Of a stretch of 64,000 bases of DNA, positions 1 through 64,000 are shown piece after piece. Source of the DNA: Deltaproteobacteria bacterium RIFCSPHIGHO2_02_FULL_44_16 (GTDB lineage: Bacteria; UBA10199; 2-02-FULL-44-16). Position numbers and translations under genes: made by a program. The number at the start of each line of letters is the position of its first letter. Within the stretch, counting starts at the first letter, position 1. Location of the stretch: NCBI GenBank assembly GCA_001798185.1, contig MGRM01000005.1, positions 19,925-83,924 of the forward strand, written 5' to 3'. The notes under the pieces are model-generated. The model was not told the origin of the DNA, did not search any database, and saw only the letters and a program-made list of their open reading frames with translations.

Positions 1-948
1 CAAGCTGCTTATCAAAAGAGAAATCTTGCGGCGTCATCCCTGCGAAAGCAGGGATCTCATGCTGATCATGAGATTCCCGCTTTCGCGGGAATGACTTTAC
101 AATACGATATGCTGCGCAAACTGGAACTCTCGTTGAAAAACTTCCAAACGTTGAAAAAATATTGTGATAAAAAGAAGATCACGTTTTTAGTCACACCTTT
201 TGATGAACTTTCGGCAGATCAGTTAGATCCTCTGGTTGAGCAATTTAAAATTTCTTCTGGTGATTGTACGAATATCCCTTTGCTCAAACATATTGCGAGC
301 AAACGGAAGCCCATTATTCTCTCCACAGGCATGACAACACTTGAAGAGGTAAGAAGAGCGGTTGATATCTTTTCAAAAAAACAATTTACGCTTTTGCATT
401 GCACGACCAACTATCCATGCCCGTTTCCAGAAGTGAATCTGGGTGCAATGAAAACACTCCGAGATGAGTTTCAGTGTCCCGTTGGACTTTCGGATCATAC
501 CGAGGGGATCGAAGTGGCAATAGCAGCTGCAGCCCTTGGTGCATCGGTGATCGAAAAACATTTTACGCTTGATCGAACACTTCCAGGTCCTGACCACAAA
601 GCGTCTCTGGAACCAAATGAGTTAATATCCATGGTGCGAGCGATTCGCAACATTGAACAGGCGCTCGGAGATGGAGTGAAAAAGCCGCAAATTTCGGAAG
701 TGGAGACAGCAAAAGTCGCCAGGCGCAGTCTTGTCTTTTCAAAAAATCTTCCGAAAGGGACCGTGCTTCATGAGACTCACTTTCTGGCAAAGCGTCCAGG
801 AACAGGTCTCTCTCCAGAAAAAATTGAACAGATTGTGGGTCGAACATTAAAAAAAGCTGTTGTGAAAGATGAACTTGTCAGTTTTGAATCGCTAGAAACC
901 AATTTTTTGGATATTGAGAACGCTCACCCTGAGCTTGTCGAAGGGTGA
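1..948 (+). CDS. neuB: N-acylneuraminate / nonulosonic acid synthase (NeuB/PseI/LegI family). It is 5'-partial: the frame is open to the window start, and the repeat element at 33-96 lies inside the open frame.
   Basis: Motifs ILSTGM, LLHCTTNYP, LSDHTEGI and a C-terminal SAF (antifreeze-like) domain are present. The ORF aligns from about residue 85 of NeuB-type enzymes. Frame 1 has no stop between positions 1 and 90. The ATG at 91 is supplied by the repeat element. Confidence 0.75.
   Translation, partial: QAAYQKRNLAASSLRKQGSHADHEIPAFAGMTLQYDMLRKLELSLKNFQTLKKYCDKKKITFLVTPFDELSADQLDPLVEQFKISSGDCTNIPLLKHIASKRKPIILSTGMTTLEEVRRAVDIFSKKQFTLLHCTTNYPCPFPEVNLGAMKTLRDEFQCPVGLSDHTEGIEVAIAAAALGASVIEKHFTLDRTLPGPDHKASLEPNELISMVRAIRNIEQALGDGVKKPQISEVETAKVARRSLVFSKNLPKGTVLHETHFLAKRPGTGLSPEKIEQIVGRTLKKAVVKDELVSFESLETNFLDIENAHPELVEG
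33..96. repeat. Double-hairpin palindromic repeat element, family 1, full copy.
   Basis: The sequence is gtcatccctgc-gaaa-gcagggat...gagattcccgc-tttc-gcgggaatgac. It is highly similar to 26765-26823, and 47426-47452 is a half-copy. Confidence 0.7.
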
Positions 949-995
949 TGCTTCGACAGGCTCAGCATGAACGGGATATTTTTGACTTAATAGGT

Positions 996-1937
996 ATGAA
1001 GAAAAAAATAGTCATCATTGGACTTGGCTCGATTGGAAAACGGCACGCACGTCTTCTGTTGGAAGAGGGCTATGACGTCGTCGCCTTTCGATCAGGGACA
1101 CAAAAAGGGAATGATCTGCAACTTCCTGAAATTTATTCCTGGGAAGAACTTTTTAAACTGAAACCAGACGCCTGTTTCATTACGAACCCAACCCATCTTC
1201 ACTTGAAGACAGTTCAGCCGTGTCTTGAAGCAGGGATTCCTGTTTTTCTCGAAAAACCGATCGATATGTCGTGTGAAAACCTCGATGCTTGTTTATCCAT
1301 GCTGAAAGAGCGCCAGCTCCCGACGTATGTGGCGTATGTGCTTCGGTTTCACCCTGTGGTGAAAGCGCTTCGAGAAGAGCTTCAGGGGAAAAAAGTTTTT
1401 CACGTACGAGGAGTCTGTACGTCATATCTCCCAAGCTGGCGAGCAGGAGAGGCGAAGCAATATTATTCAGCTCATGCTTCGCAAGGGGGAGGAGTGATCC
1501 TTGATGTGTCGCATGAGTTTGACCTTATGGATTATCTTTTAGGCCCTCTTGAAGAGATAAAGGGAAACTTTTCAAGATTGTCACATCTAACTGAAAATGC
1601 AGAGGATTTTGTTGATTGCTTCATGCGATCAAAGACAGGTGCCCAGATCAATCTCCATCTGAATTTTTTGAGTCACCACCGTGAACGTCGTTTGGTCATT
1701 GATACGGAAAAGGGATGCTATAAGGGCGATCTTCTTGCAGGGAAACTTTCGTTTCTTTCCGAAAAAGAAGAGAGCTGGGAAAAACAATATCATTTTCACT
1801 CTGACGATCTTTTCCGAGAGCAGATTCGATACTTTTTTGATCATCTGCATGATCCGACGATGATGAACAATCTTGTAGATGCGGCACCACTCTATCGAAA
1901 AATCATTGCGATGCGAGAGGGGAAATCTCTTTTATGA
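996..1937 (+). CDS. Gfo/Idh/MocA family NAD(P)-dependent oxidoreductase.
   Basis: The N-terminal Rossmann motif is MKKKIVIIGLGSIGKRH. The six-frame ORF starts at a GTG at 945, but the ATG at 996 fits the family N-terminus better. Confidence 0.7.
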   Translation: MKKKIVIIGLGSIGKRHARLLLEEGYDVVAFRSGTQKGNDLQLPEIYSWEELFKLKPDACFITNPTHLHLKTVQPCLEAGIPVFLEKPIDMSCENLDACLSMLKERQLPTYVAYVLRFHPVVKALREELQGKKVFHVRGVCTSYLPSWRAGEAKQYYSAHASQGGGVILDVSHEFDLMDYLLGPLEEIKGNFSRLSHLTENAEDFVDCFMRSKTGAQINLHLNFLSHHRERRLVIDTEKGCYKGDLLAGKLSFLSEKEESWEKQYHFHSDDLFREQIRYFFDHLHDPTMMNNLVDAAPLYRKIIAMREGKSLL

Positions 1938-2644
1938 ACATTCTAGTGACGATTGCTGCGCGCGGTGGTTCCAAAGGAGTGCCTGGAAAAAACATTCGTC
2001 CTCTTTGCGGGAAACCTTTGATAGCTCACACCATTGAACAAGCAAAAAGATGGGGAAGAGCTTCGCACAGTGTGGTGAGCACAGATTCTGACAAGATTGC
2101 TTCTGTTGCCCGTGATTACGGTGCGCTTGTTCCCTTTATGCGTCCCGCAGAGATGGCAACCGATACTGCGGATAAGTTTTCGGTTCTTCGCCATGCCACA
2201 AAAACTTCCGAAGAAATTTTTCAAACGACGTACGATATTATCGTGGATCTTGATGTAACATCTCCTTTTCGAACGGTGCAAGATTTGGAAAATTGTTTAG
2301 ATATCTTTACCCAGAAAAGGCCGCAGGCCCTTTTTAGTGTGGTCAGGGCGCATAAGAGCCCGTACTTCAATATGGTGGAAGTGGATGAGAGGGGATTTGC
2401 TTCTCTTTCGAAACGACTTGCCACGAATATTCATCGTCGTCAGGACGCGCCGGTGGTGTATGCGATGAATGCTTCGATTTATTTTTATGATCGAGATTTT
2501 TTAATTGATCCCCAAAGCATGTCTCCCATTTCAGATCGCTCAGTGATTTATGAAATGGAAGAAATCTCGAGTTTCGATATCGATCGCGAAATCGATTTTC
2601 ACTACGCAGAATTTCTTGTCACGGGAGGATATTTTTCATTATGA
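1934..2644 (+). CDS. neuA: Acylneuraminate cytidylyltransferase (CMP-nonulosonic acid synthetase).
   Basis: The protein carries the ARGGSKGVPGKN motif characteristic of CMP-NeuAc/CMP-Pse/CMP-Leg synthetases. It overlaps the upstream gene in an ATGA junction. Confidence 0.8.
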   Translation: MNILVTIAARGGSKGVPGKNIRPLCGKPLIAHTIEQAKRWGRASHSVVSTDSDKIASVARDYGALVPFMRPAEMATDTADKFSVLRHATKTSEEIFQTTYDIIVDLDVTSPFRTVQDLENCLDIFTQKRPQALFSVVRAHKSPYFNMVEVDERGFASLSKRLATNIHRRQDAPVVYAMNASIYFYDRDFLIDPQSMSPISDRSVIYEMEEISSFDIDREIDFHYAEFLVTGGYFSL

Positions 2645-3420
2645 AAAATCTTTTCGATCTTACAGATCGTGTGGTAGTCGTTACGGGAGGAGCAGGGACG
2701 CTTGGGAGAAGTTTTGTTTCGGCATTTCTTCAAGCCGGGGCAAACGTTGTCATTGCTGAAAAGGATGTTGAATGCGCAAATGATTTTGTTTCTCAATTAC
2801 AGTATAAAGATCGTGTACAGTCTGTAGCTCTCGATATCTCATCTGAATCTTCTCTTCTCTCTTGTATGACCGACATCGTAAAGCGCCAGGGACGTATCGA
2901 TGTCTGGATCAACAACGCTTATCCACGCACGAGCGATTGGCATCTTCCCTTCGATAAAATTCCTTTTGCGTCATGGCAGAAAAATATCAATGATCATTTG
3001 AATGGCTATTGCTGGTGTGCCCGCGAGGTGGCCGAAGAAATGAAAAGCCACGGCAGTGGCTCGATCATTAATATTGCCTCTATTTATGGAATTGTTGGCC
3101 CCGATTTTTCGATTTACGAAGGAACACAGATGACGATGCCAGCAGCCTATGCAGCGATCAAAGGAGGCATTGTTCAGTTCACGCGCTATTTAGCCTCTTG
3201 GTACGGTTCTTCTGGAGTACGGGTGAATACGATCTCTCCTGGTGGTATTGAAGCGGATCAACCGAAAAGTTTTAAAGAAAAATATATCGCGCGAACACCG
3301 CTCCGCCGCATGGGGACGCCTGAAGATATTTCAGGTGCAGCCCTTTTTCTCGCTTCCGACGCTTCATCTTATATGACCGGCCACAATCTCGTGATTGATG
3401 GCGGTTGGAGTATTATATGA
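2641..3420 (+). CDS. SDR family oxidoreductase.
   Basis: It has the TGGAGTLG Rossmann motif and SDR length (259 aa). It overlaps the upstream gene in an ATGA junction. Confidence 0.75.
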   Translation: MKNLFDLTDRVVVVTGGAGTLGRSFVSAFLQAGANVVIAEKDVECANDFVSQLQYKDRVQSVALDISSESSLLSCMTDIVKRQGRIDVWINNAYPRTSDWHLPFDKIPFASWQKNINDHLNGYCWCAREVAEEMKSHGSGSIINIASIYGIVGPDFSIYEGTQMTMPAAYAAIKGGIVQFTRYLASWYGSSGVRVNTISPGGIEADQPKSFKEKYIARTPLRRMGTPEDISGAALFLASDASSYMTGHNLVIDGGWSII

Positions 3421-5579
3421 AAATTTTAAGTACCCTTGGTCCCGCCTCGTTGAAAAAAGAGATCATTCAAAAGTTAGATGTGCTTGGTGTTGACATTTTT
3501 CGTATTAATCTTTCCCATGTGGGTCTCGATGTTCTCGAGCAGATCATTTGCACCATCAAAGAAGCGACTTCAAAACAGATTTGTATTGATACGGAAGGGG
3601 CGCAAATCCGCAATCGATACATGGAAAAGAATGTGCAGGTGAAAGAAAATGCGCTCATTGAACTGACCTCTCAAGAAGTGCTTGGCAATGAACGTCTGCT
3701 TTCACTTTCACCGACCTTTGCGGTCGATCTCATTGAAGAGGGGAGTTTTGTCAGTATCGATTTTGATTCTGTCTTTTTACACGTGATTGAAAAAAAACCG
3801 GGGAAACTCATTGCCAAAGTTCTTTCGGGCGGCACGATCGGAAGTAATAAGGCTGTGACGGTCGATCATCCGGTAGCTCTCCCGGTGCTTTCAGAAAAAG
3901 ATGAAAAAGCCATCGAGCTTGCAAAAAAATATGGCATTGATTGTTACGCACTTTCATTTGCTTCAAGCGCCAAAGCGGTGAAGTATGTTCGCGAACGTAT
4001 AGGATCATCGGCATTTTTAATCTCAAAAATTGAAAGTCGGCAGGGTGTTCGCAATGTGGACGAAATTCTTGAGGTCACTGATGCAATTCTGATTGATCGC
4101 GGCGATCTTTCGCGTGAAGTGGCCATTGAAAAAATTCCCTTTCTTCAAAAACTTCTGATTCAAAAAGCGAATGAGAAAAAAGTGCCAGTGTTCGTTGCAA
4201 CAAATCTTCTCGAATCAATGACTGATCGTCGGAAACCGACACGCGCTGAAATGAATGATGTCATGAATACACTTCTTGATGGAGCCGATGGCCTTGTTTT
4301 AGCGGCTGAGACTGCAGTGGGAAAACATCCGCGCGATTGTGTGGCTCTTGTCTCCTCGTGTATTCAGCACTTTCAGGAATGCACCAAGATAAAATCTTGT
4401 GATGATCTTCTGGCAGATCATTCCTTTTTTCTCACAGCACCACACGGTGGGACATTAGTAGAAGCGTTGTCGGAAAAGAGAGATCGAGAGGAACTTTCTG
4501 CTTTTCCAACTCTTTTTGTGGATGAAACCACCTTGATGGATGCAGAGCAGATTGCCATTGGAACCTTTTCTCCGCTTCGTGGATTTATGACGCGTGAAGA
4601 GGTGCAGCATGTTCTTTCTGACTATGCTTTGCCAACAGGAACACCTTGGCCTCTTCCTATTCTCTTTCAAGTATCACAGGAACAAGCTGCACGTTGTCGT
4701 GAAAACAAATGTGTTGCTCTTGCGTCGTCGCAAACAAAACAAGTTCATGCGCTTCTTCAGGTAACCGATGTTTATCCTTATGATCTTAAAAAGCTCGCTC
4801 GTGAGATGTATGGAGTTGACACTGAAGAGCATGCTGGAGTGAAGCGTCTTCTGAAAAATGAGGGATGGTTTGTGGGCGGAGAAATAACGCTCGTGAGCAG
4901 ATTGCCGCGTCCTCTGAAACGTTATGAACTCACGCCTCGTCAGACGCGCATTATTTTTGAACATCAGGGATGGAGTCGTATCGTCGGTTTTCATACACGC
5001 AATGTGATTCATCGCGCGCATGAAGCGCTTCAACTCACGGCGCTCGAAAAATATGGATGCGATGCGCTTTTTGTGCATCCGGTGGTGGGCCCAAAAAAGA
5101 AGGATGACTATACATCTGAAGTGATTCTCAAAAGTTATGAACATATGGTGGAACATCATTATCCTTCGCAGGTGCTCTTAGCAGCCTTCTCTACGTTTTC
5201 GCGATATGCAGGTCCACGCGAAGCGGTCTTTACAGCGCTTTGCCGGAAAAATTTCGGATGCAGTCATTTCATTATGGGACGCGACCACACAGGTGTCGGA
5301 GAGTTTTATGCAGCCGATGCGTCCCAGAAGCTTTTTTCCGAAATGGGAGATTTAGGAATTCAACCTGTTTTCTTTGATCGTGTTTCCTATTGCGATAAAT
5401 GTGGTCGTCATGTGGAAACATGCGAGCATGGAGAAGCAGCGCATCTTTTTATCAGTGGAACCAAAGCGCGAGAGATGTTGATGGCAGGAGAACGACCCCC
5501 GGAATGGTTTATGCGTTCGGATATCTCAGATCTTTTAATGAAAGCGATGAAGGAAGGAAAAGAAGTCTTTGTCTCCTAA
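3417..5579 (+). CDS. sat: Fusion protein: an N-terminal pyruvate-kinase-like barrel domain joined to a complete ATP sulfurylase (sulfate adenylyltransferase) with its PUA-like and catalytic domains.
   Basis: The first ~330 aa align with pyruvate kinase (LGPAS, IDTEGAQIRN, RGDLSREV, MTDRRKPTRAEMNDVMNTLLDGADGLVLAAETAVGK). The C-terminal ~390 aa carry ATP sulfurylase motifs (GTFSPLRGFM, FHTRNVIHRAHE, GRDHTGVG). Confidence 0.8.
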   Translation: MKILSTLGPASLKKEIIQKLDVLGVDIFRINLSHVGLDVLEQIICTIKEATSKQICIDTEGAQIRNRYMEKNVQVKENALIELTSQEVLGNERLLSLSPTFAVDLIEEGSFVSIDFDSVFLHVIEKKPGKLIAKVLSGGTIGSNKAVTVDHPVALPVLSEKDEKAIELAKKYGIDCYALSFASSAKAVKYVRERIGSSAFLISKIESRQGVRNVDEILEVTDAILIDRGDLSREVAIEKIPFLQKLLIQKANEKKVPVFVATNLLESMTDRRKPTRAEMNDVMNTLLDGADGLVLAAETAVGKHPRDCVALVSSCIQHFQECTKIKSCDDLLADHSFFLTAPHGGTLVEALSEKRDREELSAFPTLFVDETTLMDAEQIAIGTFSPLRGFMTREEVQHVLSDYALPTGTPWPLPILFQVSQEQAARCRENKCVALASSQTKQVHALLQVTDVYPYDLKKLAREMYGVDTEEHAGVKRLLKNEGWFVGGEITLVSRLPRPLKRYELTPRQTRIIFEHQGWSRIVGFHTRNVIHRAHEALQLTALEKYGCDALFVHPVVGPKKKDDYTSEVILKSYEHMVEHHYPSQVLLAAFSTFSRYAGPREAVFTALCRKNFGCSHFIMGRDHTGVGEFYAADASQKLFSEMGDLGIQPVFFDRVSYCDKCGRHVETCEHGEAAHLFISGTKAREMLMAGERPPEWFMRSDISDLLMKAMKEGKEVFVS

Positions 5580-6105
5580 ACAAGCTCCTATTTTTTGGAT
5601 GACCGGTTTGTCTGGCGCTGGCAAAACGACCCTCGTCAATGCGGCGATCCGTGAACTTTCAGCTGAAGGATATCGTATCAAAGTGCTCGATGGCGATGTG
5701 GTGCGACTGGAAGTCAATCCCCATTTAGGTTTTACGCCAGAGGATATCCGAGAGAATAATCGTATTATTGCAACCCTCTGTCTTGAGCATCGTCCTCATC
5801 ACGATCTTCTTTTTGTTCCGGTGATTACCCCCTTTGAAGATATACGAAACGAAATTCGAAAACGAATTGGGGAAGGATTTTTTCTCATTTATCTCAAGAC
5901 ATCGTTACAGACGGTGATGCAACGAGATGTCAAAGGGCTCTATCAAAAGGCTTTAAAAAAAGAGATTGATCATGTGATCGGTTTTGATGAGCGCGTTCCG
6001 TTTCAGGAACCAACGCATCCAGATCTTGTGATTCATACAGAGAAAGAAATGTTAACTGAATCGACGGATTGCTTTTTGACGTTTATTCGAAAGGTTTTAG
6101 ATTAA
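5569..6105 (+). CDS. cysC: Adenylylsulfate (APS) kinase.
   Basis: The P-loop WMTGLSGAGKTT is present with APS kinase length and context. The ORF track places a TTG start at 5569. Confidence 0.85.
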   Translation: MSPKQAPIFWMTGLSGAGKTTLVNAAIRELSAEGYRIKVLDGDVVRLEVNPHLGFTPEDIRENNRIIATLCLEHRPHHDLLFVPVITPFEDIRNEIRKRIGEGFFLIYLKTSLQTVMQRDVKGLYQKALKKEIDHVIGFDERVPFQEPTHPDLVIHTEKEMLTESTDCFLTFIRKVLD

Positions 6106-6108
6106 GCG

Positions 6109-7725
6109 ATGGGTGAGCAGATATATACGGTGATTGGTTCAGGTCCGAGTGCGGTGCATGCGGCCCTCACGTTATTAGAGCGAGGAAAACGTGTTCGCCT
6201 TCTCGATGTGGGAGAAGAAGAAAAACCGATTCCATATCCTGAAGTCAATTTTTTGGAATTGAAATCAAAACTTTCTGATCCTTTTCGTTTTTTCCTCGGA
6301 GAACATGCAGAAGGGGTTCTTTCTCCAAATAGAGAAGAAATTTTTTCCTATCCTCCTGTACGAAATTTTCATGTTTCCTCTCACAATCCTTATTTTCGTG
6401 TTGAGGGAAAAGAATTTGTTCCGATTGTTTCGCACAATCGTGGCGGTCTCGGAGTAGCGTGGGGTGCGAACTGTCTGCCATACGATGCTGACGACATGAG
6501 AGATTTTCCGGTCTCTTCCCAGGAGTTTGCGAGTGCCTATGAGCGCGTGGGAAAACGCATTGCGATTTGCGGTGAACGTCAGGAGGAGGGGGGATCTTTT
6601 TTACCTCTTAATCGACATGATGCGCAGGTATGGAAAAAATATCTTGAGCACCAACATCTTCTGCAGAAAAAATTTCGCATCGTGATGGAACGCGCGCGAA
6701 TGGCGGTGGATACAGATCCACATTCGCCAACCCGTTGTATTTCGTGCAATCGTTGTTTGTGGGGATGTGGAGTGGGAGCGATTTATAATCCGACAGCCAC
6801 CCTTGAACTCTGTCGACGGTATGAACAATTTGAATATCGCTCCGGCATCTACGTTACCTCGTTTGGGATTGAACACGGAAAAGTGACGAAGATTCATTTT
6901 TTCGATATCCCTCGACAGCAATTCGATACTCTCTCAGCTGAAACTGTTTTGCTCGGTGCTGGTGCTCTCAGTAGTGCTGGCATCTTCTTACGAACGCTCA
7001 AAAATGACCCACAGTTCGCTCCTCAATGGAAAGAGCGTCAGCTCCGAACGCGGTCGGTGATGGATACGCAGGTCATCAAGCTCCCCTATCTTTTATGGCG
7101 TGCGCTTGGGAGTCAGGTTGATCCTCATGATTTTCAATTTAACAAGCTTATTCTCGGATATATGAATGAAACCTGTTCGCACTACCCTCGTTATGTTCAT
7201 GCAGAAGTGCTTTCGCTTTCGAGTTTGCTCTATCATCCTCTCATCGAATCGCTCCCGTTTGGAAGTCGCGATTCAGCTCGAATCTTCGCACAGATTCGAT
7301 CAGCGCTGGGTGTGGCGACTTATTTTCTTCCGGATCGACCGTATGGAGAGAATGGTATTTCCTTGGAACCTGATGGGGGAACCATTACCGGCGATCGTTT
7401 AAAAATTACGTATCAAACAGATCCTCAAAAAATGGCATTGGCTGAAGAAGCGTGTCAATATACCCGACGCGTTTTTCGTCGCCTTGGATGTTGGATGCCA
7501 AAAAAGAAGATGCTTCAGCCAAAACCGGGAAGCGGGATTCATTATGCCGGAACGATTCCGATGTCGAAAGAACGTGATATCCTCTGTATCGATTCGAAAG
7601 GTGCAAGTTTTGCCTATCCGAATTTGTATGTCATCGATGGTTCTGGCTTTCCAACGCTTCCTTCAAAAAGCATTACCTTTTCATTGATGGCAAATGCGAC
7701 ACGCATTGCGGAACATGTTTCCTGA
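6109..7725 (+). CDS. GMC family FAD-dependent oxidoreductase.
   Basis: The N-terminal FAD dinucleotide fold is VIGSGPSAVHAA and the C-terminal GMC-type motif is GSGFPTLPSKSITFSLMA. Confidence 0.65.
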   Translation: MGEQIYTVIGSGPSAVHAALTLLERGKRVRLLDVGEEEKPIPYPEVNFLELKSKLSDPFRFFLGEHAEGVLSPNREEIFSYPPVRNFHVSSHNPYFRVEGKEFVPIVSHNRGGLGVAWGANCLPYDADDMRDFPVSSQEFASAYERVGKRIAICGERQEEGGSFLPLNRHDAQVWKKYLEHQHLLQKKFRIVMERARMAVDTDPHSPTRCISCNRCLWGCGVGAIYNPTATLELCRRYEQFEYRSGIYVTSFGIEHGKVTKIHFFDIPRQQFDTLSAETVLLGAGALSSAGIFLRTLKNDPQFAPQWKERQLRTRSVMDTQVIKLPYLLWRALGSQVDPHDFQFNKLILGYMNETCSHYPRYVHAEVLSLSSLLYHPLIESLPFGSRDSARIFAQIRSALGVATYFLPDRPYGENGISLEPDGGTITGDRLKITYQTDPQKMALAEEACQYTRRVFRRLGCWMPKKKMLQPKPGSGIHYAGTIPMSKERDILCIDSKGASFAYPNLYVIDGSGFPTLPSKSITFSLMANATRIAEHVS

Positions 7726-8647
7726 TGAAAATAAAAAAGATGTTTTTGTGACTGGTGCTCACCGATCTGGCTCGAGTTGGATTGGAAAGATGTTGGCTCT
7801 TGGAGAAAATATTTGTCTTCGAGATGAAGAAATTTTTCATCGTTATTGGGAGTTGGCAAAAGCTCCTTTTGAAAAAATGCATGCGTATATTTGTCAGGAG
7901 AATGAACATCACTATCTCCCTTATGTGAATCGTATGGTGAACAATCGTTTCCATTTAGCACGAGCGATGGCGCATATTCGTTCAGCGCGAGATGTAGGTC
8001 GTGTTGTGAAGCGTCAGGGAGTTTTTTGGAGGCGACAACTTCAATCAGCAGAACGCACGATTTACATTGAACCGATCGGACTGTTTTCTGCTGAATGGTT
8101 TTCTCAGAAATTTCATACCGATATGCTTCTCGTGATCAGGCATCCAGCTTCTTTTGTGAGTAGTTTGAAAAGTTTGAATTGGGGTTATAACTTCAATGAT
8201 CTTCTTGAACAACCTCTTTTAATGGACCGCTATTTATCGCGATTTCGCCATGACATGGAGAGAGCTCCTCGTAAACCGGATGTGGTTGGTATCGGCATTC
8301 TTCTCTGGAAAATTTTGTATTCTGTAGTTCATCAGTATCAACAACAGCATCCTGACTGGATTTTTATTCGACATGAAGATTATGCGCAACATCCAGAAAA
8401 AAAGTTTCAAGAACTCTATCAGCGTTTACACTTTCCGTTTACAACAACAGTAGAGCAGACTATTTCCGATTATACTTCTCCCTCTAATCCAACGGAATTT
8501 TCTGGAAAAAGAGATGACTCTCGTCGCAATAGCCGTGAAACAATTCATATTTGGAAAACTCGTTTAACAGAAGAAGAGGTGAAGCGCATTCGTGATGGTG
8601 TGGAAGAAGTCTCTTCGTTTTTCTATGATGGAGCGAGTTGGGAATGA
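7715..8647 (+). CDS. PAPS-dependent sulfotransferase.
   Basis: A 5'-PSB-like loop (TGAHRSGSSW) and a 3'-PB-like motif (RHPASFVSS) are present. The gene lies immediately downstream of the sat-cysC PAPS module. Confidence 0.7.
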   Translation: MFPDENKKDVFVTGAHRSGSSWIGKMLALGENICLRDEEIFHRYWELAKAPFEKMHAYICQENEHHYLPYVNRMVNNRFHLARAMAHIRSARDVGRVVKRQGVFWRRQLQSAERTIYIEPIGLFSAEWFSQKFHTDMLLVIRHPASFVSSLKSLNWGYNFNDLLEQPLLMDRYLSRFRHDMERAPRKPDVVGIGILLWKILYSVVHQYQQQHPDWIFIRHEDYAQHPEKKFQELYQRLHFPFTTTVEQTISDYTSPSNPTEFSGKRDDSRRNSRETIHIWKTRLTEEEVKRIRDGVEEVSSFFYDGASWE

Positions 8648-9084
8648 AACAGGAACTGACGCGGATAGTTCACTATCTTTTTGGTATGTCTGCCGGGAAT
8701 GCTGCTTTTTCTTCCCTGTATGAAGAGAACGTGCATCGCATTTGTGCCGGTTCAAATCCAAGTCCTTTTTCGCATCTGGTATCGAAGGTTGCACTCAAAC
8801 ACCGATTTTTTTTAATGTTGCTCGATCCATGGACTCGTCTTTTTGATCCTAAAAGTCTTCTTCGATGTAAGCTTAATTTTGTAGTGGCATTAGCAGAATG
8901 TGATCCTCTCTTATGCTTGAAACTTCAAAGAAAAACACAAGGAGATATGATTTCTGTGATGATCATCGGTCTCTGGCTCGTCATTCGATGGGCAATGTTT
9001 CTGCTGGTGGGAACTCTTTTGGTAGCATTTTTAAAATGTATTTCGGTGGTGAAACGAAATGAAGCATTCCTTTTTTCACGATAA
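8638..9084 (+). CDS. Hypothetical small membrane protein.
   Basis: This 148-aa ORF fills an otherwise empty 400-bp gap and has a C-terminal hydrophobic helix. No family was recognised. Confidence 0.3.
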   Translation: MGMKQELTRIVHYLFGMSAGNAAFSSLYEENVHRICAGSNPSPFSHLVSKVALKHRFFLMLLDPWTRLFDPKSLLRCKLNFVVALAECDPLLCLKLQRKTQGDMISVMIIGLWLVIRWAMFLLVGTLLVAFLKCISVVKRNEAFLFSR

Positions 9085-9814
9085 AAATATCCTTATCACG
9101 GGAGCGAGTCGCGGGCTTGGGCGTGAACTGGCGCTTCACTGTGCTTCGCAAGGTGCACGCGTGTTTGCCATTGCACGTGACGAAGAAAAACTTCGTCTCT
9201 TAGCGGCAACGTCATCGCATATTCATCCCTATGTTGCCGACATTACGCAAGCAGCATGGTCAGACCAACTTCGTCGCATTCTTCACGAATATCCCATCGA
9301 CATTGCGATTCTGAATGCTGGCATCAAAGAACGATCAGAGCATCTCTTTTCACTTCCATCGGTAGAACGAACATTTGCCGTGAATGTTTTTGGTGCTTGT
9401 CGAACGGTTGAGGTTTTGCTTCCGCAGATGAGAGAGCAACAACATGGTCATCTTGTTTTTATTTCGAGTATGGGGGCTCATCACGGCATGGTTCAAGCTT
9501 CTGGATATAATGCTTCGAAGGCAGCGCTCCTGAACTTAGCCACCTCTTTACGTATGGATCTTGTTCGAGAAAAAATTCCGATCACCGTTACCGTGGTAGA
9601 GCCTGGATTATTTCGCACATCTATGATTTCATCCAAGGGACTCATGAATTGGTTGGCCATGGATGTGAGCGCTGTCTCCAAAAGAATTATAAAAGGGATT
9701 GTTCGTGGTGAAGAAAAAATTGTATGTCCAAAGTGGATGAGCTTTATGACCCAAGTGATTGCCCATGTTCCAGGACGATGGCAGAGAATGCTGCTGACGA
9801 GAGTGAAATCATGA
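9059..9814 (+). CDS. SDR family oxidoreductase.
   Basis: It has the ITGASRGLG motif, an SDR catalytic region (NASKAA) and a length of 251 aa. Confidence 0.75.
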   Translation: MKHSFFHDKNILITGASRGLGRELALHCASQGARVFAIARDEEKLRLLAATSSHIHPYVADITQAAWSDQLRRILHEYPIDIAILNAGIKERSEHLFSLPSVERTFAVNVFGACRTVEVLLPQMREQQHGHLVFISSMGAHHGMVQASGYNASKAALLNLATSLRMDLVREKIPITVTVVEPGLFRTSMISSKGLMNWLAMDVSAVSKRIIKGIVRGEEKIVCPKWMSFMTQVIAHVPGRWQRMLLTRVKS

Positions 9815-10575
9815 CTCATCTTTCCGTAATTATTCCGGTCTACAATGCTGAAGCGTTCGTGAAACAGAATGTCCAGAAGGTATTGGCGGAACTTGCAACA
9901 CAATCTTTTGCTTGGGAAGTGATCGCTGTCGATGATGGCAGTCGTGATCGATCTCTTCTCTTTCTGCAAGAGCTCGCCAAAGAAAATCCAGAGCTTCGAG
10001 TCGTTGAAAGCAAGTGTAATCGAGGAAAGGGACACGCCGTTCGATTGGGGATCGAACATGCGCAAGGACATTATGTGGTCTTTAATGATGTCGATTTAGC
10101 CTATCCCGTCAGTGAAATCTTTCGGCTCTTAGCGGTGCTTGAAAAAGGGACCGATATTGCTATTGCTTGTCGGGTGTTACCTGAATCTCGCTATGAAATC
10201 AGCCCTGCCTTTTTTCGTTATCTGTATACGCGCCATGTGATGGGACGTTTTTTTAATCTCCTTGTTCGCAAGCTCTTGCTTCCTGGCCTTTTGGATACAC
10301 AGGCAGGGCTTAAAGGTTTTCGGGCAGAAGTGGCGAAAACCGTTTTTGCGCGCCAAACTCTTTTTCGTTTTAGTTTTGATGTCGAAATTCTCTATATTGC
10401 GCAAAAATTCGGTTTCAAGATTGAACAGGTGCCAATTTTCTTTCGTTATTTCTTTGAGGAAACAACCGTCCGTTTTTTTGAGGATACGGTGAAGATGGTA
10501 AGTGATTTGTGTCGAATTAAATTGAATGATTGGAGAGGGCGATACAGTGCGACAACTCCTTGTAAATGCCGATGA
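9811..10575 (+). CDS. GT2 polyprenyl-phosphate glycosyltransferase (GtrB/ArnC/DPM1-like).
   Basis: LSVIIPVYNAE...VIAVDDGSRD is a GT-A DxD-type signature. The start at 9811 makes an ATGA overlap with the upstream SDR. Confidence 0.8.
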   Translation: MTHLSVIIPVYNAEAFVKQNVQKVLAELATQSFAWEVIAVDDGSRDRSLLFLQELAKENPELRVVESKCNRGKGHAVRLGIEHAQGHYVVFNDVDLAYPVSEIFRLLAVLEKGTDIAIACRVLPESRYEISPAFFRYLYTRHVMGRFFNLLVRKLLLPGLLDTQAGLKGFRAEVAKTVFARQTLFRFSFDVEILYIAQKFGFKIEQVPIFFRYFFEETTVRFFEDTVKMVSDLCRIKLNDWRGRYSATTPCKCR

Positions 10576-11404
10576 CTTCGGAATTTCCGAAGGCGTGAGT
10601 CGTGGCATTCTGTATTGCTATCAGAAGGGGATTGTTCGTTCTGCTTCGCTCATGGCAAATTTCCCTTCGTTTGAGACTGCGGTCTTGCTCGCACGACAAA
10701 ATCCTGGACTGAAAATAGGAGTGCATCTCAATGCGACCTCTGGAGTTCCGCTTCTTTCTCCAAAAACGATTCCTTCACTTGTGAGCTCACAAGGGATGTT
10801 TTATGCTCTGCATCCCTTGATTTCGCGCATGGTGTTGGGAAAGCTTGAGATGCCTGAACTCGAACAGGAATGGGCGGCTCAGATCGAACGTGTTCTTGGA
10901 GCTGGTCTCCAGCCGACGCATTTGGATACGCATCAACACGTGCACGGTTTTCCTGTCATTCGAAAACTCGTCACCCATTTAGCAAAACGTTTTTCCATTC
11001 CTCGAACGCGTCAGATGACAAACCTTCTTCGTCGAGGATTATATCTTCGTTCTCAGATGCTGTGGGATCGACACACCTATAGTGGTTGTCTGAAGACGCT
11101 GTTGCTTTCGATGCTCTCTCCTTTTGGTTCGCATGAGAAGAGGAAGAGACATTTGCTCGGAGTAGGGTATGTCCCTCAAGGTCAGTATCAGTCAGCACTG
11201 TTGCACTATTTCAAACATCTTCCGGAGAGCGATTCAGAACTTGTGTGCCATCCTGGATTTGTCGATGCTGAGCTTTCGCGCTGGGATCAGTGGACGCACA
11301 TGCGTGAGGAAGAATTAAAAGTGCTTTCTTCTTCGCAAACCTGGGACGCTCTTCAACATTATGGAGTTCATTTAGATGACACATCCTCTTCATTCCATTC
11401 GTGA
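10526..11404 (+). CDS. YdjC/ChbG/HpnK family carbohydrate deacetylase.
   Basis: The N-terminal LVNADDFGIS motif is typical of YdjC-like deacetylases. Confidence 0.7.
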   Translation: MIGEGDTVRQLLVNADDFGISEGVSRGILYCYQKGIVRSASLMANFPSFETAVLLARQNPGLKIGVHLNATSGVPLLSPKTIPSLVSSQGMFYALHPLISRMVLGKLEMPELEQEWAAQIERVLGAGLQPTHLDTHQHVHGFPVIRKLVTHLAKRFSIPRTRQMTNLLRRGLYLRSQMLWDRHTYSGCLKTLLLSMLSPFGSHEKRKRHLLGVGYVPQGQYQSALLHYFKHLPESDSELVCHPGFVDAELSRWDQWTHMREEELKVLSSSQTWDALQHYGVHLDDTSSSFHS

Positions 11405-12050
11405 TCAAGTTCGTCACCTTTATTGGCGTGAAAGCATGGGGCCATTTTTTGATCGCCTCTTTACACGTTTACGACTGAAGGTACTTCCTCTCGAAGTTCT
11501 CAATACGGTAGTTCCTGCTCAGGGGAAAATAGTTGAGATCGGTTGCGGGCATGGACTCATTTGCAATTATCTCGGTTTAGCAAACCCAGAACGTGAAATC
11601 ATTGGAGTCGATATCGATCCTCGTCGCATGACCATGGCAAAAACAACCTTGAATGGAAGGGAAAATGTTCATTTTCAAGAAGGACGTTTTGAACATTTTC
11701 ATTTTATCAATCTCGACATGGTCATTCTTTTTGGAGTTCTCTGTGTCATTCCGATCCGATATTGGGATGAACTCTTCGCCAATATTCATCGCGCGCTCAA
11801 GCCTGGTGGAGAGTTGCTCCTTCACGATATCCGTGTTGATGATTCAATGCTCTTTCGTCTTCACACCTTCAAAGAAACACTTTTTCGTGTGGTTGGCATT
11901 ACACGAGGTGAAGGAGTGAATGTGATGCCGCCAGATGTTTTGGAAAAGAGAATGATGCAATACGGTTTTACCGTTCGTGCACTTGGGCCCGAACTTGATG
12001 TCCCTTTTCACTCCTGTTTTACATGGCTTCTCACAAAACAATCACACTAA
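11376..12050 (+). CDS. Class I SAM-dependent methyltransferase.
   Basis: VEIGCGHGL (motif I) and LKPGGELLL (post-II) are present. Confidence 0.65.
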   Translation: MTHPLHSIRDQVRHLYWRESMGPFFDRLFTRLRLKVLPLEVLNTVVPAQGKIVEIGCGHGLICNYLGLANPEREIIGVDIDPRRMTMAKTTLNGRENVHFQEGRFEHFHFINLDMVILFGVLCVIPIRYWDELFANIHRALKPGGELLLHDIRVDDSMLFRLHTFKETLFRVVGITRGEGVNVMPPDVLEKRMMQYGFTVRALGPELDVPFHSCFTWLLTKQSH

Positions 12051-13567
12051 GTATCTTTGTGCTCATCCTCCTTCTTGCCTGCGGCTTAGGGTTCATGGCG
12101 GTTTTTGGAAACTTTGATACCAATGAAGGATGGTATGCCAACGATCTCTTTTTGGTCAGTCAAGGAATGCGACCTTACGAAGATTTTTTCTATCATCGGC
12201 TTCCGCTGTTTCTTTATAGTTTTGTCCCTTTTCAGTCATTCATCAGCATTGATTGGATCACGCTGCGAATTTTTTCAGCACTCTTTTTGTGGCTTGCTGC
12301 GTGTGGACTTGTTTGGCTGTTATGGGGACGTGTCCGACCTGCGCTGATCTGTTTGGCTATCGGACTTCTGTGCGTCAATATTCATGGCCTTCACATTTTT
12401 GCGACCGTGCAAGTCTATTCTATCGTGGCCTTTTTCTATATCGTGATACTTCTGGTTGTCGAAAAAGTTCGTACAGCATGGCTTTCTGTTCTTTTTTTTG
12501 CCTGTTTGTGTGTTGTTGCGCAGTGGATGCGTTATCCGATTGATTATCTCCCCTTTGTTTTTTTTCTTTATCTTTTCGTCGTCTTTTGGGGTCGCTGGTC
12601 GTTGATGTTGTTAGGCCTCGTTGTTTACGTGAGCTTGCACGCATTTCTTCTCTCACAGTTTGCTTCGGAGAAATTTTTTCATCACATCATTTTTGGTATG
12701 AATCCTTTTCAATATCTTCAGGGAGAACTTCCGAAGCTCGAGTTTGGATCGATGGCATGGTTGCGTTATAAGTCCGATTGGCTTCTCTCTGGCGTGCGTT
12801 GGTTTTTCCCTCTTTTGCTTTTGGGATTTCCCTTGCTTGTAGTTTTTTTCTCCCGGTACAAGTTTCGTTTTTGGTTGAATCGTTCTTTTCTTGCGAAACA
12901 TCGTGGAGCTTGGCTCGCATTTCTTCTCGTTACCGGAAATACAAGTATGTATCTTCTTGCTCCGGAAGGTCACCCGGTTCAACTCTATTATATTTTCCCT
13001 GTGTTGCTGTATCTTCTGTGTCATCTTCTCGATTGGGGTTTCTCGTTTTCACCTCCAATGCCACGATATGCCTTTTCGACAATGACCTTTGTTCTTGTGT
13101 TGAGTGCCCCTTGGCTGCATGACCGCGATGTTCGTCTCTCTTCCACGGCTCGCGATACTGCAATTGTCGCTCAGATAGCGACAGAGTTAAAAAAACATTG
13201 CTCTGCTGGTGAAGAGCTGCTTACGTTTACTCCGCTCGTGGCCATGGAAAGCTCCATGCGAGTGACTCCTGGACTTGAGTTTGAAACCTTTAGTTATTTT
13301 GATTCATTATCGACGTCAGAAGCAGCACAATATGGATTGATGAATCGTGAATTGTTGGTGCAACGTGTTCAAGAAAAACAACCTTGTGCGATTCACTTGG
13401 ATAACCGATTTCATCAAACTCAAGGAAATGCAGCTCGTTTACGTGCGATGCAAAAGGATTTTTTGCGCACCGTGACATTTCATTATCTTCCGCCTTCTTC
13501 CTTGGCTGAAACAGGATGGGAAGCGTTACGAGGACCAGTCTTCCTCTATTTTCGTCGTGAAAGTTAG
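12023..13567 (+). CDS. Polytopic membrane glycosyltransferase, GT-C fold (PMT/ArnT/GT39/83-like).
   Basis: This is a 514-aa protein with about 11 predicted transmembrane helices and an N-terminal region resembling dolichyl-phosphate-mannose/ArnT-type transferases. It is grouped with the GT2 and YdjC genes. Confidence 0.55.
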   Translation: MASHKTITLSIFVLILLLACGLGFMAVFGNFDTNEGWYANDLFLVSQGMRPYEDFFYHRLPLFLYSFVPFQSFISIDWITLRIFSALFLWLAACGLVWLLWGRVRPALICLAIGLLCVNIHGLHIFATVQVYSIVAFFYIVILLVVEKVRTAWLSVLFFACLCVVAQWMRYPIDYLPFVFFLYLFVVFWGRWSLMLLGLVVYVSLHAFLLSQFASEKFFHHIIFGMNPFQYLQGELPKLEFGSMAWLRYKSDWLLSGVRWFFPLLLLGFPLLVVFFSRYKFRFWLNRSFLAKHRGAWLAFLLVTGNTSMYLLAPEGHPVQLYYIFPVLLYLLCHLLDWGFSFSPPMPRYAFSTMTFVLVLSAPWLHDRDVRLSSTARDTAIVAQIATELKKHCSAGEELLTFTPLVAMESSMRVTPGLEFETFSYFDSLSTSEAAQYGLMNRELLVQRVQEKQPCAIHLDNRFHQTQGNAARLRAMQKDFLRTVTFHYLPPSSLAETGWEALRGPVFLYFRRES

Positions 13568-13597
13568 AAAAAATTAACACTCTTAAAGGAGAAAAGT

Positions 13598-14449
13598 ATG
13601 AAAAAAGGAAATTTTATTCAGAACTGGGATGTGAGTTACGAAGAATTAGCCACCACCTATAATGATGATCATATTCAATCGCGAGATGATCTGCTCCAAC
13701 TGCTCGAGTATGAATATGTGTACGAAGACATTATAAAAAATATCAAAAAACCAATTCATGAAATCAAAACCTTGGAAATTGGCTGCGGTGGAGCTCGTGT
13801 TTCTGTCTATTTGGCAAAGAAGGGGATGCAGGTCACCTGTACGGATAATGCTCGCGAAGCCTTGCGTTTAGCAGAAGCCAATTTCAAAAAAGAAAATGCA
13901 AAAAATTATACGTTAGTCGAAGATGATCTTTTGCATTCTAAACTCATTCCCGAGTCCTATGATGTGGTCATGAGTTTCGGATTGTTAGAGCATTTTCGAG
14001 ATCTTGATGAACTCTTTACAGCGATGTCTCGTTTTATTCGACCAGGTGGGATTCATATCCACGATATTATTACCAAACGATTTTCAATACGAAAGGTGAC
14101 AGAAATTTGGAATACGATTGCTCGTTTTTTGAAAAGATTTTTTACATTTCAATGGAAGAAAATGTTTACAGAAAGCTATATTCCCTTTCCTCATTATGAA
14201 AATAGTTATTCGCTTGATCAATATGTCGAAGCTATGGATCGCAGTGGATGTAATCTTGTTTATCGTGGCGGTATGGTTTTCTGGACATTTTTTGCACTTC
14301 CACGTTCTTGGCAAAGAGCTCTTGTAAGCTGGGCAAAACGTCATCCCGATTTTTTCCGCAACCTCGATCGTTCAGGGAAAAAGTGGATGGAAGTTGTGGG
14401 AGCAACGTGGTGGCTTGTTGGAAAGAAAAGAGAAAAAATAGGCTCTTAA
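13598..14449 (+). CDS. Class I SAM-dependent methyltransferase.
   Basis: LEIGCGGARVSVYLA is motif I. A good RBS (aaaggagaaaagtATG) precedes the start. Confidence 0.65.
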   Translation: MKKGNFIQNWDVSYEELATTYNDDHIQSRDDLLQLLEYEYVYEDIIKNIKKPIHEIKTLEIGCGGARVSVYLAKKGMQVTCTDNAREALRLAEANFKKENAKNYTLVEDDLLHSKLIPESYDVVMSFGLLEHFRDLDELFTAMSRFIRPGGIHIHDIITKRFSIRKVTEIWNTIARFLKRFFTFQWKKMFTESYIPFPHYENSYSLDQYVEAMDRSGCNLVYRGGMVFWTFFALPRSWQRALVSWAKRHPDFFRNLDRSGKKWMEVVGATWWLVGKKREKIGS

Positions 14450-16237
14450 GTGAAAATCTATTTTCTTTTTGAAAGAAATAAAAAACTACTGCGTTCTTTT
14501 ATCCAAGAGCATGCTCCAAAGCGACTCTTTGTGTCGCCGATGCTTCAAGAAGAATGTAGAGCGCAAGGAGTTGAGTGTACTTCTCTTGATGATCTTGGCG
14601 ATTTCTCTCAAGGAGAAATGAGTTACGCTCTTCGTGCTCGAGCTTTTTTGGATGAACTTCTGGTGCTTCATCGGAAACATGGATTTTTAAGGCTGAAGCA
14701 AGTTTCGTTTTTGGAAATAAATACGGCGCCGCTGATTCTTTACTATCTTCAAAAAAGTTTTCGGCTTCTTGAAATTACAGAAAAATTTCTCAATACGTTG
14801 CAGCCGATACAGGTGATTCTTAGTTCCAGTGATCACGATGTGGCTCGAGTGGTTTACGAGGAGTGTCTCCAAAGAAAAATTGAAGTTGAAGTTTTAGATC
14901 ACAAGAGAGGCAAAAAGATTTTTCCTTTTGCTCGTTCACTTGTATGGTTTTTGCGCGAGATCATGCTTTCATTTCGTTTTTTCGGAAAGCGTCAACCCAT
15001 TTCTCCCTGTCATGTTTTAATGGTGTGTAATGTGAAGCGACAATTTGAATCTTTTATTCCGGTGATTGAACAATTATTGAAGAGAAAGAATCAGCGACTT
15101 TGCGTTCTCACGAAATTTCCCTTGGATCCTTCACAACGTATTGTGAATGAGCGTTTACAATACATCACGTGGGCATCTGTGCGATCATATGGATATATTC
15201 CTCATCTTCTTTTATCGTGTGTGCGTCTTCTGAATTGTGAGCGAAGAAATTCTTTTACGAATCTCATTCAAACTCATGGTTTTCTTCGATGGATGCTTCA
15301 GAAGTGGTTTTCAGTAATGTGTTTGCGATCCGTGCGTGCTCTGGAGCTTTCTGGACGTGTGCTTCAAAAAACAAAGCCTCAGGTTATTGTCGTCAGTGAT
15401 GTTTCCGATTATGAAGCCAAAAGTATCACTGCTCTTGGGAAGTTCAAACAATGTAAAACCTTTTGTCTGCAGTATGGAATGCTTGCACCTCAAGATAGTG
15501 AATGGCATTATTTGCACCAGGATTACGTGGGAGCTTTTGATCACGAGAGCGCACATATCATGGCCGGTCATGGTATTGAACATCATCGTATTATTGTTAC
15601 CGGAAATCCACGCTTTGATCTCTATCGTCAAAATAAAAGGATGAGAAATGAATTTCGTGAGATACGTAACATTCCAAAAAATGCGCGGCTCGTTGCATTT
15701 ATGTCAGTCCCTGTTGCTTCTGAGGAAACTGGCGGGATTGAATCTGGTATGACCAAAAGCGAATATGAAACTATTCTGGAGACAATTTATGGACTTCTCA
15801 ACGACATGGATGGAATTTTTCTGGTCGTCAAGCCGCATCCAGAAGAAGATATTTCAATTCATCAAAAATTTCGTGCTGCTTCTCAGGAAGATCACTTTAA
15901 ATTTGTCACCAATTGCTCCGCGTATGAACTGCTCAACGCTGCAGATATTGTGATTACGCTTTATTCCACGACAGCACTTGAGGCGGTGTATCTCGACAAG
16001 CCGCTCTTTCTCCTGAATTTTCGACAAGGTGCAGATCTCGTCGATATTGCTGAGAGAGGTGCTGCCGTAAGCATTCGTTCGCGTGAAGAACTGGTGCAGG
16101 CTCTTCGCGATTATTTCCGGAATACAGAGATGGAAAAGAAATATGGTGAAGGAAGAAAACAATATCTCGCACAAATGGGAATAAAACCCGGAGAGAGTGC
16201 TTCGCGATGTGCGGAAGTGATCATGTCATTACATTAA
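14450..16237 (+). CDS. Capsule polysaccharide biosynthesis protein, GT-B-like (KpsC/KpsS or TagF-type glycosyl/phosphotransferase).
   Basis: The C-terminal half (VVKPHPEE...ADIVITLYSTTALEAVYLDKPL) resembles the KpsS/TagF catalytic domain. The ORF has a GTG start. Confidence 0.45.
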   Translation: MKIYFLFERNKKLLRSFIQEHAPKRLFVSPMLQEECRAQGVECTSLDDLGDFSQGEMSYALRARAFLDELLVLHRKHGFLRLKQVSFLEINTAPLILYYLQKSFRLLEITEKFLNTLQPIQVILSSSDHDVARVVYEECLQRKIEVEVLDHKRGKKIFPFARSLVWFLREIMLSFRFFGKRQPISPCHVLMVCNVKRQFESFIPVIEQLLKRKNQRLCVLTKFPLDPSQRIVNERLQYITWASVRSYGYIPHLLLSCVRLLNCERRNSFTNLIQTHGFLRWMLQKWFSVMCLRSVRALELSGRVLQKTKPQVIVVSDVSDYEAKSITALGKFKQCKTFCLQYGMLAPQDSEWHYLHQDYVGAFDHESAHIMAGHGIEHHRIIVTGNPRFDLYRQNKRMRNEFREIRNIPKNARLVAFMSVPVASEETGGIESGMTKSEYETILETIYGLLNDMDGIFLVVKPHPEEDISIHQKFRAASQEDHFKFVTNCSAYELLNAADIVITLYSTTALEAVYLDKPLFLLNFRQGADLVDIAERGAAVSIRSREELVQALRDYFRNTEMEKKYGEGRKQYLAQMGIKPGESASRCAEVIMSLH

Positions 16238-16246
16238 GGAGCCTTT

Positions 16247-17524
16247 ATGAATTATGCTGCACTTGAAAAATGTCGTATTTGTGGATCTCCCCATTTGACG
16301 CCAGTCATTGATTTGGGAGCTCAGATGCTTGCCACGGTGACAGTTACTGAGGAGAATAAAGATCGATATCCAAAAGAAAAGGTGCCGTTGGTCGTGGTGC
16401 GTTGCGATAAAGAAAAAAATCCAAAAGGATGTGGACTAGTACAGATGAAATATACGTATCCCAGCACAAATATTTATCGTGAATATTGGTACCGTTCGGG
16501 GGTCAATCAAACTATGCGCGATGTTCTCAAGGATGTGGTCGAATCTGCGATGCGTCGAGTTGACCTGCGTCCAGAAGATACGGTGCTTGATATCGGATGC
16601 AATGATGGAACTTTGCTCAGCAATTATGATCCAAAACTCAATCGTATTGGAATTGATCCTGTCGAAAATATTCGAGGAGAAAACGAAACATTTACGCGTG
16701 TCATCGGTTTTTTTAATGCGGCGAATTTCAATCGTGTTGCCAAAGGAAAAAAGGCAAAGATTATGACGAGTATTGCCATGTTCTATGACCTGGAAGACCC
16801 AAATGCGTTTGTCGCTGATATCGCAACGTGTTTAGCCGATGATGGCATCTGGATCGTGCAAATGGCAGATCTCCCGGAAATGCTTCAAAACAATATGTAT
16901 GATCAAATTGTTCATGAACATCTGGAATACTATCATATCGAACCTTTTCGTTATCTCGTTGAGCAGCATGGACTGAAAATTGTCGATATTGAGAAAAACT
17001 TGGCAAATGGAAGTAGCTATCGATTCTCGGTGCGCAAAGAGGGGAGTGCGTCTCCTTCCCCAGAGGCGCACAAGCGAATGGAACAATGGATGAAGGAAGA
17101 AGAAGCCCTTCATTTAACAGGTGAAGCTATTTACGATCGTTTTCGAAAAGATGTTTTGAACACGAAAGAAGAGCTCATTCGCTTTGTTCGAAGTGAACGC
17201 GCAAAAGGGAAAACGATCTTTGGTTATGGAGCTTCGACGAAAGGGAATGTTATTTTACAGTATTGCGGTTTTACGTCTGAAGATATCTCCTGCATTGCAG
17301 ATCGTAATCAATATAAATGGAATGGAGAAACAGTCGGGACGCATATTCCGATTATTTCAGAAGAAGAGGCGCGTCGCCAAAAACCGGACTACTTTCTCGT
17401 TCTTCCATATTACTTTGCGCAAGAAATGATGGTGAGAGAAAAAGAATATTTAAAGCATGGCGGGAAATTTGTGATTCCGCTTCCCCATGTCTCCTTGCTT
17501 GATGCGAGTGCCTTGCCCGCGTGA
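16247..17524 (+). CDS. Sugar C-methyltransferase (TylCIII/NovU-like): zinc ribbon, SAM methyltransferase domain and C-terminal C-methyltransferase domain.
   Basis: An N-terminal CRICGS zinc ribbon is followed by a class I methyltransferase core and a C-terminal domain. It sits adjacent to the GDP-sugar dehydratases. Confidence 0.6.
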   Translation: MNYAALEKCRICGSPHLTPVIDLGAQMLATVTVTEENKDRYPKEKVPLVVVRCDKEKNPKGCGLVQMKYTYPSTNIYREYWYRSGVNQTMRDVLKDVVESAMRRVDLRPEDTVLDIGCNDGTLLSNYDPKLNRIGIDPVENIRGENETFTRVIGFFNAANFNRVAKGKKAKIMTSIAMFYDLEDPNAFVADIATCLADDGIWIVQMADLPEMLQNNMYDQIVHEHLEYYHIEPFRYLVEQHGLKIVDIEKNLANGSSYRFSVRKEGSASPSPEAHKRMEQWMKEEEALHLTGEAIYDRFRKDVLNTKEELIRFVRSERAKGKTIFGYGASTKGNVILQYCGFTSEDISCIADRNQYKWNGETVGTHIPIISEEEARRQKPDYFLVLPYYFAQEMMVREKEYLKHGGKFVIPLPHVSLLDASALPA

Positions 17525-18513
17525 AAAAAAGAGCTCTTATTACTGGAGTCTTCGGCCAAGATGGAAGCTACGTTGCGGAGCTTCTTGCGAAAAAGGGATA
17601 TGAAGTCCATGGCATTGCACGCCTGCCCCTTTCAAAAAATGCTCAACGCATTTGTGCTTTCCTCCAAAAAAATGGGATCGACATCATAACTCATGAATGT
17701 CTTCTGGAAAAATATACCGATGTTCTTGCACTGATCTCAGCCCTGCGACCGCATGAATGTTATCATTTGGCGGCAACACATTATTCTTCGCAGGCAACAG
17801 AAGCTGAGCGCCTCACGATTGCCCGAGAACTTTATCAAAATAATATTATTTCTGCGTCCAATCTTCTGCATGCCATTCATGTTTCTTCTCCTGAAACCAA
17901 AGTCGTGTTCGCAGGATCGAGCCTTATGTTTGATGCTACAAACGAATCACCGCAAGATGAAACCACTCCTTTTTCAACCGCATCCATTTATGGACTTTCC
18001 AAGGTTGCGGCAGCAGAACTCGCTCGTTTTTATCGTGCACAGCATGGGATGCATGTGACCAATGCCATTCTTTACAATCATGAATCTCCTCGAAGGTCAT
18101 TTGATTTTGTGACACAAAAAATCGCGTGGAATGTGGCTCAGATCAAGATGGGGACATCGACCACAATGACACTTGGGAATCTTCATTCAGCAAAAGATTG
18201 GGGCTATGCTCAAGATTATGCGAATGGAATGTATCTCGCGGCACAGCAGGAGAAGAGTGACGATTATATTTTCGCAACCGGAGAACTTCATTCTGTAGAA
18301 GAATTTCTCTCGTATGCTTTTCGCGCGATTGGTGTTGAACAATGGCGTGACTATGTGACAATCGATGCAACCCTTGCCACAAAACTGGATACGCCGCTGA
18401 GAGGAAATGCACAGAAAGCTTATCAGCAATTGAATTGGAAACACACGCTGACCTTTTCAGAGCTTGCAGAAAAAATGGTCAACGCTGTTCTTGATGAAAA
18501 ATCAAAATTATAA
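17521..18513 (+). CDS. GDP-mannose 4,6-dehydratase family paralog, possibly a GDP-4-keto-6-deoxymannose reductase (Rmd-like).
   Basis: ITGVFGQDGSYVAELL and NHESPRRSFDFVTQKI are related to but diverged from the Gmd immediately downstream. The ORF has a GTG start. Confidence 0.6.
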   Translation: MKKRALITGVFGQDGSYVAELLAKKGYEVHGIARLPLSKNAQRICAFLQKNGIDIITHECLLEKYTDVLALISALRPHECYHLAATHYSSQATEAERLTIARELYQNNIISASNLLHAIHVSSPETKVVFAGSSLMFDATNESPQDETTPFSTASIYGLSKVAAAELARFYRAQHGMHVTNAILYNHESPRRSFDFVTQKIAWNVAQIKMGTSTTMTLGNLHSAKDWGYAQDYANGMYLAAQQEKSDDYIFATGELHSVEEFLSYAFRAIGVEQWRDYVTIDATLATKLDTPLRGNAQKAYQQLNWKHTLTFSELAEKMVNAVLDEKSKL

Positions 18514-18528
18514 CCACAAGGATGACGC

Positions 18529-19569
18529 ATGAAAAAAGCATTTATTTCAGGAATCACAGGACAGGATGGAAGTTATCTCGCAGAATTTTTACTTTCAAAG
18601 GGTTACGAAGTGCATGGATTGGTGCGTCGCTCCAGTAGTTTTAATCGAGAGCGTATTGATCATCTTTATGTGGATCAGCATCATAGTGGCTGCAAGCTCT
18701 TTCTTCACTACGGCGACATTTCTGATTCAGGAAGTCTCACGAACTTGCTTCACAGTATTCGTCCTGATGAAGTGTACAATCTCGGAGCACAAAGTCATGT
18801 GAAGGTAAGTTTTGAAATGCCTGAATATACCTCCGACGTTGTTGGACTTGGAACCATTCGGATGTTGGAAGCTATTCGACGAGCAAATGTGGGATGTAAA
18901 TTTTATCAAGCCTCGAGCAGTGAAATGTTTGGAAGTGCTCCACCTCCTCAACGTGAGACAACTCCTTTTGAGCCTCGTAGCCCCTATGCAGTTGCGAAAA
19001 TTATGGGTTACTATTCGACTCAAAATTATCGTGAAGCTTATGGTCTTTTTGCTTCCAACGGCATTCTTTTTAATCATGAAAGTCCAAGGCGTGGCGAATC
19101 CTTTGTGACCAGAAAAATCACGATCAGTATCGCACGTATTTTGGCGGGGAAACAAAACAAACTCTATTTGGGAAATCTGAAAGCAAAAAGAGATTGGGGA
19201 TATGCGCCCGATTATGTTGAAGCGATGTGGAAGATGCTGCAGTGTGAAACATCTGGTGATTTTGTGATTGGAACTGGTGAAACGCACTCGGTGGAAGAGT
19301 TTGTACAAGAGTCATTTGCCTATGCAGGTTTGAATTATCAAAAATATGTCGAGATTGATCCAAAGTATTTTCGTCCGCTTGAAGTCGATAATCTCCGTGC
19401 AGACATTACCAAAGTCAAAAAGAGTTTTGATTTTGAACCCCGTGTCAATTTTTCGGATCTCGTTAAAATTATGGTTGATGCTGATATCGAAAAAATAGGT
19501 CTTCCGTCAAAGGGCGAAGGAAGAAAGATACTTAAAGACAAAGACTTTTTCTGGCTTCGAAACATGTAA
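18529..19569 (+). CDS. gmd: GDP-mannose 4,6-dehydratase.
   Basis: [17 protein letters not shown]...VRRSSSFN...[17 protein letters not shown] is the canonical Gmd signature. Confidence 0.9.
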
Positions 19570-19579
19570 AGGGGAAATA

Positions 19580-19969
19580 ATGATGATTCATATACCAGTG
19601 TCAGTAGGTGAGCTTCTGGACAAGATGACAATTTTGGAGATCAAAACAGAACGCATTGCCGATGCGAAGAAAAGAAAAAATTGTCAGAAGGAATACGATC
19701 TTCTGGAACATATCGCGAAGACTCACGGTATTCTTTTCATGGCTGAGCGTGCAGAGTTGAAGCGTGTGAATGAATGGCTTTGGGAGATTGAAGATTCTAT
19801 GCGAAAGAAAGAAGCCAAAAAAGAATTTGATCAGGATTTTATTGAACTCACGCGAGATGAATACCGAGCAAATGATACGCGAGCGAAGATTAAAAAGGAA
19901 ATTAATCTCGCGTCTGGATCAGAGCTTATCGAAGAAAAGGAATATGTTGCCTACGATCTGAATAAATGA
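19580..19969 (+). CDS. Hypothetical protein.
   Basis: A strong RBS (aaaggggaaataATG) precedes this charged 129-aa protein. No family was recognised. Confidence 0.45.
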   Translation: MMIHIPVSVGELLDKMTILEIKTERIADAKKRKNCQKEYDLLEHIAKTHGILFMAERAELKRVNEWLWEIEDSMRKKEAKKEFDQDFIELTRDEYRANDTRAKIKKEINLASGSELIEEKEYVAYDLNK

Positions 19970-20844
19970 AGAACTTTCTCTGCAAAGGAAAAAAAGGCGA
20001 TCTCATCATGTCCCTCTATATCGTGAAAGCGATGGGGGGAGGGAATGTTTTGATTACCCCGGGAGAATTTGAAGAACCACTTGAGAGTGTTCTCGAATCG
20101 TGCGGCAAGCTTGTATTATCGCAACCCTATGTCCATTCTTTTCGGATCTACAAAGATGAGCCGATCGATATCGATCTCGATGCATTTCGACATCATAAGA
20201 TGCTTTTTCGCACGACACTTCTTGATGTCATGTGTCATGCACAACATCTGCCCTCGCCACAAAATGTTCAAAGTTGGATCGATGTTCCCGGTGATACTTC
20301 ATTTGCAGACAAAATTATTATTCATCGTCGAGCGGTCGTCAAAGCACGTGCGAATCCGCTTTTTGATTGGGATGCTCTTATCTCTCGGTTGGGAGCGAAA
20401 AATTTTCTCTTTGTGTCACGTCTTGAAGGAGAGTGGAAAGAATTTGGTCGCAAAGAAGTAGAATATTATAAACCTGCAGATAACTATGAACATGCTCGTG
20501 TGTTGAAAGGTTCGAAGCTCTATATTGGCAATCAATCCTTCCCTTCTGCCTTGGCTGATGCTCTCGGAGTACGACGCATTTTCGAAGTCATGACCGGCAT
20601 CGACCGACGTCATTTCGCTATCGATTATGCGTCAAATGCCTGGTATTTTGCGACCCCTTGGGATTGCACCCTCAAACATTTTCGTTATCTCGCGAAAGAC
20701 AATGGACATTATGATGATGTGGTGACGGGCGAGTCTGTTCACGTGCCTCTGGAATTTCACTACAATCGGATGCAAACATTACGTCATGAAGCTCACTATT
20801 ATAAATCCCTCCTCAAACAATACGTGAAAGTTCTATGTCTTTAG
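19966..20844 (+). CDS. Hypothetical protein, possibly a GT9 (heptosyltransferase-like) C-terminal domain.
   Basis: LYIGNQSFPSALADALGVRRI weakly resembles the GT9 motif IGNDSGPMHLAAA. The assignment is weak. Confidence 0.35.
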   Translation: MKNFLCKGKKGDLIMSLYIVKAMGGGNVLITPGEFEEPLESVLESCGKLVLSQPYVHSFRIYKDEPIDIDLDAFRHHKMLFRTTLLDVMCHAQHLPSPQNVQSWIDVPGDTSFADKIIIHRRAVVKARANPLFDWDALISRLGAKNFLFVSRLEGEWKEFGRKEVEYYKPADNYEHARVLKGSKLYIGNQSFPSALADALGVRRIFEVMTGIDRRHFAIDYASNAWYFATPWDCTLKHFRYLAKDNGHYDDVVTGESVHVPLEFHYNRMQTLRHEAHYYKSLLKQYVKVLCL

Positions 20845-22202
20845 TGAATAAATCTCTCAGCATTTTTAATCGAGAAATTGTGTTTACCTTTCTCCGGCTC
20901 GGTACCGGAGCCATCGTGGCACGAAAACTTGGCCCGACCGGCATGGGTATTTGGGCAGCGCTTGATTTGATTGTGAATTATTCTCGTGTTTTTGGAGCTC
21001 CTCGTCTCGAAATCGCGACGGTCTATTTTTGGAGCCAAAAACAATGGAACCGAGGAGAAATTCTTTTTACGGTCAATGTCGTCGGTTTTACGATGGGACT
21101 TTTACTCTGCTTTCTTCTTTCCTTTCAGCATGATTTGTTACGAACTTTTTTTGTAAAAACAAATATTGAACCTTTGCTCATGATCCTTGTTTTTGCGCAT
21201 TTGCCTCTGCGTTTTGTAAAAAGGAATTATCATTACTTTCTTTTGGCCCAAGAGGATACGCAATCTTACAATCGTGTTTTGGTGATTGATGATGTCCTGA
21301 AAGCCATGATCACTATAACGCTTTTACTCTTTTTTGATCTCGGTCTTTGGTCCCTTGCGATTGCGATTCATATTTCAAGCGCATGCGCCTTTGTCTATGC
21401 TGCTGTAAAAGTCCGACGAACTCAGCGTATGGTCGTGCACCATAACGTGAAACTTTTTTTTACGATGCTCCGCTTTAGTATGAAAGTGTATGTCTCGGAA
21501 GCGAGCGGTTTTTTAACCATCTATATCTCCAATTTAATTACCGCTCTTTTCCTTGGTCCTGCTCAGCTTGCTTTTTTTTCCATGGGAAAGGGAAAGGCTG
21601 AATGGTTGAATCGTATCACCAATGCGATTGCGACAGTGCTCTATCCGAGAGTTTCACACCTGCAAGGGAGTGGACAGGATGCCTCGATAACCACAACCGA
21701 TGCTTCACGCATCTCCCTTCTCATCTTATCCGTTGCTGCTTTTTTCTTATCCCTTTTCATTTATCCCGCCACGCTTCTTCTCTATGGTCGGGAATTTAGT
21801 CCTTTGGTGATTGTTTTCTTTCTTATTCTACCGGGTTTTATTTTTCATTCGGTCACGAGTCTGCAGCGACAGTATTTTCTTGGAATTGGAAGAGCTGATA
21901 TTCCGATGAAAATCAATATGATACCTCTCATCTTGCAAGCAACACTTTGCTATCTTTTTATTCCCAAAATGGGATTTATGGGGGGAGCCATTGCTGTATC
22001 GCTGACTCATCTGATGATGTCTGCGATCACGGTTATCGTGTATCGTCGCATGACCGGAATTACCTTTTCACAGCTTTTACTCCCTACGCGAAGGGATAGA
22101 GATTATTTGGTCCAGCTCGTGATGACCAAGCTTCAGATTTTCTTCGACATGCTTCGACGAATGTTTGGAAGAGTTCTTCAGAGTCTTTATGAAAAAGTTT
22201 AA
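20835..22202 (+). CDS. wzx: Wzx-type oligosaccharide flippase (MOP superfamily polysaccharide biosynthesis protein).
   Basis: The 455-aa protein has about 12 predicted transmembrane helices and an N-terminus typical of polysaccharide_synt/Wzx proteins. Confidence 0.65.
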   Translation: MSLVNKSLSIFNREIVFTFLRLGTGAIVARKLGPTGMGIWAALDLIVNYSRVFGAPRLEIATVYFWSQKQWNRGEILFTVNVVGFTMGLLLCFLLSFQHDLLRTFFVKTNIEPLLMILVFAHLPLRFVKRNYHYFLLAQEDTQSYNRVLVIDDVLKAMITITLLLFFDLGLWSLAIAIHISSACAFVYAAVKVRRTQRMVVHHNVKLFFTMLRFSMKVYVSEASGFLTIYISNLITALFLGPAQLAFFSMGKGKAEWLNRITNAIATVLYPRVSHLQGSGQDASITTTDASRISLLILSVAAFFLSLFIYPATLLLYGREFSPLVIVFFLILPGFIFHSVTSLQRQYFLGIGRADIPMKINMIPLILQATLCYLFIPKMGFMGGAIAVSLTHLMMSAITVIVYRRMTGITFSQLLLPTRRDRDYLVQLVMTKLQIFFDMLRRMFGRVLQSLYEKV

Positions 22203-24030
22203 AAAAATACTTCGTTCTCTCAAACGTTCTTTTGTGACGGTCTCACGATTTCTCCGATTTGGAGATAGTCATAAGGTTGTTTTTTTTGAAACGCTCTCTT
22301 CCGAAAATAAAACGTTGCCTTCACGAAGAGATGTTCTGCGCTGGATTTCTCCCATTCTCAAAGAGATGGGGAGAACATTTGTGCGAGCTTACCGAGTTGG
22401 ACTTGGAGAAGCGCATACGCTTCATCCCGATCCGCTTTCCACAGCAGGAGGGGAGAGTTATGGAAAATGTCGAATCGGTTTTACGTACAAAAACGCCTTT
22501 TCGCTTTCCCATGCTCCTCAAGGAAGTGTGTCGCTGAATCTTTCAGATGAGGCTGCCGAAGGAATATACTTTTGGGTCGGGAAAAAATTTATTGAAACCG
22601 GTGATGGACTTTTGGATCTTTTTCTTGAAGGAAAAGATTCCACAAAAATTTTTTCAAAAAAATTAAATGCGCTTCATCACGCATGGGATCTTTTTTATTT
22701 TCCTTTAGCCCAAAAGAGCGGCGAATATAAATTCACGTGGAGTACACAAGGGGAGAAGAAGGATCTTTTACTGACTCCCCCTCTGATCAAACGAAAACAG
22801 GAACGAACTGTTCTTCTTCTCATCGCTGATGCTGTGCGACCTCAAGACATCGGGCTTTATTCAGGAGCTGTTCATACACCGATGCTCGATGCCTATTTTT
22901 CATCAGGAGTTCTTTTTCAAAATAGTTTTGCTCAAAGTAATTGGACGCTTCCGGCCTTTGCTTCGATTGCCACTTCTCACTATGCATCAGAACATGGCGT
23001 GGTCGATCCTGATCGCTATTCGCGTCCCATGGATCGACACGTTCCAACCTTAGGGGAAGTGATGCGCGCTCACGGATTTTATACCTATGGCTCTGTATCT
23101 CATTTTCGCAGTAACCAAGCTTATGGGCATCATCGTGGTTTTGAACACTTTGACTATGCAAGTACGATGCAAGAAAAACCGGGAACCACAGGAGTGGCAG
23201 GACAGAATAATATGCATCGTCAACTTCGGGAACTTTGTGCGTATGTTGACAATCTTCGCGGAGTGAATTTTTTTGGAATGATCCACTTTTTTGATACGCA
23301 TTTCCCCTATTTTTATAATCCCTATCAGCTCAACCAGCATGATCTTCTTTTTCAAAATTCTCTGGAATACTCTGTGCGAAAACCATTCACTCAGCAATTT
23401 ACGGAGGAAGAGTATCGGTATATGCTTCATCAGTATTATACGCGTCTTGCAGAGTTGGATGCTGCACTCGCGCAGCTCTTTTATGTTCTTCGAAACAGAG
23501 AGAACGTCACCGTTCTTTTTATGTCCGATCATGGATATTGTTTTGAGAAATCCCTTGGGCATGATTTGTCCTCTGATGAGATTGCAACTCCTCTTTTCAT
23601 AAGCTCCACTGAATTCAAGCTCGAAGGGGGGAAACATCAGCGCGTGACGCAGTCTTCGGTGGATATCCTGCCGACATTGACAACCCTTTTTGGGATTCAT
23701 GATGTAACTGCGCGCGCGGGAACCTCTCTGTTTGATCGCTCAGGAAAAGTTCTCCAGAAAGAAGTGGCAGTGTCAGAGTTGATCTATCATGAACTCTATC
23801 AAGTACGTCTTATTGGAAAAAAAGGAGCAACACTTTTGTTTGAAACCAAACGTTCTCGTAAGAGTGGAACGATTGAAGTTGACCAACTTTTTATCAAGGA
23901 CAATCGTTTTGACTCCCCCTCAGAAACATCTCTTGAAATGTTCCTTGCCTCTGTAGAAAGTTCAAAACTTTTTCCTTCACTCAAAAAGAAAATGTGTGAA
24001 CTGATTCGTTCTGGAGAGAACTTGCAATGA
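22189..24030 (+). CDS. Sulfatase-like (alkaline-phosphatase-superfamily) protein, paralog 1.
   Basis: LLLIADAVRPQDIGLYSG is the sulfatase N-terminal metal-site motif. At the CxPxR position the protein has TLPAF, that is Thr in place of Cys and no Arg. No transmembrane segment is predicted. Confidence 0.65.
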   Translation: MKKFKKILRSLKRSFVTVSRFLRFGDSHKVVFFETLSSENKTLPSRRDVLRWISPILKEMGRTFVRAYRVGLGEAHTLHPDPLSTAGGESYGKCRIGFTYKNAFSLSHAPQGSVSLNLSDEAAEGIYFWVGKKFIETGDGLLDLFLEGKDSTKIFSKKLNALHHAWDLFYFPLAQKSGEYKFTWSTQGEKKDLLLTPPLIKRKQERTVLLLIADAVRPQDIGLYSGAVHTPMLDAYFSSGVLFQNSFAQSNWTLPAFASIATSHYASEHGVVDPDRYSRPMDRHVPTLGEVMRAHGFYTYGSVSHFRSNQAYGHHRGFEHFDYASTMQEKPGTTGVAGQNNMHRQLRELCAYVDNLRGVNFFGMIHFFDTHFPYFYNPYQLNQHDLLFQNSLEYSVRKPFTQQFTEEEYRYMLHQYYTRLAELDAALAQLFYVLRNRENVTVLFMSDHGYCFEKSLGHDLSSDEIATPLFISSTEFKLEGGKHQRVTQSSVDILPTLTTLFGIHDVTARAGTSLFDRSGKVLQKEVAVSELIYHELYQVRLIGKKGATLLFETKRSRKSGTIEVDQLFIKDNRFDSPSETSLEMFLASVESSKLFPSLKKKMCELIRSGENLQ

Positions 24031-25442
24031 CCGATATTCCCCTGTGTGTCGATCTCGATGGGACACTTTTAAAGACTGATACCTTGGTCGAAGGTTTTCT
24101 TGCTTGTCTCAAAAAGAAACCGTTATCGTTGGTGCAAGCTCCATTTTGGTTGTTTAAAGGCAAAGCTGTCCTGAAACGAAAAATCTTTGAAACGATTGAG
24201 CTCAACCCCCATGTGCTTCCTTACCATCTCGATTTTTTAGACTATCTTCACGGAGAATATGAAAAGGGAAGGAAGCTCATTTTAGCAACTGCTGCGCATG
24301 AACGTATTGCAACTTCTATTGCGCAGCATCTCAATATTTTTTCCGAAGTATTTTCGACGAATCACACAAACTTAAAAGGTTCTTCTAAATGTGAAATATT
24401 GGAAAAAAGGTTTGGAAAGAAAAAGTTTGGATATGCAGGAAATGCTCACATTGATCTTTTGGTTTGGAAAGAAGCTGGAGAGGGTATTGTCGTCAACGCA
24501 TCACCTCGGTTATTACAAAAGGCGGAAAAAATGACCTCTGTGGTTAAATTTTTTCCTCAAAAAAGAGGAACTTTTTTGAAAATCTTGAAGGCCATGCGTC
24601 TTTATCAATGGGTGAAAAACTTGCTTGTTTTCATTCCATTGATCTTGGCTCATCGCGTTACAGAGATTTCACTTTTTCAAGATGCTGTGGTTGCATTTTT
24701 TTCTTTTGGACTATGTGCCTCGAGTGTTTATCTTTTAAATGATTTGCTCGATTTGGAAGCAGACCGTCTTCATCCCCGAAAACGGCTTCGTCCTTTTGCT
24801 TCCGGAGAACTGAGCCCTTGGATCGGTATTTTCTTCATTCCGCTTCTTTTGATAACGAGTTTTCTCACTGCGCTCACACTTTCGATCTGGTTTGTCGTTA
24901 CGCTTGGGATTTATTATGTGCTGACACTTTCTTATTCTCTCTATTTGAAACGCATTCCTCTGATCGATGTCGTGTTACTGGCGATGCTTTATACGCTTCG
25001 TTTGATTGCGGGGATTGCGTCAGTGCATGTTCCCATTTCGCCGTGGCTTTTTGCCTTTGCGCTCTTTTTCTTTTTAAGTTTAGCGCTTGTAAAACGATCT
25101 TCGGAATTAACGATGATGCAAAAAGAAAACCTGGAGAGTTCACTTGGTCGTGGCTATCGACCAGATGATTTAGAACTCCTGACCATGATGGGAATCTCCA
25201 GCGGATTTCTTTCGGTTTTGGTTTTGGCGCTCTACATTCACAGTGAAGATGTTTCAGTTTTATATGCGCAGCCAATGTTTCTCTGGCTTATCTGTCCTTT
25301 CTTCCTTTATTGGATCGGACGTATTTGGTTTTTGACGCGAAGAGGAGGAATTCCTGACGATCCCATTCTTTTCGCGGCGAAAGATAAAATAAGCTATGTG
25401 ATTGGGAGTTTTATCTTTTTTATTCTCTATGTGGCATCATGA
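24027..25442 (+). CDS. Fusion of an HAD-like phosphatase domain with a UbiA-family polyprenyl-phosphate phosphoribosyltransferase (DPPR synthase / Rv3806c-like).
   Basis: The N-terminal CVDLDGTLLK is HAD motif I. The C-terminal YQWVKNLLVF...YLLNDLLDLEADRLHPRKRLRP carries the UbiA NDxxDxxxD motif. Confidence 0.75.
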   Translation: MTDIPLCVDLDGTLLKTDTLVEGFLACLKKKPLSLVQAPFWLFKGKAVLKRKIFETIELNPHVLPYHLDFLDYLHGEYEKGRKLILATAAHERIATSIAQHLNIFSEVFSTNHTNLKGSSKCEILEKRFGKKKFGYAGNAHIDLLVWKEAGEGIVVNASPRLLQKAEKMTSVVKFFPQKRGTFLKILKAMRLYQWVKNLLVFIPLILAHRVTEISLFQDAVVAFFSFGLCASSVYLLNDLLDLEADRLHPRKRLRPFASGELSPWIGIFFIPLLLITSFLTALTLSIWFVVTLGIYYVLTLSYSLYLKRIPLIDVVLLAMLYTLRLIAGIASVHVPISPWLFAFALFFFLSLALVKRSSELTMMQKENLESSLGRGYRPDDLELLTMMGISSGFLSVLVLALYIHSEDVSVLYAQPMFLWLICPFFLYWIGRIWFLTRRGGIPDDPILFAAKDKISYVIGSFIFFILYVAS

Positions 25443-26758
25443 AAAATGATTCTGAAGTTCTTGAATCCTGGGGACGCAACCCACAGATTCAGCAATCATC
25501 GACTTCTCTTCATTGGAGAAGTGATATTCACTTTTCTTCAGAGAAGAAGATGTTGCCTTACGGAATGGGGCGAAGTTACGGTGATGTCTGTCTCCATGAA
25601 GGAGGACTTCTTCTGAAGACGAGAGGACTGAATCGTTTTTTAGAGTTCGATGCAGAAGAGGGGAGATTGATCTGCGAAGCAGGTGTCTCTTTTGAGGAGA
25701 TTCTCGATTTTGCTGTTCCTCGAGGGTGGTTTCTTCCGGTAACTCCGGGAACAAAATATGTGACGGTCGGTGGTGCGATTGCAAATGATGTGCATGGCAA
25801 AAACCATCACCGTGCAGGATCATTTGGTTGTCATGTCGTTCGTTTTGAACTGTTGCGTTCTGATGGAACGCACCTTCTTTGTAGTCAGACTGAAAATACT
25901 GATTGGTTTCGGGCCACGGTGGGAGGTTTAGGTCTTACCGGTGTTATTACCTGGGCTGACATTCGTCTCAAAAAAGTTGTCAGTCCCTTTATTCGTCAAG
26001 AAACGGTTCCATTTCGTTGTGTCGATGATTTTTTTGCACTTTCTGCTTCGAGCAATCGCGATTTTGAATACACCGTCGCCTGGATCGATTGTTTGGCGAA
26101 GGGGAAAAATCTTGGACGAGGTATTTTTATTCGTGGAAATCATGCAGAAATGAACTCAACAAAAAAGAATCCAAAGAGAAAAAAACCGACATGGAGTATT
26201 CCATGTCAGATGCCTTCTTTTCTTTTGAATCCATTGACGATCAAAGTTTTCAATGGAATGTATTATTTTTCTCAATGCTGGCGAAAAGATTCAAGGCTTG
26301 TTCACTTTGATCCTTTCTTTTATCCGCTCGATGCCGTGAAATGTTGGAATCGTCTGTACGGCCATCGCGGCTTTTTTCAATACCAGTGTGTTGTCCCTCC
26401 GCAGACAGCGCCAGAAAATATACGGCGTCTTCTCGACAAAGTTTCTCATTCAAAGCAAGCATCCTTCCTTTCCGTGTTGAAACAATTCGGTTCGCTTCCT
26501 TCTCCGGGAATGATGTCCTTTCCCCGAAAAGGAGTGACTCTTGCTATGGATTTTCCCAATCGTGGTATCAAAACTTCTCAACTTCTTCATCAACTGGATG
26601 ATATTGTGCAGAAAGTGGGAGGAGCTGTCTATCCGGCGAAAGATGCCTGTATGTCGCGTACCTCCTTTGCTGCTTATTATCCACGATGGAAAGAGTTTGC
26701 ATCGTATATTGATCCCCAGTTCTCATCCAGTTTCTGGAAAAGAGTGAAAGGTGAATAA
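25439..26758 (+). CDS. dprE1: Decaprenylphosphoryl-beta-D-ribose 2'-oxidase-like FAD oxidoreductase (DprE1 homolog).
   Basis: Conserved blocks GRSYGD, GTKYVTVGGAIANDVHGKNHHRAGSFG, ATVGGLGLTG, FYPLD, WNRLYGHRGFFQYQCVVP and GGAVYPAKD match DprE1 closely. Confidence 0.85.
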   Translation: MKNDSEVLESWGRNPQIQQSSTSLHWRSDIHFSSEKKMLPYGMGRSYGDVCLHEGGLLLKTRGLNRFLEFDAEEGRLICEAGVSFEEILDFAVPRGWFLPVTPGTKYVTVGGAIANDVHGKNHHRAGSFGCHVVRFELLRSDGTHLLCSQTENTDWFRATVGGLGLTGVITWADIRLKKVVSPFIRQETVPFRCVDDFFALSASSNRDFEYTVAWIDCLAKGKNLGRGIFIRGNHAEMNSTKKNPKRKKPTWSIPCQMPSFLLNPLTIKVFNGMYYFSQCWRKDSRLVHFDPFFYPLDAVKCWNRLYGHRGFFQYQCVVPPQTAPENIRRLLDKVSHSKQASFLSVLKQFGSLPSPGMMSFPRKGVTLAMDFPNRGIKTSQLLHQLDDIVQKVGGAVYPAKDACMSRTSFAAYYPRWKEFASYIDPQFSSSFWKRVKGE

Positions 26759-26764
26759 ACTTTC

Positions 26765-26823
26765 GTCATCCCCGCTTACGCGGGGATCTCATGAGATTCC
26801 CGCTTCCTGCATGCGGGAATGAC
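26765..26823. repeat. Double-hairpin palindromic repeat element, family 1, full copy.
   Basis: The sequence is gtcatccccgc-ttac-gcggggat ctcatg agattcccgc-ttcctgcat-gcgggaatgac. It lies intergenic between the dprE1-like and dprE2-like genes. Its ATG (26791) creates a spurious upstream ORF start. Confidence 0.7.
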
Positions 26824-26841
26824 AACCATGCGAGTGCACAT

Positions 26842-27576
26842 ATGAAAAATGTTCTGATTCTTGGCGCAACCTCTGCAATCGCTCACGAAGTAGCGAAGCT
26901 CTATGCTGATGAGCAAGCTCATCTCTTTTTGGTCGCAAGAAATGAATTCAAACTGGAAACAATCGCAAAGGATTTAATAGTACGAGGAGCAAAAGTAACA
27001 TCAGGTGTGGCGAACTTTCACGATTTTTCATCGCATCCAAGACTTCTTGAACAGATAAAAGAAAAACTTGGAAATATCGATGTGGTTCTTCTTGCCTATG
27101 GTTCTTTAGGGAATCAAGCGGAGAGTGAAAAGAATATCTCCGTTGCGCTTCAAGAAATAGAAACCAATTTTTTGACCGCATTTTCTCTGCTCTCTTTACT
27201 TGCTCATATCTTGGAAGCTCAGGGGAGTGGAACTCTTGCCGTGATCTCTTCTGTTGCTGGAGATCGTGGTCGTCAAAGTAATTATATCTATGGAACCGCA
27301 AAGGGGGCGCTCAATATTTTTTTACAGGGTTTGCGTAATCGTCTTTATAAAAAAGGAGTTCATGTGTTGACCATTAAACCCGGTTTTGTCGATACTCCTA
27401 TGACAACGCATCTCAAAAAAGGATTTTTATTTTCTTCTTCTCAAAAAGTGGGAAATGATATTTATAAAGCGATAGAAGAAAAAGAAGACGTCCTGTATAC
27501 TCCTCAATTTTGGAGAGCGATTATGTTTGTGATTCGAAATATTCCGGAAGCTCTTTTTAAAAGGCTCAACCTATGA
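26842..27576 (+). CDS. dprE2: Decaprenylphosphoryl-2-keto-ribose reductase-like SDR (DprE2 homolog).
   Basis: ILGATSAIA, AVISSVAGDRGRQSNYIYGTAKGALNIF and AIMFVIRNIPEALFKRL match DprE2 blocks. The real start is the ATG at 26842; the 26791 ORF start lies inside the repeat. Confidence 0.8.
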   Translation: MKNVLILGATSAIAHEVAKLYADEQAHLFLVARNEFKLETIAKDLIVRGAKVTSGVANFHDFSSHPRLLEQIKEKLGNIDVVLLAYGSLGNQAESEKNISVALQEIETNFLTAFSLLSLLAHILEAQGSGTLAVISSVAGDRGRQSNYIYGTAKGALNIFLQGLRNRLYKKGVHVLTIKPGFVDTPMTTHLKKGFLFSSSQKVGNDIYKAIEEKEDVLYTPQFWRAIMFVIRNIPEALFKRLNL

Positions 27577-29780
27577 AAAATTTTTTTCTCCTTCTCTTCG
27601 TTCTGATTTCTGCCTGCAAAATAAGTTGCGCCGCCAATTTTACAGATGAATCTCTTTCTGAAAATAGCCAATCTTCCAGCCAACCTTCTGAGGTCGATGG
27701 GCAAAAATGTTTTTATTATCGTGATCAGGACCTTGATAGGTATGGCGATCCCCTGTCTGTGCTTGAAAATTGTTTTCCTCCTTCGGGTTATGTTGAAAAT
27801 GCGGATGACTGTGACGATAATGATGCTCAAGTGTTTCCAAAGCTTTGGTATTTAGATGCTGATGGCGATAGCTATGGAAATCCGTCACAAACGCTCAGAA
27901 GTTGTAATCCTCCCTTAAAGTATGTGCAAAATGCTACGGACTGCGATGATGCCGATGCTGCTATATCACCCAAAACTATTTGGTACGCTGATAAAGATGC
28001 GGATGGATTTCTGGGAAGAACGATTTCGTGCGCAAAACCAGAATCTTTTGTCCCTCAACTTGTTTTCATTCCAGAAGAGAGTATTGACTGTGATGATACG
28101 AAGAATGCAGTTTATCCGGGAGCGTTTGAATATATCGATCACATTGACCAAAACTGTGACGGAAAAATAAGAACTCTTTATTTAAAAGATATTTCTCCTG
28201 ACCATGTTTTTCATGGTGCTGAAAGAGGAGATAATACAGGTTTTGATCTTGCAGCAGGAGATTTTGATGGAGATGGATACGATGATATGTTGATCAGCGC
28301 TGTCTTTGCGGGATCTGACCTGAAAGGAAAAATTTATCTCATCTATGGAAAGCCTTCTCTGATACTTGATCAAGCTGATGCAACCCTTGTCGGAGAATTT
28401 TCAAATGATCATGCCGGTCAGTTTCTCTCCACATCTGGCGATGTGAATGCCGATGGTTGTGTCGATTTTCTGATTGGTGTTCCTGAATATTCAGATACCA
28501 TTCTGCAACGAGGGAAAACGTATCTCATTTATGGAAGTGGAGCCCGTTGTGCTTTTCCCCAACGATTAACAGGAACGAATAGTCTGACGTCTGTGGGCGC
28601 CGTCGGTGGAATTTCGGGCGCTACTTTTCTTGGAGTCAACAGAGAAGATTACAGCGGAGCAGATATTGCATCAGCGGGAGATATTGATGGAGATGGAAAG
28701 GACGATCTCCTTATTGGCGCGTATGGAGCAGATGCAACGGCGAATGCTTCCGGAAAGGTCTATCTTGTTTATGGAAAAGCGTTAAACGATGTGACCTGTA
28801 TGGATGGAACAAATCCCCATCAGATGAATCTGTCGATCCTGGAAACAGCGGCTGATGCACATTGTGGCCATGAGATTCTTGGCGAGGGAGGAGGAAGTCT
28901 CTTTGGAATTACATTAGCAGGAGTAGGGGATGTGAATCAAAATGGAACCGATGATCTCTTTATCGGTGCTTATGGTTTTAATCCGGATCCAAATCAGACC
29001 CAACCCGCGTACCAATATCAAGGAAAAGCTTACCTTTTTGATTTTGGAATCCTCGGAACGCCTGCAGGACAAAATATTCCGAGACGAATTTTTGCGAGCA
29101 CCGATACGAAGGCTTATTTTGGTGGATTTGCTTTGACTGGCTTAGATGATTGGCGTTCCTGTGCGAGTACTATTTCTGCTTTAGGAGATACGGATGGGGA
29201 CAGCGCCAATGACTTTATGCTGGGATGCTATGCGCTTGATAATCGAACCATTCAGATGCCGGATTCAGGCGGTGTGTATGTGATGTATGGTGGTGAGTAC
29301 ACGGGTGATATAGCGTCCGATGCTCTTTTTCTTCTTGGCACAGAGGATAATGGACAGCTTGCCCAGGAAAATCTTGCCTCTGGAGGAAATGTCAATCGTG
29401 ATGCTTTCGCTGATATTCTCATTGGTGCTTCGAGAGTGAACGGAGGGACATGGCCTGGAAAGTATGAAGCGGGAAAAACCTATTTGATCCTTGGCCGGAG
29501 CCGTGTTGATTTCGCAGCCGCGTATACGAATCAATTTTTAGATAATGTTGATCTCACCTTCAGAGAAGTCGGAGGGTTCGAATTTCTTGGGGAAGAGAGA
29601 TATGACGAAAGTGGTGCTGGTTTGGCAAGCGGTGATTTTGATGGCGATGGAGATACAGATATTCTCATCGGTGCTCCTGGGGATGAAGTGAATAAACTGT
29701 ATAAACATCAGAATTTTGAATCTCAGGCAAATCCACCGCGACCTGGAAAGGTTTATTTTGTTGAATCCAGGTATGAATAA
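27573..29780 (+). CDS. FG-GAP repeat lipoprotein with N-terminal cysteine-containing CDD repeats.
   Basis: A lipobox (LISAC) is followed by three DCDDxDAxxxP repeats. Multiple FG-GAP/Ca-binding DxDGDG motifs follow (DFDGDGYDDMLIS, DIDGDGKDDLLIGA, DFDGDGDTDILIGAPG). It overlaps the dprE2-like gene in an ATGA junction. Confidence 0.7.
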   Translation: MKNFFLLLFVLISACKISCAANFTDESLSENSQSSSQPSEVDGQKCFYYRDQDLDRYGDPLSVLENCFPPSGYVENADDCDDNDAQVFPKLWYLDADGDSYGNPSQTLRSCNPPLKYVQNATDCDDADAAISPKTIWYADKDADGFLGRTISCAKPESFVPQLVFIPEESIDCDDTKNAVYPGAFEYIDHIDQNCDGKIRTLYLKDISPDHVFHGAERGDNTGFDLAAGDFDGDGYDDMLISAVFAGSDLKGKIYLIYGKPSLILDQADATLVGEFSNDHAGQFLSTSGDVNADGCVDFLIGVPEYSDTILQRGKTYLIYGSGARCAFPQRLTGTNSLTSVGAVGGISGATFLGVNREDYSGADIASAGDIDGDGKDDLLIGAYGADATANASGKVYLVYGKALNDVTCMDGTNPHQMNLSILETAADAHCGHEILGEGGGSLFGITLAGVGDVNQNGTDDLFIGAYGFNPDPNQTQPAYQYQGKAYLFDFGILGTPAGQNIPRRIFASTDTKAYFGGFALTGLDDWRSCASTISALGDTDGDSANDFMLGCYALDNRTIQMPDSGGVYVMYGGEYTGDIASDALFLLGTEDNGQLAQENLASGGNVNRDAFADILIGASRVNGGTWPGKYEAGKTYLILGRSRVDFAAAYTNQFLDNVDLTFREVGGFEFLGEERYDESGAGLASGDFDGDGDTDILIGAPGDEVNKLYKHQNFESQANPPRPGKVYFVESRYE

Positions 29781-30648
29781 ACCTTCAGTGTTAGTCTCCA
29801 TTCTGGCTTATAATCATTTCGATGATTTAATAGAAACGATTCGATGCTTGAAGGCTCAATCCTACAAAGATTTTCATCTTCAGGTGATTGATAACGCATC
29901 CACTGATAATATCGTCCCGAGATTAAAAGAAATCTATTCTGATATTGATGTGATTCAACTGACAAAAAACAGAGGATATACCGGTGGAAACAATGTTGCG
30001 CTCGAAAAAGGTTTTCAACAAGGATATGAATATACCTTCATTCTCAACGATGATATTTCGGTTGAAGTCAATTTTCTCGCGCATCTTATAGAGACGGCAA
30101 AAAGCGATGTTGATTGTGGAGTTGTGGGCGTTATTGAAGAAGATTTTTATACAGGAAAAATAAGAACAATCGGGGGAAGTTCATTTCATTTTCGAAGGGC
30201 GCGAGGGCAATGGTTGAAAGATATTCCAAAATTAGCATCGAACTCTTTACAGGTGGATTATGTTCAAGGCGCTGCTCTTCTGTTTACTGCACGTGCTTTA
30301 GCGCAAGGAATTCGATTTGATGAAAAACTTTTTATGTACTGTGAAGAGATCGATTTGGGATTTCAACTGCGTGAAAAGAAACTCAAAGCTCTTGTGGATC
30401 TGAGAACTCGAGTACGACATAAATCAGTTCCCGGGAAATGGAATTCTTTTCAAGCGTATTATCTTCAACGCAATCGGCTCTATTTATGTCGCAAGTATGG
30501 TTCGCGTGCGATTTTTTTTCAGGCCTGTTGTTATATGTGCTTTATTGAGTTGCCGCTAAAGATGGTGTTGAGAACGCTTCAGGGTCATCCTCGTTTTGCG
30601 TGGGCTTGCGTTCGAGGATGTAAAGCCGCTGTAGAAAATAATATATGA
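29773..30648 (+). CDS. GT2 family glycosyltransferase.
   Basis: VSILAYNHFDDLIETIRCLKAQSYKDF...VIDNASTD is a GT-A signature. Confidence 0.75.
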   Translation: MNKPSVLVSILAYNHFDDLIETIRCLKAQSYKDFHLQVIDNASTDNIVPRLKEIYSDIDVIQLTKNRGYTGGNNVALEKGFQQGYEYTFILNDDISVEVNFLAHLIETAKSDVDCGVVGVIEEDFYTGKIRTIGGSSFHFRRARGQWLKDIPKLASNSLQVDYVQGAALLFTARALAQGIRFDEKLFMYCEEIDLGFQLREKKLKALVDLRTRVRHKSVPGKWNSFQAYYLQRNRLYLCRKYGSRAIFFQACCYMCFIELPLKMVLRTLQGHPRFAWACVRGCKAAVENNI

Positions 30649-32060
30649 TGAAGACACAACATGCAATTCGGATACATCCTGCGGTATTTGTTTATGTATT
30701 AGCGTTTGTTTCTCCATTTGCGATTTATGGAATTGGTATCGGTGAAGTTGGTTTTACGCCGATCAATTTTTTGAGTATTCTTTTTTTTCCTGCTTTTCTG
30801 ATGTTCTTTTTATTTAAGAATTGGTCATTAAAAAATTTAACTCTCGTGGGAGTTCTTCATCTTGCATATTTTGTTTTTGCATTTCTTGCTTCTGCATTTG
30901 CGACGAAACATATGGCAGCTGTCAGAGGGTCCGTTGGATATCTAATTGATTTTTTTCTCTGTTACCTTTTTGCCGTTTATTTTATTCAAGAAGAAAAACA
31001 GATTCGAACGGTTCTGAAAATATTTATTTTTGTAGGCGCTGTGAATGCCGTCATGGGACTCGTACAATTTGGTGGATTTTTCTTTTTTGGAGAAATGATT
31101 GCTCCTCCTTTTGTTCATTTCTTTCATGAAGAAGTCTCTACGAAAAATTTTGGCTATGGAACAGGCCTCTTCTCTATTGCTGGATTTATGAAGATGTATG
31201 GATTTTTAGGAGCAGGCTCTGATGCTTTTGGGGGATACACGCTCATTTCTCTCGCTTTTTCGATGTACTTTTTCCAAAGAAAAAAGAATTTTTTCTACGC
31301 TTTTCTTATCGTATTTTTTGGAATCACTTTATTGCTCAGTTGTGCGCGTAACGCGTATGTGGGAACACTTTTCTTTTTTCTTTTCCTCTATTTTTTTTAC
31401 CGTCCTCTCAAGGAAAAAATATTTCAACGCATCTTCAAGGTCTTTAGCCTCGTTTTCATTGTTATTTTTCTTGTGGGGGGGGGTTATATCACACAGAACA
31501 TGAAGGCCTTTGAAAGCGCAGAAATTCAGGTTTCAGCCACTTCTGCATATAAAACGCCAATTTTTTTACTTCAAAGAGTGAATCCTTTTGCTTCTGCGAG
31601 CTTTCAAATCTCTCTGGTCGATTTTTTTTGGGGACATCTCAAATATGCACTTGTTCATGGTTTTGATAATTTTGGTTTAGGGATGGGATTGCAAAATTTT
31701 GATGACTATGTCTCTGCAATCTATGGAGTGAAATATGGATCTCATTCAGACTTTATTTTGACGCTTGGAGGAAGTGGTTATATTGGGCTCCTGATTCAAA
31801 TGTTGATCATTTTTTGTACCATACGCTATGGTCTTAAGGCCTACTATCAACAGCCTCGTGAAAATATAGATTCTCTTCCACTCTTTTTAACAGCATTATT
31901 TGTGGGAATGGTAGCGATTGGAATCGTCAGAACGTTTTACTTCGTTCCCTATAATTTTCTTATCATCGGATTGATTGTCAGATTGTATACGATAAAAGCG
32001 AATGAGTATCGAGAAGCTGGCGCTATACAATCCTACAACAAAAAGAAAAACGGAAAATGA
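30645..32060 (+). CDS. O-antigen ligase / Wzy-type polymerase family membrane protein.
   Basis: The 471-aa protein has about 10-12 predicted transmembrane helices and a Wzy_C-like central region. Confidence 0.5.
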   Translation: MMKTQHAIRIHPAVFVYVLAFVSPFAIYGIGIGEVGFTPINFLSILFFPAFLMFFLFKNWSLKNLTLVGVLHLAYFVFAFLASAFATKHMAAVRGSVGYLIDFFLCYLFAVYFIQEEKQIRTVLKIFIFVGAVNAVMGLVQFGGFFFFGEMIAPPFVHFFHEEVSTKNFGYGTGLFSIAGFMKMYGFLGAGSDAFGGYTLISLAFSMYFFQRKKNFFYAFLIVFFGITLLLSCARNAYVGTLFFFLFLYFFYRPLKEKIFQRIFKVFSLVFIVIFLVGGGYITQNMKAFESAEIQVSATSAYKTPIFLLQRVNPFASASFQISLVDFFWGHLKYALVHGFDNFGLGMGLQNFDDYVSAIYGVKYGSHSDFILTLGGSGYIGLLIQMLIIFCTIRYGLKAYYQQPRENIDSLPLFLTALFVGMVAIGIVRTFYFVPYNFLIIGLIVRLYTIKANEYREAGAIQSYNKKKNGK

Positions 32061-33221
32061 TGCCATGTTTGTCGAGAGTGGGATATGGTGAAATAAAAAA
32101 GGAAGCCAGATGACAAGACAATGAATTGTCAGAAGAGATATTTTTTCTTTTTTCCCAAAACGTAAAGAAGGAGCCAGTAAAAAAGGAAGAGCGATCCAAA
32201 AAAGAGGCCAACCATAGGCCATGAGGCGAAAACCTCCGGGTCCCAAAACAGGACCAAGAATGAATGAAAAGAATCCGTAGAAAAAAAGAATAAAAAATCC
32301 AAGAGGCATTTTTCGAAGGGCGTGAGAACGTAAGAAAAAAAGAAGAAAAAGCGGCCCAATACCAAAAACTGTCAGCAATGATATCAATGTGTGCAGAGGT
32401 TGCGAAAAATCAAAACCACAAAAACCGATGTTTTGAATTTTTCCAAAAGTGAGCCAAGCAGGAAGAGTTTTTGTAAAAGAAGGTGAACAGTAATCGAGTG
32501 TATTGGTCCAGATATTGAGTCCTAAAAAATTACCGCAAAAATTAAAAATCATTTTTGCAGGGATATAAAAGAGATTTGAAAGCTGGTGTTTGTTCGGAAG
32601 TCCATGATGGCTCAAATATCCCGAGAGCAGCATGCTTCCGAGCGAAATAAAAATGGTGGTTGCAGCTAAAGTCCACCGCTTGTGAAAGAAAAAACAAGCT
32701 GTCAAAACCAACGAAAGAAGAAGTGTTGCTTCTCGTGTGAGAAAGAGAGGGATGAGAAGCAAGAGCGCAAGAGAGTACTTTTTCTTTACGAGCAAGAAAG
32801 AAAAAAAAGCAACTTCAACGCCGTAAAAAAGATCATGCAATTCGTAATCATAAAACATTTGACTGAGAGCCGGTGTCAGGAGGAGAGGGATGGCCGTCCA
32901 TGCCGGCAAATCTGCTTGCTTTATGAAGTAGGTCAGAAGAAAACAAAAGAAAAAGAGGTTGATCAAAGCAATAAAAAAAAATGATTTCCAAAGCTCAAGG
33001 GAAGTCAGTGCTGAAAATGCTTTTACGAAATAGGGATGAAGAATTCTTTTATTAAAAGGTTGGGGAACATCTGATATTTCCCCCTTTGCGATATGCGTAT
33101 AATATTTTCCGTCAGGCATTTTATAGATTGGATTGATGTGAGGAAGTTTATTCCATGAAACAAGAAACGTCGCCAAAAATAGAGTGAAAGAGATGAATCC
33201 TATTGATGCAAGCCTTTTCAT
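31896..33221 (-). CDS. Polytopic membrane protein, possibly a GT-C fold glycosyltransferase that uses a polyprenyl-phosphate sugar donor.
   Basis: This is a 441-aa ORF with about 11 hydrophobic helices and an acidic YDYELHD motif after the first helices. It is the only minus-strand gene in this part of the locus. Its 3' end overlaps the convergent gene by 165 bp. Confidence 0.5.
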   Translation of the reverse strand: MKRLASIGFISFTLFLATFLVSWNKLPHINPIYKMPDGKYYTHIAKGEISDVPQPFNKRILHPYFVKAFSALTSLELWKSFFFIALINLFFFCFLLTYFIKQADLPAWTAIPLLLTPALSQMFYDYELHDLFYGVEVAFFSFLLVKKKYSLALLLLIPLFLTREATLLLSLVLTACFFFHKRWTLAATTIFISLGSMLLSGYLSHHGLPNKHQLSNLFYIPAKMIFNFCGNFLGLNIWTNTLDYCSPSFTKTLPAWLTFGKIQNIGFCGFDFSQPLHTLISLLTVFGIGPLFLLFFLRSHALRKMPLGFFILFFYGFFSFILGPVLGPGGFRLMAYGWPLFWIALPFLLAPSLRFGKKEKISLLTIHCLVIWLPFLFHHIPLSTNMASFSVFLFVVGLYSASFSILIRFYRIQSDNQSDDKKIIGNEVKRSDDSNRYHSHK

Positions 33222-33306
33222 GTGGTTGATTTAATTCCTTCATTCCCTTTCGTCAATCGGATGTCGACTAAAGAAAGATCGTCAAGAAAGATCAAAGAGA
33301 AGATTT
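33222..33306. promoter_or_regulatory. Divergent intergenic region, a putative bidirectional promoter.
   Basis: This 85-bp AT-rich non-coding gap lies between divergently transcribed genes. No clear sigma70 boxes were identified by eye. Confidence 0.25.
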
Positions 33307-34500
33307 ATGAAAATACTCCTCCTTACTTCTGGTATTCTCCCCGACACGCACAGTGGTATTGCAAAAGTCGCCTATTATACAGGACGAGAATTGTGTGAGA
33401 GTGGCCATCAGGTGGTTGTTTTAACACGGCGTTATAAGGAGCATCATGCAGTCACTGAGGAAATCAACGGAATGCATTATTATCGTATTCCTTATCCCGA
33501 TCGATGGGGAGTTTTTCATGTGACGTGGCCTCTGGTTGCTGCCGTCAAATCATGGATATGGCAAAAGCGGATTCACCGCATTCATCCGGATGTGGATGCG
33601 GTCTGGATTTTGAACCCATGGTGGACGTTGTTGCTCAACCCTCGTAAACTTTGGCCCCGTGCAAAGCTTATCTGTCAATTTTATGGGAATCCGTATGATG
33701 AAATCACCGCAAATAATGGCAAGACGTTCAAAGCTCGTCTTTTTGCACGACTCTACATGGCGGTTTCAAAACAGTGTATGCGTCTCTCTCATTATGTGGC
33801 GATGCCAAGTCAATTTGCCTATGATGACGCTGTTGCCATGATGGGGGCAAATGCCCAAAAAAAATTAGTTCTTATTCCGCATGGTGTGGACGTTGATTGT
33901 TATCGGACTGCATCGTCAGAGGAAAAACAGGATTTAAAGAAAAAACTTCAGTTGCCACATGACAGGCCCATCTTTATAACAGCTCGAGGGCTTAAACGTC
34001 GAACGGGAGTGGATAAACTCATTACCGCTGCATCTCTTTTAAAAAAAGAGGGATTCCTCTTTTATCTTGTGGTGATTGGAAAGGGCCCCATGAAAGAAGC
34101 CATTCAACAACAGATTCAGGCTCTGCGTCTCGACGATTCCGTAACATTGTTAAGTGATCTTTCCGAAGAAAAACTTGCAGCGTATTATCGAGCGAGTGAT
34201 GTTTTTGTCCTTCCCACACAAGCAGCTGAGGCTTTCGGGCTTGCAACGATTGAAGCCATTGCAGCAGGGCTTGTTGCGTTTGGCACGAACAATGGCGCAA
34301 CTCCAGAAATCCTCAACCGTTATCAGCCGGAATGGATTATTCCGGGAAGTGATGAAAAAAGTATTTATCATAAAATGAAAGAATTTTGTCGGGATCCGCA
34401 AAAGTTTACGATCCCTTATGAGGATATGAAAGCGATCACGGCCAAACATTATAGTTGGACAAGTGCAGCAAAGAAATTTGCTCATACTTGTTCCCATTGA
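33307..34500 (+). CDS. GT4 (GT-B) family glycosyltransferase.
   Basis: The C-terminal EAFGLATIEAIAAGLVAFGTNNGATPEIL is a GT1/GT4 donor-binding motif. Confidence 0.75.
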   Translation: MKILLLTSGILPDTHSGIAKVAYYTGRELCESGHQVVVLTRRYKEHHAVTEEINGMHYYRIPYPDRWGVFHVTWPLVAAVKSWIWQKRIHRIHPDVDAVWILNPWWTLLLNPRKLWPRAKLICQFYGNPYDEITANNGKTFKARLFARLYMAVSKQCMRLSHYVAMPSQFAYDDAVAMMGANAQKKLVLIPHGVDVDCYRTASSEEKQDLKKKLQLPHDRPIFITARGLKRRTGVDKLITAASLLKKEGFLFYLVVIGKGPMKEAIQQQIQALRLDDSVTLLSDLSEEKLAAYYRASDVFVLPTQAAEAFGLATIEAIAAGLVAFGTNNGATPEILNRYQPEWIIPGSDEKSIYHKMKEFCRDPQKFTIPYEDMKAITAKHYSWTSAAKKFAHTCSH

Positions 34501-34510
34501 AATAAACAAA

Positions 34511-36427
34511 ATGTATTATTTCTTTCAGAAAAAATGGAGATGGTTCAAAAAGCACCTTATCGGTTGTTATCGATTACTCCGATATGGATCTTTCGAAAAA
34601 GTTGCATTTTTTGAGATCACGACTCCTGAAAATATTTTTGGACCTTCATTTTTTGACTTTATTGCTTGTATCCCCCGTGTTCTTCAAGAGATGGCATGGA
34701 CCTTGGTTCGGACATATCAAACAACATTTTGGGAATCCTGCGTTCTGAAGCCCGATCATCTCTCTCGTCCTTTTGAAGGAGATTATGGAAAGTTTCGAGT
34801 GAGAAGCATTTATAGGAATGCTTTTTCCCTTTTTCACTCACGTTGCGGGAAAATACATCTCGATCTTGCAAATGATTCGGATGCGGAAGGTTTTTATTTT
34901 TCTATTGGAAAACAATTTATCACAATGAAAAAAGGCGTTTTGGAAATTTTTCTTGAAAGCGATGGAAATTCAACCAAAATATTTTCGAAACCCTTACAAA
35001 TGCTTCGTCATAATTGGAACTGGTTCTATTTTTCTTTGGATACTTTGAAGAACATCTCCAAGCACTCTCATTATATTGGCGCAAAATATGATTTTAGGTG
35101 GAATCTTAGCGAGAAAAAGAGAAAGGTATTTATTTCTACGCTTATAATCAAAAGAAAAAAACAAGAAAGAATTTTCCTTCTTCTTGTTGCTGATGCTGTG
35201 CGTCCATCAGATATAGGACTGTATGGTCAATCCTCTTTGACCCCTCATCTCGATACATTTTTTTCTTCGGGTGCAGTTTTCCGAAATAGTTTTGCGCAAA
35301 GCAATTGGACTCTTCCTGTCTTTGCCTCTCTAGCAACGTCTCAATATGCTTCACAGCACGGGGTTGTTGATCCAGACATCTACTTGCGATGTCTTCCACC
35401 TCATGTTCCGACATTAGCGGAACTTATGCGTGCAAATGGTTTTTTTACATATGCTTCTGTGGCACACCATCGTTGCAATCATTCCATTGGTCACCATCGA
35501 GGTTATGAATATTTTGATTATTCGCAAACAGTAGAGGTGAAATATAACTCCATGGGAATCCCTGGAAAAAATAATATGTACCGGCAACTTCAAAACCTTT
35601 GTGCGCGATTGGATAATTTCCGTGGCGCTGATTTTTTTGGAATGGTTCATTTTTTTGATACACATATTCCTTATCTTTATAATCGTAATGAACTTAATAC
35701 ACGTCATCTTCTTTTTCAGAAATCAGTGGACCAATGTGTCATGGAATCCCTTTCTCATAAATTGAAAGGAGAAGAATATCACTATCTTCTTTATAGATAT
35801 CAGATGCGATTAGCTGAGCTGGATCAAGCTCTTCTCAAAGTATTTAGGATCCTTAAAAAAAGAGAGAAAGTAACTGTCATTTTTATGTCGGATCATGGTT
35901 TTTCTTTTGAAAATCCGCTTGCTTGGGATTTGTCTTTTGATAAAATCGAAACTCCCTTTTTAATCCGCTCCAATGAGTTTGATCTTCAACGAGGAATACA
36001 GAATCGTATGGTTGAGTCTTCGCTTGATGTTCTTCCAACAATAACAAACCTTTATAATATCCAAGATTCTGTTCTGCGATCTGGAACTCCTTTATTTGAT
36101 CATGTGGGGAAAATAATATTAAAAGAATATGCAATTTCAGAGCACGTCTATGACGACATTTATCAGTTGCGTCTCATCGGAAAAGAAAAACTCTCCCTTC
36201 TTTTTGAAACAAGCCGACATCGAAAGACAGGATCAATTGATATTGATGGAATGAGGTTGAAAAACTGTTGTTATCAAGGACTTTCACCGAGTATCGGGAA
36301 CCATCTCTTTTTAAGTTTTCTTGAAAAAGCCAAGCTTCCATTTTCTTTAAAAAAGAAATTACAACAACTGATCAGTCAAAATGCACTTCAAGATCAACCT
36401 GAAGTTGCAAGTGAAGGAGCTCTATGA
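34511..36427 (+). CDS. Sulfatase-like (alkaline-phosphatase-superfamily) protein, paralog 2.
   Basis: It is collinear with paralog 1 (LLLVADAVRPSDIGLYGQ, SNWTLPVFASLATSQYASQHGVVDPD, FFGMVHFFDTHIPY). The start was moved to the ATG at 34511. Confidence 0.65.
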   Translation: MYYFFQKKWRWFKKHLIGCYRLLRYGSFEKVAFFEITTPENIFGPSFFDFIACIPRVLQEMAWTLVRTYQTTFWESCVLKPDHLSRPFEGDYGKFRVRSIYRNAFSLFHSRCGKIHLDLANDSDAEGFYFSIGKQFITMKKGVLEIFLESDGNSTKIFSKPLQMLRHNWNWFYFSLDTLKNISKHSHYIGAKYDFRWNLSEKKRKVFISTLIIKRKKQERIFLLLVADAVRPSDIGLYGQSSLTPHLDTFFSSGAVFRNSFAQSNWTLPVFASLATSQYASQHGVVDPDIYLRCLPPHVPTLAELMRANGFFTYASVAHHRCNHSIGHHRGYEYFDYSQTVEVKYNSMGIPGKNNMYRQLQNLCARLDNFRGADFFGMVHFFDTHIPYLYNRNELNTRHLLFQKSVDQCVMESLSHKLKGEEYHYLLYRYQMRLAELDQALLKVFRILKKREKVTVIFMSDHGFSFENPLAWDLSFDKIETPFLIRSNEFDLQRGIQNRMVESSLDVLPTITNLYNIQDSVLRSGTPLFDHVGKIILKEYAISEHVYDDIYQLRLIGKEKLSLLFETSRHRKTGSIDIDGMRLKNCCYQGLSPSIGNHLFLSFLEKAKLPFSLKKKLQQLISQNALQDQPEVASEGAL

Positions 36428-37125
36428 ATTTTACTGAATTTTGCGCGAAATCTTATCCTGAAAAATCAGTGTTTGATCGAAAACAATTTGACCCGTTTAC
36501 GAATTTCGTCAAATGGTTTGCGATGCGTTTTGGGTATTTTCTTTTTCAAGGTGGTGTCACCGCAAATACGCTCGATGTTCTTGCTCTTTTACTTTCTTTC
36601 CTCGGTTTTTTCTTTTTCTCGACGGCAAGAGATGGACATATCGTGCTTCCTTTTCTTGGGATTGCACTGCTTTATTTTCATATTTTTGTTGATTTTGTGG
36701 ATGGCACCCTTGCCAAAGCTTCAGGAACGACGAGCCTTTTAGGACATTATCTGGACGAAATTGGTTGTGATATCGATCGTATGCTTTTGCTCGTTTTATT
36801 TGGTGTGTATACGGGGAAAATATTTTTTATTCTTGGTAATTGTTTTGCGGTTGGTATTCTCATTCGTTTAGCCCCCTTAACAAAAAAAGAACTTCCGACC
36901 ACAGGAAAAATCGGGGCGTTATGTCGTTTGTATGTCTACAAATACTCCTTTCTTTCAGTACGGTTTATGTTAGCGATTCTTCCCCTTTTATTGGGACTTG
37001 TTCTCTTGATGAGATGGGATCTTCAGTTGCTTTCAACGCTCCTCTCTCTTTTTTATGAGATCGCTGCAGTCGTTTGGCTTTTTTTATGTATTCCTCAATT
37101 TAAAGAGAAAGCGAAGGTGGTGTGA
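36424..37125 (+). CDS. CDP-alcohol phosphatidyltransferase family membrane protein.
   Basis: DFVDGTLAKASGTTSLLGHYLDEIGCDIDR fits the D(x)2DG(x)2AR...G(x)3D(x)3D motif. Confidence 0.7.
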   Translation: MNFTEFCAKSYPEKSVFDRKQFDPFTNFVKWFAMRFGYFLFQGGVTANTLDVLALLLSFLGFFFFSTARDGHIVLPFLGIALLYFHIFVDFVDGTLAKASGTTSLLGHYLDEIGCDIDRMLLLVLFGVYTGKIFFILGNCFAVGILIRLAPLTKKELPTTGKIGALCRLYVYKYSFLSVRFMLAILPLLLGLVLLMRWDLQLLSTLLSLFYEIAAVVWLFLCIPQFKEKAKVV

Positions 37126-38162
37126 TGACAATCAAAGTAGGTATCAATGGTCTGGGCCGGATCGGGCGTGCCATTGTACGCATTCTTCTTGAGCGCGCTG
37201 ATATTGAGATCGTGGCTGTCAATGATATCAATCCCGATATCGAAAATATGGCATATCTTCTGAAATATGATTCCACCTATGGGAAACTCCCGTTTTCTGT
37301 AACAACTGGCGAACATGAAATCATTATCGGAAATGAAAAGCGGATGCATATTTTTCATCATCATCTGATTACAGATGTTCCATGGGAGAAGTATGGAGTA
37401 GAAGTAGTCGTCGATTCCTCCGGGGTACGAAAAAATCTTTTGGAAGCGCGAAACCTCAAAGGGAGAGTCAAACGGTGTATTGTGACTCATTCACCTCCAT
37501 CTACCGACGTTGATCGAACGATTATTCTTGGAGCAAATGAGCAGGAATGGGATCCCAAAAAGGATTTTCTTCTCTCTAGTAGCATTTGTGATGCAAATGC
37601 TTTTGCTCCCGTTGCAAAAGTTCTAGATAATAGCTTCGGAATTACACACGGTTTTTTAACGACACTTCATCCGTGGCTCAACTATCAGAATCTTTTGGAT
37701 GGACCTTCGATTTCTTATGCAACGCCAGGAGAAATTCATGATTATTATGCCTTAGGGAGAGCAAGCACTGGTTCTCTTATTCCGAAAACAACTTCTGCTA
37801 TTAAGGCTTCGGAAGCAGTATTGAAAAGTCTTCGAGATAAATTTTTATCTATGTCGTATCGTGTGCCGACGATGATTGTTTCATCCGCTGATCTTTCCGT
37901 GCAGCTTGAAAAACAGACCACACTTGAAGAAGTCAAGCAGGCTTTTGAAGAGATGGCTCAAAACCAAAAGTGGAATATCATTTATAATAACAAAGAAGCC
38001 CTCGTTTCTACGGATTTTACGGGTTGCGCCTCTTCAGCGGTAGTCGACCATCGCTGGATGAGACTGAATGAACATAATTATTTAAAAATGGTCCTCTGGT
38101 ACGACAATGAGTGGGGTTACTCTTCCCGTGTTGTCGATCTCATTGCTTATATTTCACAATGA
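37125..38162 (+). CDS. Glyceraldehyde-3-phosphate dehydrogenase family (GAPDH/E4PDH-like) NAD-dependent dehydrogenase.
   Basis: The N-terminal IKVGINGLGRIGR motif is present. The catalytic Cys lies in SSSICDANAFAP and the conserved His in TTLHPW. Confidence 0.7.
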   Translation: MTIKVGINGLGRIGRAIVRILLERADIEIVAVNDINPDIENMAYLLKYDSTYGKLPFSVTTGEHEIIIGNEKRMHIFHHHLITDVPWEKYGVEVVVDSSGVRKNLLEARNLKGRVKRCIVTHSPPSTDVDRTIILGANEQEWDPKKDFLLSSSICDANAFAPVAKVLDNSFGITHGFLTTLHPWLNYQNLLDGPSISYATPGEIHDYYALGRASTGSLIPKTTSAIKASEAVLKSLRDKFLSMSYRVPTMIVSSADLSVQLEKQTTLEEVKQAFEEMAQNQKWNIIYNNKEALVSTDFTGCASSAVVDHRWMRLNEHNYLKMVLWYDNEWGYSSRVVDLIAYISQ

Positions 38163-38926
38163 TTATTCCAAAATGTATTGCTTTTGATTTTGATGGTGTC
38201 CTCTGCGATTCTTTAGATGAGACCATGGTTGTTTCCTATTATGCTTATGGTACGTTACATGAATTAAATCGGATACATCCTTATAGCTGTGATCATGTTC
38301 CTCAGGAACTCGCAAAAATATTTTTCCATTTCCGACCACTGGTACGAGTTGCAGAGGAATATTATCTTCTGTGGGCGCTCATCCTTGAACGCGCAGATCT
38401 CAAAGAGACAGAGCCGCTTTGTGAACAAGCTCAGCACATTCCGTTTCCAAAGCAACAATTTCGCGAGCTTTTTTTTCAAGAGAGGAAAAATTGGAGAGCC
38501 AACAATGAAGCATCATGGAAGAGGCATCTCTCACTTTATCCGGAAATGAAACTTACCTTAAAAATTTTAAAAGATCGTGAGACTCCTACTTTTATTGTTT
38601 CATCTAAAGATGAAGCCGCGATACGTCAAATTCTTTCCTTGCATGATGTTTCATGGCGAGCTGAAGATATTTTTGGTGCCGAAAAAAACCTTGATAAGGA
38701 TCGACTTTTTCAGTTGTTATTGAAAGTCAAACAGCTTTCTTCTTCTGAACTTTTTTTTCTTGATGATAATTTAGTGAATCTTCGCTTGGCAAAGCGTATT
38801 GGCATACAGGGAGCAATGGCAGCGTGGGGTTATAATTTTAAACACGAACAGAAAATAGCCCTCGATGAGGGATTTGAAATTTTTCAACTTAAAGACATCC
38901 ACACACGTATTCATTATGTTTCATGA
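38159..38926 (+). CDS. HAD superfamily hydrolase.
   Basis: IAFDFDGVLCDS is HAD motif I (DxDG). It overlaps the upstream gene in an ATGA junction. Confidence 0.65.
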   Translation: MIIPKCIAFDFDGVLCDSLDETMVVSYYAYGTLHELNRIHPYSCDHVPQELAKIFFHFRPLVRVAEEYYLLWALILERADLKETEPLCEQAQHIPFPKQQFRELFFQERKNWRANNEASWKRHLSLYPEMKLTLKILKDRETPTFIVSSKDEAAIRQILSLHDVSWRAEDIFGAEKNLDKDRLFQLLLKVKQLSSSELFFLDDNLVNLRLAKRIGIQGAMAAWGYNFKHEQKIALDEGFEIFQLKDIHTRIHYVS

Positions 38927-39638
38927 ATTGTCATTAAAACAGTATAGTCTTCTCAATTCTCATTACCGTATGATAGAGATAAATAATGTATTGTATCTTG
39001 AAAAAAAGATTACTCTTCATCCCTCATGGGGAAGACCTCATGTTGAAGCGCTTTTTGAGCTCACGCTCACCTATATTGAACAATTGCAGAAAGCGAATAT
39101 TTATTTTCCTGCTGTCAAAACTGCAACTAGAGGAGAAAATTATTTTCTCTTTTTGTGTGAATATAAAGGAATCAATGGGGTTCAGTATATAGAGGAGTAT
39201 GGGTTTCCCATGTTTCTTGCTCCAGGTGGCTTTTTGAATCAAATGTTTGAAATCATTCGTCAAGCGCAACATCAAAAAATTTCTCTCGATCCCCATATCA
39301 AAAATTTTGTCTTTGATGGAGAAAAAGTTTGGTATGTTGATTTTTCCCCGCCGTGGGGAAAGGAATATTATCAGTTACGTTTTTCAGTTGCTTCAGGTGA
39401 AGAAAAAAAAATTCTTCGTTCCTTTTTTTCCTGTTTTGAACCAAAACAACTAGGGTATCATGCAGCAAGTGATCTTCTCAAAACTGACTCTTCATCTCTT
39501 GCGATGATGCCGAAAATCTATGATGCATTGCATAAGCGAGGTATGGTCACGAGTTTGTATGAATATTTTCTGGAAGAGGGAAGCAGAATTCGTGAGGCTG
39601 AAGCAACTCGCGAGATGAAGGACCTTTTCCTTTTATAA
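38916..39638 (+). CDS. Putative kinase with a protein-kinase-like fold (APH/choline-kinase family).
   Basis: DPHIKNFVFDGEKVWYVDF resembles an HxDxxxxN catalytic loop followed by a DFG-like IDF motif. Confidence 0.4.
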   Translation: MFHELSLKQYSLLNSHYRMIEINNVLYLEKKITLHPSWGRPHVEALFELTLTYIEQLQKANIYFPAVKTATRGENYFLFLCEYKGINGVQYIEEYGFPMFLAPGGFLNQMFEIIRQAQHQKISLDPHIKNFVFDGEKVWYVDFSPPWGKEYYQLRFSVASGEEKKILRSFFSCFEPKQLGYHAASDLLKTDSSSLAMMPKIYDALHKRGMVTSLYEYFLEEGSRIREAEATREMKDLFLL

Positions 39639-39666
39639 TAAGTTTTACCTTGATAGGAGATTTTTT

Positions 39667-40563
39667 ATGAAGAGACGGCTGCAATTATTACTGTATTCAA
39701 TGCGTTCGCAACTTGCACATTTTCCAGGTATGTTTGCTTTACTGAAGATTTTCATGCTGTTTTTACCCAAAAATTTGAAAGCGAATTATTATGGCGTAAC
39801 CATGTATATCGATTCTCGAGATCTTCGCTCAATGAAGGAAGCTTTTTTAAAATCTCCTTATGAAAACAAAATGCATGAAACTTTTAACAATGTTCTTAAA
39901 GCAGGTATGTCAGTTGTTGATATAGGTGCACATATTGGATTGTTTTCGCTTATTGCAGGTCAAAAAGTTGGAGCAGAAGGGCATGTGTATGCTTTTGAAC
40001 CCATGCCCAGATGTTATGAATTACTGCAAAAGAACATTCAACTTTATAATCTCAATAACGTGGAAGCAATTCAATCCATTGTGACGAATAAACAAGGGAA
40101 AACGGAATTGTGGATGGATAAATATTATTCGATTCTGGGTTCGCTTCATAAAGACAATCTTATGAATAAGGGAGAAAAAGTTGAAGTGGATGCTATAACC
40201 CTTGATCATTTTTTTCTCGGCACAGATAGTCATGAGCGTCGTATAGATATTATTAAAATGAATATTCAGGGTGCTGAAGGGTTAGTGATTGATGGGGCAA
40301 AGCAATTACTTCGCTCAAAAGGACCAACCATATTTATGGAGTTTTGGCCTTTTGGCTTAAAAAAAATGGGGAGTGATCCAGAGCAACTCTTCGATACGTT
40401 AACGGGCTATGGGTATCAGGTTTATAGGATCCATATGGATGATGCCAGTTTAAAACCGATGAAGAAAAGTGACATTTTCCCCCTCTCTGATTTTTATATG
40501 AAAAAATCAGTAGCAATGTATTTGCTGTGGCAAATGCCCAGAACAAATGAGTTGTCTCTATGA
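39667..40563 (+). CDS. FkbM family methyltransferase.
   Basis: VVDIGAHIGLFSLIAG...VYAFEPMPRCYELLQKN is the FkbM (Methyltransf_21) signature. Confidence 0.7.
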   Translation: MKRRLQLLLYSMRSQLAHFPGMFALLKIFMLFLPKNLKANYYGVTMYIDSRDLRSMKEAFLKSPYENKMHETFNNVLKAGMSVVDIGAHIGLFSLIAGQKVGAEGHVYAFEPMPRCYELLQKNIQLYNLNNVEAIQSIVTNKQGKTELWMDKYYSILGSLHKDNLMNKGEKVEVDAITLDHFFLGTDSHERRIDIIKMNIQGAEGLVIDGAKQLLRSKGPTIFMEFWPFGLKKMGSDPEQLFDTLTGYGYQVYRIHMDDASLKPMKKSDIFPLSDFYMKKSVAMYLLWQMPRTNELSL

Positions 40564-41441
40564 AAACTCTCTTTCGTTTTTTAAAACGTGCTGGTTTGGG
40601 TCGGGTTCCTGGTTTGCTGCAGCTCTATAATTTTCTCTATAGTATTTTTATTCGATTCTCTCGCATCGACCCTATTGTTCATCTTGACGGACAAAAAATT
40701 CTGGTAAGCAAAGAGGATTTGTCTACTTCAAGAAGATTATTGGTATATGGTGAACATGTTCAAGAAACAGCAGAATTTCTCAAAAATATTGTGAAAGAGG
40801 GAATGATCGTAGCTGATATCGGGGCGAACATTGGTTATTATACATTACTTTCAGCAAAGCGCGTTGGGACGAAGGGGCGTGTTTATGCTTTTGAGCCGGA
40901 TCCCCGTTGTGTTGAGATTTTACAAAAAAATATTTTGCTCAACGCTTATTCAAACATTTCTATTGTGCAGAATGCTGTTTCTCATACAACTGGAAAGACA
41001 ATTCCAGTCTATCTCGATAAACATCATTTTTCTCTCACATCTTTAGCAAAAGAGAATGTAACTACCACTGAAGAAAAAATCGAAATTACCACTATCTCTT
41101 TGGACGATTTTTTTGAGAAACAAATTGGCAATAGTCGTTTGGATTTTGTAAAGATGAATATTCAAGGGGCTGAAGGTTATGTCATTGAAGGTGCGAAAAA
41201 ATTGTTTCAAAAGAATAACCTCACCTTGATTACGGAATTTTGGCCGGAGGGTCTGGAAAAGTGCGGGACGGATCCACAAAAACTTTTGTTGATGTTGAAA
41301 GAGTTAGGTTATACGTGGAGACCTGTTGGTCATAATGAGGAAAAGAAGAAATCATATTCCATTGGTGAGATTATTTCTCTGGGAAACAAGTTTATTCACC
41401 AAAAAAAGAAATCTCTCCATCTTGTTGTTTCAAGAGTTTAA
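40560..41441 (+). CDS. FkbM family methyltransferase, tandem paralog.
   Basis: VADIGANIGYYTLLSAK...VYAFEPDPRCVEILQKN is collinear with the upstream paralog. It overlaps the upstream gene in an ATGA junction. Confidence 0.7.
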   Translation: MKTLFRFLKRAGLGRVPGLLQLYNFLYSIFIRFSRIDPIVHLDGQKILVSKEDLSTSRRLLVYGEHVQETAEFLKNIVKEGMIVADIGANIGYYTLLSAKRVGTKGRVYAFEPDPRCVEILQKNILLNAYSNISIVQNAVSHTTGKTIPVYLDKHHFSLTSLAKENVTTTEEKIEITTISLDDFFEKQIGNSRLDFVKMNIQGAEGYVIEGAKKLFQKNNLTLITEFWPEGLEKCGTDPQKLLLMLKELGYTWRPVGHNEEKKKSYSIGEIISLGNKFIHQKKKSLHLVVSRV

Positions 41442-41444
41442 TTT

Positions 41445-42173
41445 ATGAAAACATTGATTCTGGCTGCAGGTCTTGGCTCACGGCTTCAGCATAAAACACA
41501 ACATTCACCTAAAGCTTTAGTTCGCATCCATGACAAGCCAATTTTGGCCTATCAGTTAGATGCCTTGTCAGCGTGTGGCATGAAGGATATCGGTATTGTT
41601 CTTGGATATCAGGGAGAAATGATCAAAGAGTATATCGAGCAAAATTATTCTTTTCTTCATACGACTTTTTTTTGGAATCATGACTATGCTTCTTCCAATA
41701 GTTCCTATTCCTTTTGGATGGCAAAAGATTGGATTGCGGATGAAAGTTATATTCACTTGAATTGCGATATTCTTTTTTCACCCACATTGTTACAGAAACT
41801 TCTGAAGCACAGGCATGAAAACGTCATTGCGATAAAACGAGATGTGTCGCTGGGTGGACGCCTTGAACATGTCGTGGTGAAGGGTGAGCAGATCCAAAAA
41901 ATGTCGATCGAATATGATCCGCAAGCGACAGGAAAAGCCTTTGGCCTGGCGAAGCTTGGAACTTTGAGTCACGTTATTTTACAGAAGCTAATTGCAACGT
42001 ATCTTGCTCAAGGGGATAAAAATCAAAATTACTTTGGGATGATCCGTCATGCCATTCATCAAAAAATTCCTTATTATGTACTCGATGCCACGCATGAAGA
42101 ACTTTTTGAAGTGAACACCTTAGAAGATTACAAAAAAGTAGAAGAGTATGTAGCGCACAAAAAACTATGTTGA
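41445..42173 (+). CDS. Nucleotidyltransferase (LicC/IspD-like NTP-transferase for a phospho-alcohol or sugar phosphate).
   Basis: MKTLILAAGLGSRL...PKALV is a nucleotidyltransferase G-rich loop. The protein is 242 aa. Confidence 0.65.
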   Translation: MKTLILAAGLGSRLQHKTQHSPKALVRIHDKPILAYQLDALSACGMKDIGIVLGYQGEMIKEYIEQNYSFLHTTFFWNHDYASSNSSYSFWMAKDWIADESYIHLNCDILFSPTLLQKLLKHRHENVIAIKRDVSLGGRLEHVVVKGEQIQKMSIEYDPQATGKAFGLAKLGTLSHVILQKLIATYLAQGDKNQNYFGMIRHAIHQKIPYYVLDATHEELFEVNTLEDYKKVEEYVAHKKLC

Positions 42174-42928
42174 AATCATTTCTTCTTGCCCTTTTTCCCT
42201 TTCGATTTGCACTTCTTCTCTTTTTTTTCGGTCTTCTCTTTTTATTTGTCCGAAAAGAGCGTTTGGCAAAGAGAGTGCTTGTGGTGAGTTTTTGTATTCT
42301 TTTTTTGGGGAGTCTTTCTGGTTTTTCTGGGCGGCTTCTTTTCAATCTTGAATCGCGGTATCCTTCATTTGATGTTTTGATCCAAAAGGAAAATCTGGAA
42401 AATATAATGTACATTGTTGTCTTAGGAGATGGACATGTTGAAGAAGTTTCCTGGCCATTGACGAGTCAACTCAGCGATGAAATGCTGAAACGAACAGTTG
42501 AAGGGATGCGACTGCATCTGCAGTTGCCGCATACCAAAATTGTGGTTTCAGGTGGTAAGCTTACGAAAAAAAGTGAGGCTGAGGTGATGCAAGAGTTGCT
42601 CGTTTCACTCGGGATTTCAGCAGACGACATTATCACCGAAAGAAAATCTGCAAATACCTACGAACAAGCACTTTTTTTGAAGCCGATCTTACGGCAGCAG
42701 CGGTTTATTCTGGTGACTTCCGCCAGACATATGCCTCGTGCCATGAAACTTTTTCAAGAACATGACCTCCAGCCTCTGGCAGCGCCAACTGCACATTATG
42801 TTTTGAGTACCAAAAGTTTTATTCCCAGCTTAAGACATTTTCAAAAACTTGAAATTGCCCTCTATGAATATTTAGGATTGATAAAAAATGCTTTTTTGCA
42901 AAGAACCGAACATGAATCTTCCAACTGA
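42167..42928 (+). CDS. DUF218 (YdcF/ElyC) family protein.
   Basis: An N-terminal transmembrane helix is followed by a VVLGDGH...SGG...LVTSARHMPRA core. Confidence 0.55.
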   Translation: MLKSFLLALFPFRFALLLFFFGLLFLFVRKERLAKRVLVVSFCILFLGSLSGFSGRLLFNLESRYPSFDVLIQKENLENIMYIVVLGDGHVEEVSWPLTSQLSDEMLKRTVEGMRLHLQLPHTKIVVSGGKLTKKSEAEVMQELLVSLGISADDIITERKSANTYEQALFLKPILRQQRFILVTSARHMPRAMKLFQEHDLQPLAAPTAHYVLSTKSFIPSLRHFQKLEIALYEYLGLIKNAFLQRTEHESSN

Positions 42929-43973
42929 AAAAATAAGCGTTGTTATTCCTTGTTACAATGAAGAAAGATACATTGGAAAGTGTCTTGATTCGATTCTTGC
43001 GAATGATTATCCACATCACTCTCTTGAAATTATCGTTGTGGATGGCCGGAGTGATGATAGAACAAGAGATATTGTTCATCTCTATCAAGAAAAATATTCT
43101 TTTCTTCGTTTATTAGAGAACCCGGAACGTTTTACCACCGCGGCGCTGAATAAAGGTATTCAAGCTGCATCGGGCGAGATCATTTTAAGAATAGATGCCC
43201 ATTCTGTCTATCCCACCGAGTACATTTCAAAATGTGTGAAATATTTGCGACAGTATGATGCAAGTAATGTAGGAGGTGTTTGGCGTATTCGTCCTGGAGA
43301 AGAAACTTTTATCGCGAAAGCCATTGCTCTTGCTCTGGCGCATCCCTTTGGTATTGGGCTTGCTCGATATCGAACCGTCAAAGTGTCGCATTCTCCGCAA
43401 GAGGTGGATACCGTTCCCTATGGCTGTTTTCCGAAAAAGATTTTTGAACACATCGGTTATTTTAGAGAAGATCTGCCTCGTTGGAAAGGGAGGTGCAATG
43501 AAGACATTGATTTTAATAAACGGATTCGAGAGAGTGGAGGAAAAATTTTTCTCATTCCGGAAATTATTGTCTATTACTATGCACGTGGGACTTTAAAGTC
43601 TTTTTTACAACATAATTTTAATAATGGAGTTCTTGTCACCATGCCACTCGGAAATAACGATATGGATTTTTCGTATCGACATCTGGTTCCGGGGTTTTTT
43701 GTTCTGAGCTTTATGACATTGATACCTCTCTCTTTTATAAGTCCTTTTTTTCGTACTCTTTTTTTCTTTCCTATGGCACTTTATCTCAGCCTCAGTCTTT
43801 ATTTTTCCTTTAAAAGAATGTTCGTCTACAAAAATCCTCTTTATTTCTTTTTCATGCCCGTTGTCTTTTTTGTTCTTCATCTCAGTTATGGCTTGGGCTC
43901 TCTCTACGGTCTTTTAAAAGCATTTCGCATGAAATGGCAAAATGCGGTGAAGTTGGAGAAACCTCTTTCATGA
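42912..43973 (+). CDS. GT2 family glycosyltransferase with a C-terminal membrane domain.
   Basis: ISVVIPCYNEERYI...IIVVDGRSDD is the GT2 signature. C-terminal hydrophobic helices are present. Confidence 0.75.
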   Translation: MNLPTEKISVVIPCYNEERYIGKCLDSILANDYPHHSLEIIVVDGRSDDRTRDIVHLYQEKYSFLRLLENPERFTTAALNKGIQAASGEIILRIDAHSVYPTEYISKCVKYLRQYDASNVGGVWRIRPGEETFIAKAIALALAHPFGIGLARYRTVKVSHSPQEVDTVPYGCFPKKIFEHIGYFREDLPRWKGRCNEDIDFNKRIRESGGKIFLIPEIIVYYYARGTLKSFLQHNFNNGVLVTMPLGNNDMDFSYRHLVPGFFVLSFMTLIPLSFISPFFRTLFFFPMALYLSLSLYFSFKRMFVYKNPLYFFFMPVVFFVLHLSYGLGSLYGLLKAFRMKWQNAVKLEKPLS

Positions 43974-45433
43974 CCATTTCTTCAAAACAGCTTATTCGAA
44001 ATATTACGAGCATTACATGCGCCTATGTAGGACGGAAAGCTCTGACGTTTATCTATTTTACGCTCATTGCACGATATAGCGGTGTTGAAGTGACAGGCGC
44101 TTACTTTTTACTCGTTTCTTTTGCAGCTGTCATCACATCATTTTTGGATTTTGGTTTTTCAAACACTCTTATTCGCGAAGCTTCAAAAGCTCCCGAAAAA
44201 CTCGCCTTCTATTTAAATAATATTCTAACAGCAAAAATTTTTCTCAGTGCTCTCGCCATTGTTGCGGGGACTTTTATTTTGATTTTTTTCGACTATAGTT
44301 TGCGCATAAAAATTTTGGTTGCGATGCTCGTTGCGACCATGATTTTCGAAACATTTGCGGAAACTTTTTTTTCATGTGCGCGTGTGCGTCATCACATGAA
44401 AACAGAAGCTCAAACACTTGTTATTGGACAATTTATTACGCTCATGGTGGGAGGACTCTCTCTTTGGCTTTATCCAAGTCTTTATTTGTTGATCTTGGCG
44501 CTTCTTTTAAATCAGATGTGTCATTTTTTCCGTTCATACTATCTGGTAGTGCATACCCTGTCTCTTCCATTGCAACTTTCATTTGATAAAACCACGTTCA
44601 TCTCTTTAACAAAAATTGCAATTCCGTTTCATATCGCGGTTTTATTTGAACAAATTCTTTATGCGGATGCTTTTATTCTGAAATATTTAACCGAAGATAG
44701 AATAGTTGGTCTTTTTGGAGTTTCCCACGCTCTTATCAACGCCTTTCGTTTTATTCCCATTGTTCTTGGCTTAGCTATTTTCCCGGCATTAAGTTCCTTC
44801 CATGCTTTTTCACCTTCAAAATTTAAAAAACTTTTTCAAGGTTTCTATACAGTTCTTTTAAGTTTAGTGGCGCCATTGGCCATTTTTCTTCTTCTCTTTT
44901 CTTCAGAGGCGATCGATCTTCTCTTTGGAGAAAAATATATTGAGTCAAGTAGAACGCTTCAAATTTTAGCACTTTCACTTCTCCCGCTTTTTTTAAGCTA
45001 TCCTTTTAGTAAATTACTGGATGCTTGTAACAAACAACTTCTGAATGCAACGTTGAAGGGAATATCACTTGTTATTCACCTCACCTTGACTGTTGTTCTT
45101 ATTCCTTCCTTTGGTGCTGTCGGGATCGCTCTTTCCTGTCTTTTGAGTTATACATTTCTTTTCCTTGCCTCCATGCATTATGGATCAAAAATGCTTCCTC
45201 ATGTTTATTCATTTTGTTTCAAGAATATGTTGTATGTCATGTTAGCATCCTGTTTTATGGGGTATTGTCTTTTTATTTTAAAACTGTTTCTGCATCCTTT
45301 TGTTCTCATTCCTTTTGGATTCTTCCTTTATATATCTTCTCTCATTCTTTTAAGAGGAATGACCCGAAGCGGTTTTAATAAAGATGAAGCTTATAGGGAA
45401 TGGTTATTACTTGCGAAACGTGCTTTGCGATAA
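43970..45433 (+). CDS. Wzx-type flippase / polysaccharide biosynthesis protein (MOP superfamily), second copy.
   Basis: The 488-aa protein has about 12 transmembrane helices and an N-terminus typical of Wzx. It overlaps the upstream gene in an ATGA junction. Confidence 0.6.
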   Translation: MTISSKQLIRNITSITCAYVGRKALTFIYFTLIARYSGVEVTGAYFLLVSFAAVITSFLDFGFSNTLIREASKAPEKLAFYLNNILTAKIFLSALAIVAGTFILIFFDYSLRIKILVAMLVATMIFETFAETFFSCARVRHHMKTEAQTLVIGQFITLMVGGLSLWLYPSLYLLILALLLNQMCHFFRSYYLVVHTLSLPLQLSFDKTTFISLTKIAIPFHIAVLFEQILYADAFILKYLTEDRIVGLFGVSHALINAFRFIPIVLGLAIFPALSSFHAFSPSKFKKLFQGFYTVLLSLVAPLAIFLLLFSSEAIDLLFGEKYIESSRTLQILALSLLPLFLSYPFSKLLDACNKQLLNATLKGISLVIHLTLTVVLIPSFGAVGIALSCLLSYTFLFLASMHYGSKMLPHVYSFCFKNMLYVMLASCFMGYCLFILKLFLHPFVLIPFGFFLYISSLILLRGMTRSGFNKDEAYREWLLLAKRALR

Positions 45434-45436
45434 AAT

Positions 45437-46183
45437 ATGAACGATAACATTTCCCAACCTGTTATTTTGATTACCGGAGCAAGCGGCGGCATTGGAGCTG
45501 GTGTTGCTGATTCTTTATTTGAACGTGGATATACACGGATTGCATGTCAGCATCGTTCGTCTTCGGATCATCTTGGACGCATTATCCAAAAATATACTTT
45601 GGATCCCAAACAACATTTATTTCAAGGTGATCTGACAAATGAAGCGTATGTTGAGGAACTCGAAAAAAAAATAAACGAACAGTTTGGTGCCGTCGATGTG
45701 CTCATTAATTTAGCAGGAGGCTCAACAAACGGGCTTTCCTGGAAGCTATCGCTCCAAGAATTTCACGATGTTATGGCGATGAATCTTACGACTACTTTTC
45801 TGACGTGCCGACAATTTATTCCTCGCATGCGAGAAAAAGGATTTGGAAGAATTATAAACACCTCCTCTGTTGTTGCTTTCAAAGGGACAACAGGAGCGGC
45901 GCATTACAGCGCAGCAAAAGCAGCCGTTGTGGGATTTACCAAATCGCTTTCTTTGGAACTCGCGAATAAAAACATCACTGCGAATACGCTTGCTCTGGGA
46001 TATTTTGATGTTGGCATTATCAATCACGTTCCTGTTGAGATGCAGCGGAAGATCCAGCAAGACATTCCCTTGAAAAGATTTGGTACGGTCAAAGAGATTG
46101 GTCGGCTTGTTGAATATCTCTTAAACGATGAGTCTGCATATATTACCGGTCAAATCTTTCATATTAATGGTGGGCTGTATTGA
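45437..46183 (+). CDS. SDR family oxidoreductase (FabG-like 3-oxoacyl reductase type).
   Basis: ITGASGGIG and the YSAAKAAV catalytic YxxxK motif are present. Confidence 0.75.
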   Translation: MNDNISQPVILITGASGGIGAGVADSLFERGYTRIACQHRSSSDHLGRIIQKYTLDPKQHLFQGDLTNEAYVEELEKKINEQFGAVDVLINLAGGSTNGLSWKLSLQEFHDVMAMNLTTTFLTCRQFIPRMREKGFGRIINTSSVVAFKGTTGAAHYSAAKAAVVGFTKSLSLELANKNITANTLALGYFDVGIINHVPVEMQRKIQQDIPLKRFGTVKEIGRLVEYLLNDESAYITGQIFHINGGLY

Positions 46184-46326
46184 AAAGTCCGCAGGAGGCG
46201 ATTGTCGAGCGGCGTCTTCAGACACTGGAAACGAAGCCTCAATATCCAGTAGGCTGAAGCACAGGCAAAAATCCGGCGTGTGAGGATTTTTGCCGTAGTG
46301 AGACAACGCCTCCGAGAGACTTTTCA
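46184..46326. repeat. Structured repeat of about 143 bp with terminal inverted repeats, family 2, copy A.
   Basis: About 90% identical to the reverse complement of 52546-52688. The ends aaaagtc..ggaggcg / cgcctcc..gactttt are inverted repeats. An internal hairpin is ggcaaaaatcc-N9-ggatttttgcc. Confidence 0.75.
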
Positions 46327-46334
46327 ATTTATAG

Positions 46335-47423
46335 ATGAAGATCACATTCGATCAATTCAACCGACAAAAAAATTTACACGAGCAGCGAAAACTTTATGCT
46401 CACTGCTTTCCCGAAAGCCATTTGTCCGCAGAAGAGAGCGAAGCTCATTATCAATGGCAATTTGCAAGTTTTCCTCATCTTCATCAAGGTAGTGCTAGCT
46501 ATGAGTATGCAGCTTTCGATAATGATGAAATGGTTGGCTACTATGCAGCGCTTCCTTATCGATATAACATCGAAGGGGTACTTTGTACGTGTGGCATGGT
46601 CTGCGATGTCATGACCCATCCGCAGAAGAGAGGACAGGGCATTTTTAAACAACTGGGAATGTTTGCGACAGAAGATCTAAAAAGAGCTCAGCTCCATTTT
46701 ACCTCTGGGTATCCTATTCGCAAGGATGTGATGCCCGGTCATCTCAGTGTCGGATGGAAAGTCGGTTTTAAATTGCCGATGTTTGTCTCTTTTTTGGCAT
46801 CGCGTGCGATGCTTCAAAAAATTCATCTTTCTCTTGTGGCTCCATTTGCTGATGCGTTGTTGATTTTTTTCAATGCTCTTTTGAGTTTTTATTGGCGCAA
46901 GAAAATTCCCTTCTATGATGTGGAGTCCAGAGAAGCTTCCGAAACTTCCTTACAATCTCTTCTCCCCTTTATTGCTCTTTGGGAAAAAGAGCAGAATTTT
47001 TTTTTGATCAAAGATTTTGAGTTTTTGAGGTGGAGACTGGGAAAAAAAAATGCTCATTACAAAATATTTTTTCTTCAAAAAAGTGATGACATTGTCGGTG
47101 CTGCGCTGGTTCGATATACAAATTTTTACGGTATTCCCGCGGCAGTCATTCTCGATTGCATGGTTCTTCGGGATCATCTTCAAGCGTCACCACGGATGTT
47201 TTCGGAGATAAAGAAAGCGGCGTTTCAAGACAGATGTGAAGCTGTGGTGGTCATGATGAGTGGTCACTGGGGAAAGAGGTATCAACTGCGCAAGGCAGGT
47301 TTTTTGAGATCGCCCTATGTGTTTCAATTCATTTCAAAAAAATTGAATTATTCCATGGAAGAAAAAAATTTTCTCGATGAAAAAAACTGGCATCTGATGT
47401 GGATCGATTCTGATCGGTTTTAG
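46335..47423 (+). CDS. GNAT-fold (FemAB-like) acyltransferase.
   Basis: The central VGYYAALPY...RGQGIFKQL acyl-CoA-binding-like region is present. The protein is 362 aa, about twice GNAT length, as in FemAB-type enzymes. Confidence 0.45.
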   Translation: MKITFDQFNRQKNLHEQRKLYAHCFPESHLSAEESEAHYQWQFASFPHLHQGSASYEYAAFDNDEMVGYYAALPYRYNIEGVLCTCGMVCDVMTHPQKRGQGIFKQLGMFATEDLKRAQLHFTSGYPIRKDVMPGHLSVGWKVGFKLPMFVSFLASRAMLQKIHLSLVAPFADALLIFFNALLSFYWRKKIPFYDVESREASETSLQSLLPFIALWEKEQNFFLIKDFEFLRWRLGKKNAHYKIFFLQKSDDIVGAALVRYTNFYGIPAAVILDCMVLRDHLQASPRMFSEIKKAAFQDRCEAVVVMMSGHWGKRYQLRKAGFLRSPYVFQFISKKLNYSMEEKNFLDEKNWHLMWIDSDRF

Positions 47424-47425
47424 TG

Positions 47426-47452
47426 TCGTCATTCCCGCGCAGGCGGGAACAG
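47426..47452. repeat. Half-copy of the family 1 palindromic repeat.
   Basis: gtcattcccgc-gcag-gcgggaa matches the right-arm hairpin of family 1. It lies in the 38-bp gap between convergent genes. Confidence 0.5.
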
Positions 47453-47461
47453 GGATAACAT

Positions 47462-48340
47462 TCAAGAATGTGATTGATACTTTTTAACATATTCTTCCAT
47501 TGTGAGAAATTCGACATTGTGTTTTGCAATCCAGGAAAAGAGTTCGTGATTCATGATGTGAATTTTTTCTCCAAGATAACGCCTTCCCATCCAGACACGA
47601 AGCGGAAATCCTCGAATAAGCCATGTGCGATGGGGAATGAAAAGTTTCCAGGAAAAAGGAATGCGCTTTTCATAAACAAACTCGTGGGGATGGACCAGAT
47701 ACACAATCGGTTTTCCTGTCAGTTTTGATTCAAGATAAAAAAGTTCAAATAAACATTTCATAAAGGTGACACCAAAAATACGAAGCGTTGTGGAAACAAA
47801 AGGGATCATAAAGGCAGAGACTGGAATTTCAAAAAGTTTCATCTCTCCCTTTCGGTAAGGAGATGTTTTGCTGGGATGATAAGGGTTTCGAGGAGCAATA
47901 AGCCAGCCAGGATTTATGAGGTTTGAAGAGAGAAAATCGAGTCGCTGGGAACACACGGAAGAATCAACACTGTAGCCGAGCTCTTCGAGGACCGACAGGG
48001 TTGAGCTTGAAGTCTTCACGCGAGGAGATCGAAAGGAACGAATGGGTTTGCCGAGAAGTTTTTCAAGACGCTCTGTCGCTTCCCCAAGTATCTGTTGTGC
48101 CGCTTCTTTTGGAAGTCGATGAAACTCTTCTGTATCGTCATGATAAAGGCCATGACATCCGATTTCGTGTCCGTCCTGAGCAATTTTCTGAAGCGTTTTG
48201 TGTTCAGCGTAAGAAGCTGTATAGAAAAAAGTAGCCTTAATTCCATTTGCTTTTGTAAGCTCAAGCGCATAATCAATGGCCTCCTCGAGCTTCTCGCAGG
48301 GATCCACGTCAAAGGTGATAAGCACGGGAACTTTTTTCAT
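47462..48340 (-). CDS. Polysaccharide deacetylase (NodB homology, CE4 family).
   Basis: FDVDPCE...ATFFYTASYAEH...HEIGCHGLYHDD are NodB motifs. Confidence 0.75.
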   Translation of the reverse strand: MKKVPVLITFDVDPCEKLEEAIDYALELTKANGIKATFFYTASYAEHKTLQKIAQDGHEIGCHGLYHDDTEEFHRLPKEAAQQILGEATERLEKLLGKPIRSFRSPRVKTSSSTLSVLEELGYSVDSSVCSQRLDFLSSNLINPGWLIAPRNPYHPSKTSPYRKGEMKLFEIPVSAFMIPFVSTTLRIFGVTFMKCLFELFYLESKLTGKPIVYLVHPHEFVYEKRIPFSWKLFIPHRTWLIRGFPLRVWMGRRYLGEKIHIMNHELFSWIAKHNVEFLTMEEYVKKYQSHS

Positions 48341-48380
48341 AGAGATTGTTTTTCAGAAATAACTGCGGAGCACAAGTGCT
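48341..48380. promoter_or_regulatory. Divergent intergenic region, a putative bidirectional promoter.
   Basis: This 40-bp gap lies between the divergently oriented deacetylase (-) and methyltransferase (+) genes. Confidence 0.2.
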
Positions 48381-49223
48381 ATGAATACGGCGTTGCAAAA
48401 TGATTATTCCTTGATCACCGAACGAGCGGGCGCAAACGTCACACAGGAACAACTTTTGCGTGTCTATCAACGTTATGTGTTTGCGGCGCAGTATTGTCAT
48501 GGCAAAGATGTTCTTGAAGCAGCATGCGGAAGCGGTGTGGGACTTGGATTGTTAGGAGATGTAGCACATTCTGTGACAGCTCTTGATTGTGAACGAAAAA
48601 ATTTATTTCATGCAGAAACGACGTATCAGCAAGATTCCAAAGTTCGTATTCTGCATGGAGATGCGCAGGCAATTCCATTTCCAGACAAAAGTTTTGATGT
48701 CGTTATTCTCTACGAAGCAATTTATTATTTATCTCATCCAGAAAAGTTTTTTGCCGAATGTAAGCGGGTCTTACGTTCGGGAGGAAGGCTTATCATCGGA
48801 AGCGCCAACCGTGAGTGGGCTGATTTTAATCCGAGTATTTACAGTACCCGTTATTTTTCTGCATCTGAACTCTATGAGATGATGGAAAAAGAAGGTTTTC
48901 AGACAAAAATTTATAAAGGTTTTCCGATTGAAGAGAGCCAGGGAGGAAAACAAAAAGTACTCTCTCTCATGAAGCGAGTTGCAGTGAAGCTGCATTGCAT
49001 TCCAAAATCGATGAAGTATAAAAAATTTCTCAAACGCATTTTTGTCGGTCAACTTGTTCCGCTGCCGCCGCGATTGACGCAGGGAAGTGTGGAATATAGA
49101 GAGCCAACGCCACTTTCTTTGGGAAAAGAGACGCAGTTCAAGGTGATCTATGCTGTTGGTCACTATCATCCTGAGCCCTTCGGCCTTGCTCAGGACAGGC
49201 TTGTCGAAGGACGAGGAGCGTAA
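48381..49223 (+). CDS. Class I SAM-dependent methyltransferase.
   Basis: VLEAACGSGVGL (motif I) and LRSGGRLIIGS are present. Confidence 0.7.
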   Translation: MNTALQNDYSLITERAGANVTQEQLLRVYQRYVFAAQYCHGKDVLEAACGSGVGLGLLGDVAHSVTALDCERKNLFHAETTYQQDSKVRILHGDAQAIPFPDKSFDVVILYEAIYYLSHPEKFFAECKRVLRSGGRLIIGSANREWADFNPSIYSTRYFSASELYEMMEKEGFQTKIYKGFPIEESQGGKQKVLSLMKRVAVKLHCIPKSMKYKKFLKRIFVGQLVPLPPRLTQGSVEYREPTPLSLGKETQFKVIYAVGHYHPEPFGLAQDRLVEGRGA

Positions 49224-49781
49224 ATGGGCTGCCGTGTCCTGACAACAGATATTCCTGATGTCAAAATCATTCTTCCGGAGAAATTTGGAGATCATCGCGG
49301 TTTTTTTTCGGAAACGTACCATAAGAGAGAGTTCGCAACAGCGGGCATTCATCTGGAATTTGTTCAAGATAATCATGCGCTCAGTGGTCCCAAAGGAACC
49401 GTACGAGGGCTTCATTTTCAAACTCCTCCCTATGAAATGTGGAAACTGGTGCGCGTGGTGAGAGGTTCTATTTTTGATGTTGCGGTCGACATTCGCAAGT
49501 ATTCTCCCACGTATGGAAAGCATGTGGCAGTGGAGCTCAGCGCTGAAAAATGGAATCAACTTCTGGTTCCTGCTGGTTTTGCGCACGGCTATTGTACGCT
49601 CGAACCCAATACGGAAGTCGTCTATAAAGTGACGAATTATTATTCTCAAGAGCATGACAAAGGTATTTTATGGAATGACGAAGCTCTCGGGATTCGCTGG
49701 CCAGTTGAAGGGAGCGCAGCTCTTTCGGAAAAAGATAAAAAGTGGCCAAGGCTTTCCGCTTCAGGAGTATATTTCTCATGA
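49224..49781 (+). CDS. rfbC: dTDP-4-dehydrorhamnose 3,5-epimerase.
   Basis: RGLHFQ...KLVRVVRGSIFDVAVDIRKYSPTYGK is the RmlC signature. Confidence 0.9.
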   Translation: MGCRVLTTDIPDVKIILPEKFGDHRGFFSETYHKREFATAGIHLEFVQDNHALSGPKGTVRGLHFQTPPYEMWKLVRVVRGSIFDVAVDIRKYSPTYGKHVAVELSAEKWNQLLVPAGFAHGYCTLEPNTEVVYKVTNYYSQEHDKGILWNDEALGIRWPVEGSAALSEKDKKWPRLSASGVYFS

Positions 49782-50794
49782 AACTTCTTGTGACAGGTGG
49801 TCTCGGATTTATCGGTTCAAACTTCATTCGATATCAGCTGGAACACGATCCGAGCTGTTCGATCGTGAACTTAGATTGCCAGACCTATTCGGGAAATCCG
49901 GAAAACTTGCGCGACATTGAAAACAATCCGCGATATCGATGGGTCAAAGGAGATATTGTTGATGCTGAGGTTGTAGGGCCCCTCATGCAGGAGGCAGAGT
50001 GTGTGGTACATTTTGCGGCAGAGTCTCATGTCGATCGCTCTATTCTTGACTCATCTGCCTTTCTTCGGACCAATGTTCAAGGGACGCACGTTCTGCTTGA
50101 GGCAGCGAAAAAATATGGCATCGAACTTTTTGTGCATGTGAGCACTGATGAAGTGTATGGTTCTGTTGAAAAAGGGGAGTCGGTTGAGAGTGATCCTTTG
50201 GAGCCTAACAGTCCCTATGCCGCCTCAAAAGCTGCGTCAGATCTTCTCGTACGCTCCTATCATGTCACGCATAAGCTTCCGACGATTATTACCAGATGTT
50301 CAAATAATTTTGGTCCCTATCAATTTCCCGAAAAAGCGCTTCCACTTTTAATGACGAACGCGCTCGAAGAAAAACCATTTCCTCTTTATGGGAGCGGAGA
50401 AAATGTTCGCGATTGGATCTATGTCTTAGATCATGCCAAGGCCATTTCGTTTTTGATTCGCAAAGGAAATGTGGGAGAAATTTATAATATTGGCGGTACG
50501 TATTCTGCGCAAAATAAAATTCTCTTCACGAAAATTTTGGAACTGATGCAAAAACCAGCTTCGCTGCTTCACATCGTTGCAGATCGACCGGGCCATGATA
50601 AACGTTATGCACTGAACTGCGATAAGTTGAAACGTCTTGGCTGGAGTCCGGAAACACCTTTTGAAGCAGCATTAGAGCAAACGATCAATTGGTATTGCGA
50701 AAGAACTGATTGGTGGCAACCCTTGAAATATGGGACTGATTTTCAGCATTACTACACATCGCAATATGCTTCCCGCGCGATGAAAACCTCATGA
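49778..50794 (+). CDS. rfbB: dTDP-glucose 4,6-dehydratase.
   Basis: MKLLVTGGLGFIGSNF, the YSASKAASD catalytic motif and HVSTDEVYG are present. Confidence 0.9.
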   Translation: MKLLVTGGLGFIGSNFIRYQLEHDPSCSIVNLDCQTYSGNPENLRDIENNPRYRWVKGDIVDAEVVGPLMQEAECVVHFAAESHVDRSILDSSAFLRTNVQGTHVLLEAAKKYGIELFVHVSTDEVYGSVEKGESVESDPLEPNSPYAASKAASDLLVRSYHVTHKLPTIITRCSNNFGPYQFPEKALPLLMTNALEEKPFPLYGSGENVRDWIYVLDHAKAISFLIRKGNVGEIYNIGGTYSAQNKILFTKILELMQKPASLLHIVADRPGHDKRYALNCDKLKRLGWSPETPFEAALEQTINWYCERTDWWQPLKYGTDFQHYYTSQYASRAMKTS

Positions 50795-51657
50795 AGATTC
50801 TTCTTCTGGGTGCTTCAGGACAGCTTGGGTTTGATCTCTGTCGTTTGTTTCAGAACAACGAATGTTTCGATGTTTCCCCTCTAACACGAACAGATCTTGA
50901 TCTCATGCATATTGCCCGCATACCGGAGGTCTTGCATCAATATCAGTTCGATATTCTCATCAACTGTACTGCGTATAATCGTGTCGATGATGCACAATCT
51001 CATTCGCAACTTGCATATGCGATCAATACCTATGCTGTGGAAGCACTTGCCAAATACTGTGCAGAAGTTCGAGCAAAGTTCGTCCACGTCAGTTCCGATT
51101 TTGTTTTTAACGGTGAGAAAACTTCTCCTTATACAGAGACAGATCTGGTTATGCCGCTGTCTGTCTATGGAACTTCAAAGCTCTTGGGAGAACTCTTTGC
51201 GCAGCAATCACATAACGATGTGCTGGTGATTCGTACGGCGTCTCTTTTTGGCGAAGTCGGTTCCTCGGGAAAAGGGGGGAACTGCGTGGAAGCTTTTGTC
51301 CACAAGGCTCGTCGCGAAGAAGAGCTGAGAGTCATTAACGATATCACGATGTCGCCGACGTCGACGGCAGATCTTGCGCAGGCCATTATTTCTCTCTTGC
51401 AACAGAAAGCTCCTTCTGGAATTTATCATGTGGTCAATGACGGAGTGGTGACGTGGTATGCATTTGCTTCTGAAATCATGAACCAAATGCGTCTTTCGGC
51501 ACGTATGACTCCGGTTTCACATGCTGAGTTTCCGATGAAGGCTTTGCGGCCTCGGTATAGTGTTCTTGACACCGCAAAGACGGCCAATGTCATTGGAAAG
51601 ATGCCAACATGGCAAGAAGCGCTGCATCGTTATCTTCAGCAGAAGAGGTATATATAA
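50791..51657 (+). CDS. rfbD: dTDP-4-dehydrorhamnose reductase.
   Basis: [13 protein letters not shown] and the YGTSKLLGE motif are present with RmlD length. Confidence 0.85.
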
Positions 51658-52532
51658 TGAAGGGGATTATACTCGCAGGTGGAGCAGGTTCTCGTTTGTA
51701 TCCTCTCACTCATGTGGTGAGTAAGCAGCTTTTACCGGTGTATGATAAACCAATGATTTATTATCCTCTTTCATCGTTGATGCTCGCAGGGATTCAAGAC
51801 ATTCTGATTATTTCAACGCCGCAGGATCTTCCGCTTTATCAGCGGCTGCTTCAAGATGGACAACAGTGGGGCATTCGTTTGAGCTATGCGGAACAACCTT
51901 TTCCCGGTGGTCTTGCTCAAGCTTTTCTGATTGGGAAATCTTTTATCGGTTCGGATGCCTGTGCTCTCGTGCTCGGCGATAACATTTTTTTCGGAGAGGG
52001 TTTTACAAAGCAGCTTGAGCGAGCCGCGCTTAAAAAGAAGGGGGCAACGGTTTTTGGATATTGGGTAAACGACCCCGAACGATACGGCGTTGCTGTTTTT
52101 GATAAGACTGGAAAAGTCATTGAAATTGAGGAAAAGCCGGCACGACCAAAGTCGCATTATGCAATCACGGGTCTCTATTTTTACGACCATCGTGTAGTCG
52201 ATGTCGCATCACGCTTACAACCCTCTGCACGCGGGGAACTCGAGATTACAGATGTGAATAATTTTTATCTTCGCGAACAGCAATTAGAAGTGGAAAAACT
52301 CGGTCGAGGGATTGCGTGGCTTGATACGGGCACACATGATTCTCTCGTGGAAGCTTCAAATTTTATTGCGACGATTGAAAAACGCCAAGGACTCAAAGTG
52401 GCGTGTCTTGAAGAGATCGCTTGGAGAAAGAGATGGATTTCGAAAGAAGGTCTCGAAGGCCTCATCGAAAGAATGTCGCACAATACGTATCGAGAATATT
52501 TAGTGACGATGCTTGAACATGAAGCAGAATGA
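51657..52532 (+). CDS. rfbA: Glucose-1-phosphate thymidylyltransferase.
   Basis: [18 protein letters not shown]...[18 protein letters not shown] is the RmlA signature. Confidence 0.9.
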
Positions 52533-52545
52533 TGACATTGTTGAA

Positions 52546-52688
52546 AAAAGTCTCTCGGAGGCCGCTTCTCGCTACGGCAAAAATCCTCACATGCCGGATT
52601 TTTGCCTGCGCTTCAGCCTGCCGTATATTGAGGCTTCGTTTCCGGCGTCTGAAGACGCCGCTCGAATTCGGCCTCCTGCGGCCTTTTT
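52546..52688. repeat. Structured repeat of about 143 bp with terminal inverted repeats, family 2, copy B, in inverted orientation.
   Basis: Its reverse complement aligns with 46184-46326 at about 90% identity, including the ggcaaaaatcc..ggatttttgcc hairpin. Confidence 0.75.
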
Positions 52689-52715
52689 TCAATGCACAAC
52701 AAGGAGAATGTTATG

Positions 52716-53828
52716 AACGAGCAACGAAAGGTTCCATTTTTTAATTATCAAGGAATCTTTGAACATCGACGCGAAGAATATTTGAAAACCATCGAAGATG
52801 TTCTTTCACGAGGCGCTTTTATTTTGCAGCGTGATGGAAAAGAATTTGAAACAAACGTTGCTGAATATTTACAGGTGAAACATGCGATTGGTGTTGCGAA
52901 TTGCACCGATGGCTTAACGCTTGCACTGCAGGCGGTAGGGGTAAAAGCGGGCGATGAAGTGATTTTCCCTTCGCATACTTTTGTGGCAACTGCAGCATCG
53001 GCAAAAGCCATAGGCGCTGTTCCAGTTCCGGTTGATTGTGGCAAAGATCATCTGATCGATCCGCAATCGATCAAAAAAGCAATCACCTCTAAAACAAAAG
53101 TGATTATGCCGGTGCAACTGAACGGTCGTACTTCTCGTATGGACGAAATCCAGGCGATTGCAGATCAGCATCGTCTTCTGGTCGTCGAAGATGCTGCTCA
53201 GGCTTTTGGTTCTACCTATAAAGGTCGACATGCAGGGACATTTGGGCTTGCGGCAGCGTTTAGTTTTTATCCTGCAAAAACACTCGGCTGTTTTGGTGAT
53301 GGTGGTATTGTCGTGACCAATGATGACCATGTGGCAGAGACGGTGACGCTGCTGCGCGATCATGGTCGCAATAAAGAAGGGGAGATTGTGCAGTGGGGAA
53401 TGAATTCGCGACTCGATAATCTTCAAGCTGCTCTTTTGAATGTGAATTTAAAATATTATAAAGAGTCGATCCACCGACGTCGGGAAATTGCAGCTTGTTA
53501 TCACGAAGAACTTGGAGGACTTTCTGAACTGACACTTCCACCTGCTCCAGGAAGTGAGAAAGATCACTACGATATTTTTCAAAATTATGAGATCGAAGCA
53601 GATCGTCGCGACGATCTGCGCTCTTTTTTGCAATCGAAAGGTGTGGGAACGTTGATTCAGTGGGGTGGAAAAGCCGTTCATCAACTCAAAGCGCTTCAGT
53701 TCACGCAGAAACTTCCGGCGACGGATCGTCTTTTTGAGCGGGCGCTGATGCTTCCCATGCATGCGGTTCTCTCCAATGAAGATGTTCACTATGTCTGTCA
53801 GCAGGTGAAAGCGTTTTATCGTGCTTGA
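52716..53828 (+). CDS. DegT/DnrJ/EryC1/StrS family sugar aminotransferase (PLP-dependent).
   Basis: The fold-type I sugar aminotransferase blocks are present (ANCTDGLTLAL, FGSTYKGRHAGTFG, FSFYPAKTLG). The start was moved to the ATG at 52716 (MNEQRK). Confidence 0.85.
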   Translation, partial: NEQRKVPFFNYQGIFEHRREEYLKTIEDVLSRGAFILQRDGKEFETNVAEYLQVKHAIGVANCTDGLTLALQAVGVKAGDEVIFPSHTFVATAASAKAIGAVPVPVDCGKDHLIDPQSIKKAITSKTKVIMPVQLNGRTSRMDEIQAIADQHRLLVVEDAAQAFGSTYKGRHAGTFGLAAAFSFYPAKTLGCFGDGGIVVTNDDHVAETVTLLRDHGRNKEGEIVQWGMNSRLDNLQAALLNVNLKYYKESIHRRREIAACYHEELGGLSELTLPPAPGSEKDHYDIFQNYEIEADRRDDLRSFLQSKGVGTLIQWGGKAVHQLKALQFTQKLPATDRLFERALMLPMHAVLSNEDVHYVCQQVKAFYRA

Positions 53829-53858
53829 TTAATACGTGACAAAATGGTCAAAAACAAA

Positions 53859-53993
53859 TTAGAACTTATTTCAAAACTGATAAATCTTCGGGTGGAGTCG
53901 ACGGTGGATCCCAGGGGTGCCCCGCGTCAGCGGGGAGGTGGAACGCCGGAGGGGACGGGCCCCGTAACAGTGAGTGTTTTGAAATAAGTTCTA
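53859..53993. ncRNA. Element bounded by an 18-bp perfect inverted repeat that encloses a 98-bp GC-rich core. It is a candidate structured RNA/leader or a MITE.
   Basis: tagaacttatttcaaaac (53860-53877) is the exact reverse complement of gttttgaaataagttcta (53976-53993). The core holds a gccccgc-gtca-gcggggag hairpin. The right arm ends in the ATG of the transketolase gene. Confidence 0.4.
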
Positions 53994-54811
53994 TGATCAC
54001 AAAAATGACAACCGAACAACTTGCGAAAAATATTCGATGTCATGCACTTCGTATGACGAGTCGTGGCCAGAGCTCACATATTGCATCGGTTTTTTCGATG
54101 ACCGACTTGCTTGCCGTTCTTTACGGTGAGATTTTGAATGTCGATCCGCAACTACCGAGCTGGGATGGTCGCGATCGTTTTATTCTCAGTAAAGGCCATG
54201 CTGGTGCCGGTATTTATGCGGCTCTGGCAGAGCGTGGTTTTTTCCCCAAAGAACGTCTGGAGACCCATTATCAAGATGGTTCCAACCTTTGTGGACATGT
54301 GACGACCAAAGGGATCCCGGGAGTCGATTTTTCCACAGGATCTCTGGGCCACGGACTCTCTGTTGCGACTGGTATGGCGTATGGCGCAAAACTCGATGGC
54401 AAAACGCATCGGGTTTTTGCATTGCTCAGTGACGGAGAATGTGACGAAGGTTCAAATTGGGAAGCCATTCTTTTTGCATCACATGCAAAACTCGATAATT
54501 TAATGGTTCTTGTTGACTACAATAAAATTCAAAGCCTCGCGAGTGTTGCGGAGACTCTCGCCCTTGAACCCTTTGCACAGAAGTGGAAAAGTTTTGGATG
54601 GAGTGTGCACGAAATTGACGGTCATGATCATCACGATATTCTCACCACCTGTCGCCGTCTCCCTTTTGAAACGAACAAGCCGAGTTGCATCATTGCGCAT
54701 ACGGTCAAAGGGAAAGGGGTTTCATTTATGGAAAATACAGTGCTGTGGCATTATCGCTCAGCGCAGGGCGAAGAATATAAAAAAGCACTCGAGGAGTTAG
54801 AGCGAACATGA
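53993..54811 (+). CDS. Transketolase, N-terminal (TPP-binding) subunit.
   Basis: GHAGAGIYAALAERG, GSLGHGLSVATGMAYG and the LLSDGECDEGSNWEA TPP motif are present. Confidence 0.85.
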   Translation: MITKMTTEQLAKNIRCHALRMTSRGQSSHIASVFSMTDLLAVLYGEILNVDPQLPSWDGRDRFILSKGHAGAGIYAALAERGFFPKERLETHYQDGSNLCGHVTTKGIPGVDFSTGSLGHGLSVATGMAYGAKLDGKTHRVFALLSDGECDEGSNWEAILFASHAKLDNLMVLVDYNKIQSLASVAETLALEPFAQKWKSFGWSVHEIDGHDHHDILTTCRRLPFETNKPSCIIAHTVKGKGVSFMENTVLWHYRSAQGEEYKKALEELERT

Positions 54812-55788
54812 GAAATGCTTTTATCAAAAAACTCTCGCTGCTTGCTGAAAAAGATCCTCGCATTTTTCTTATTACCGGTGATCTCGGTTTTGGGGTGCTC
54901 GAAGAATTCGCGCGTTGCTCTCCGCGACAATATTTAAATGTAGGAGTGGCAGAACAAAATATGACAGGCATTGCCACGGGCTTGGCGCTTGAAGGAAGGA
55001 TTGTGTACACCTATTCGATTGGGAATTTTCCAACGCTTCGTTGTCTTGAGCAACTTCGAAATGACGCTTGTTATCATGGTGCCAATGTCAATGTGGTTTC
55101 CATTGGCGGCGGATTTAGCTATGGAGCTCTTGGTTTTTCTCATCATGCGACTGAAGATCTCAGTATTCTCCGTTCTCTTCCAGGAATGACGGTGATGGCT
55201 CCGTGCGATACCTGGGAAGTAGAAGAGGCGACATCTGCGCTTTCTCAGAAAAGTGGAGTAGGGTATCTCCGTTTAGATAAATCATCTGCTCCTCTGAAAC
55301 CAAAAGAAGGAGAAGTTTTTCACATCGGTAAATCACGATGTGTGCGAGAAGGGAATGATCTGACCTTTGTGGTTGCGGGGGGTATTCTCGAAGAAGTTTT
55401 GAAGGCAAGCGAACTCTTGAAAGCTGAAGGGATTGAAGCTCGGATTCTCAGTATGCATACGATTAAACCTTTAGACACTGAAGCGCTCTTTGAAGCCGTG
55501 CGCACATCAGAAGGGATCGTGACGGTTGAGGAACATACGATTGAGGGAGGTCTTGGTGGAGCGGTAGCTGAAAGTTGTCTTGAGGCAGGAGTCGTTCCAC
55601 GATTTTTTTATCGTTTTGGATTGCGCCAAGGTTTTTCTTCTTTGATCGGAAGCCAAGCTTATATGCGTCGACTGTATGGTCTGGATGCTGAGGCTATCGC
55701 GAAACGTGTTAAGGAGCTTGTTTCAGAGCGAGATGCTCAAAAAATACATCGCCTCGAAAGGTTCCCAAATGCTCAAGAGAATTTTTGA
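54808..55788 (+). CDS. Transketolase, C-terminal (pyrimidine-binding) subunit.
   Basis: The Pyr-binding and C-terminal transketolase domains are present. It overlaps the N-terminal subunit gene in an ATGA junction. Confidence 0.85.
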   Translation: MRNAFIKKLSLLAEKDPRIFLITGDLGFGVLEEFARCSPRQYLNVGVAEQNMTGIATGLALEGRIVYTYSIGNFPTLRCLEQLRNDACYHGANVNVVSIGGGFSYGALGFSHHATEDLSILRSLPGMTVMAPCDTWEVEEATSALSQKSGVGYLRLDKSSAPLKPKEGEVFHIGKSRCVREGNDLTFVVAGGILEEVLKASELLKAEGIEARILSMHTIKPLDTEALFEAVRTSEGIVTVEEHTIEGGLGGAVAESCLEAGVVPRFFYRFGLRQGFSSLIGSQAYMRRLYGLDAEAIAKRVKELVSERDAQKIHRLERFPNAQENF

Positions 55789-56500
55789 AATCGGCTTTGC
55801 TCTTTTCGCACTTCTTGTTGCGAGTCCCGTGTTGATTCCAGTTTTAATTCTGGTTTGGCTGCAGGATTTTCACTCTCCTTTTTACATTGCTCCACGCGTC
55901 GGAAAGGGCTGTTGCCCTTTTCAGATGCTCAAAATACGATCCATGGTTGTGAATGCCGATAAGTCTGGTGTTGATTCAACCTCATCAAGTGATCGGCGCA
56001 TTACTCCCGTTGGAAAGTTTATCCGCGCTTATAAATTGGATGAAGTGGCACAGCTTTGGAGCGTTCTTCTTGGATATATGTCATTGGTAGGCCCACGGCC
56101 AAATGTGCCGCGTGAAGTGGATCTTTATACCGAGGTGGAAAAACGTTTGCTTTCGGTAAATCCTGGCATTACCGATTTTGCGTCGATTGTTTTTGCGGAC
56201 GAAGGAGAAATTTTACGCGAGAGTAAAGATCCAGATTTGGACTATCATCAACTCATCCGTCCCTGGAAAAGTCGACTGGGGCTTTTTTACATTGACAGAA
56301 GTGGTTTTTTCCTTGACCTCCAATTAATTGCTTTCACCGTGGTAGCGATTTTTTCGCGCCAGCGAGCTCTTGAGAAGGTGCAGAAATTGTTAGTGAAACT
56401 GGGTGCAGATCAAGAACTCTGCCAGGTTGCAGCAAGAAGAGCTCAATTAATTCCTCATGCTCCACCAGGAGCGACACATATTGTGATGACCAGAACATGA
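55769..56500 (+). CDS. Bacterial sugar transferase (PglC/WbaP C-terminal-like polyprenyl-phosphate hexose-1-phosphate transferase).
   Basis: LKRIFEIGFALFALLVASPVLIP is a re-entrant helix. KIRSM..NAD...SS.DRRITPVGKFIR and VGPRP are sugar transferase motifs. Confidence 0.8.
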   Translation: MLKRIFEIGFALFALLVASPVLIPVLILVWLQDFHSPFYIAPRVGKGCCPFQMLKIRSMVVNADKSGVDSTSSSDRRITPVGKFIRAYKLDEVAQLWSVLLGYMSLVGPRPNVPREVDLYTEVEKRLLSVNPGITDFASIVFADEGEILRESKDPDLDYHQLIRPWKSRLGLFYIDRSGFFLDLQLIAFTVVAIFSRQRALEKVQKLLVKLGADQELCQVAARRAQLIPHAPPGATHIVMTRT

Positions 56501-58344
56501 ATAAACTGACTTTAAAATCTCTGTTTCTCGTTTCTTGCGACGTCCTTTTTTTAACGACTGCTTTCCTTCTGAGCTGCTTTTTGGTCGATTTTCCCATCGT
56601 TCATTTTTTGCGGCCACTTCTCTTTTTGTGGCCTCTGTTGTTGGCAGCGCATATCGCTCTTTTTGTGAAATGCGGACTTTATCGCGCGAGCCTTCGATAT
56701 GCGAGTGTGGACTTTGTAGCGACTATTTTCAAAGCAGTGACCATGGGGATTTTTTTAGTCATTCTGACACTCTATGCTGTTCATATTCAGCTCTCTTTGC
56801 GCGTGCTTTTTTTGTCGTGGCTTTTAAGTCTCTTTTTTGTGGGAGGAGTCCGTTTTTCCATTCGATATCTCTTTGATCAGCGTTATATTTTTCGCCGTGG
56901 ACGTCGCGTCCTTGTTTACGGAGCAGGCGATGCCGGCGTTTTAGCGCTTCGTCAGCTTCGCATGAGTCATGAGGTCGCTTATTCTCCTTTGGCATTCTTA
57001 GATGATGATCCTAAAAAGTTGGGAAATACCCTTCAGGGAGTAAAAGTGATTGGCGCTATCGATCGTCTCGAAGCGCTGATCGATGAATTATCGGTGGAAG
57101 AAGTGGTGGTCGCTATTTCAGAAATCAAAGGCGAAAAGTTGCGCAGTATTGTAAAACGTTGCCGACAAAAAGGGGTTGTCTGTCGTATTATCCCCTGTTT
57201 TTCCAAGATGCTCGAGATGGAACCGAAGATGAGAAATATTGAGCTTGCGGATTTAATGCGACGCGCTCCTCGTGATCTCGATAAACATGTTATTCGTCAT
57301 TTTCTTCAAGGAAAGATTGTGCTCGTGACAGGAGCCGCAGGTTCCATTGGGAGCGAACTTGTACGGCAGACGCTGAAGTATGGCCCTCGGCTGATTATTG
57401 CCGTCGATCATTCTGAGTATGGTCTCTATGCCCTTCGTGAAGAACTCGGTGACCATCTGGTACAATATGTTGTTGGAAATGTGACCAATCGTGCAGGGAT
57501 GCAGAGAATTTTTAAAGAGACGGTGCCGGAAATCGTTTTTCATGCAGCGGCATATAAACATGTTCCTCTTTTAGAGAACAATGCTCTTGAAGCTATTTCC
57601 AATAATGTCGGTGGGACGCAAGTGGTTGCAGAACTTGCTGATCTCCATGGAGTTCAAACATTTGTTTTAATTTCAACGGATAAAGCGGTAAAACCATCGA
57701 GTATTATGGGAGCGACAAAAAGAATTTGTGAGCTTTTTGTTCAAAACTTTAACGAACGGAGTAAAACAAAATATGTCTCTGTTCGATTTGGGAATGTCCT
57801 GGGGAGTTCCGGAAGTGTGATTCCGAAATTTCTCAAACAGATTCAAGCTCGGCAAACCGTCACCATCACTCATCCCGAAGCCACGCGTTATTTTATGCTT
57901 ATCGATGAAGCGGTGCAGCTTGTCTTGCAATCTGCAGCGATAGGGCAGGGAGGCGAAATTTTTATTTTGAATATGGGAGAGCCGGTGAAAATTGCAGAGA
58001 TGGCGGAGGACTTGATTTATCTTATGGGTTTTCAACCTCATCGGGATATCTCCATTGAGTCCACGGGGCTAAGGCCCGGTGAAAAAATGGTCGAAGAACT
58101 TTTTCATGATGAAATGGAAGAAAAAACTCAGTTCGAAGATATTACGATCGGAAGAATGGTGAAGCTTGACTGGGACTTGTTTGTGAGTAAATTGTCGACT
58201 CTTTTTATGCATACGCAATGCGGCGATCATATCGAAGCCGTAGAGGCATTATGGAATATGATTTCAGATGAGAAGCTTGGCGAAGCCACTAAAAAGTCTC
58301 TGGTGAAAGAGATTGAAAGTAATCTGAGAGTTTTGAATTCGTAA
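56497..58344 (+). CDS. Membrane-anchored UDP-N-acetylhexosamine 4,6-dehydratase (CapD/WbpM/PglF family).
   Basis: Four N-terminal transmembrane helices are followed by two Rossmann regions (VYGAGDAG; VTGAAGSIGSEL) and the YKHVP/GATKR catalytic region. Confidence 0.85.
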   Translation: MNKLTLKSLFLVSCDVLFLTTAFLLSCFLVDFPIVHFLRPLLFLWPLLLAAHIALFVKCGLYRASLRYASVDFVATIFKAVTMGIFLVILTLYAVHIQLSLRVLFLSWLLSLFFVGGVRFSIRYLFDQRYIFRRGRRVLVYGAGDAGVLALRQLRMSHEVAYSPLAFLDDDPKKLGNTLQGVKVIGAIDRLEALIDELSVEEVVVAISEIKGEKLRSIVKRCRQKGVVCRIIPCFSKMLEMEPKMRNIELADLMRRAPRDLDKHVIRHFLQGKIVLVTGAAGSIGSELVRQTLKYGPRLIIAVDHSEYGLYALREELGDHLVQYVVGNVTNRAGMQRIFKETVPEIVFHAAAYKHVPLLENNALEAISNNVGGTQVVAELADLHGVQTFVLISTDKAVKPSSIMGATKRICELFVQNFNERSKTKYVSVRFGNVLGSSGSVIPKFLKQIQARQTVTITHPEATRYFMLIDEAVQLVLQSAAIGQGGEIFILNMGEPVKIAEMAEDLIYLMGFQPHRDISIESTGLRPGEKMVEELFHDEMEEKTQFEDITIGRMVKLDWDLFVSKLSTLFMHTQCGDHIEAVEALWNMISDEKLGEATKKSLVKEIESNLRVLNS

Positions 58345-58359
58345 AAAACGGGGTGAAAG

Positions 58360-59406
58360 ATGGATGACATTAATATTTTTGAATACTATCGAATTTTTCG
58401 GGCACGGAGAAACATTTTTTTTCTGACCGTGCTTATGCTCACCGCAATAGGCGTTGTCTATGCCTATCTGCAGCCTACGACTTATTCCGCGACTGCTGAA
58501 ATTCTCCCGGTAGGCGGATCGGAAGCAGGCGGCCTTGCAGCTCTTGCAGCACAGGTTCCTGGATTTGCAGGAATTGGAGGCGCCATGGGGGGTGGAGATA
58601 CTTCAGCAAAAACACTCCTTGCTATTTTAAAAAGTAGGACGCTTGCGGAACAGATCATTCGTCGGAGTCATCTTTTTCAGTATTATTTTGGAAACGATGC
58701 ACAAGAGAGCCCAGACCTTATGGAAGCTGCGGTTTCGATGCTTCTCAGAAGGAACACCGAGTTTTCAAATTCTCTCAAAACAGGAACTATTATTATTCGA
58801 GCCGAATTCAAAGACCCCGCTCTTTCCGCTGATGTTGCAAATGGCTATGTTGAGCTTCTGCAACATTCTCTGCAGAACAATGCTTTTACCAAAGCAAAAC
58901 GTAACCGCTTTTTTATTGAAGAAAGACTTGCTCAAAACAAACGAGAACTTCTTGAAACCGGGAAACGACTGAATGAGTTTTATCAAGAACGACAAGTTTC
59001 GAATGTTGAAGCCAGTGTCGATGTCCCGATTGGCGATGATAATGGTTCTCCTGTGGTGCTGGCAGAACTTGAAAAGTTGGAAAAAGAAAAAGGAGAGTTG
59101 AAACAGAAAATTCTCATTATTAAAGATATTCCTCAGCAGATCTACTTGGAATATGTTGCTCAACAAAAAGAGATTTTTGCAAAAATGAATATTTTGCTTT
59201 CTCAACAATTTGAAATGGCAAAGATTGAAGAAGCGAAGGAAGATTTAGCATTTCAAATCATTGATCCTGCTCGAAAACCAGTTGGTCGATCTAGTCCCAA
59301 TCGAAAACTTATTTTTTATCTTTCTTTCTTTGCCTCTCTCTTTATGGGGATTTTTCTTGTCTTTGTGACTGAATATATTGTTCGTGTGAAAAGAGGCCAA
59401 ATCTAA
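58360..59406 (+). CDS. Wzz-like polysaccharide chain-length determinant (PCP family).
   Basis: An N-terminal transmembrane helix, a coiled-coil-rich periplasmic region and a C-terminal transmembrane helix are present. Confidence 0.55.
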   Translation: MDDINIFEYYRIFRARRNIFFLTVLMLTAIGVVYAYLQPTTYSATAEILPVGGSEAGGLAALAAQVPGFAGIGGAMGGGDTSAKTLLAILKSRTLAEQIIRRSHLFQYYFGNDAQESPDLMEAAVSMLLRRNTEFSNSLKTGTIIIRAEFKDPALSADVANGYVELLQHSLQNNAFTKAKRNRFFIEERLAQNKRELLETGKRLNEFYQERQVSNVEASVDVPIGDDNGSPVVLAELEKLEKEKGELKQKILIIKDIPQQIYLEYVAQQKEIFAKMNILLSQQFEMAKIEEAKEDLAFQIIDPARKPVGRSSPNRKLIFYLSFFASLFMGIFLVFVTEYIVRVKRGQI

Positions 59407-59415
59407 ATTGAGCTG

Positions 59416-61059
59416 TTAAAACTGATATTGAAGCGCCGCGTCTCCCATCACGACATTTTTATTTTCGTTTCTAAAATCGAAGTGTTCAATGTGTTGAAAT
59501 CCTCCTGAGAAACGAAGTAGCAGGTGTTGCGTCATCGACAGTGTACTTCCCAAGCGAGAGATGAGTCTCGTCTCTTTTGCAACTCCCCTCCCACTATCTG
59601 GAAGTCGATCATAATGAATGTAAGTCGTCTCTCCCCAGAGTTCCATTCGTAATCCTATCAACCGCGAAATCCATACGTGATATTCCGTGGCGGCAGGCCC
59701 GCTATCGAGACCAAGAACGCGTCTTTGATGGCTTAATCCCGAAAGATTGGTGGCGTGAGTGTAGGGGATGGTGCGTGCATGACTTGCTTCAAGAAGCAAA
59801 CGCCATTCCCCATCGGGATCTACATGAGGAATCCAAACTCCTCCATGAAAGACTGTATTTTCCAGAAAAAAATCCCATCCTCCAAAATCGAGTGGATCTT
59901 CATCGTAGATATCCAGAAAAATTTCACTTTGCCGCAGAGTTGGAATGCGCCATCGAGCATCCATGCCGAGCACATTATTAAAATCTGTAGGAGCATCTTC
60001 TTCCTTTTTAAAGGGGATCATCAAAAAACGTCCCGACTTCCATCGAAGCCCGACAAGTTCAGCAATAGGTTCAAGGGGAAAAAAATCGGAAGCGCCGCTT
60101 CCTCCGAAAACAACGGCGCGAGAAAGGCCAAATTCGAGATTGTGGAGCGGCTTCATCATGATTCGTCCCCCGAAAATCATGACATGGGGAAAATGTTGAT
60201 CTTTATCGAGGACAGTCCAAAAAAGACGATACTGAAAAGGACCGAGGTGCTTTAAAAACCATGGCAATTGCAATGACTGCGGAGAACCAAGCTCGATCAG
60301 TTCAAGAGGTTTTGTGTTTTCCGAAAAAAGGACCCGTTTGTCTCGTCCTTGTCCCCAGAGAACAGGAGAGCGTCCTATCTTCATCTGAGCGTTACGCCAC
60401 GTGAGTTTGAGATGACCTGAATGGAGATTGGATTGAAACTTCGAGGTACCATCTCGAAGAAATGTTGGCTCTACAGAGATATCGAGAAACTCTCCTGCAG
60501 AAAGGCCTGTTTTCCCCCGTACCAGCATGTTGTGTCCATGTTGATAGGGGATGCCTTCTCGGTACGCTGTCCAAGGACTTGTGAAGCCATCAAGAGAAGC
60601 ATAGGGAAAGTCACGTCGATCGTCTTCGAAAACAACATAATGAAATCCAAGCGATGAAGGAGAGAGCGAGAAACCTTTTCGCGGTTCTTTTTTCTCCTCT
60701 GCTGCGAAAGCAGTTTGATACTGCTGTTTAAAACGATCAAGCACACGAGAGGGCAACGAGGTTGTTGTACATTTTTTGCTGTTTGCTCTTTGTGTCACTT
60801 CGAGATGCTCCTCCATGTCGATGAGAGCTCGGGCCAATGTTTTTTCTGTTAAGATCGCATCTCCGGTGAGGAGACTTGGCATACAACCTGTGGCTCGGAG
60901 AACTTCGAGGCCTTCGGACACTGTCAGAGAAGTATCCATGAGATTATCCTGAGGATGAATATCTGGCGACGCATGAACGAAAGAGGAGAAAAAAAGAAAA
61001 AGAGAGAGAAAACTAAAAAACAATACCTTGTGATGTTTCAAAAAATAGGTCAAAAACAT
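59416..61059 (-). CDS. Secreted outer-membrane beta-barrel protein (possible Wzi-like capsule assembly protein or porin).
   Basis: An N-terminal signal peptide ends in SFVHA-SP. The C-terminus ends in aromatic ...LQYQF, typical of OMPs. The sequence is amphipathic beta-strand rich. Confidence 0.5.
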   Translation of the reverse strand: MFLTYFLKHHKVLFFSFLSLFLFFSSFVHASPDIHPQDNLMDTSLTVSEGLEVLRATGCMPSLLTGDAILTEKTLARALIDMEEHLEVTQRANSKKCTTTSLPSRVLDRFKQQYQTAFAAEEKKEPRKGFSLSPSSLGFHYVVFEDDRRDFPYASLDGFTSPWTAYREGIPYQHGHNMLVRGKTGLSAGEFLDISVEPTFLRDGTSKFQSNLHSGHLKLTWRNAQMKIGRSPVLWGQGRDKRVLFSENTKPLELIELGSPQSLQLPWFLKHLGPFQYRLFWTVLDKDQHFPHVMIFGGRIMMKPLHNLEFGLSRAVVFGGSGASDFFPLEPIAELVGLRWKSGRFLMIPFKKEEDAPTDFNNVLGMDARWRIPTLRQSEIFLDIYDEDPLDFGGWDFFLENTVFHGGVWIPHVDPDGEWRLLLEASHARTIPYTHATNLSGLSHQRRVLGLDSGPAATEYHVWISRLIGLRMELWGETTYIHYDRLPDSGRGVAKETRLISRLGSTLSMTQHLLLRFSGGFQHIEHFDFRNENKNVVMGDAALQYQF

Positions 61060-61090
61060 GTGCTTGGGGTTTTCTCGGCTAGGCCTTTAA

Positions 61091-62722
61091 ATGTCAAGTA
61101 AACGAAAGATGCCATCACCGCGCGAAGAGTTATTAAAGCTTCATCAACGTCTTTATCGACGTAACCGGGACGTGATTGAAAGCTCTGTCTTAGTTGAAGA
61201 GCCTGGTTTTGATCAGTATGAACGTTCGTATTCTCAGTATGTCCGAGATTATCGTACGCTTTCCAGTCATGAACAGATGGTCAAAGCGCTTTTACGCGCG
61301 GATATCATTTATGTTGGCGATTATCATACACTCAATCAATCCCAACGTTCGTTTTTGCGCATTTTAAAAACGACTGTTGTGGAAGATCCCCATTTCATTG
61401 TTGGACTCGAACTCTTTCATGAACGTTACCAACCTTTTATTGATCGTTATCTAGCGGGAAAAATCACGGAAAAAACGTTTCTTCAACGCGTGAAGCTGAA
61501 AGAACATTGGGTTTTTGATTTATGGGAAAATTTTAAACCTATTTTTGATTTTTGTCGTTATCATCATATTCCTATTCAAGCGATTGATGCAGCGCCTTAT
61601 GGATCCACAGTCCGTGAGCGGGATCGTGCCACTGCAAAATTGATTGCTCGATTACAACAAGAACATCCGCAAAAAAAGTTTTTTGTTTTTATTGGAGACT
61701 TGCATATTGCTCCTCCTCATCTTCCCCGTGATGTAAAACGGGAAATGAAAAAAGCGCATCTTTCGTATCGCGACATCATTCTTTATCAAAACAGTGTTCC
61801 GATCTACTGGAAACTTGCAAAAGAAGAACTTCAAGATCGGGTGGAAGTGGTCTACGTCGATGACCGCAGTTACTGTCGCATGCATACTCCGCCGATTATT
61901 GCTCAACAGTCCTATCTCAATTGGCTCGACCATGAAGAGGGTGAAATCGATTATGGAAACGTTCGACAAAGTTTTTTGGAACTCGTCGAGCAAATTTCAA
62001 CTTTTCTCGGAATGCGCATCAAACAAAAAGATTTGGAATCGGTCGAAGTGTTTACCGCTGGAGATTTAAGCTTTTTGAAACGGCTGCGCGAAGCAAAAGT
62101 TTTTTCAAAAGAAGAGATCGAAACCATTAAACATCAAATTCTTTCGAGCGAAAGTTATTTTATTGCGAAAACCCGTTTTGTTTATTTAGCAACGCTCTCT
62201 CTCAATCACGCTGCAGAAGAAGCGTCGCATTTTATGAAGCATGTCTGTTCAGGATCAGAGTCGCCTCGCGAACTCATTGATGCTTTCTATGCCAATATTC
62301 TTCATGAAGCTCTTGGGTTTTGGGGATCGAAAATTATTAATCATAAACGTAAATGTCCCCATGAACAGGATTTTCGCGAACTCGTTGCGTATTTTGAAAG
62401 CATTCATGTTCCAGTGGATCGTCGATTAGAACAGGAATCAGCGCATCTCATTCTGGAATATCTTCGCCACGAGCAAAAAGGGAAGCCGCTTGAATATGCT
62501 GATATTTTTGCGACTCGAATGGATCTGTTTATTTCAGTGACGCATGCGCTTGGATATATGCTGGGAGAAAAGCTTTATTATGGCCTTATGGACAACGTGA
62601 TCAGCAAAAAAGAGATACGCCAACTTTTTTGTCGTGCGTGGCGACAAAAAGGAGAACCGCTCACGGTGTATTGGAAGATAAAAAAGAAATTGCAAACGGT
62701 TCGATTGCCCAAACGAATTTAG
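61091..62722 (+). CDS. ChaN-like (Tiki/TraB/GumN superfamily) domain protein.
   Basis: The N-terminal region (IIYVGDYHTLNQSQRSFLRIL...GLELFHE) resembles the ChaN heme-binding/erythromycin-esterase-like fold. This is a moderate assignment. Confidence 0.4.
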   Translation: MSSKRKMPSPREELLKLHQRLYRRNRDVIESSVLVEEPGFDQYERSYSQYVRDYRTLSSHEQMVKALLRADIIYVGDYHTLNQSQRSFLRILKTTVVEDPHFIVGLELFHERYQPFIDRYLAGKITEKTFLQRVKLKEHWVFDLWENFKPIFDFCRYHHIPIQAIDAAPYGSTVRERDRATAKLIARLQQEHPQKKFFVFIGDLHIAPPHLPRDVKREMKKAHLSYRDIILYQNSVPIYWKLAKEELQDRVEVVYVDDRSYCRMHTPPIIAQQSYLNWLDHEEGEIDYGNVRQSFLELVEQISTFLGMRIKQKDLESVEVFTAGDLSFLKRLREAKVFSKEEIETIKHQILSSESYFIAKTRFVYLATLSLNHAAEEASHFMKHVCSGSESPRELIDAFYANILHEALGFWGSKIINHKRKCPHEQDFRELVAYFESIHVPVDRRLEQESAHLILEYLRHEQKGKPLEYADIFATRMDLFISVTHALGYMLGEKLYYGLMDNVISKKEIRQLFCRAWRQKGEPLTVYWKIKKKLQTVRLPKRI

Positions 62723-62756
62723 GGTCTCGACCCTAGGGTCAAGACCCTAGGTTTCG
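62719..62756. terminator. Tandem palindromic hairpin shared by two convergent genes, a putative bidirectional terminator.
   Basis: ttt-agggtc-tc-gaccct-agggtc-aa-gaccct-agg-tttcg: the stems embed both stop codons. The U-tracts are weak. Confidence 0.35.
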
Positions 62757-64000
62757 TAATATTCTCGTCCCAAATGCGTAATTTGCTCTTCACCCATCAG
62801 ATAGCGAAGCGTATTTTTGAGTTTCATTTCTTGAATGAAAAGATTGTGCTCTGGATAGAGACCAGCGGCAACCATCGGAGATTTGTAATAGAAGGAGAGC
62901 CACTCCTGAATTCCTTTCAGCTTTGCTCGTTTTGCGAGATCCATAAAAAGAGCCAAATCTAAAACCAGAGGAGCTGCGAGAATGGAATCGCGGCAGAGAA
63001 AGTTAACCTTGATTTGCATCGGGTAGCCCATCCATCCAAAGATATCGATGTTGTCCCATCCCTCTTTGTTATCACCTCGTGGAGGATAGTAATGAATGCG
63101 GACTTTGTGATGCATATCGCCATAGAGATCGGGATTGAGATCAGGTTGCAAAATAGTTTCTAAGACAGAGAGCTTGCTCTCTTCTTTTGATTTGAAGGAA
63201 CCAGGATCGTCCAACACTTCTCCATCTCGATTGCCTAAAATATTGGTGGAGAACCAACCATTGAGTCCTAATAAACGGGCACGAAATCCTGGCGCTAAAA
63301 TCGTTTTGATCAACGTTTGACCTGTTTTGAAATCTTTTCCCGAAATAGGAACGCCATTTTTTTCTGCCAGCTCATGGATGGCGGGAGCATCGACCGTTAA
63401 GTTCGGAGCTCCATTGGCATAAGGAATCCCTAATGAGAGAGCTGCATAAGCATACAGCATAGAAGGAGAAATATCCGGATCATTTTGATCGAGTCCTTTT
63501 TCAAAAGCAGCGAGTGTTTGATGCACCGGCTTTACAGCAGTAAAGACCTCGGTCGATCCGCACCAGACCATGACGGAACGTGAGACACGATTGTGGTCTT
63601 CAAATTTTTTGATGTCTGCGATAAGTCCCTCAACCAGTTTACGTTTGGTCGAAGCTTGCTTGGTATGCGTCCCATCGAGTTTTTTGACCCACGTTTTTTC
63701 AAATGCTCCTTTAAAAGGAGAGATTTTCGAGAGAGGTTCTTTGAGTTCTTCTAAATCGTGAGGACGAAGAACCCCGGCTTTTTTTGCAGCTTCATATGCA
63801 TTATCAGGGAAAATATCCCATGCCCCAAAAACAAGGTCGTTTAAATCGGCAAGAGGAACAAAGTCTTTGACTAAAGGACTGCGATGTTCTGTTCTTTTCC
63901 CAAGGCGAATGGTCCCCATTTGGGTTAAAGATCCGATTGGCTTTCGGCCATGATTCCGAATGGCTTCAACCCCGGCTATAAAGGTGGTACTGACAGCGCC
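62747..64000 (-). CDS. myo-Inositol-1-phosphate synthase (bacterial/archaeal type). It is 5'-partial: the frame is open to the window end.
   Basis: NGAPNLTVD, the GDNDG-like region and overall collinearity with about 390-aa MIPS enzymes are seen. Upstream of the Met at 63919 the frame stays open to position 64000 (…VSTTFIAGVEAIRNHGRKPIGSLTQ). Confidence 0.7.
   Translation of the reverse strand, partial: GAVSTTFIAGVEAIRNHGRKPIGSLTQMGTIRLGKRTEHRSPLVKDFVPLADLNDLVFGAWDIFPDNAYEAAKKAGVLRPHDLEELKEPLSKISPFKGAFEKTWVKKLDGTHTKQASTKRKLVEGLIADIKKFEDHNRVSRSVMVWCGSTEVFTAVKPVHQTLAAFEKGLDQNDPDISPSMLYAYAALSLGIPYANGAPNLTVDAPAIHELAEKNGVPISGKDFKTGQTLIKTILAPGFRARLLGLNGWFSTNILGNRDGEVLDDPGSFKSKEESKLSVLETILQPDLNPDLYGDMHHKVRIHYYPPRGDNKEGWDNIDIFGWMGYPMQIKVNFLCRDSILAAPLVLDLALFMDLAKRAKLKGIQEWLSFYYKSPMVAAGLYPEHNLFIQEMKLKNTLRYLMGEEQITHLGREYYET

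Follow-up and report, generated by a model that had tools for sequence, protein, structure and literature searches.

The 64-kb stretch of DNA analysed here (the window) includes a polysaccharide-biosynthesis operon in which genes for RmlD, RmlA and a DegT-type aminotransferase are followed by genes for the N-subunit of transketolase (TktN), the C-subunit (TktC), a sugar transferase and a CapD-like protein. The spacer between the aminotransferase gene and TktN contains a 134-bp element (Table 1), of which the last base (53993) is the A of the ATG codon that opens the 272-aa TktN reading frame called by NCBI. Other gene callers start TktN at an in-frame ATG (54005), yielding a product of 268 aa, and this start aligns exactly with that of a homologue (MTTEQLAK versus MDTLQLAK). 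The initial annotation had the right arm of the element running into the transketolase ATG, which is correct for the sequence at 53993, but because the start at 54005 matches the homologue, it may not describe the codon that is used. A Shine-Dalgarno motif is absent at both starts, whereas about 60% of the neighbouring genes have one. An exact look-up of the 272-aa protein found no record; look-up by the 268-aa protein recovered loci that are all 100% identical and therefore carry no covariation information. The element and its spacer are identical in at least eight metagenome or metagenome-assembled genome (MAG) contigs from several groundwater metagenomes. The locus was placed in MAG GCA_001799065.1 (contig MGSB01000035.1), and the sister MAGs that carry it are those of Deltaproteobacteria bacterium RIFCSPLOWO2_02_FULL_44_10 and RIFCSPHIGHO2_02_FULL_44_16, from the Rifle aquifer.

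Other repeats are present in the window. The RmlA-DegT spacer of the same operon is occupied by one copy (52546-52687, plus strand) of another MITE-like repeat, 142 nt long and unrelated to the element, the other copy of which lies at 46183-46324 on the minus strand; the two are 87-89% identical, their terminal repeats are imperfect (TTGAAAAAAG.C....GGAGGCCG), and NCBI calls a 65-aa open reading frame over this repeat (L084 1429-1626). Two segments 12,364 bp apart (22794-23024 and 35158-35388) are 74-76% identical and probably represent paralogous genes, and five FG-GAP-like coding repeats lie within a single gene at 28252-29674.

Table 1. Positions of the element, its parts, its neighbours, its other copies and the repeats compared with it. 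Positions without a contig label are those of the window.
Feature	Position	Strand	Basis or remark
RmlD	50791-51657		
RmlA	51609-52532		
DegT-type aminotransferase	52692-53828		
A-rich spacer, 31 nt, outside the repeat	53829-53859	+	from DegT stop codon (53826-53828) to element
Whole element, 134 bp	53860-53993	+ (G-rich strand; operon sense strand)	covariance model R1
Left terminal inverted repeat, TAGAACTTATTTCAAAAC	53860-53877	+	inverted-repeat search
Core, 98 nt, G-rich, 66% GC, stems P2-P5 of the rod	53878-53975	+	alignment A3 and RNAalifold
Apical hairpin, gCCCCGC-GTCA-GCGGGGag	53919-53937	+	CCCCGC-GTCA-GCGGGG part at 53920-53935
Right terminal inverted repeat, GTTTTGAAATAAGTTCTA	53976-53993	+	inverted-repeat search
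Transketolase N-subunit (TktN)	53993-54811	+	candidate starts ATG 53993 and ATG 54005
Copy of the element	L078 4284-4420		identical to the L076 copy
Copy of the element	L078 2002-2146		
Copy of the element	L077 1754-1890	-	
Variants of the TerC-GDH copy	L098 5394-5525; L097 9766-9910		
IS5-family insertion sequence, same 18-nt terminal repeat	L013 1-78		Eisenbacteria
IS5-family insertion sequence, same 18-nt terminal repeat	L014 3716-4599		Methanohalarchaeum thermophilum (archaeon)
IS5-family insertion sequence, same 18-nt terminal repeat	L057 1149-2047		Methanohalarchaeum thermophilum
MITE-like repeats	L009 1175-1359; L039 4710-4919; L048 4273-4439		Gammaproteobacteria MAG
Further MITE-like elements	L055 1492-1634; L059 about 588-780		Gammaproteobacteria MAGs
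REP-like GC hairpins	36-92; 26768-26815; 47431-47450; L077 230-277; L087 8103-8159		

The two arms of the element are complementary at 18/18 positions with 98 nt between them, and the arm sequence has only these two matches in the 64-kb window with up to three mismatches permitted, compared with a mean of 0.12 matches in dinucleotide shuffles, none of which contained two. By base counts, the core has 65 G+C in 98 nt, compared with 38-47% GC in the window. A perfect 18-bp inverted repeat around a 98-bp core containing the gccccgc-gtca-gcggggag hairpin is therefore present as first described; the core is GC-rich as claimed, although the figure given for it (about 70%) was slightly high. The window copy scores 148 bits with the covariance model (R1, model positions 1-135). 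The calculation of minimum free energy that the initial annotation had proposed bears out a stable structure on both strands: the plus strand folds into a single long rod of -55.3 kcal/mol (z = -3.7), which is the one dominant fold, and the minus strand reaches -48.9 kcal/mol (z = -5.0). A TA dinucleotide at each terminus of the window copy (53860-53861 and 53992-53993) may be a target duplication, but being palindromic, it is indistinguishable from one extra base pair of the repeat, and in older copies a target duplication is not clear in the flanks. A search for outward promoters found only a weak TTGAAA-16-AAAAAT match, with its predicted transcription start inside the coding sequence. A conserved small open reading frame over the element was ruled out because the frame is broken in the L077 copy, and no spurious reading-frame calls over the other copies turned up in a protein database that was queried with pseudo-peptides joined from every open frame.

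The element is not confined to this operon. A search of metagenome contigs with a 22-mer from the core identified contigs L076, L077 and L078, with three additional loci besides that of the window, two of them 2.3 kb apart on L078. The four distinct copies known are 134-145 bp long and lie between unrelated neighbours: TerC and glutamate dehydrogenase (GDH), an M48-like gene and RpiB, HU and gyrA, and DegT and TktN. The other copies have unrelated flanks. The terminal repeats are perfect (18/18) in the window and L077 copies and imperfect in the two L078 copies (L078a and L078b). The initial annotation had raised the prospect of many identical copies scattered through the genome; further copies do exist at unrelated loci, but they have diverged, being 74-87% identical to the window copy, and include no recent exact duplicate. 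These counts are lower bounds, as the contig collection is incomplete: the metagenome scan returned neither the window nor contig L005, both of which hold the 22-mer. Searches with R1 found no copy in the rest of the window and about 18 kb of extra flank, none beyond the two known in 21 kb around the GDH locus, and searches of viral contigs (with two motifs), plasmids and phages gave no true matches. The possibility that the L076-L078 contigs derive from another organism was ruled out by the locus-tag prefixes of their NCBI proteins (A3I05_ and A3C46_), which tie them to the two MAGs of the window; these contigs also co-occur with the window locus in the same samples, and both regions share a family of REP-like hairpins. 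Assemblies break at the element (contigs L099-L102 begin or end inside copies), which is the behaviour of repeats. An apparent shorter variant of the element in scaffold L086 proved to be an N-filled gap at the right arm of the window copy (about 2967-2976). The gyrA gene next to the L077 copy (L077 1914-5816) contains an intein (Intein_splicing domain) and encodes a product of 1300 aa.

Relatives with the same gene order have no such element. Two distant relatives (L090 and L093), in which TktN is 72% identical, keep the order DegT-TktN-TktC-sugar transferase. The DegT protein ends at the same residue in them as in the window, and the DegT stop codon either overlaps the TktN start (TAATG) or lies 4 nt from it. 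The orthologous junctions thus have neither spacer nor element, as the initial annotation had allowed that they might, which identifies the element as an insertion and the ancestral state as a tightly coupled DegT-TktN gene pair. The lineage of the window has gained a spacer of 164-176 nt, of which 134 nt are the element; without the element and one TA, the spacer would be about 44 nt, A-rich. Among the sampled populations, all carry the element, and no strain-level empty site was found. R1 detected no element in L090-L095 or L103.

The terminal repeats of the element are those of insertion sequences. A scan for the 18-mer arm in GTDB genomes, one per species and not returning the genome of the window itself, gave 69 single-arm matches, most of them without similarity beyond 18-24 nt. 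In a member of the Anaerolineales (L040), the 18-mer and an inverted 17/18 copy of it bound an 853-bp element (1444-2296) that encodes DUF4096 and DDE_Tnp_1 proteins, which match the NCBIfam model NF033580 (transpos_IS5_3) at 140 bits (cutoff 110). This and the other insertion sequences of the IS5 family with the same 18-nt ends (L013, L014 and L057) are about 850-900 bp long. The same 18-mer also begins MITE-like elements in Gammaproteobacteria: a repeat of 167-210 bp (L009, L039 and L048) has the exact 18-mer at its start, ...AAGTTCTA at its end and a core unrelated to that of the element, and the gammaproteobacterial elements as a whole start exactly with TAGAACTTATTTCAAAAC, end in ...AGTTCTA, are 143-210 bp long and have unrelated cores. 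L059 apparently comprises two such units in tandem with a TA in common. TA stands at both ends of the insertion sequence copies and of the gammaproteobacterial elements. Thus, the same 18-nt ends occur in Chloroflexi, Eisenbacteria, Gammaproteobacteria and a methanogenic archaeon, across phyla and domains.

These observations are best explained if the element is a copy of a non-coding, palindromic, dispersed MITE with terminal inverted repeats of the IS5 family (transpos_IS5_3 type), to which a probability of about 0.7 is assigned. A MITE is about 50-500 bp long, contains no transposase gene and shares its terminal inverted repeats with an autonomous insertion sequence. The element has the size, the terminal repeats, the dispersed copies, the lack of coding capacity and the absence from orthologous sites, and its ends match insertion sequences, which come from organisms other than its host. 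Bacterial MITEs of 100-400 bp with terminal inverted repeats of 4-30 bp, a terminal TA and stable stem-loops have been described (PMC5896051), and some share terminal inverted repeats with IS5-family elements and nothing else (PMC4596501). The suggestion that a mobile MITE landed at the start codon is therefore favoured by the dispersed copies, the insertion sequence ends and the empty junctions of relatives. A transposase of this family probably mobilised the element in trans. Against this reading, a tblastn search with the L040 transposase found no IS5-family transposase in about 130 kb of the host genome.

The insertion would have occurred at a TA, where a short spacer rich in A separated the DegT-type aminotransferase gene from TktN. 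The element would then be co-transcribed with the operon and form a stable rod (about -55 kcal/mol), placing a stable 18-bp stem at ATG 53993 or 11 nt before ATG 54005. Such a rod would uncouple the translation of TktN from that of DegT, probably lowering TktN translation, and could offer a site of double-stranded (RNase III-type) processing or of stability in the mRNA. To judge from the sequence, any hindrance of TktN translation initiation by the stem may reasonably be inferred to be a side effect of the insertion.

The fold of the copies raises the question of a role at the RNA level. The four copies have a common rod of 40 pairs, with 95.6% of the cells paired (43-51% in slid-partner controls) and seven pairs changed on both sides, values that were reached in 0/500 shuffles, although the set consists of four sequences from one genome, and related sequences can beat all shuffles without real structure. 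The outer halves of the arms vary among copies yet stay complementary (for example, GAGAACTTATTTCAAAAT/ATTTTGAAATAAGTTCTC in L077), and in L078b the apical hairpin has been swapped for a longer one (CCCCACCCAC-GATTTAT-GGGTGGGG), while the core blocks that form the apical internal loops (GGATCCCAGGGG and GGAGGTGGAACG) are invariant in the four copies. There are eight G·U pairs on the G-rich strand versus two A·C, and in three of the four copies the fold of the G-rich strand is the more stable one, by 6-12 kcal/mol. This strand is the sense strand in all three copies that lie inside co-directional gene runs; the fourth (L077) is in a divergent promoter region where orientation is uninterpretable and sense transcription doubtful. 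Measured from the upstream stop codon, three copies begin after 0, 5 and 31 nt, and two of the four (those of RpiB and TktN) have 9-12 nt between their right arm and the next start codon, with an AAGGA Shine-Dalgarno motif in this interval at RpiB (L078 4420-4433). The pattern of conservation resembles selection on RNA, and compensatory, strand-biased conservation would not be expected of a transposon that is simply decaying neutrally. The compensatory changes, the strand bias of G·U pairs and the sense orientation make it possible, though unproven, that the element acts as RNA in the processing, stability or translation of the mRNA.

Two forms of such a role may be considered. It is unlikely that the element is a domesticated or functional RNA module, perhaps a former MITE, retained in operon mRNAs for its effect on the transcript, where it may be an RNase III/E processing site, a 3' stabiliser of the upstream cistron or a means of setting the ratio of translation between cistrons. 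Rather improbable is the more specific proposal of a sense-oriented, structure-constrained RNA module that was spread by IS5-type ends and co-opted in operons, where, from its place right behind stop codons and shortly ahead of start codons, it would serve in mRNA processing or stability or would uncouple translation and so set the relative output of adjacent cistrons, its invariant apical loops (GGAUCCCAGGGG and GGAGGUGGAACG, the second of which includes a perfect Shine-Dalgarno-like GGAGGUG) binding a protein or the ribosome. Long palindromes can stay complementary through upkeep at the level of DNA, and population variants of the TerC-GDH copy (L078b) argue against strong constraint: in one, 13 nt of the otherwise invariant GGAGGTGGAACG block are deleted between two GGAGGTG direct repeats, and the other shows G>T within GGGGAGG.

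The other explanations concern the origin of the element or its relation to transketolase. The initial annotation had offered a cis-regulatory leader as one of its two choices, but a dedicated riboswitch, thermosensor or attenuator for the split transketolase and the genes downstream of it is barely credible. The position directly 5' of TktN, the inclusion of the first ATG in the stem and the missing Shine-Dalgarno motif of TktN would suit a leader. Against this, the same element lies upstream of the unrelated GDH, RpiB and HU genes, relatives with the same operon (L090 and L093) have no leader, and the ends are insertion sequence ends. The sequence lacks the features of a riboswitch, having no association with a single gene family, no conservation before orthologues (L090-L095 and L103) and no alternative fold serving as an expression platform, and neither a T-run 3' of the stem nor an intrinsic terminator was found in it. 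The proposed comparison with known cis-regulatory RNAs (Rfam 15) brought up nothing that reached the gathering score anywhere in the window, and nothing even at E<=10 in positions 53780-54060. Unrelated contexts and empty junctions thus contradict the leader, and the locus is not to be pursued as a transketolase riboswitch or thermosensor. Also very unlikely is a REP or REPIN-type element spread by a RAYT (IS200/IS605-like TnpA), with IS5-like ends that are coincidental or secondarily acquired. REPIN hairpins remain complementary in evolution, the genome has REP-like GC hairpins in inverted pairs, and one of these (26769-26785) agrees with the apical hairpin of the element (CCCCGCGTCAGCGGGGA) at all but one of 17 positions, but the arms are AT-rich, not palindromic in themselves and not REP-like, they equal the IS5-family terminal repeat at 18/18 positions, and no RAYT gene was noticed in the DNA that was read. 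The REP-like hairpins, of the form GTCAT(T/C)CC(C/T)GC-N4-GC(A/G)GG(A/G)AT and mostly in inverted pairs, are probably the "family 1" repeat of the initial annotation.

As a probable IS5-ended MITE, the element has counterparts in several bacteria. The Correia elements (CREE/NEMIS) of Neisseria are palindromic repeats of 100-155 bp with terminal inverted repeats and TA ends, adjacent to genes, and their hairpin RNA is co-transcribed, cut by RNase III and able to alter the expression of neighbours; their sequence and terminal repeats differ from those of the element, and they number hundreds of copies in Neisseria compared with the four known here. The bcr1 repeat of the Bacillus cereus group is a transcribed, MITE-like repeat of about 155 bp with an RNA fold kept by compensatory changes; its sequence is unrelated, and the TTTAT target duplication belongs to bcr1. 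REP/BIME and REPIN sequences are intergenic GC-rich hairpins in operons that can stabilise upstream mRNA and of which the hairpin is maintained, but they are moved by RAYT and built of REP palindromes, whereas the element has the AT-rich end of an IS5-family DDE transposon. QMITE1 and QMITE2 of Coxiella burnetii first drew attention as small RNAs with a high degree of structure; there are about 50 copies, located beside or inside genes and with long palindromic folds, and their transcription has been shown (PMC5896051). The sequence of the QMITEs is unrelated to that of the element. The BrickBuilt, MITEPgRS/MITE464 and MITE239/700 elements of Porphyromonas gingivalis and the ATR element of Neisseria (with ISNme1-type ends) are MITEs with ends of the IS5 family (PMC4596501). 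These are likewise short and non-coding, with an unrelated interior and terminal repeats that equal or nearly equal those of IS5-family insertion sequences, and the ISNme1 end (GAGACCTTTGCAAAA) resembles by eye the L077 arm (GAGAACTTATTTCAAAA). Their cores are not homologous to that of the element, which unlike theirs is a GC-rich rod with compensatory changes, and their parent insertion sequences are in the same genome, whereas the insertion sequences that match the element were seen in other phyla (L040, L013, L014 and L057). By analogy, the element appears to work like the Correia elements, the QMITEs, bcr1 and the IS5-ended MITEs, and it has its core sequence in common with none of them.

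The element would thus represent a previously undescribed family of MITEs in an uncultured groundwater deltaproteobacterium, and a clean case of a palindrome that inserted between two translationally coupled genes and parted them with no inactivation. Only two of its aspects are unusual: compensatory conservation with a strand bias, and a terminal repeat that occurs widely, across phyla and in an archaeon. If the strand-biased compensatory conservation holds true on the full set of copies, the family could be a small model for how mobile hairpins turn into elements of mRNA.
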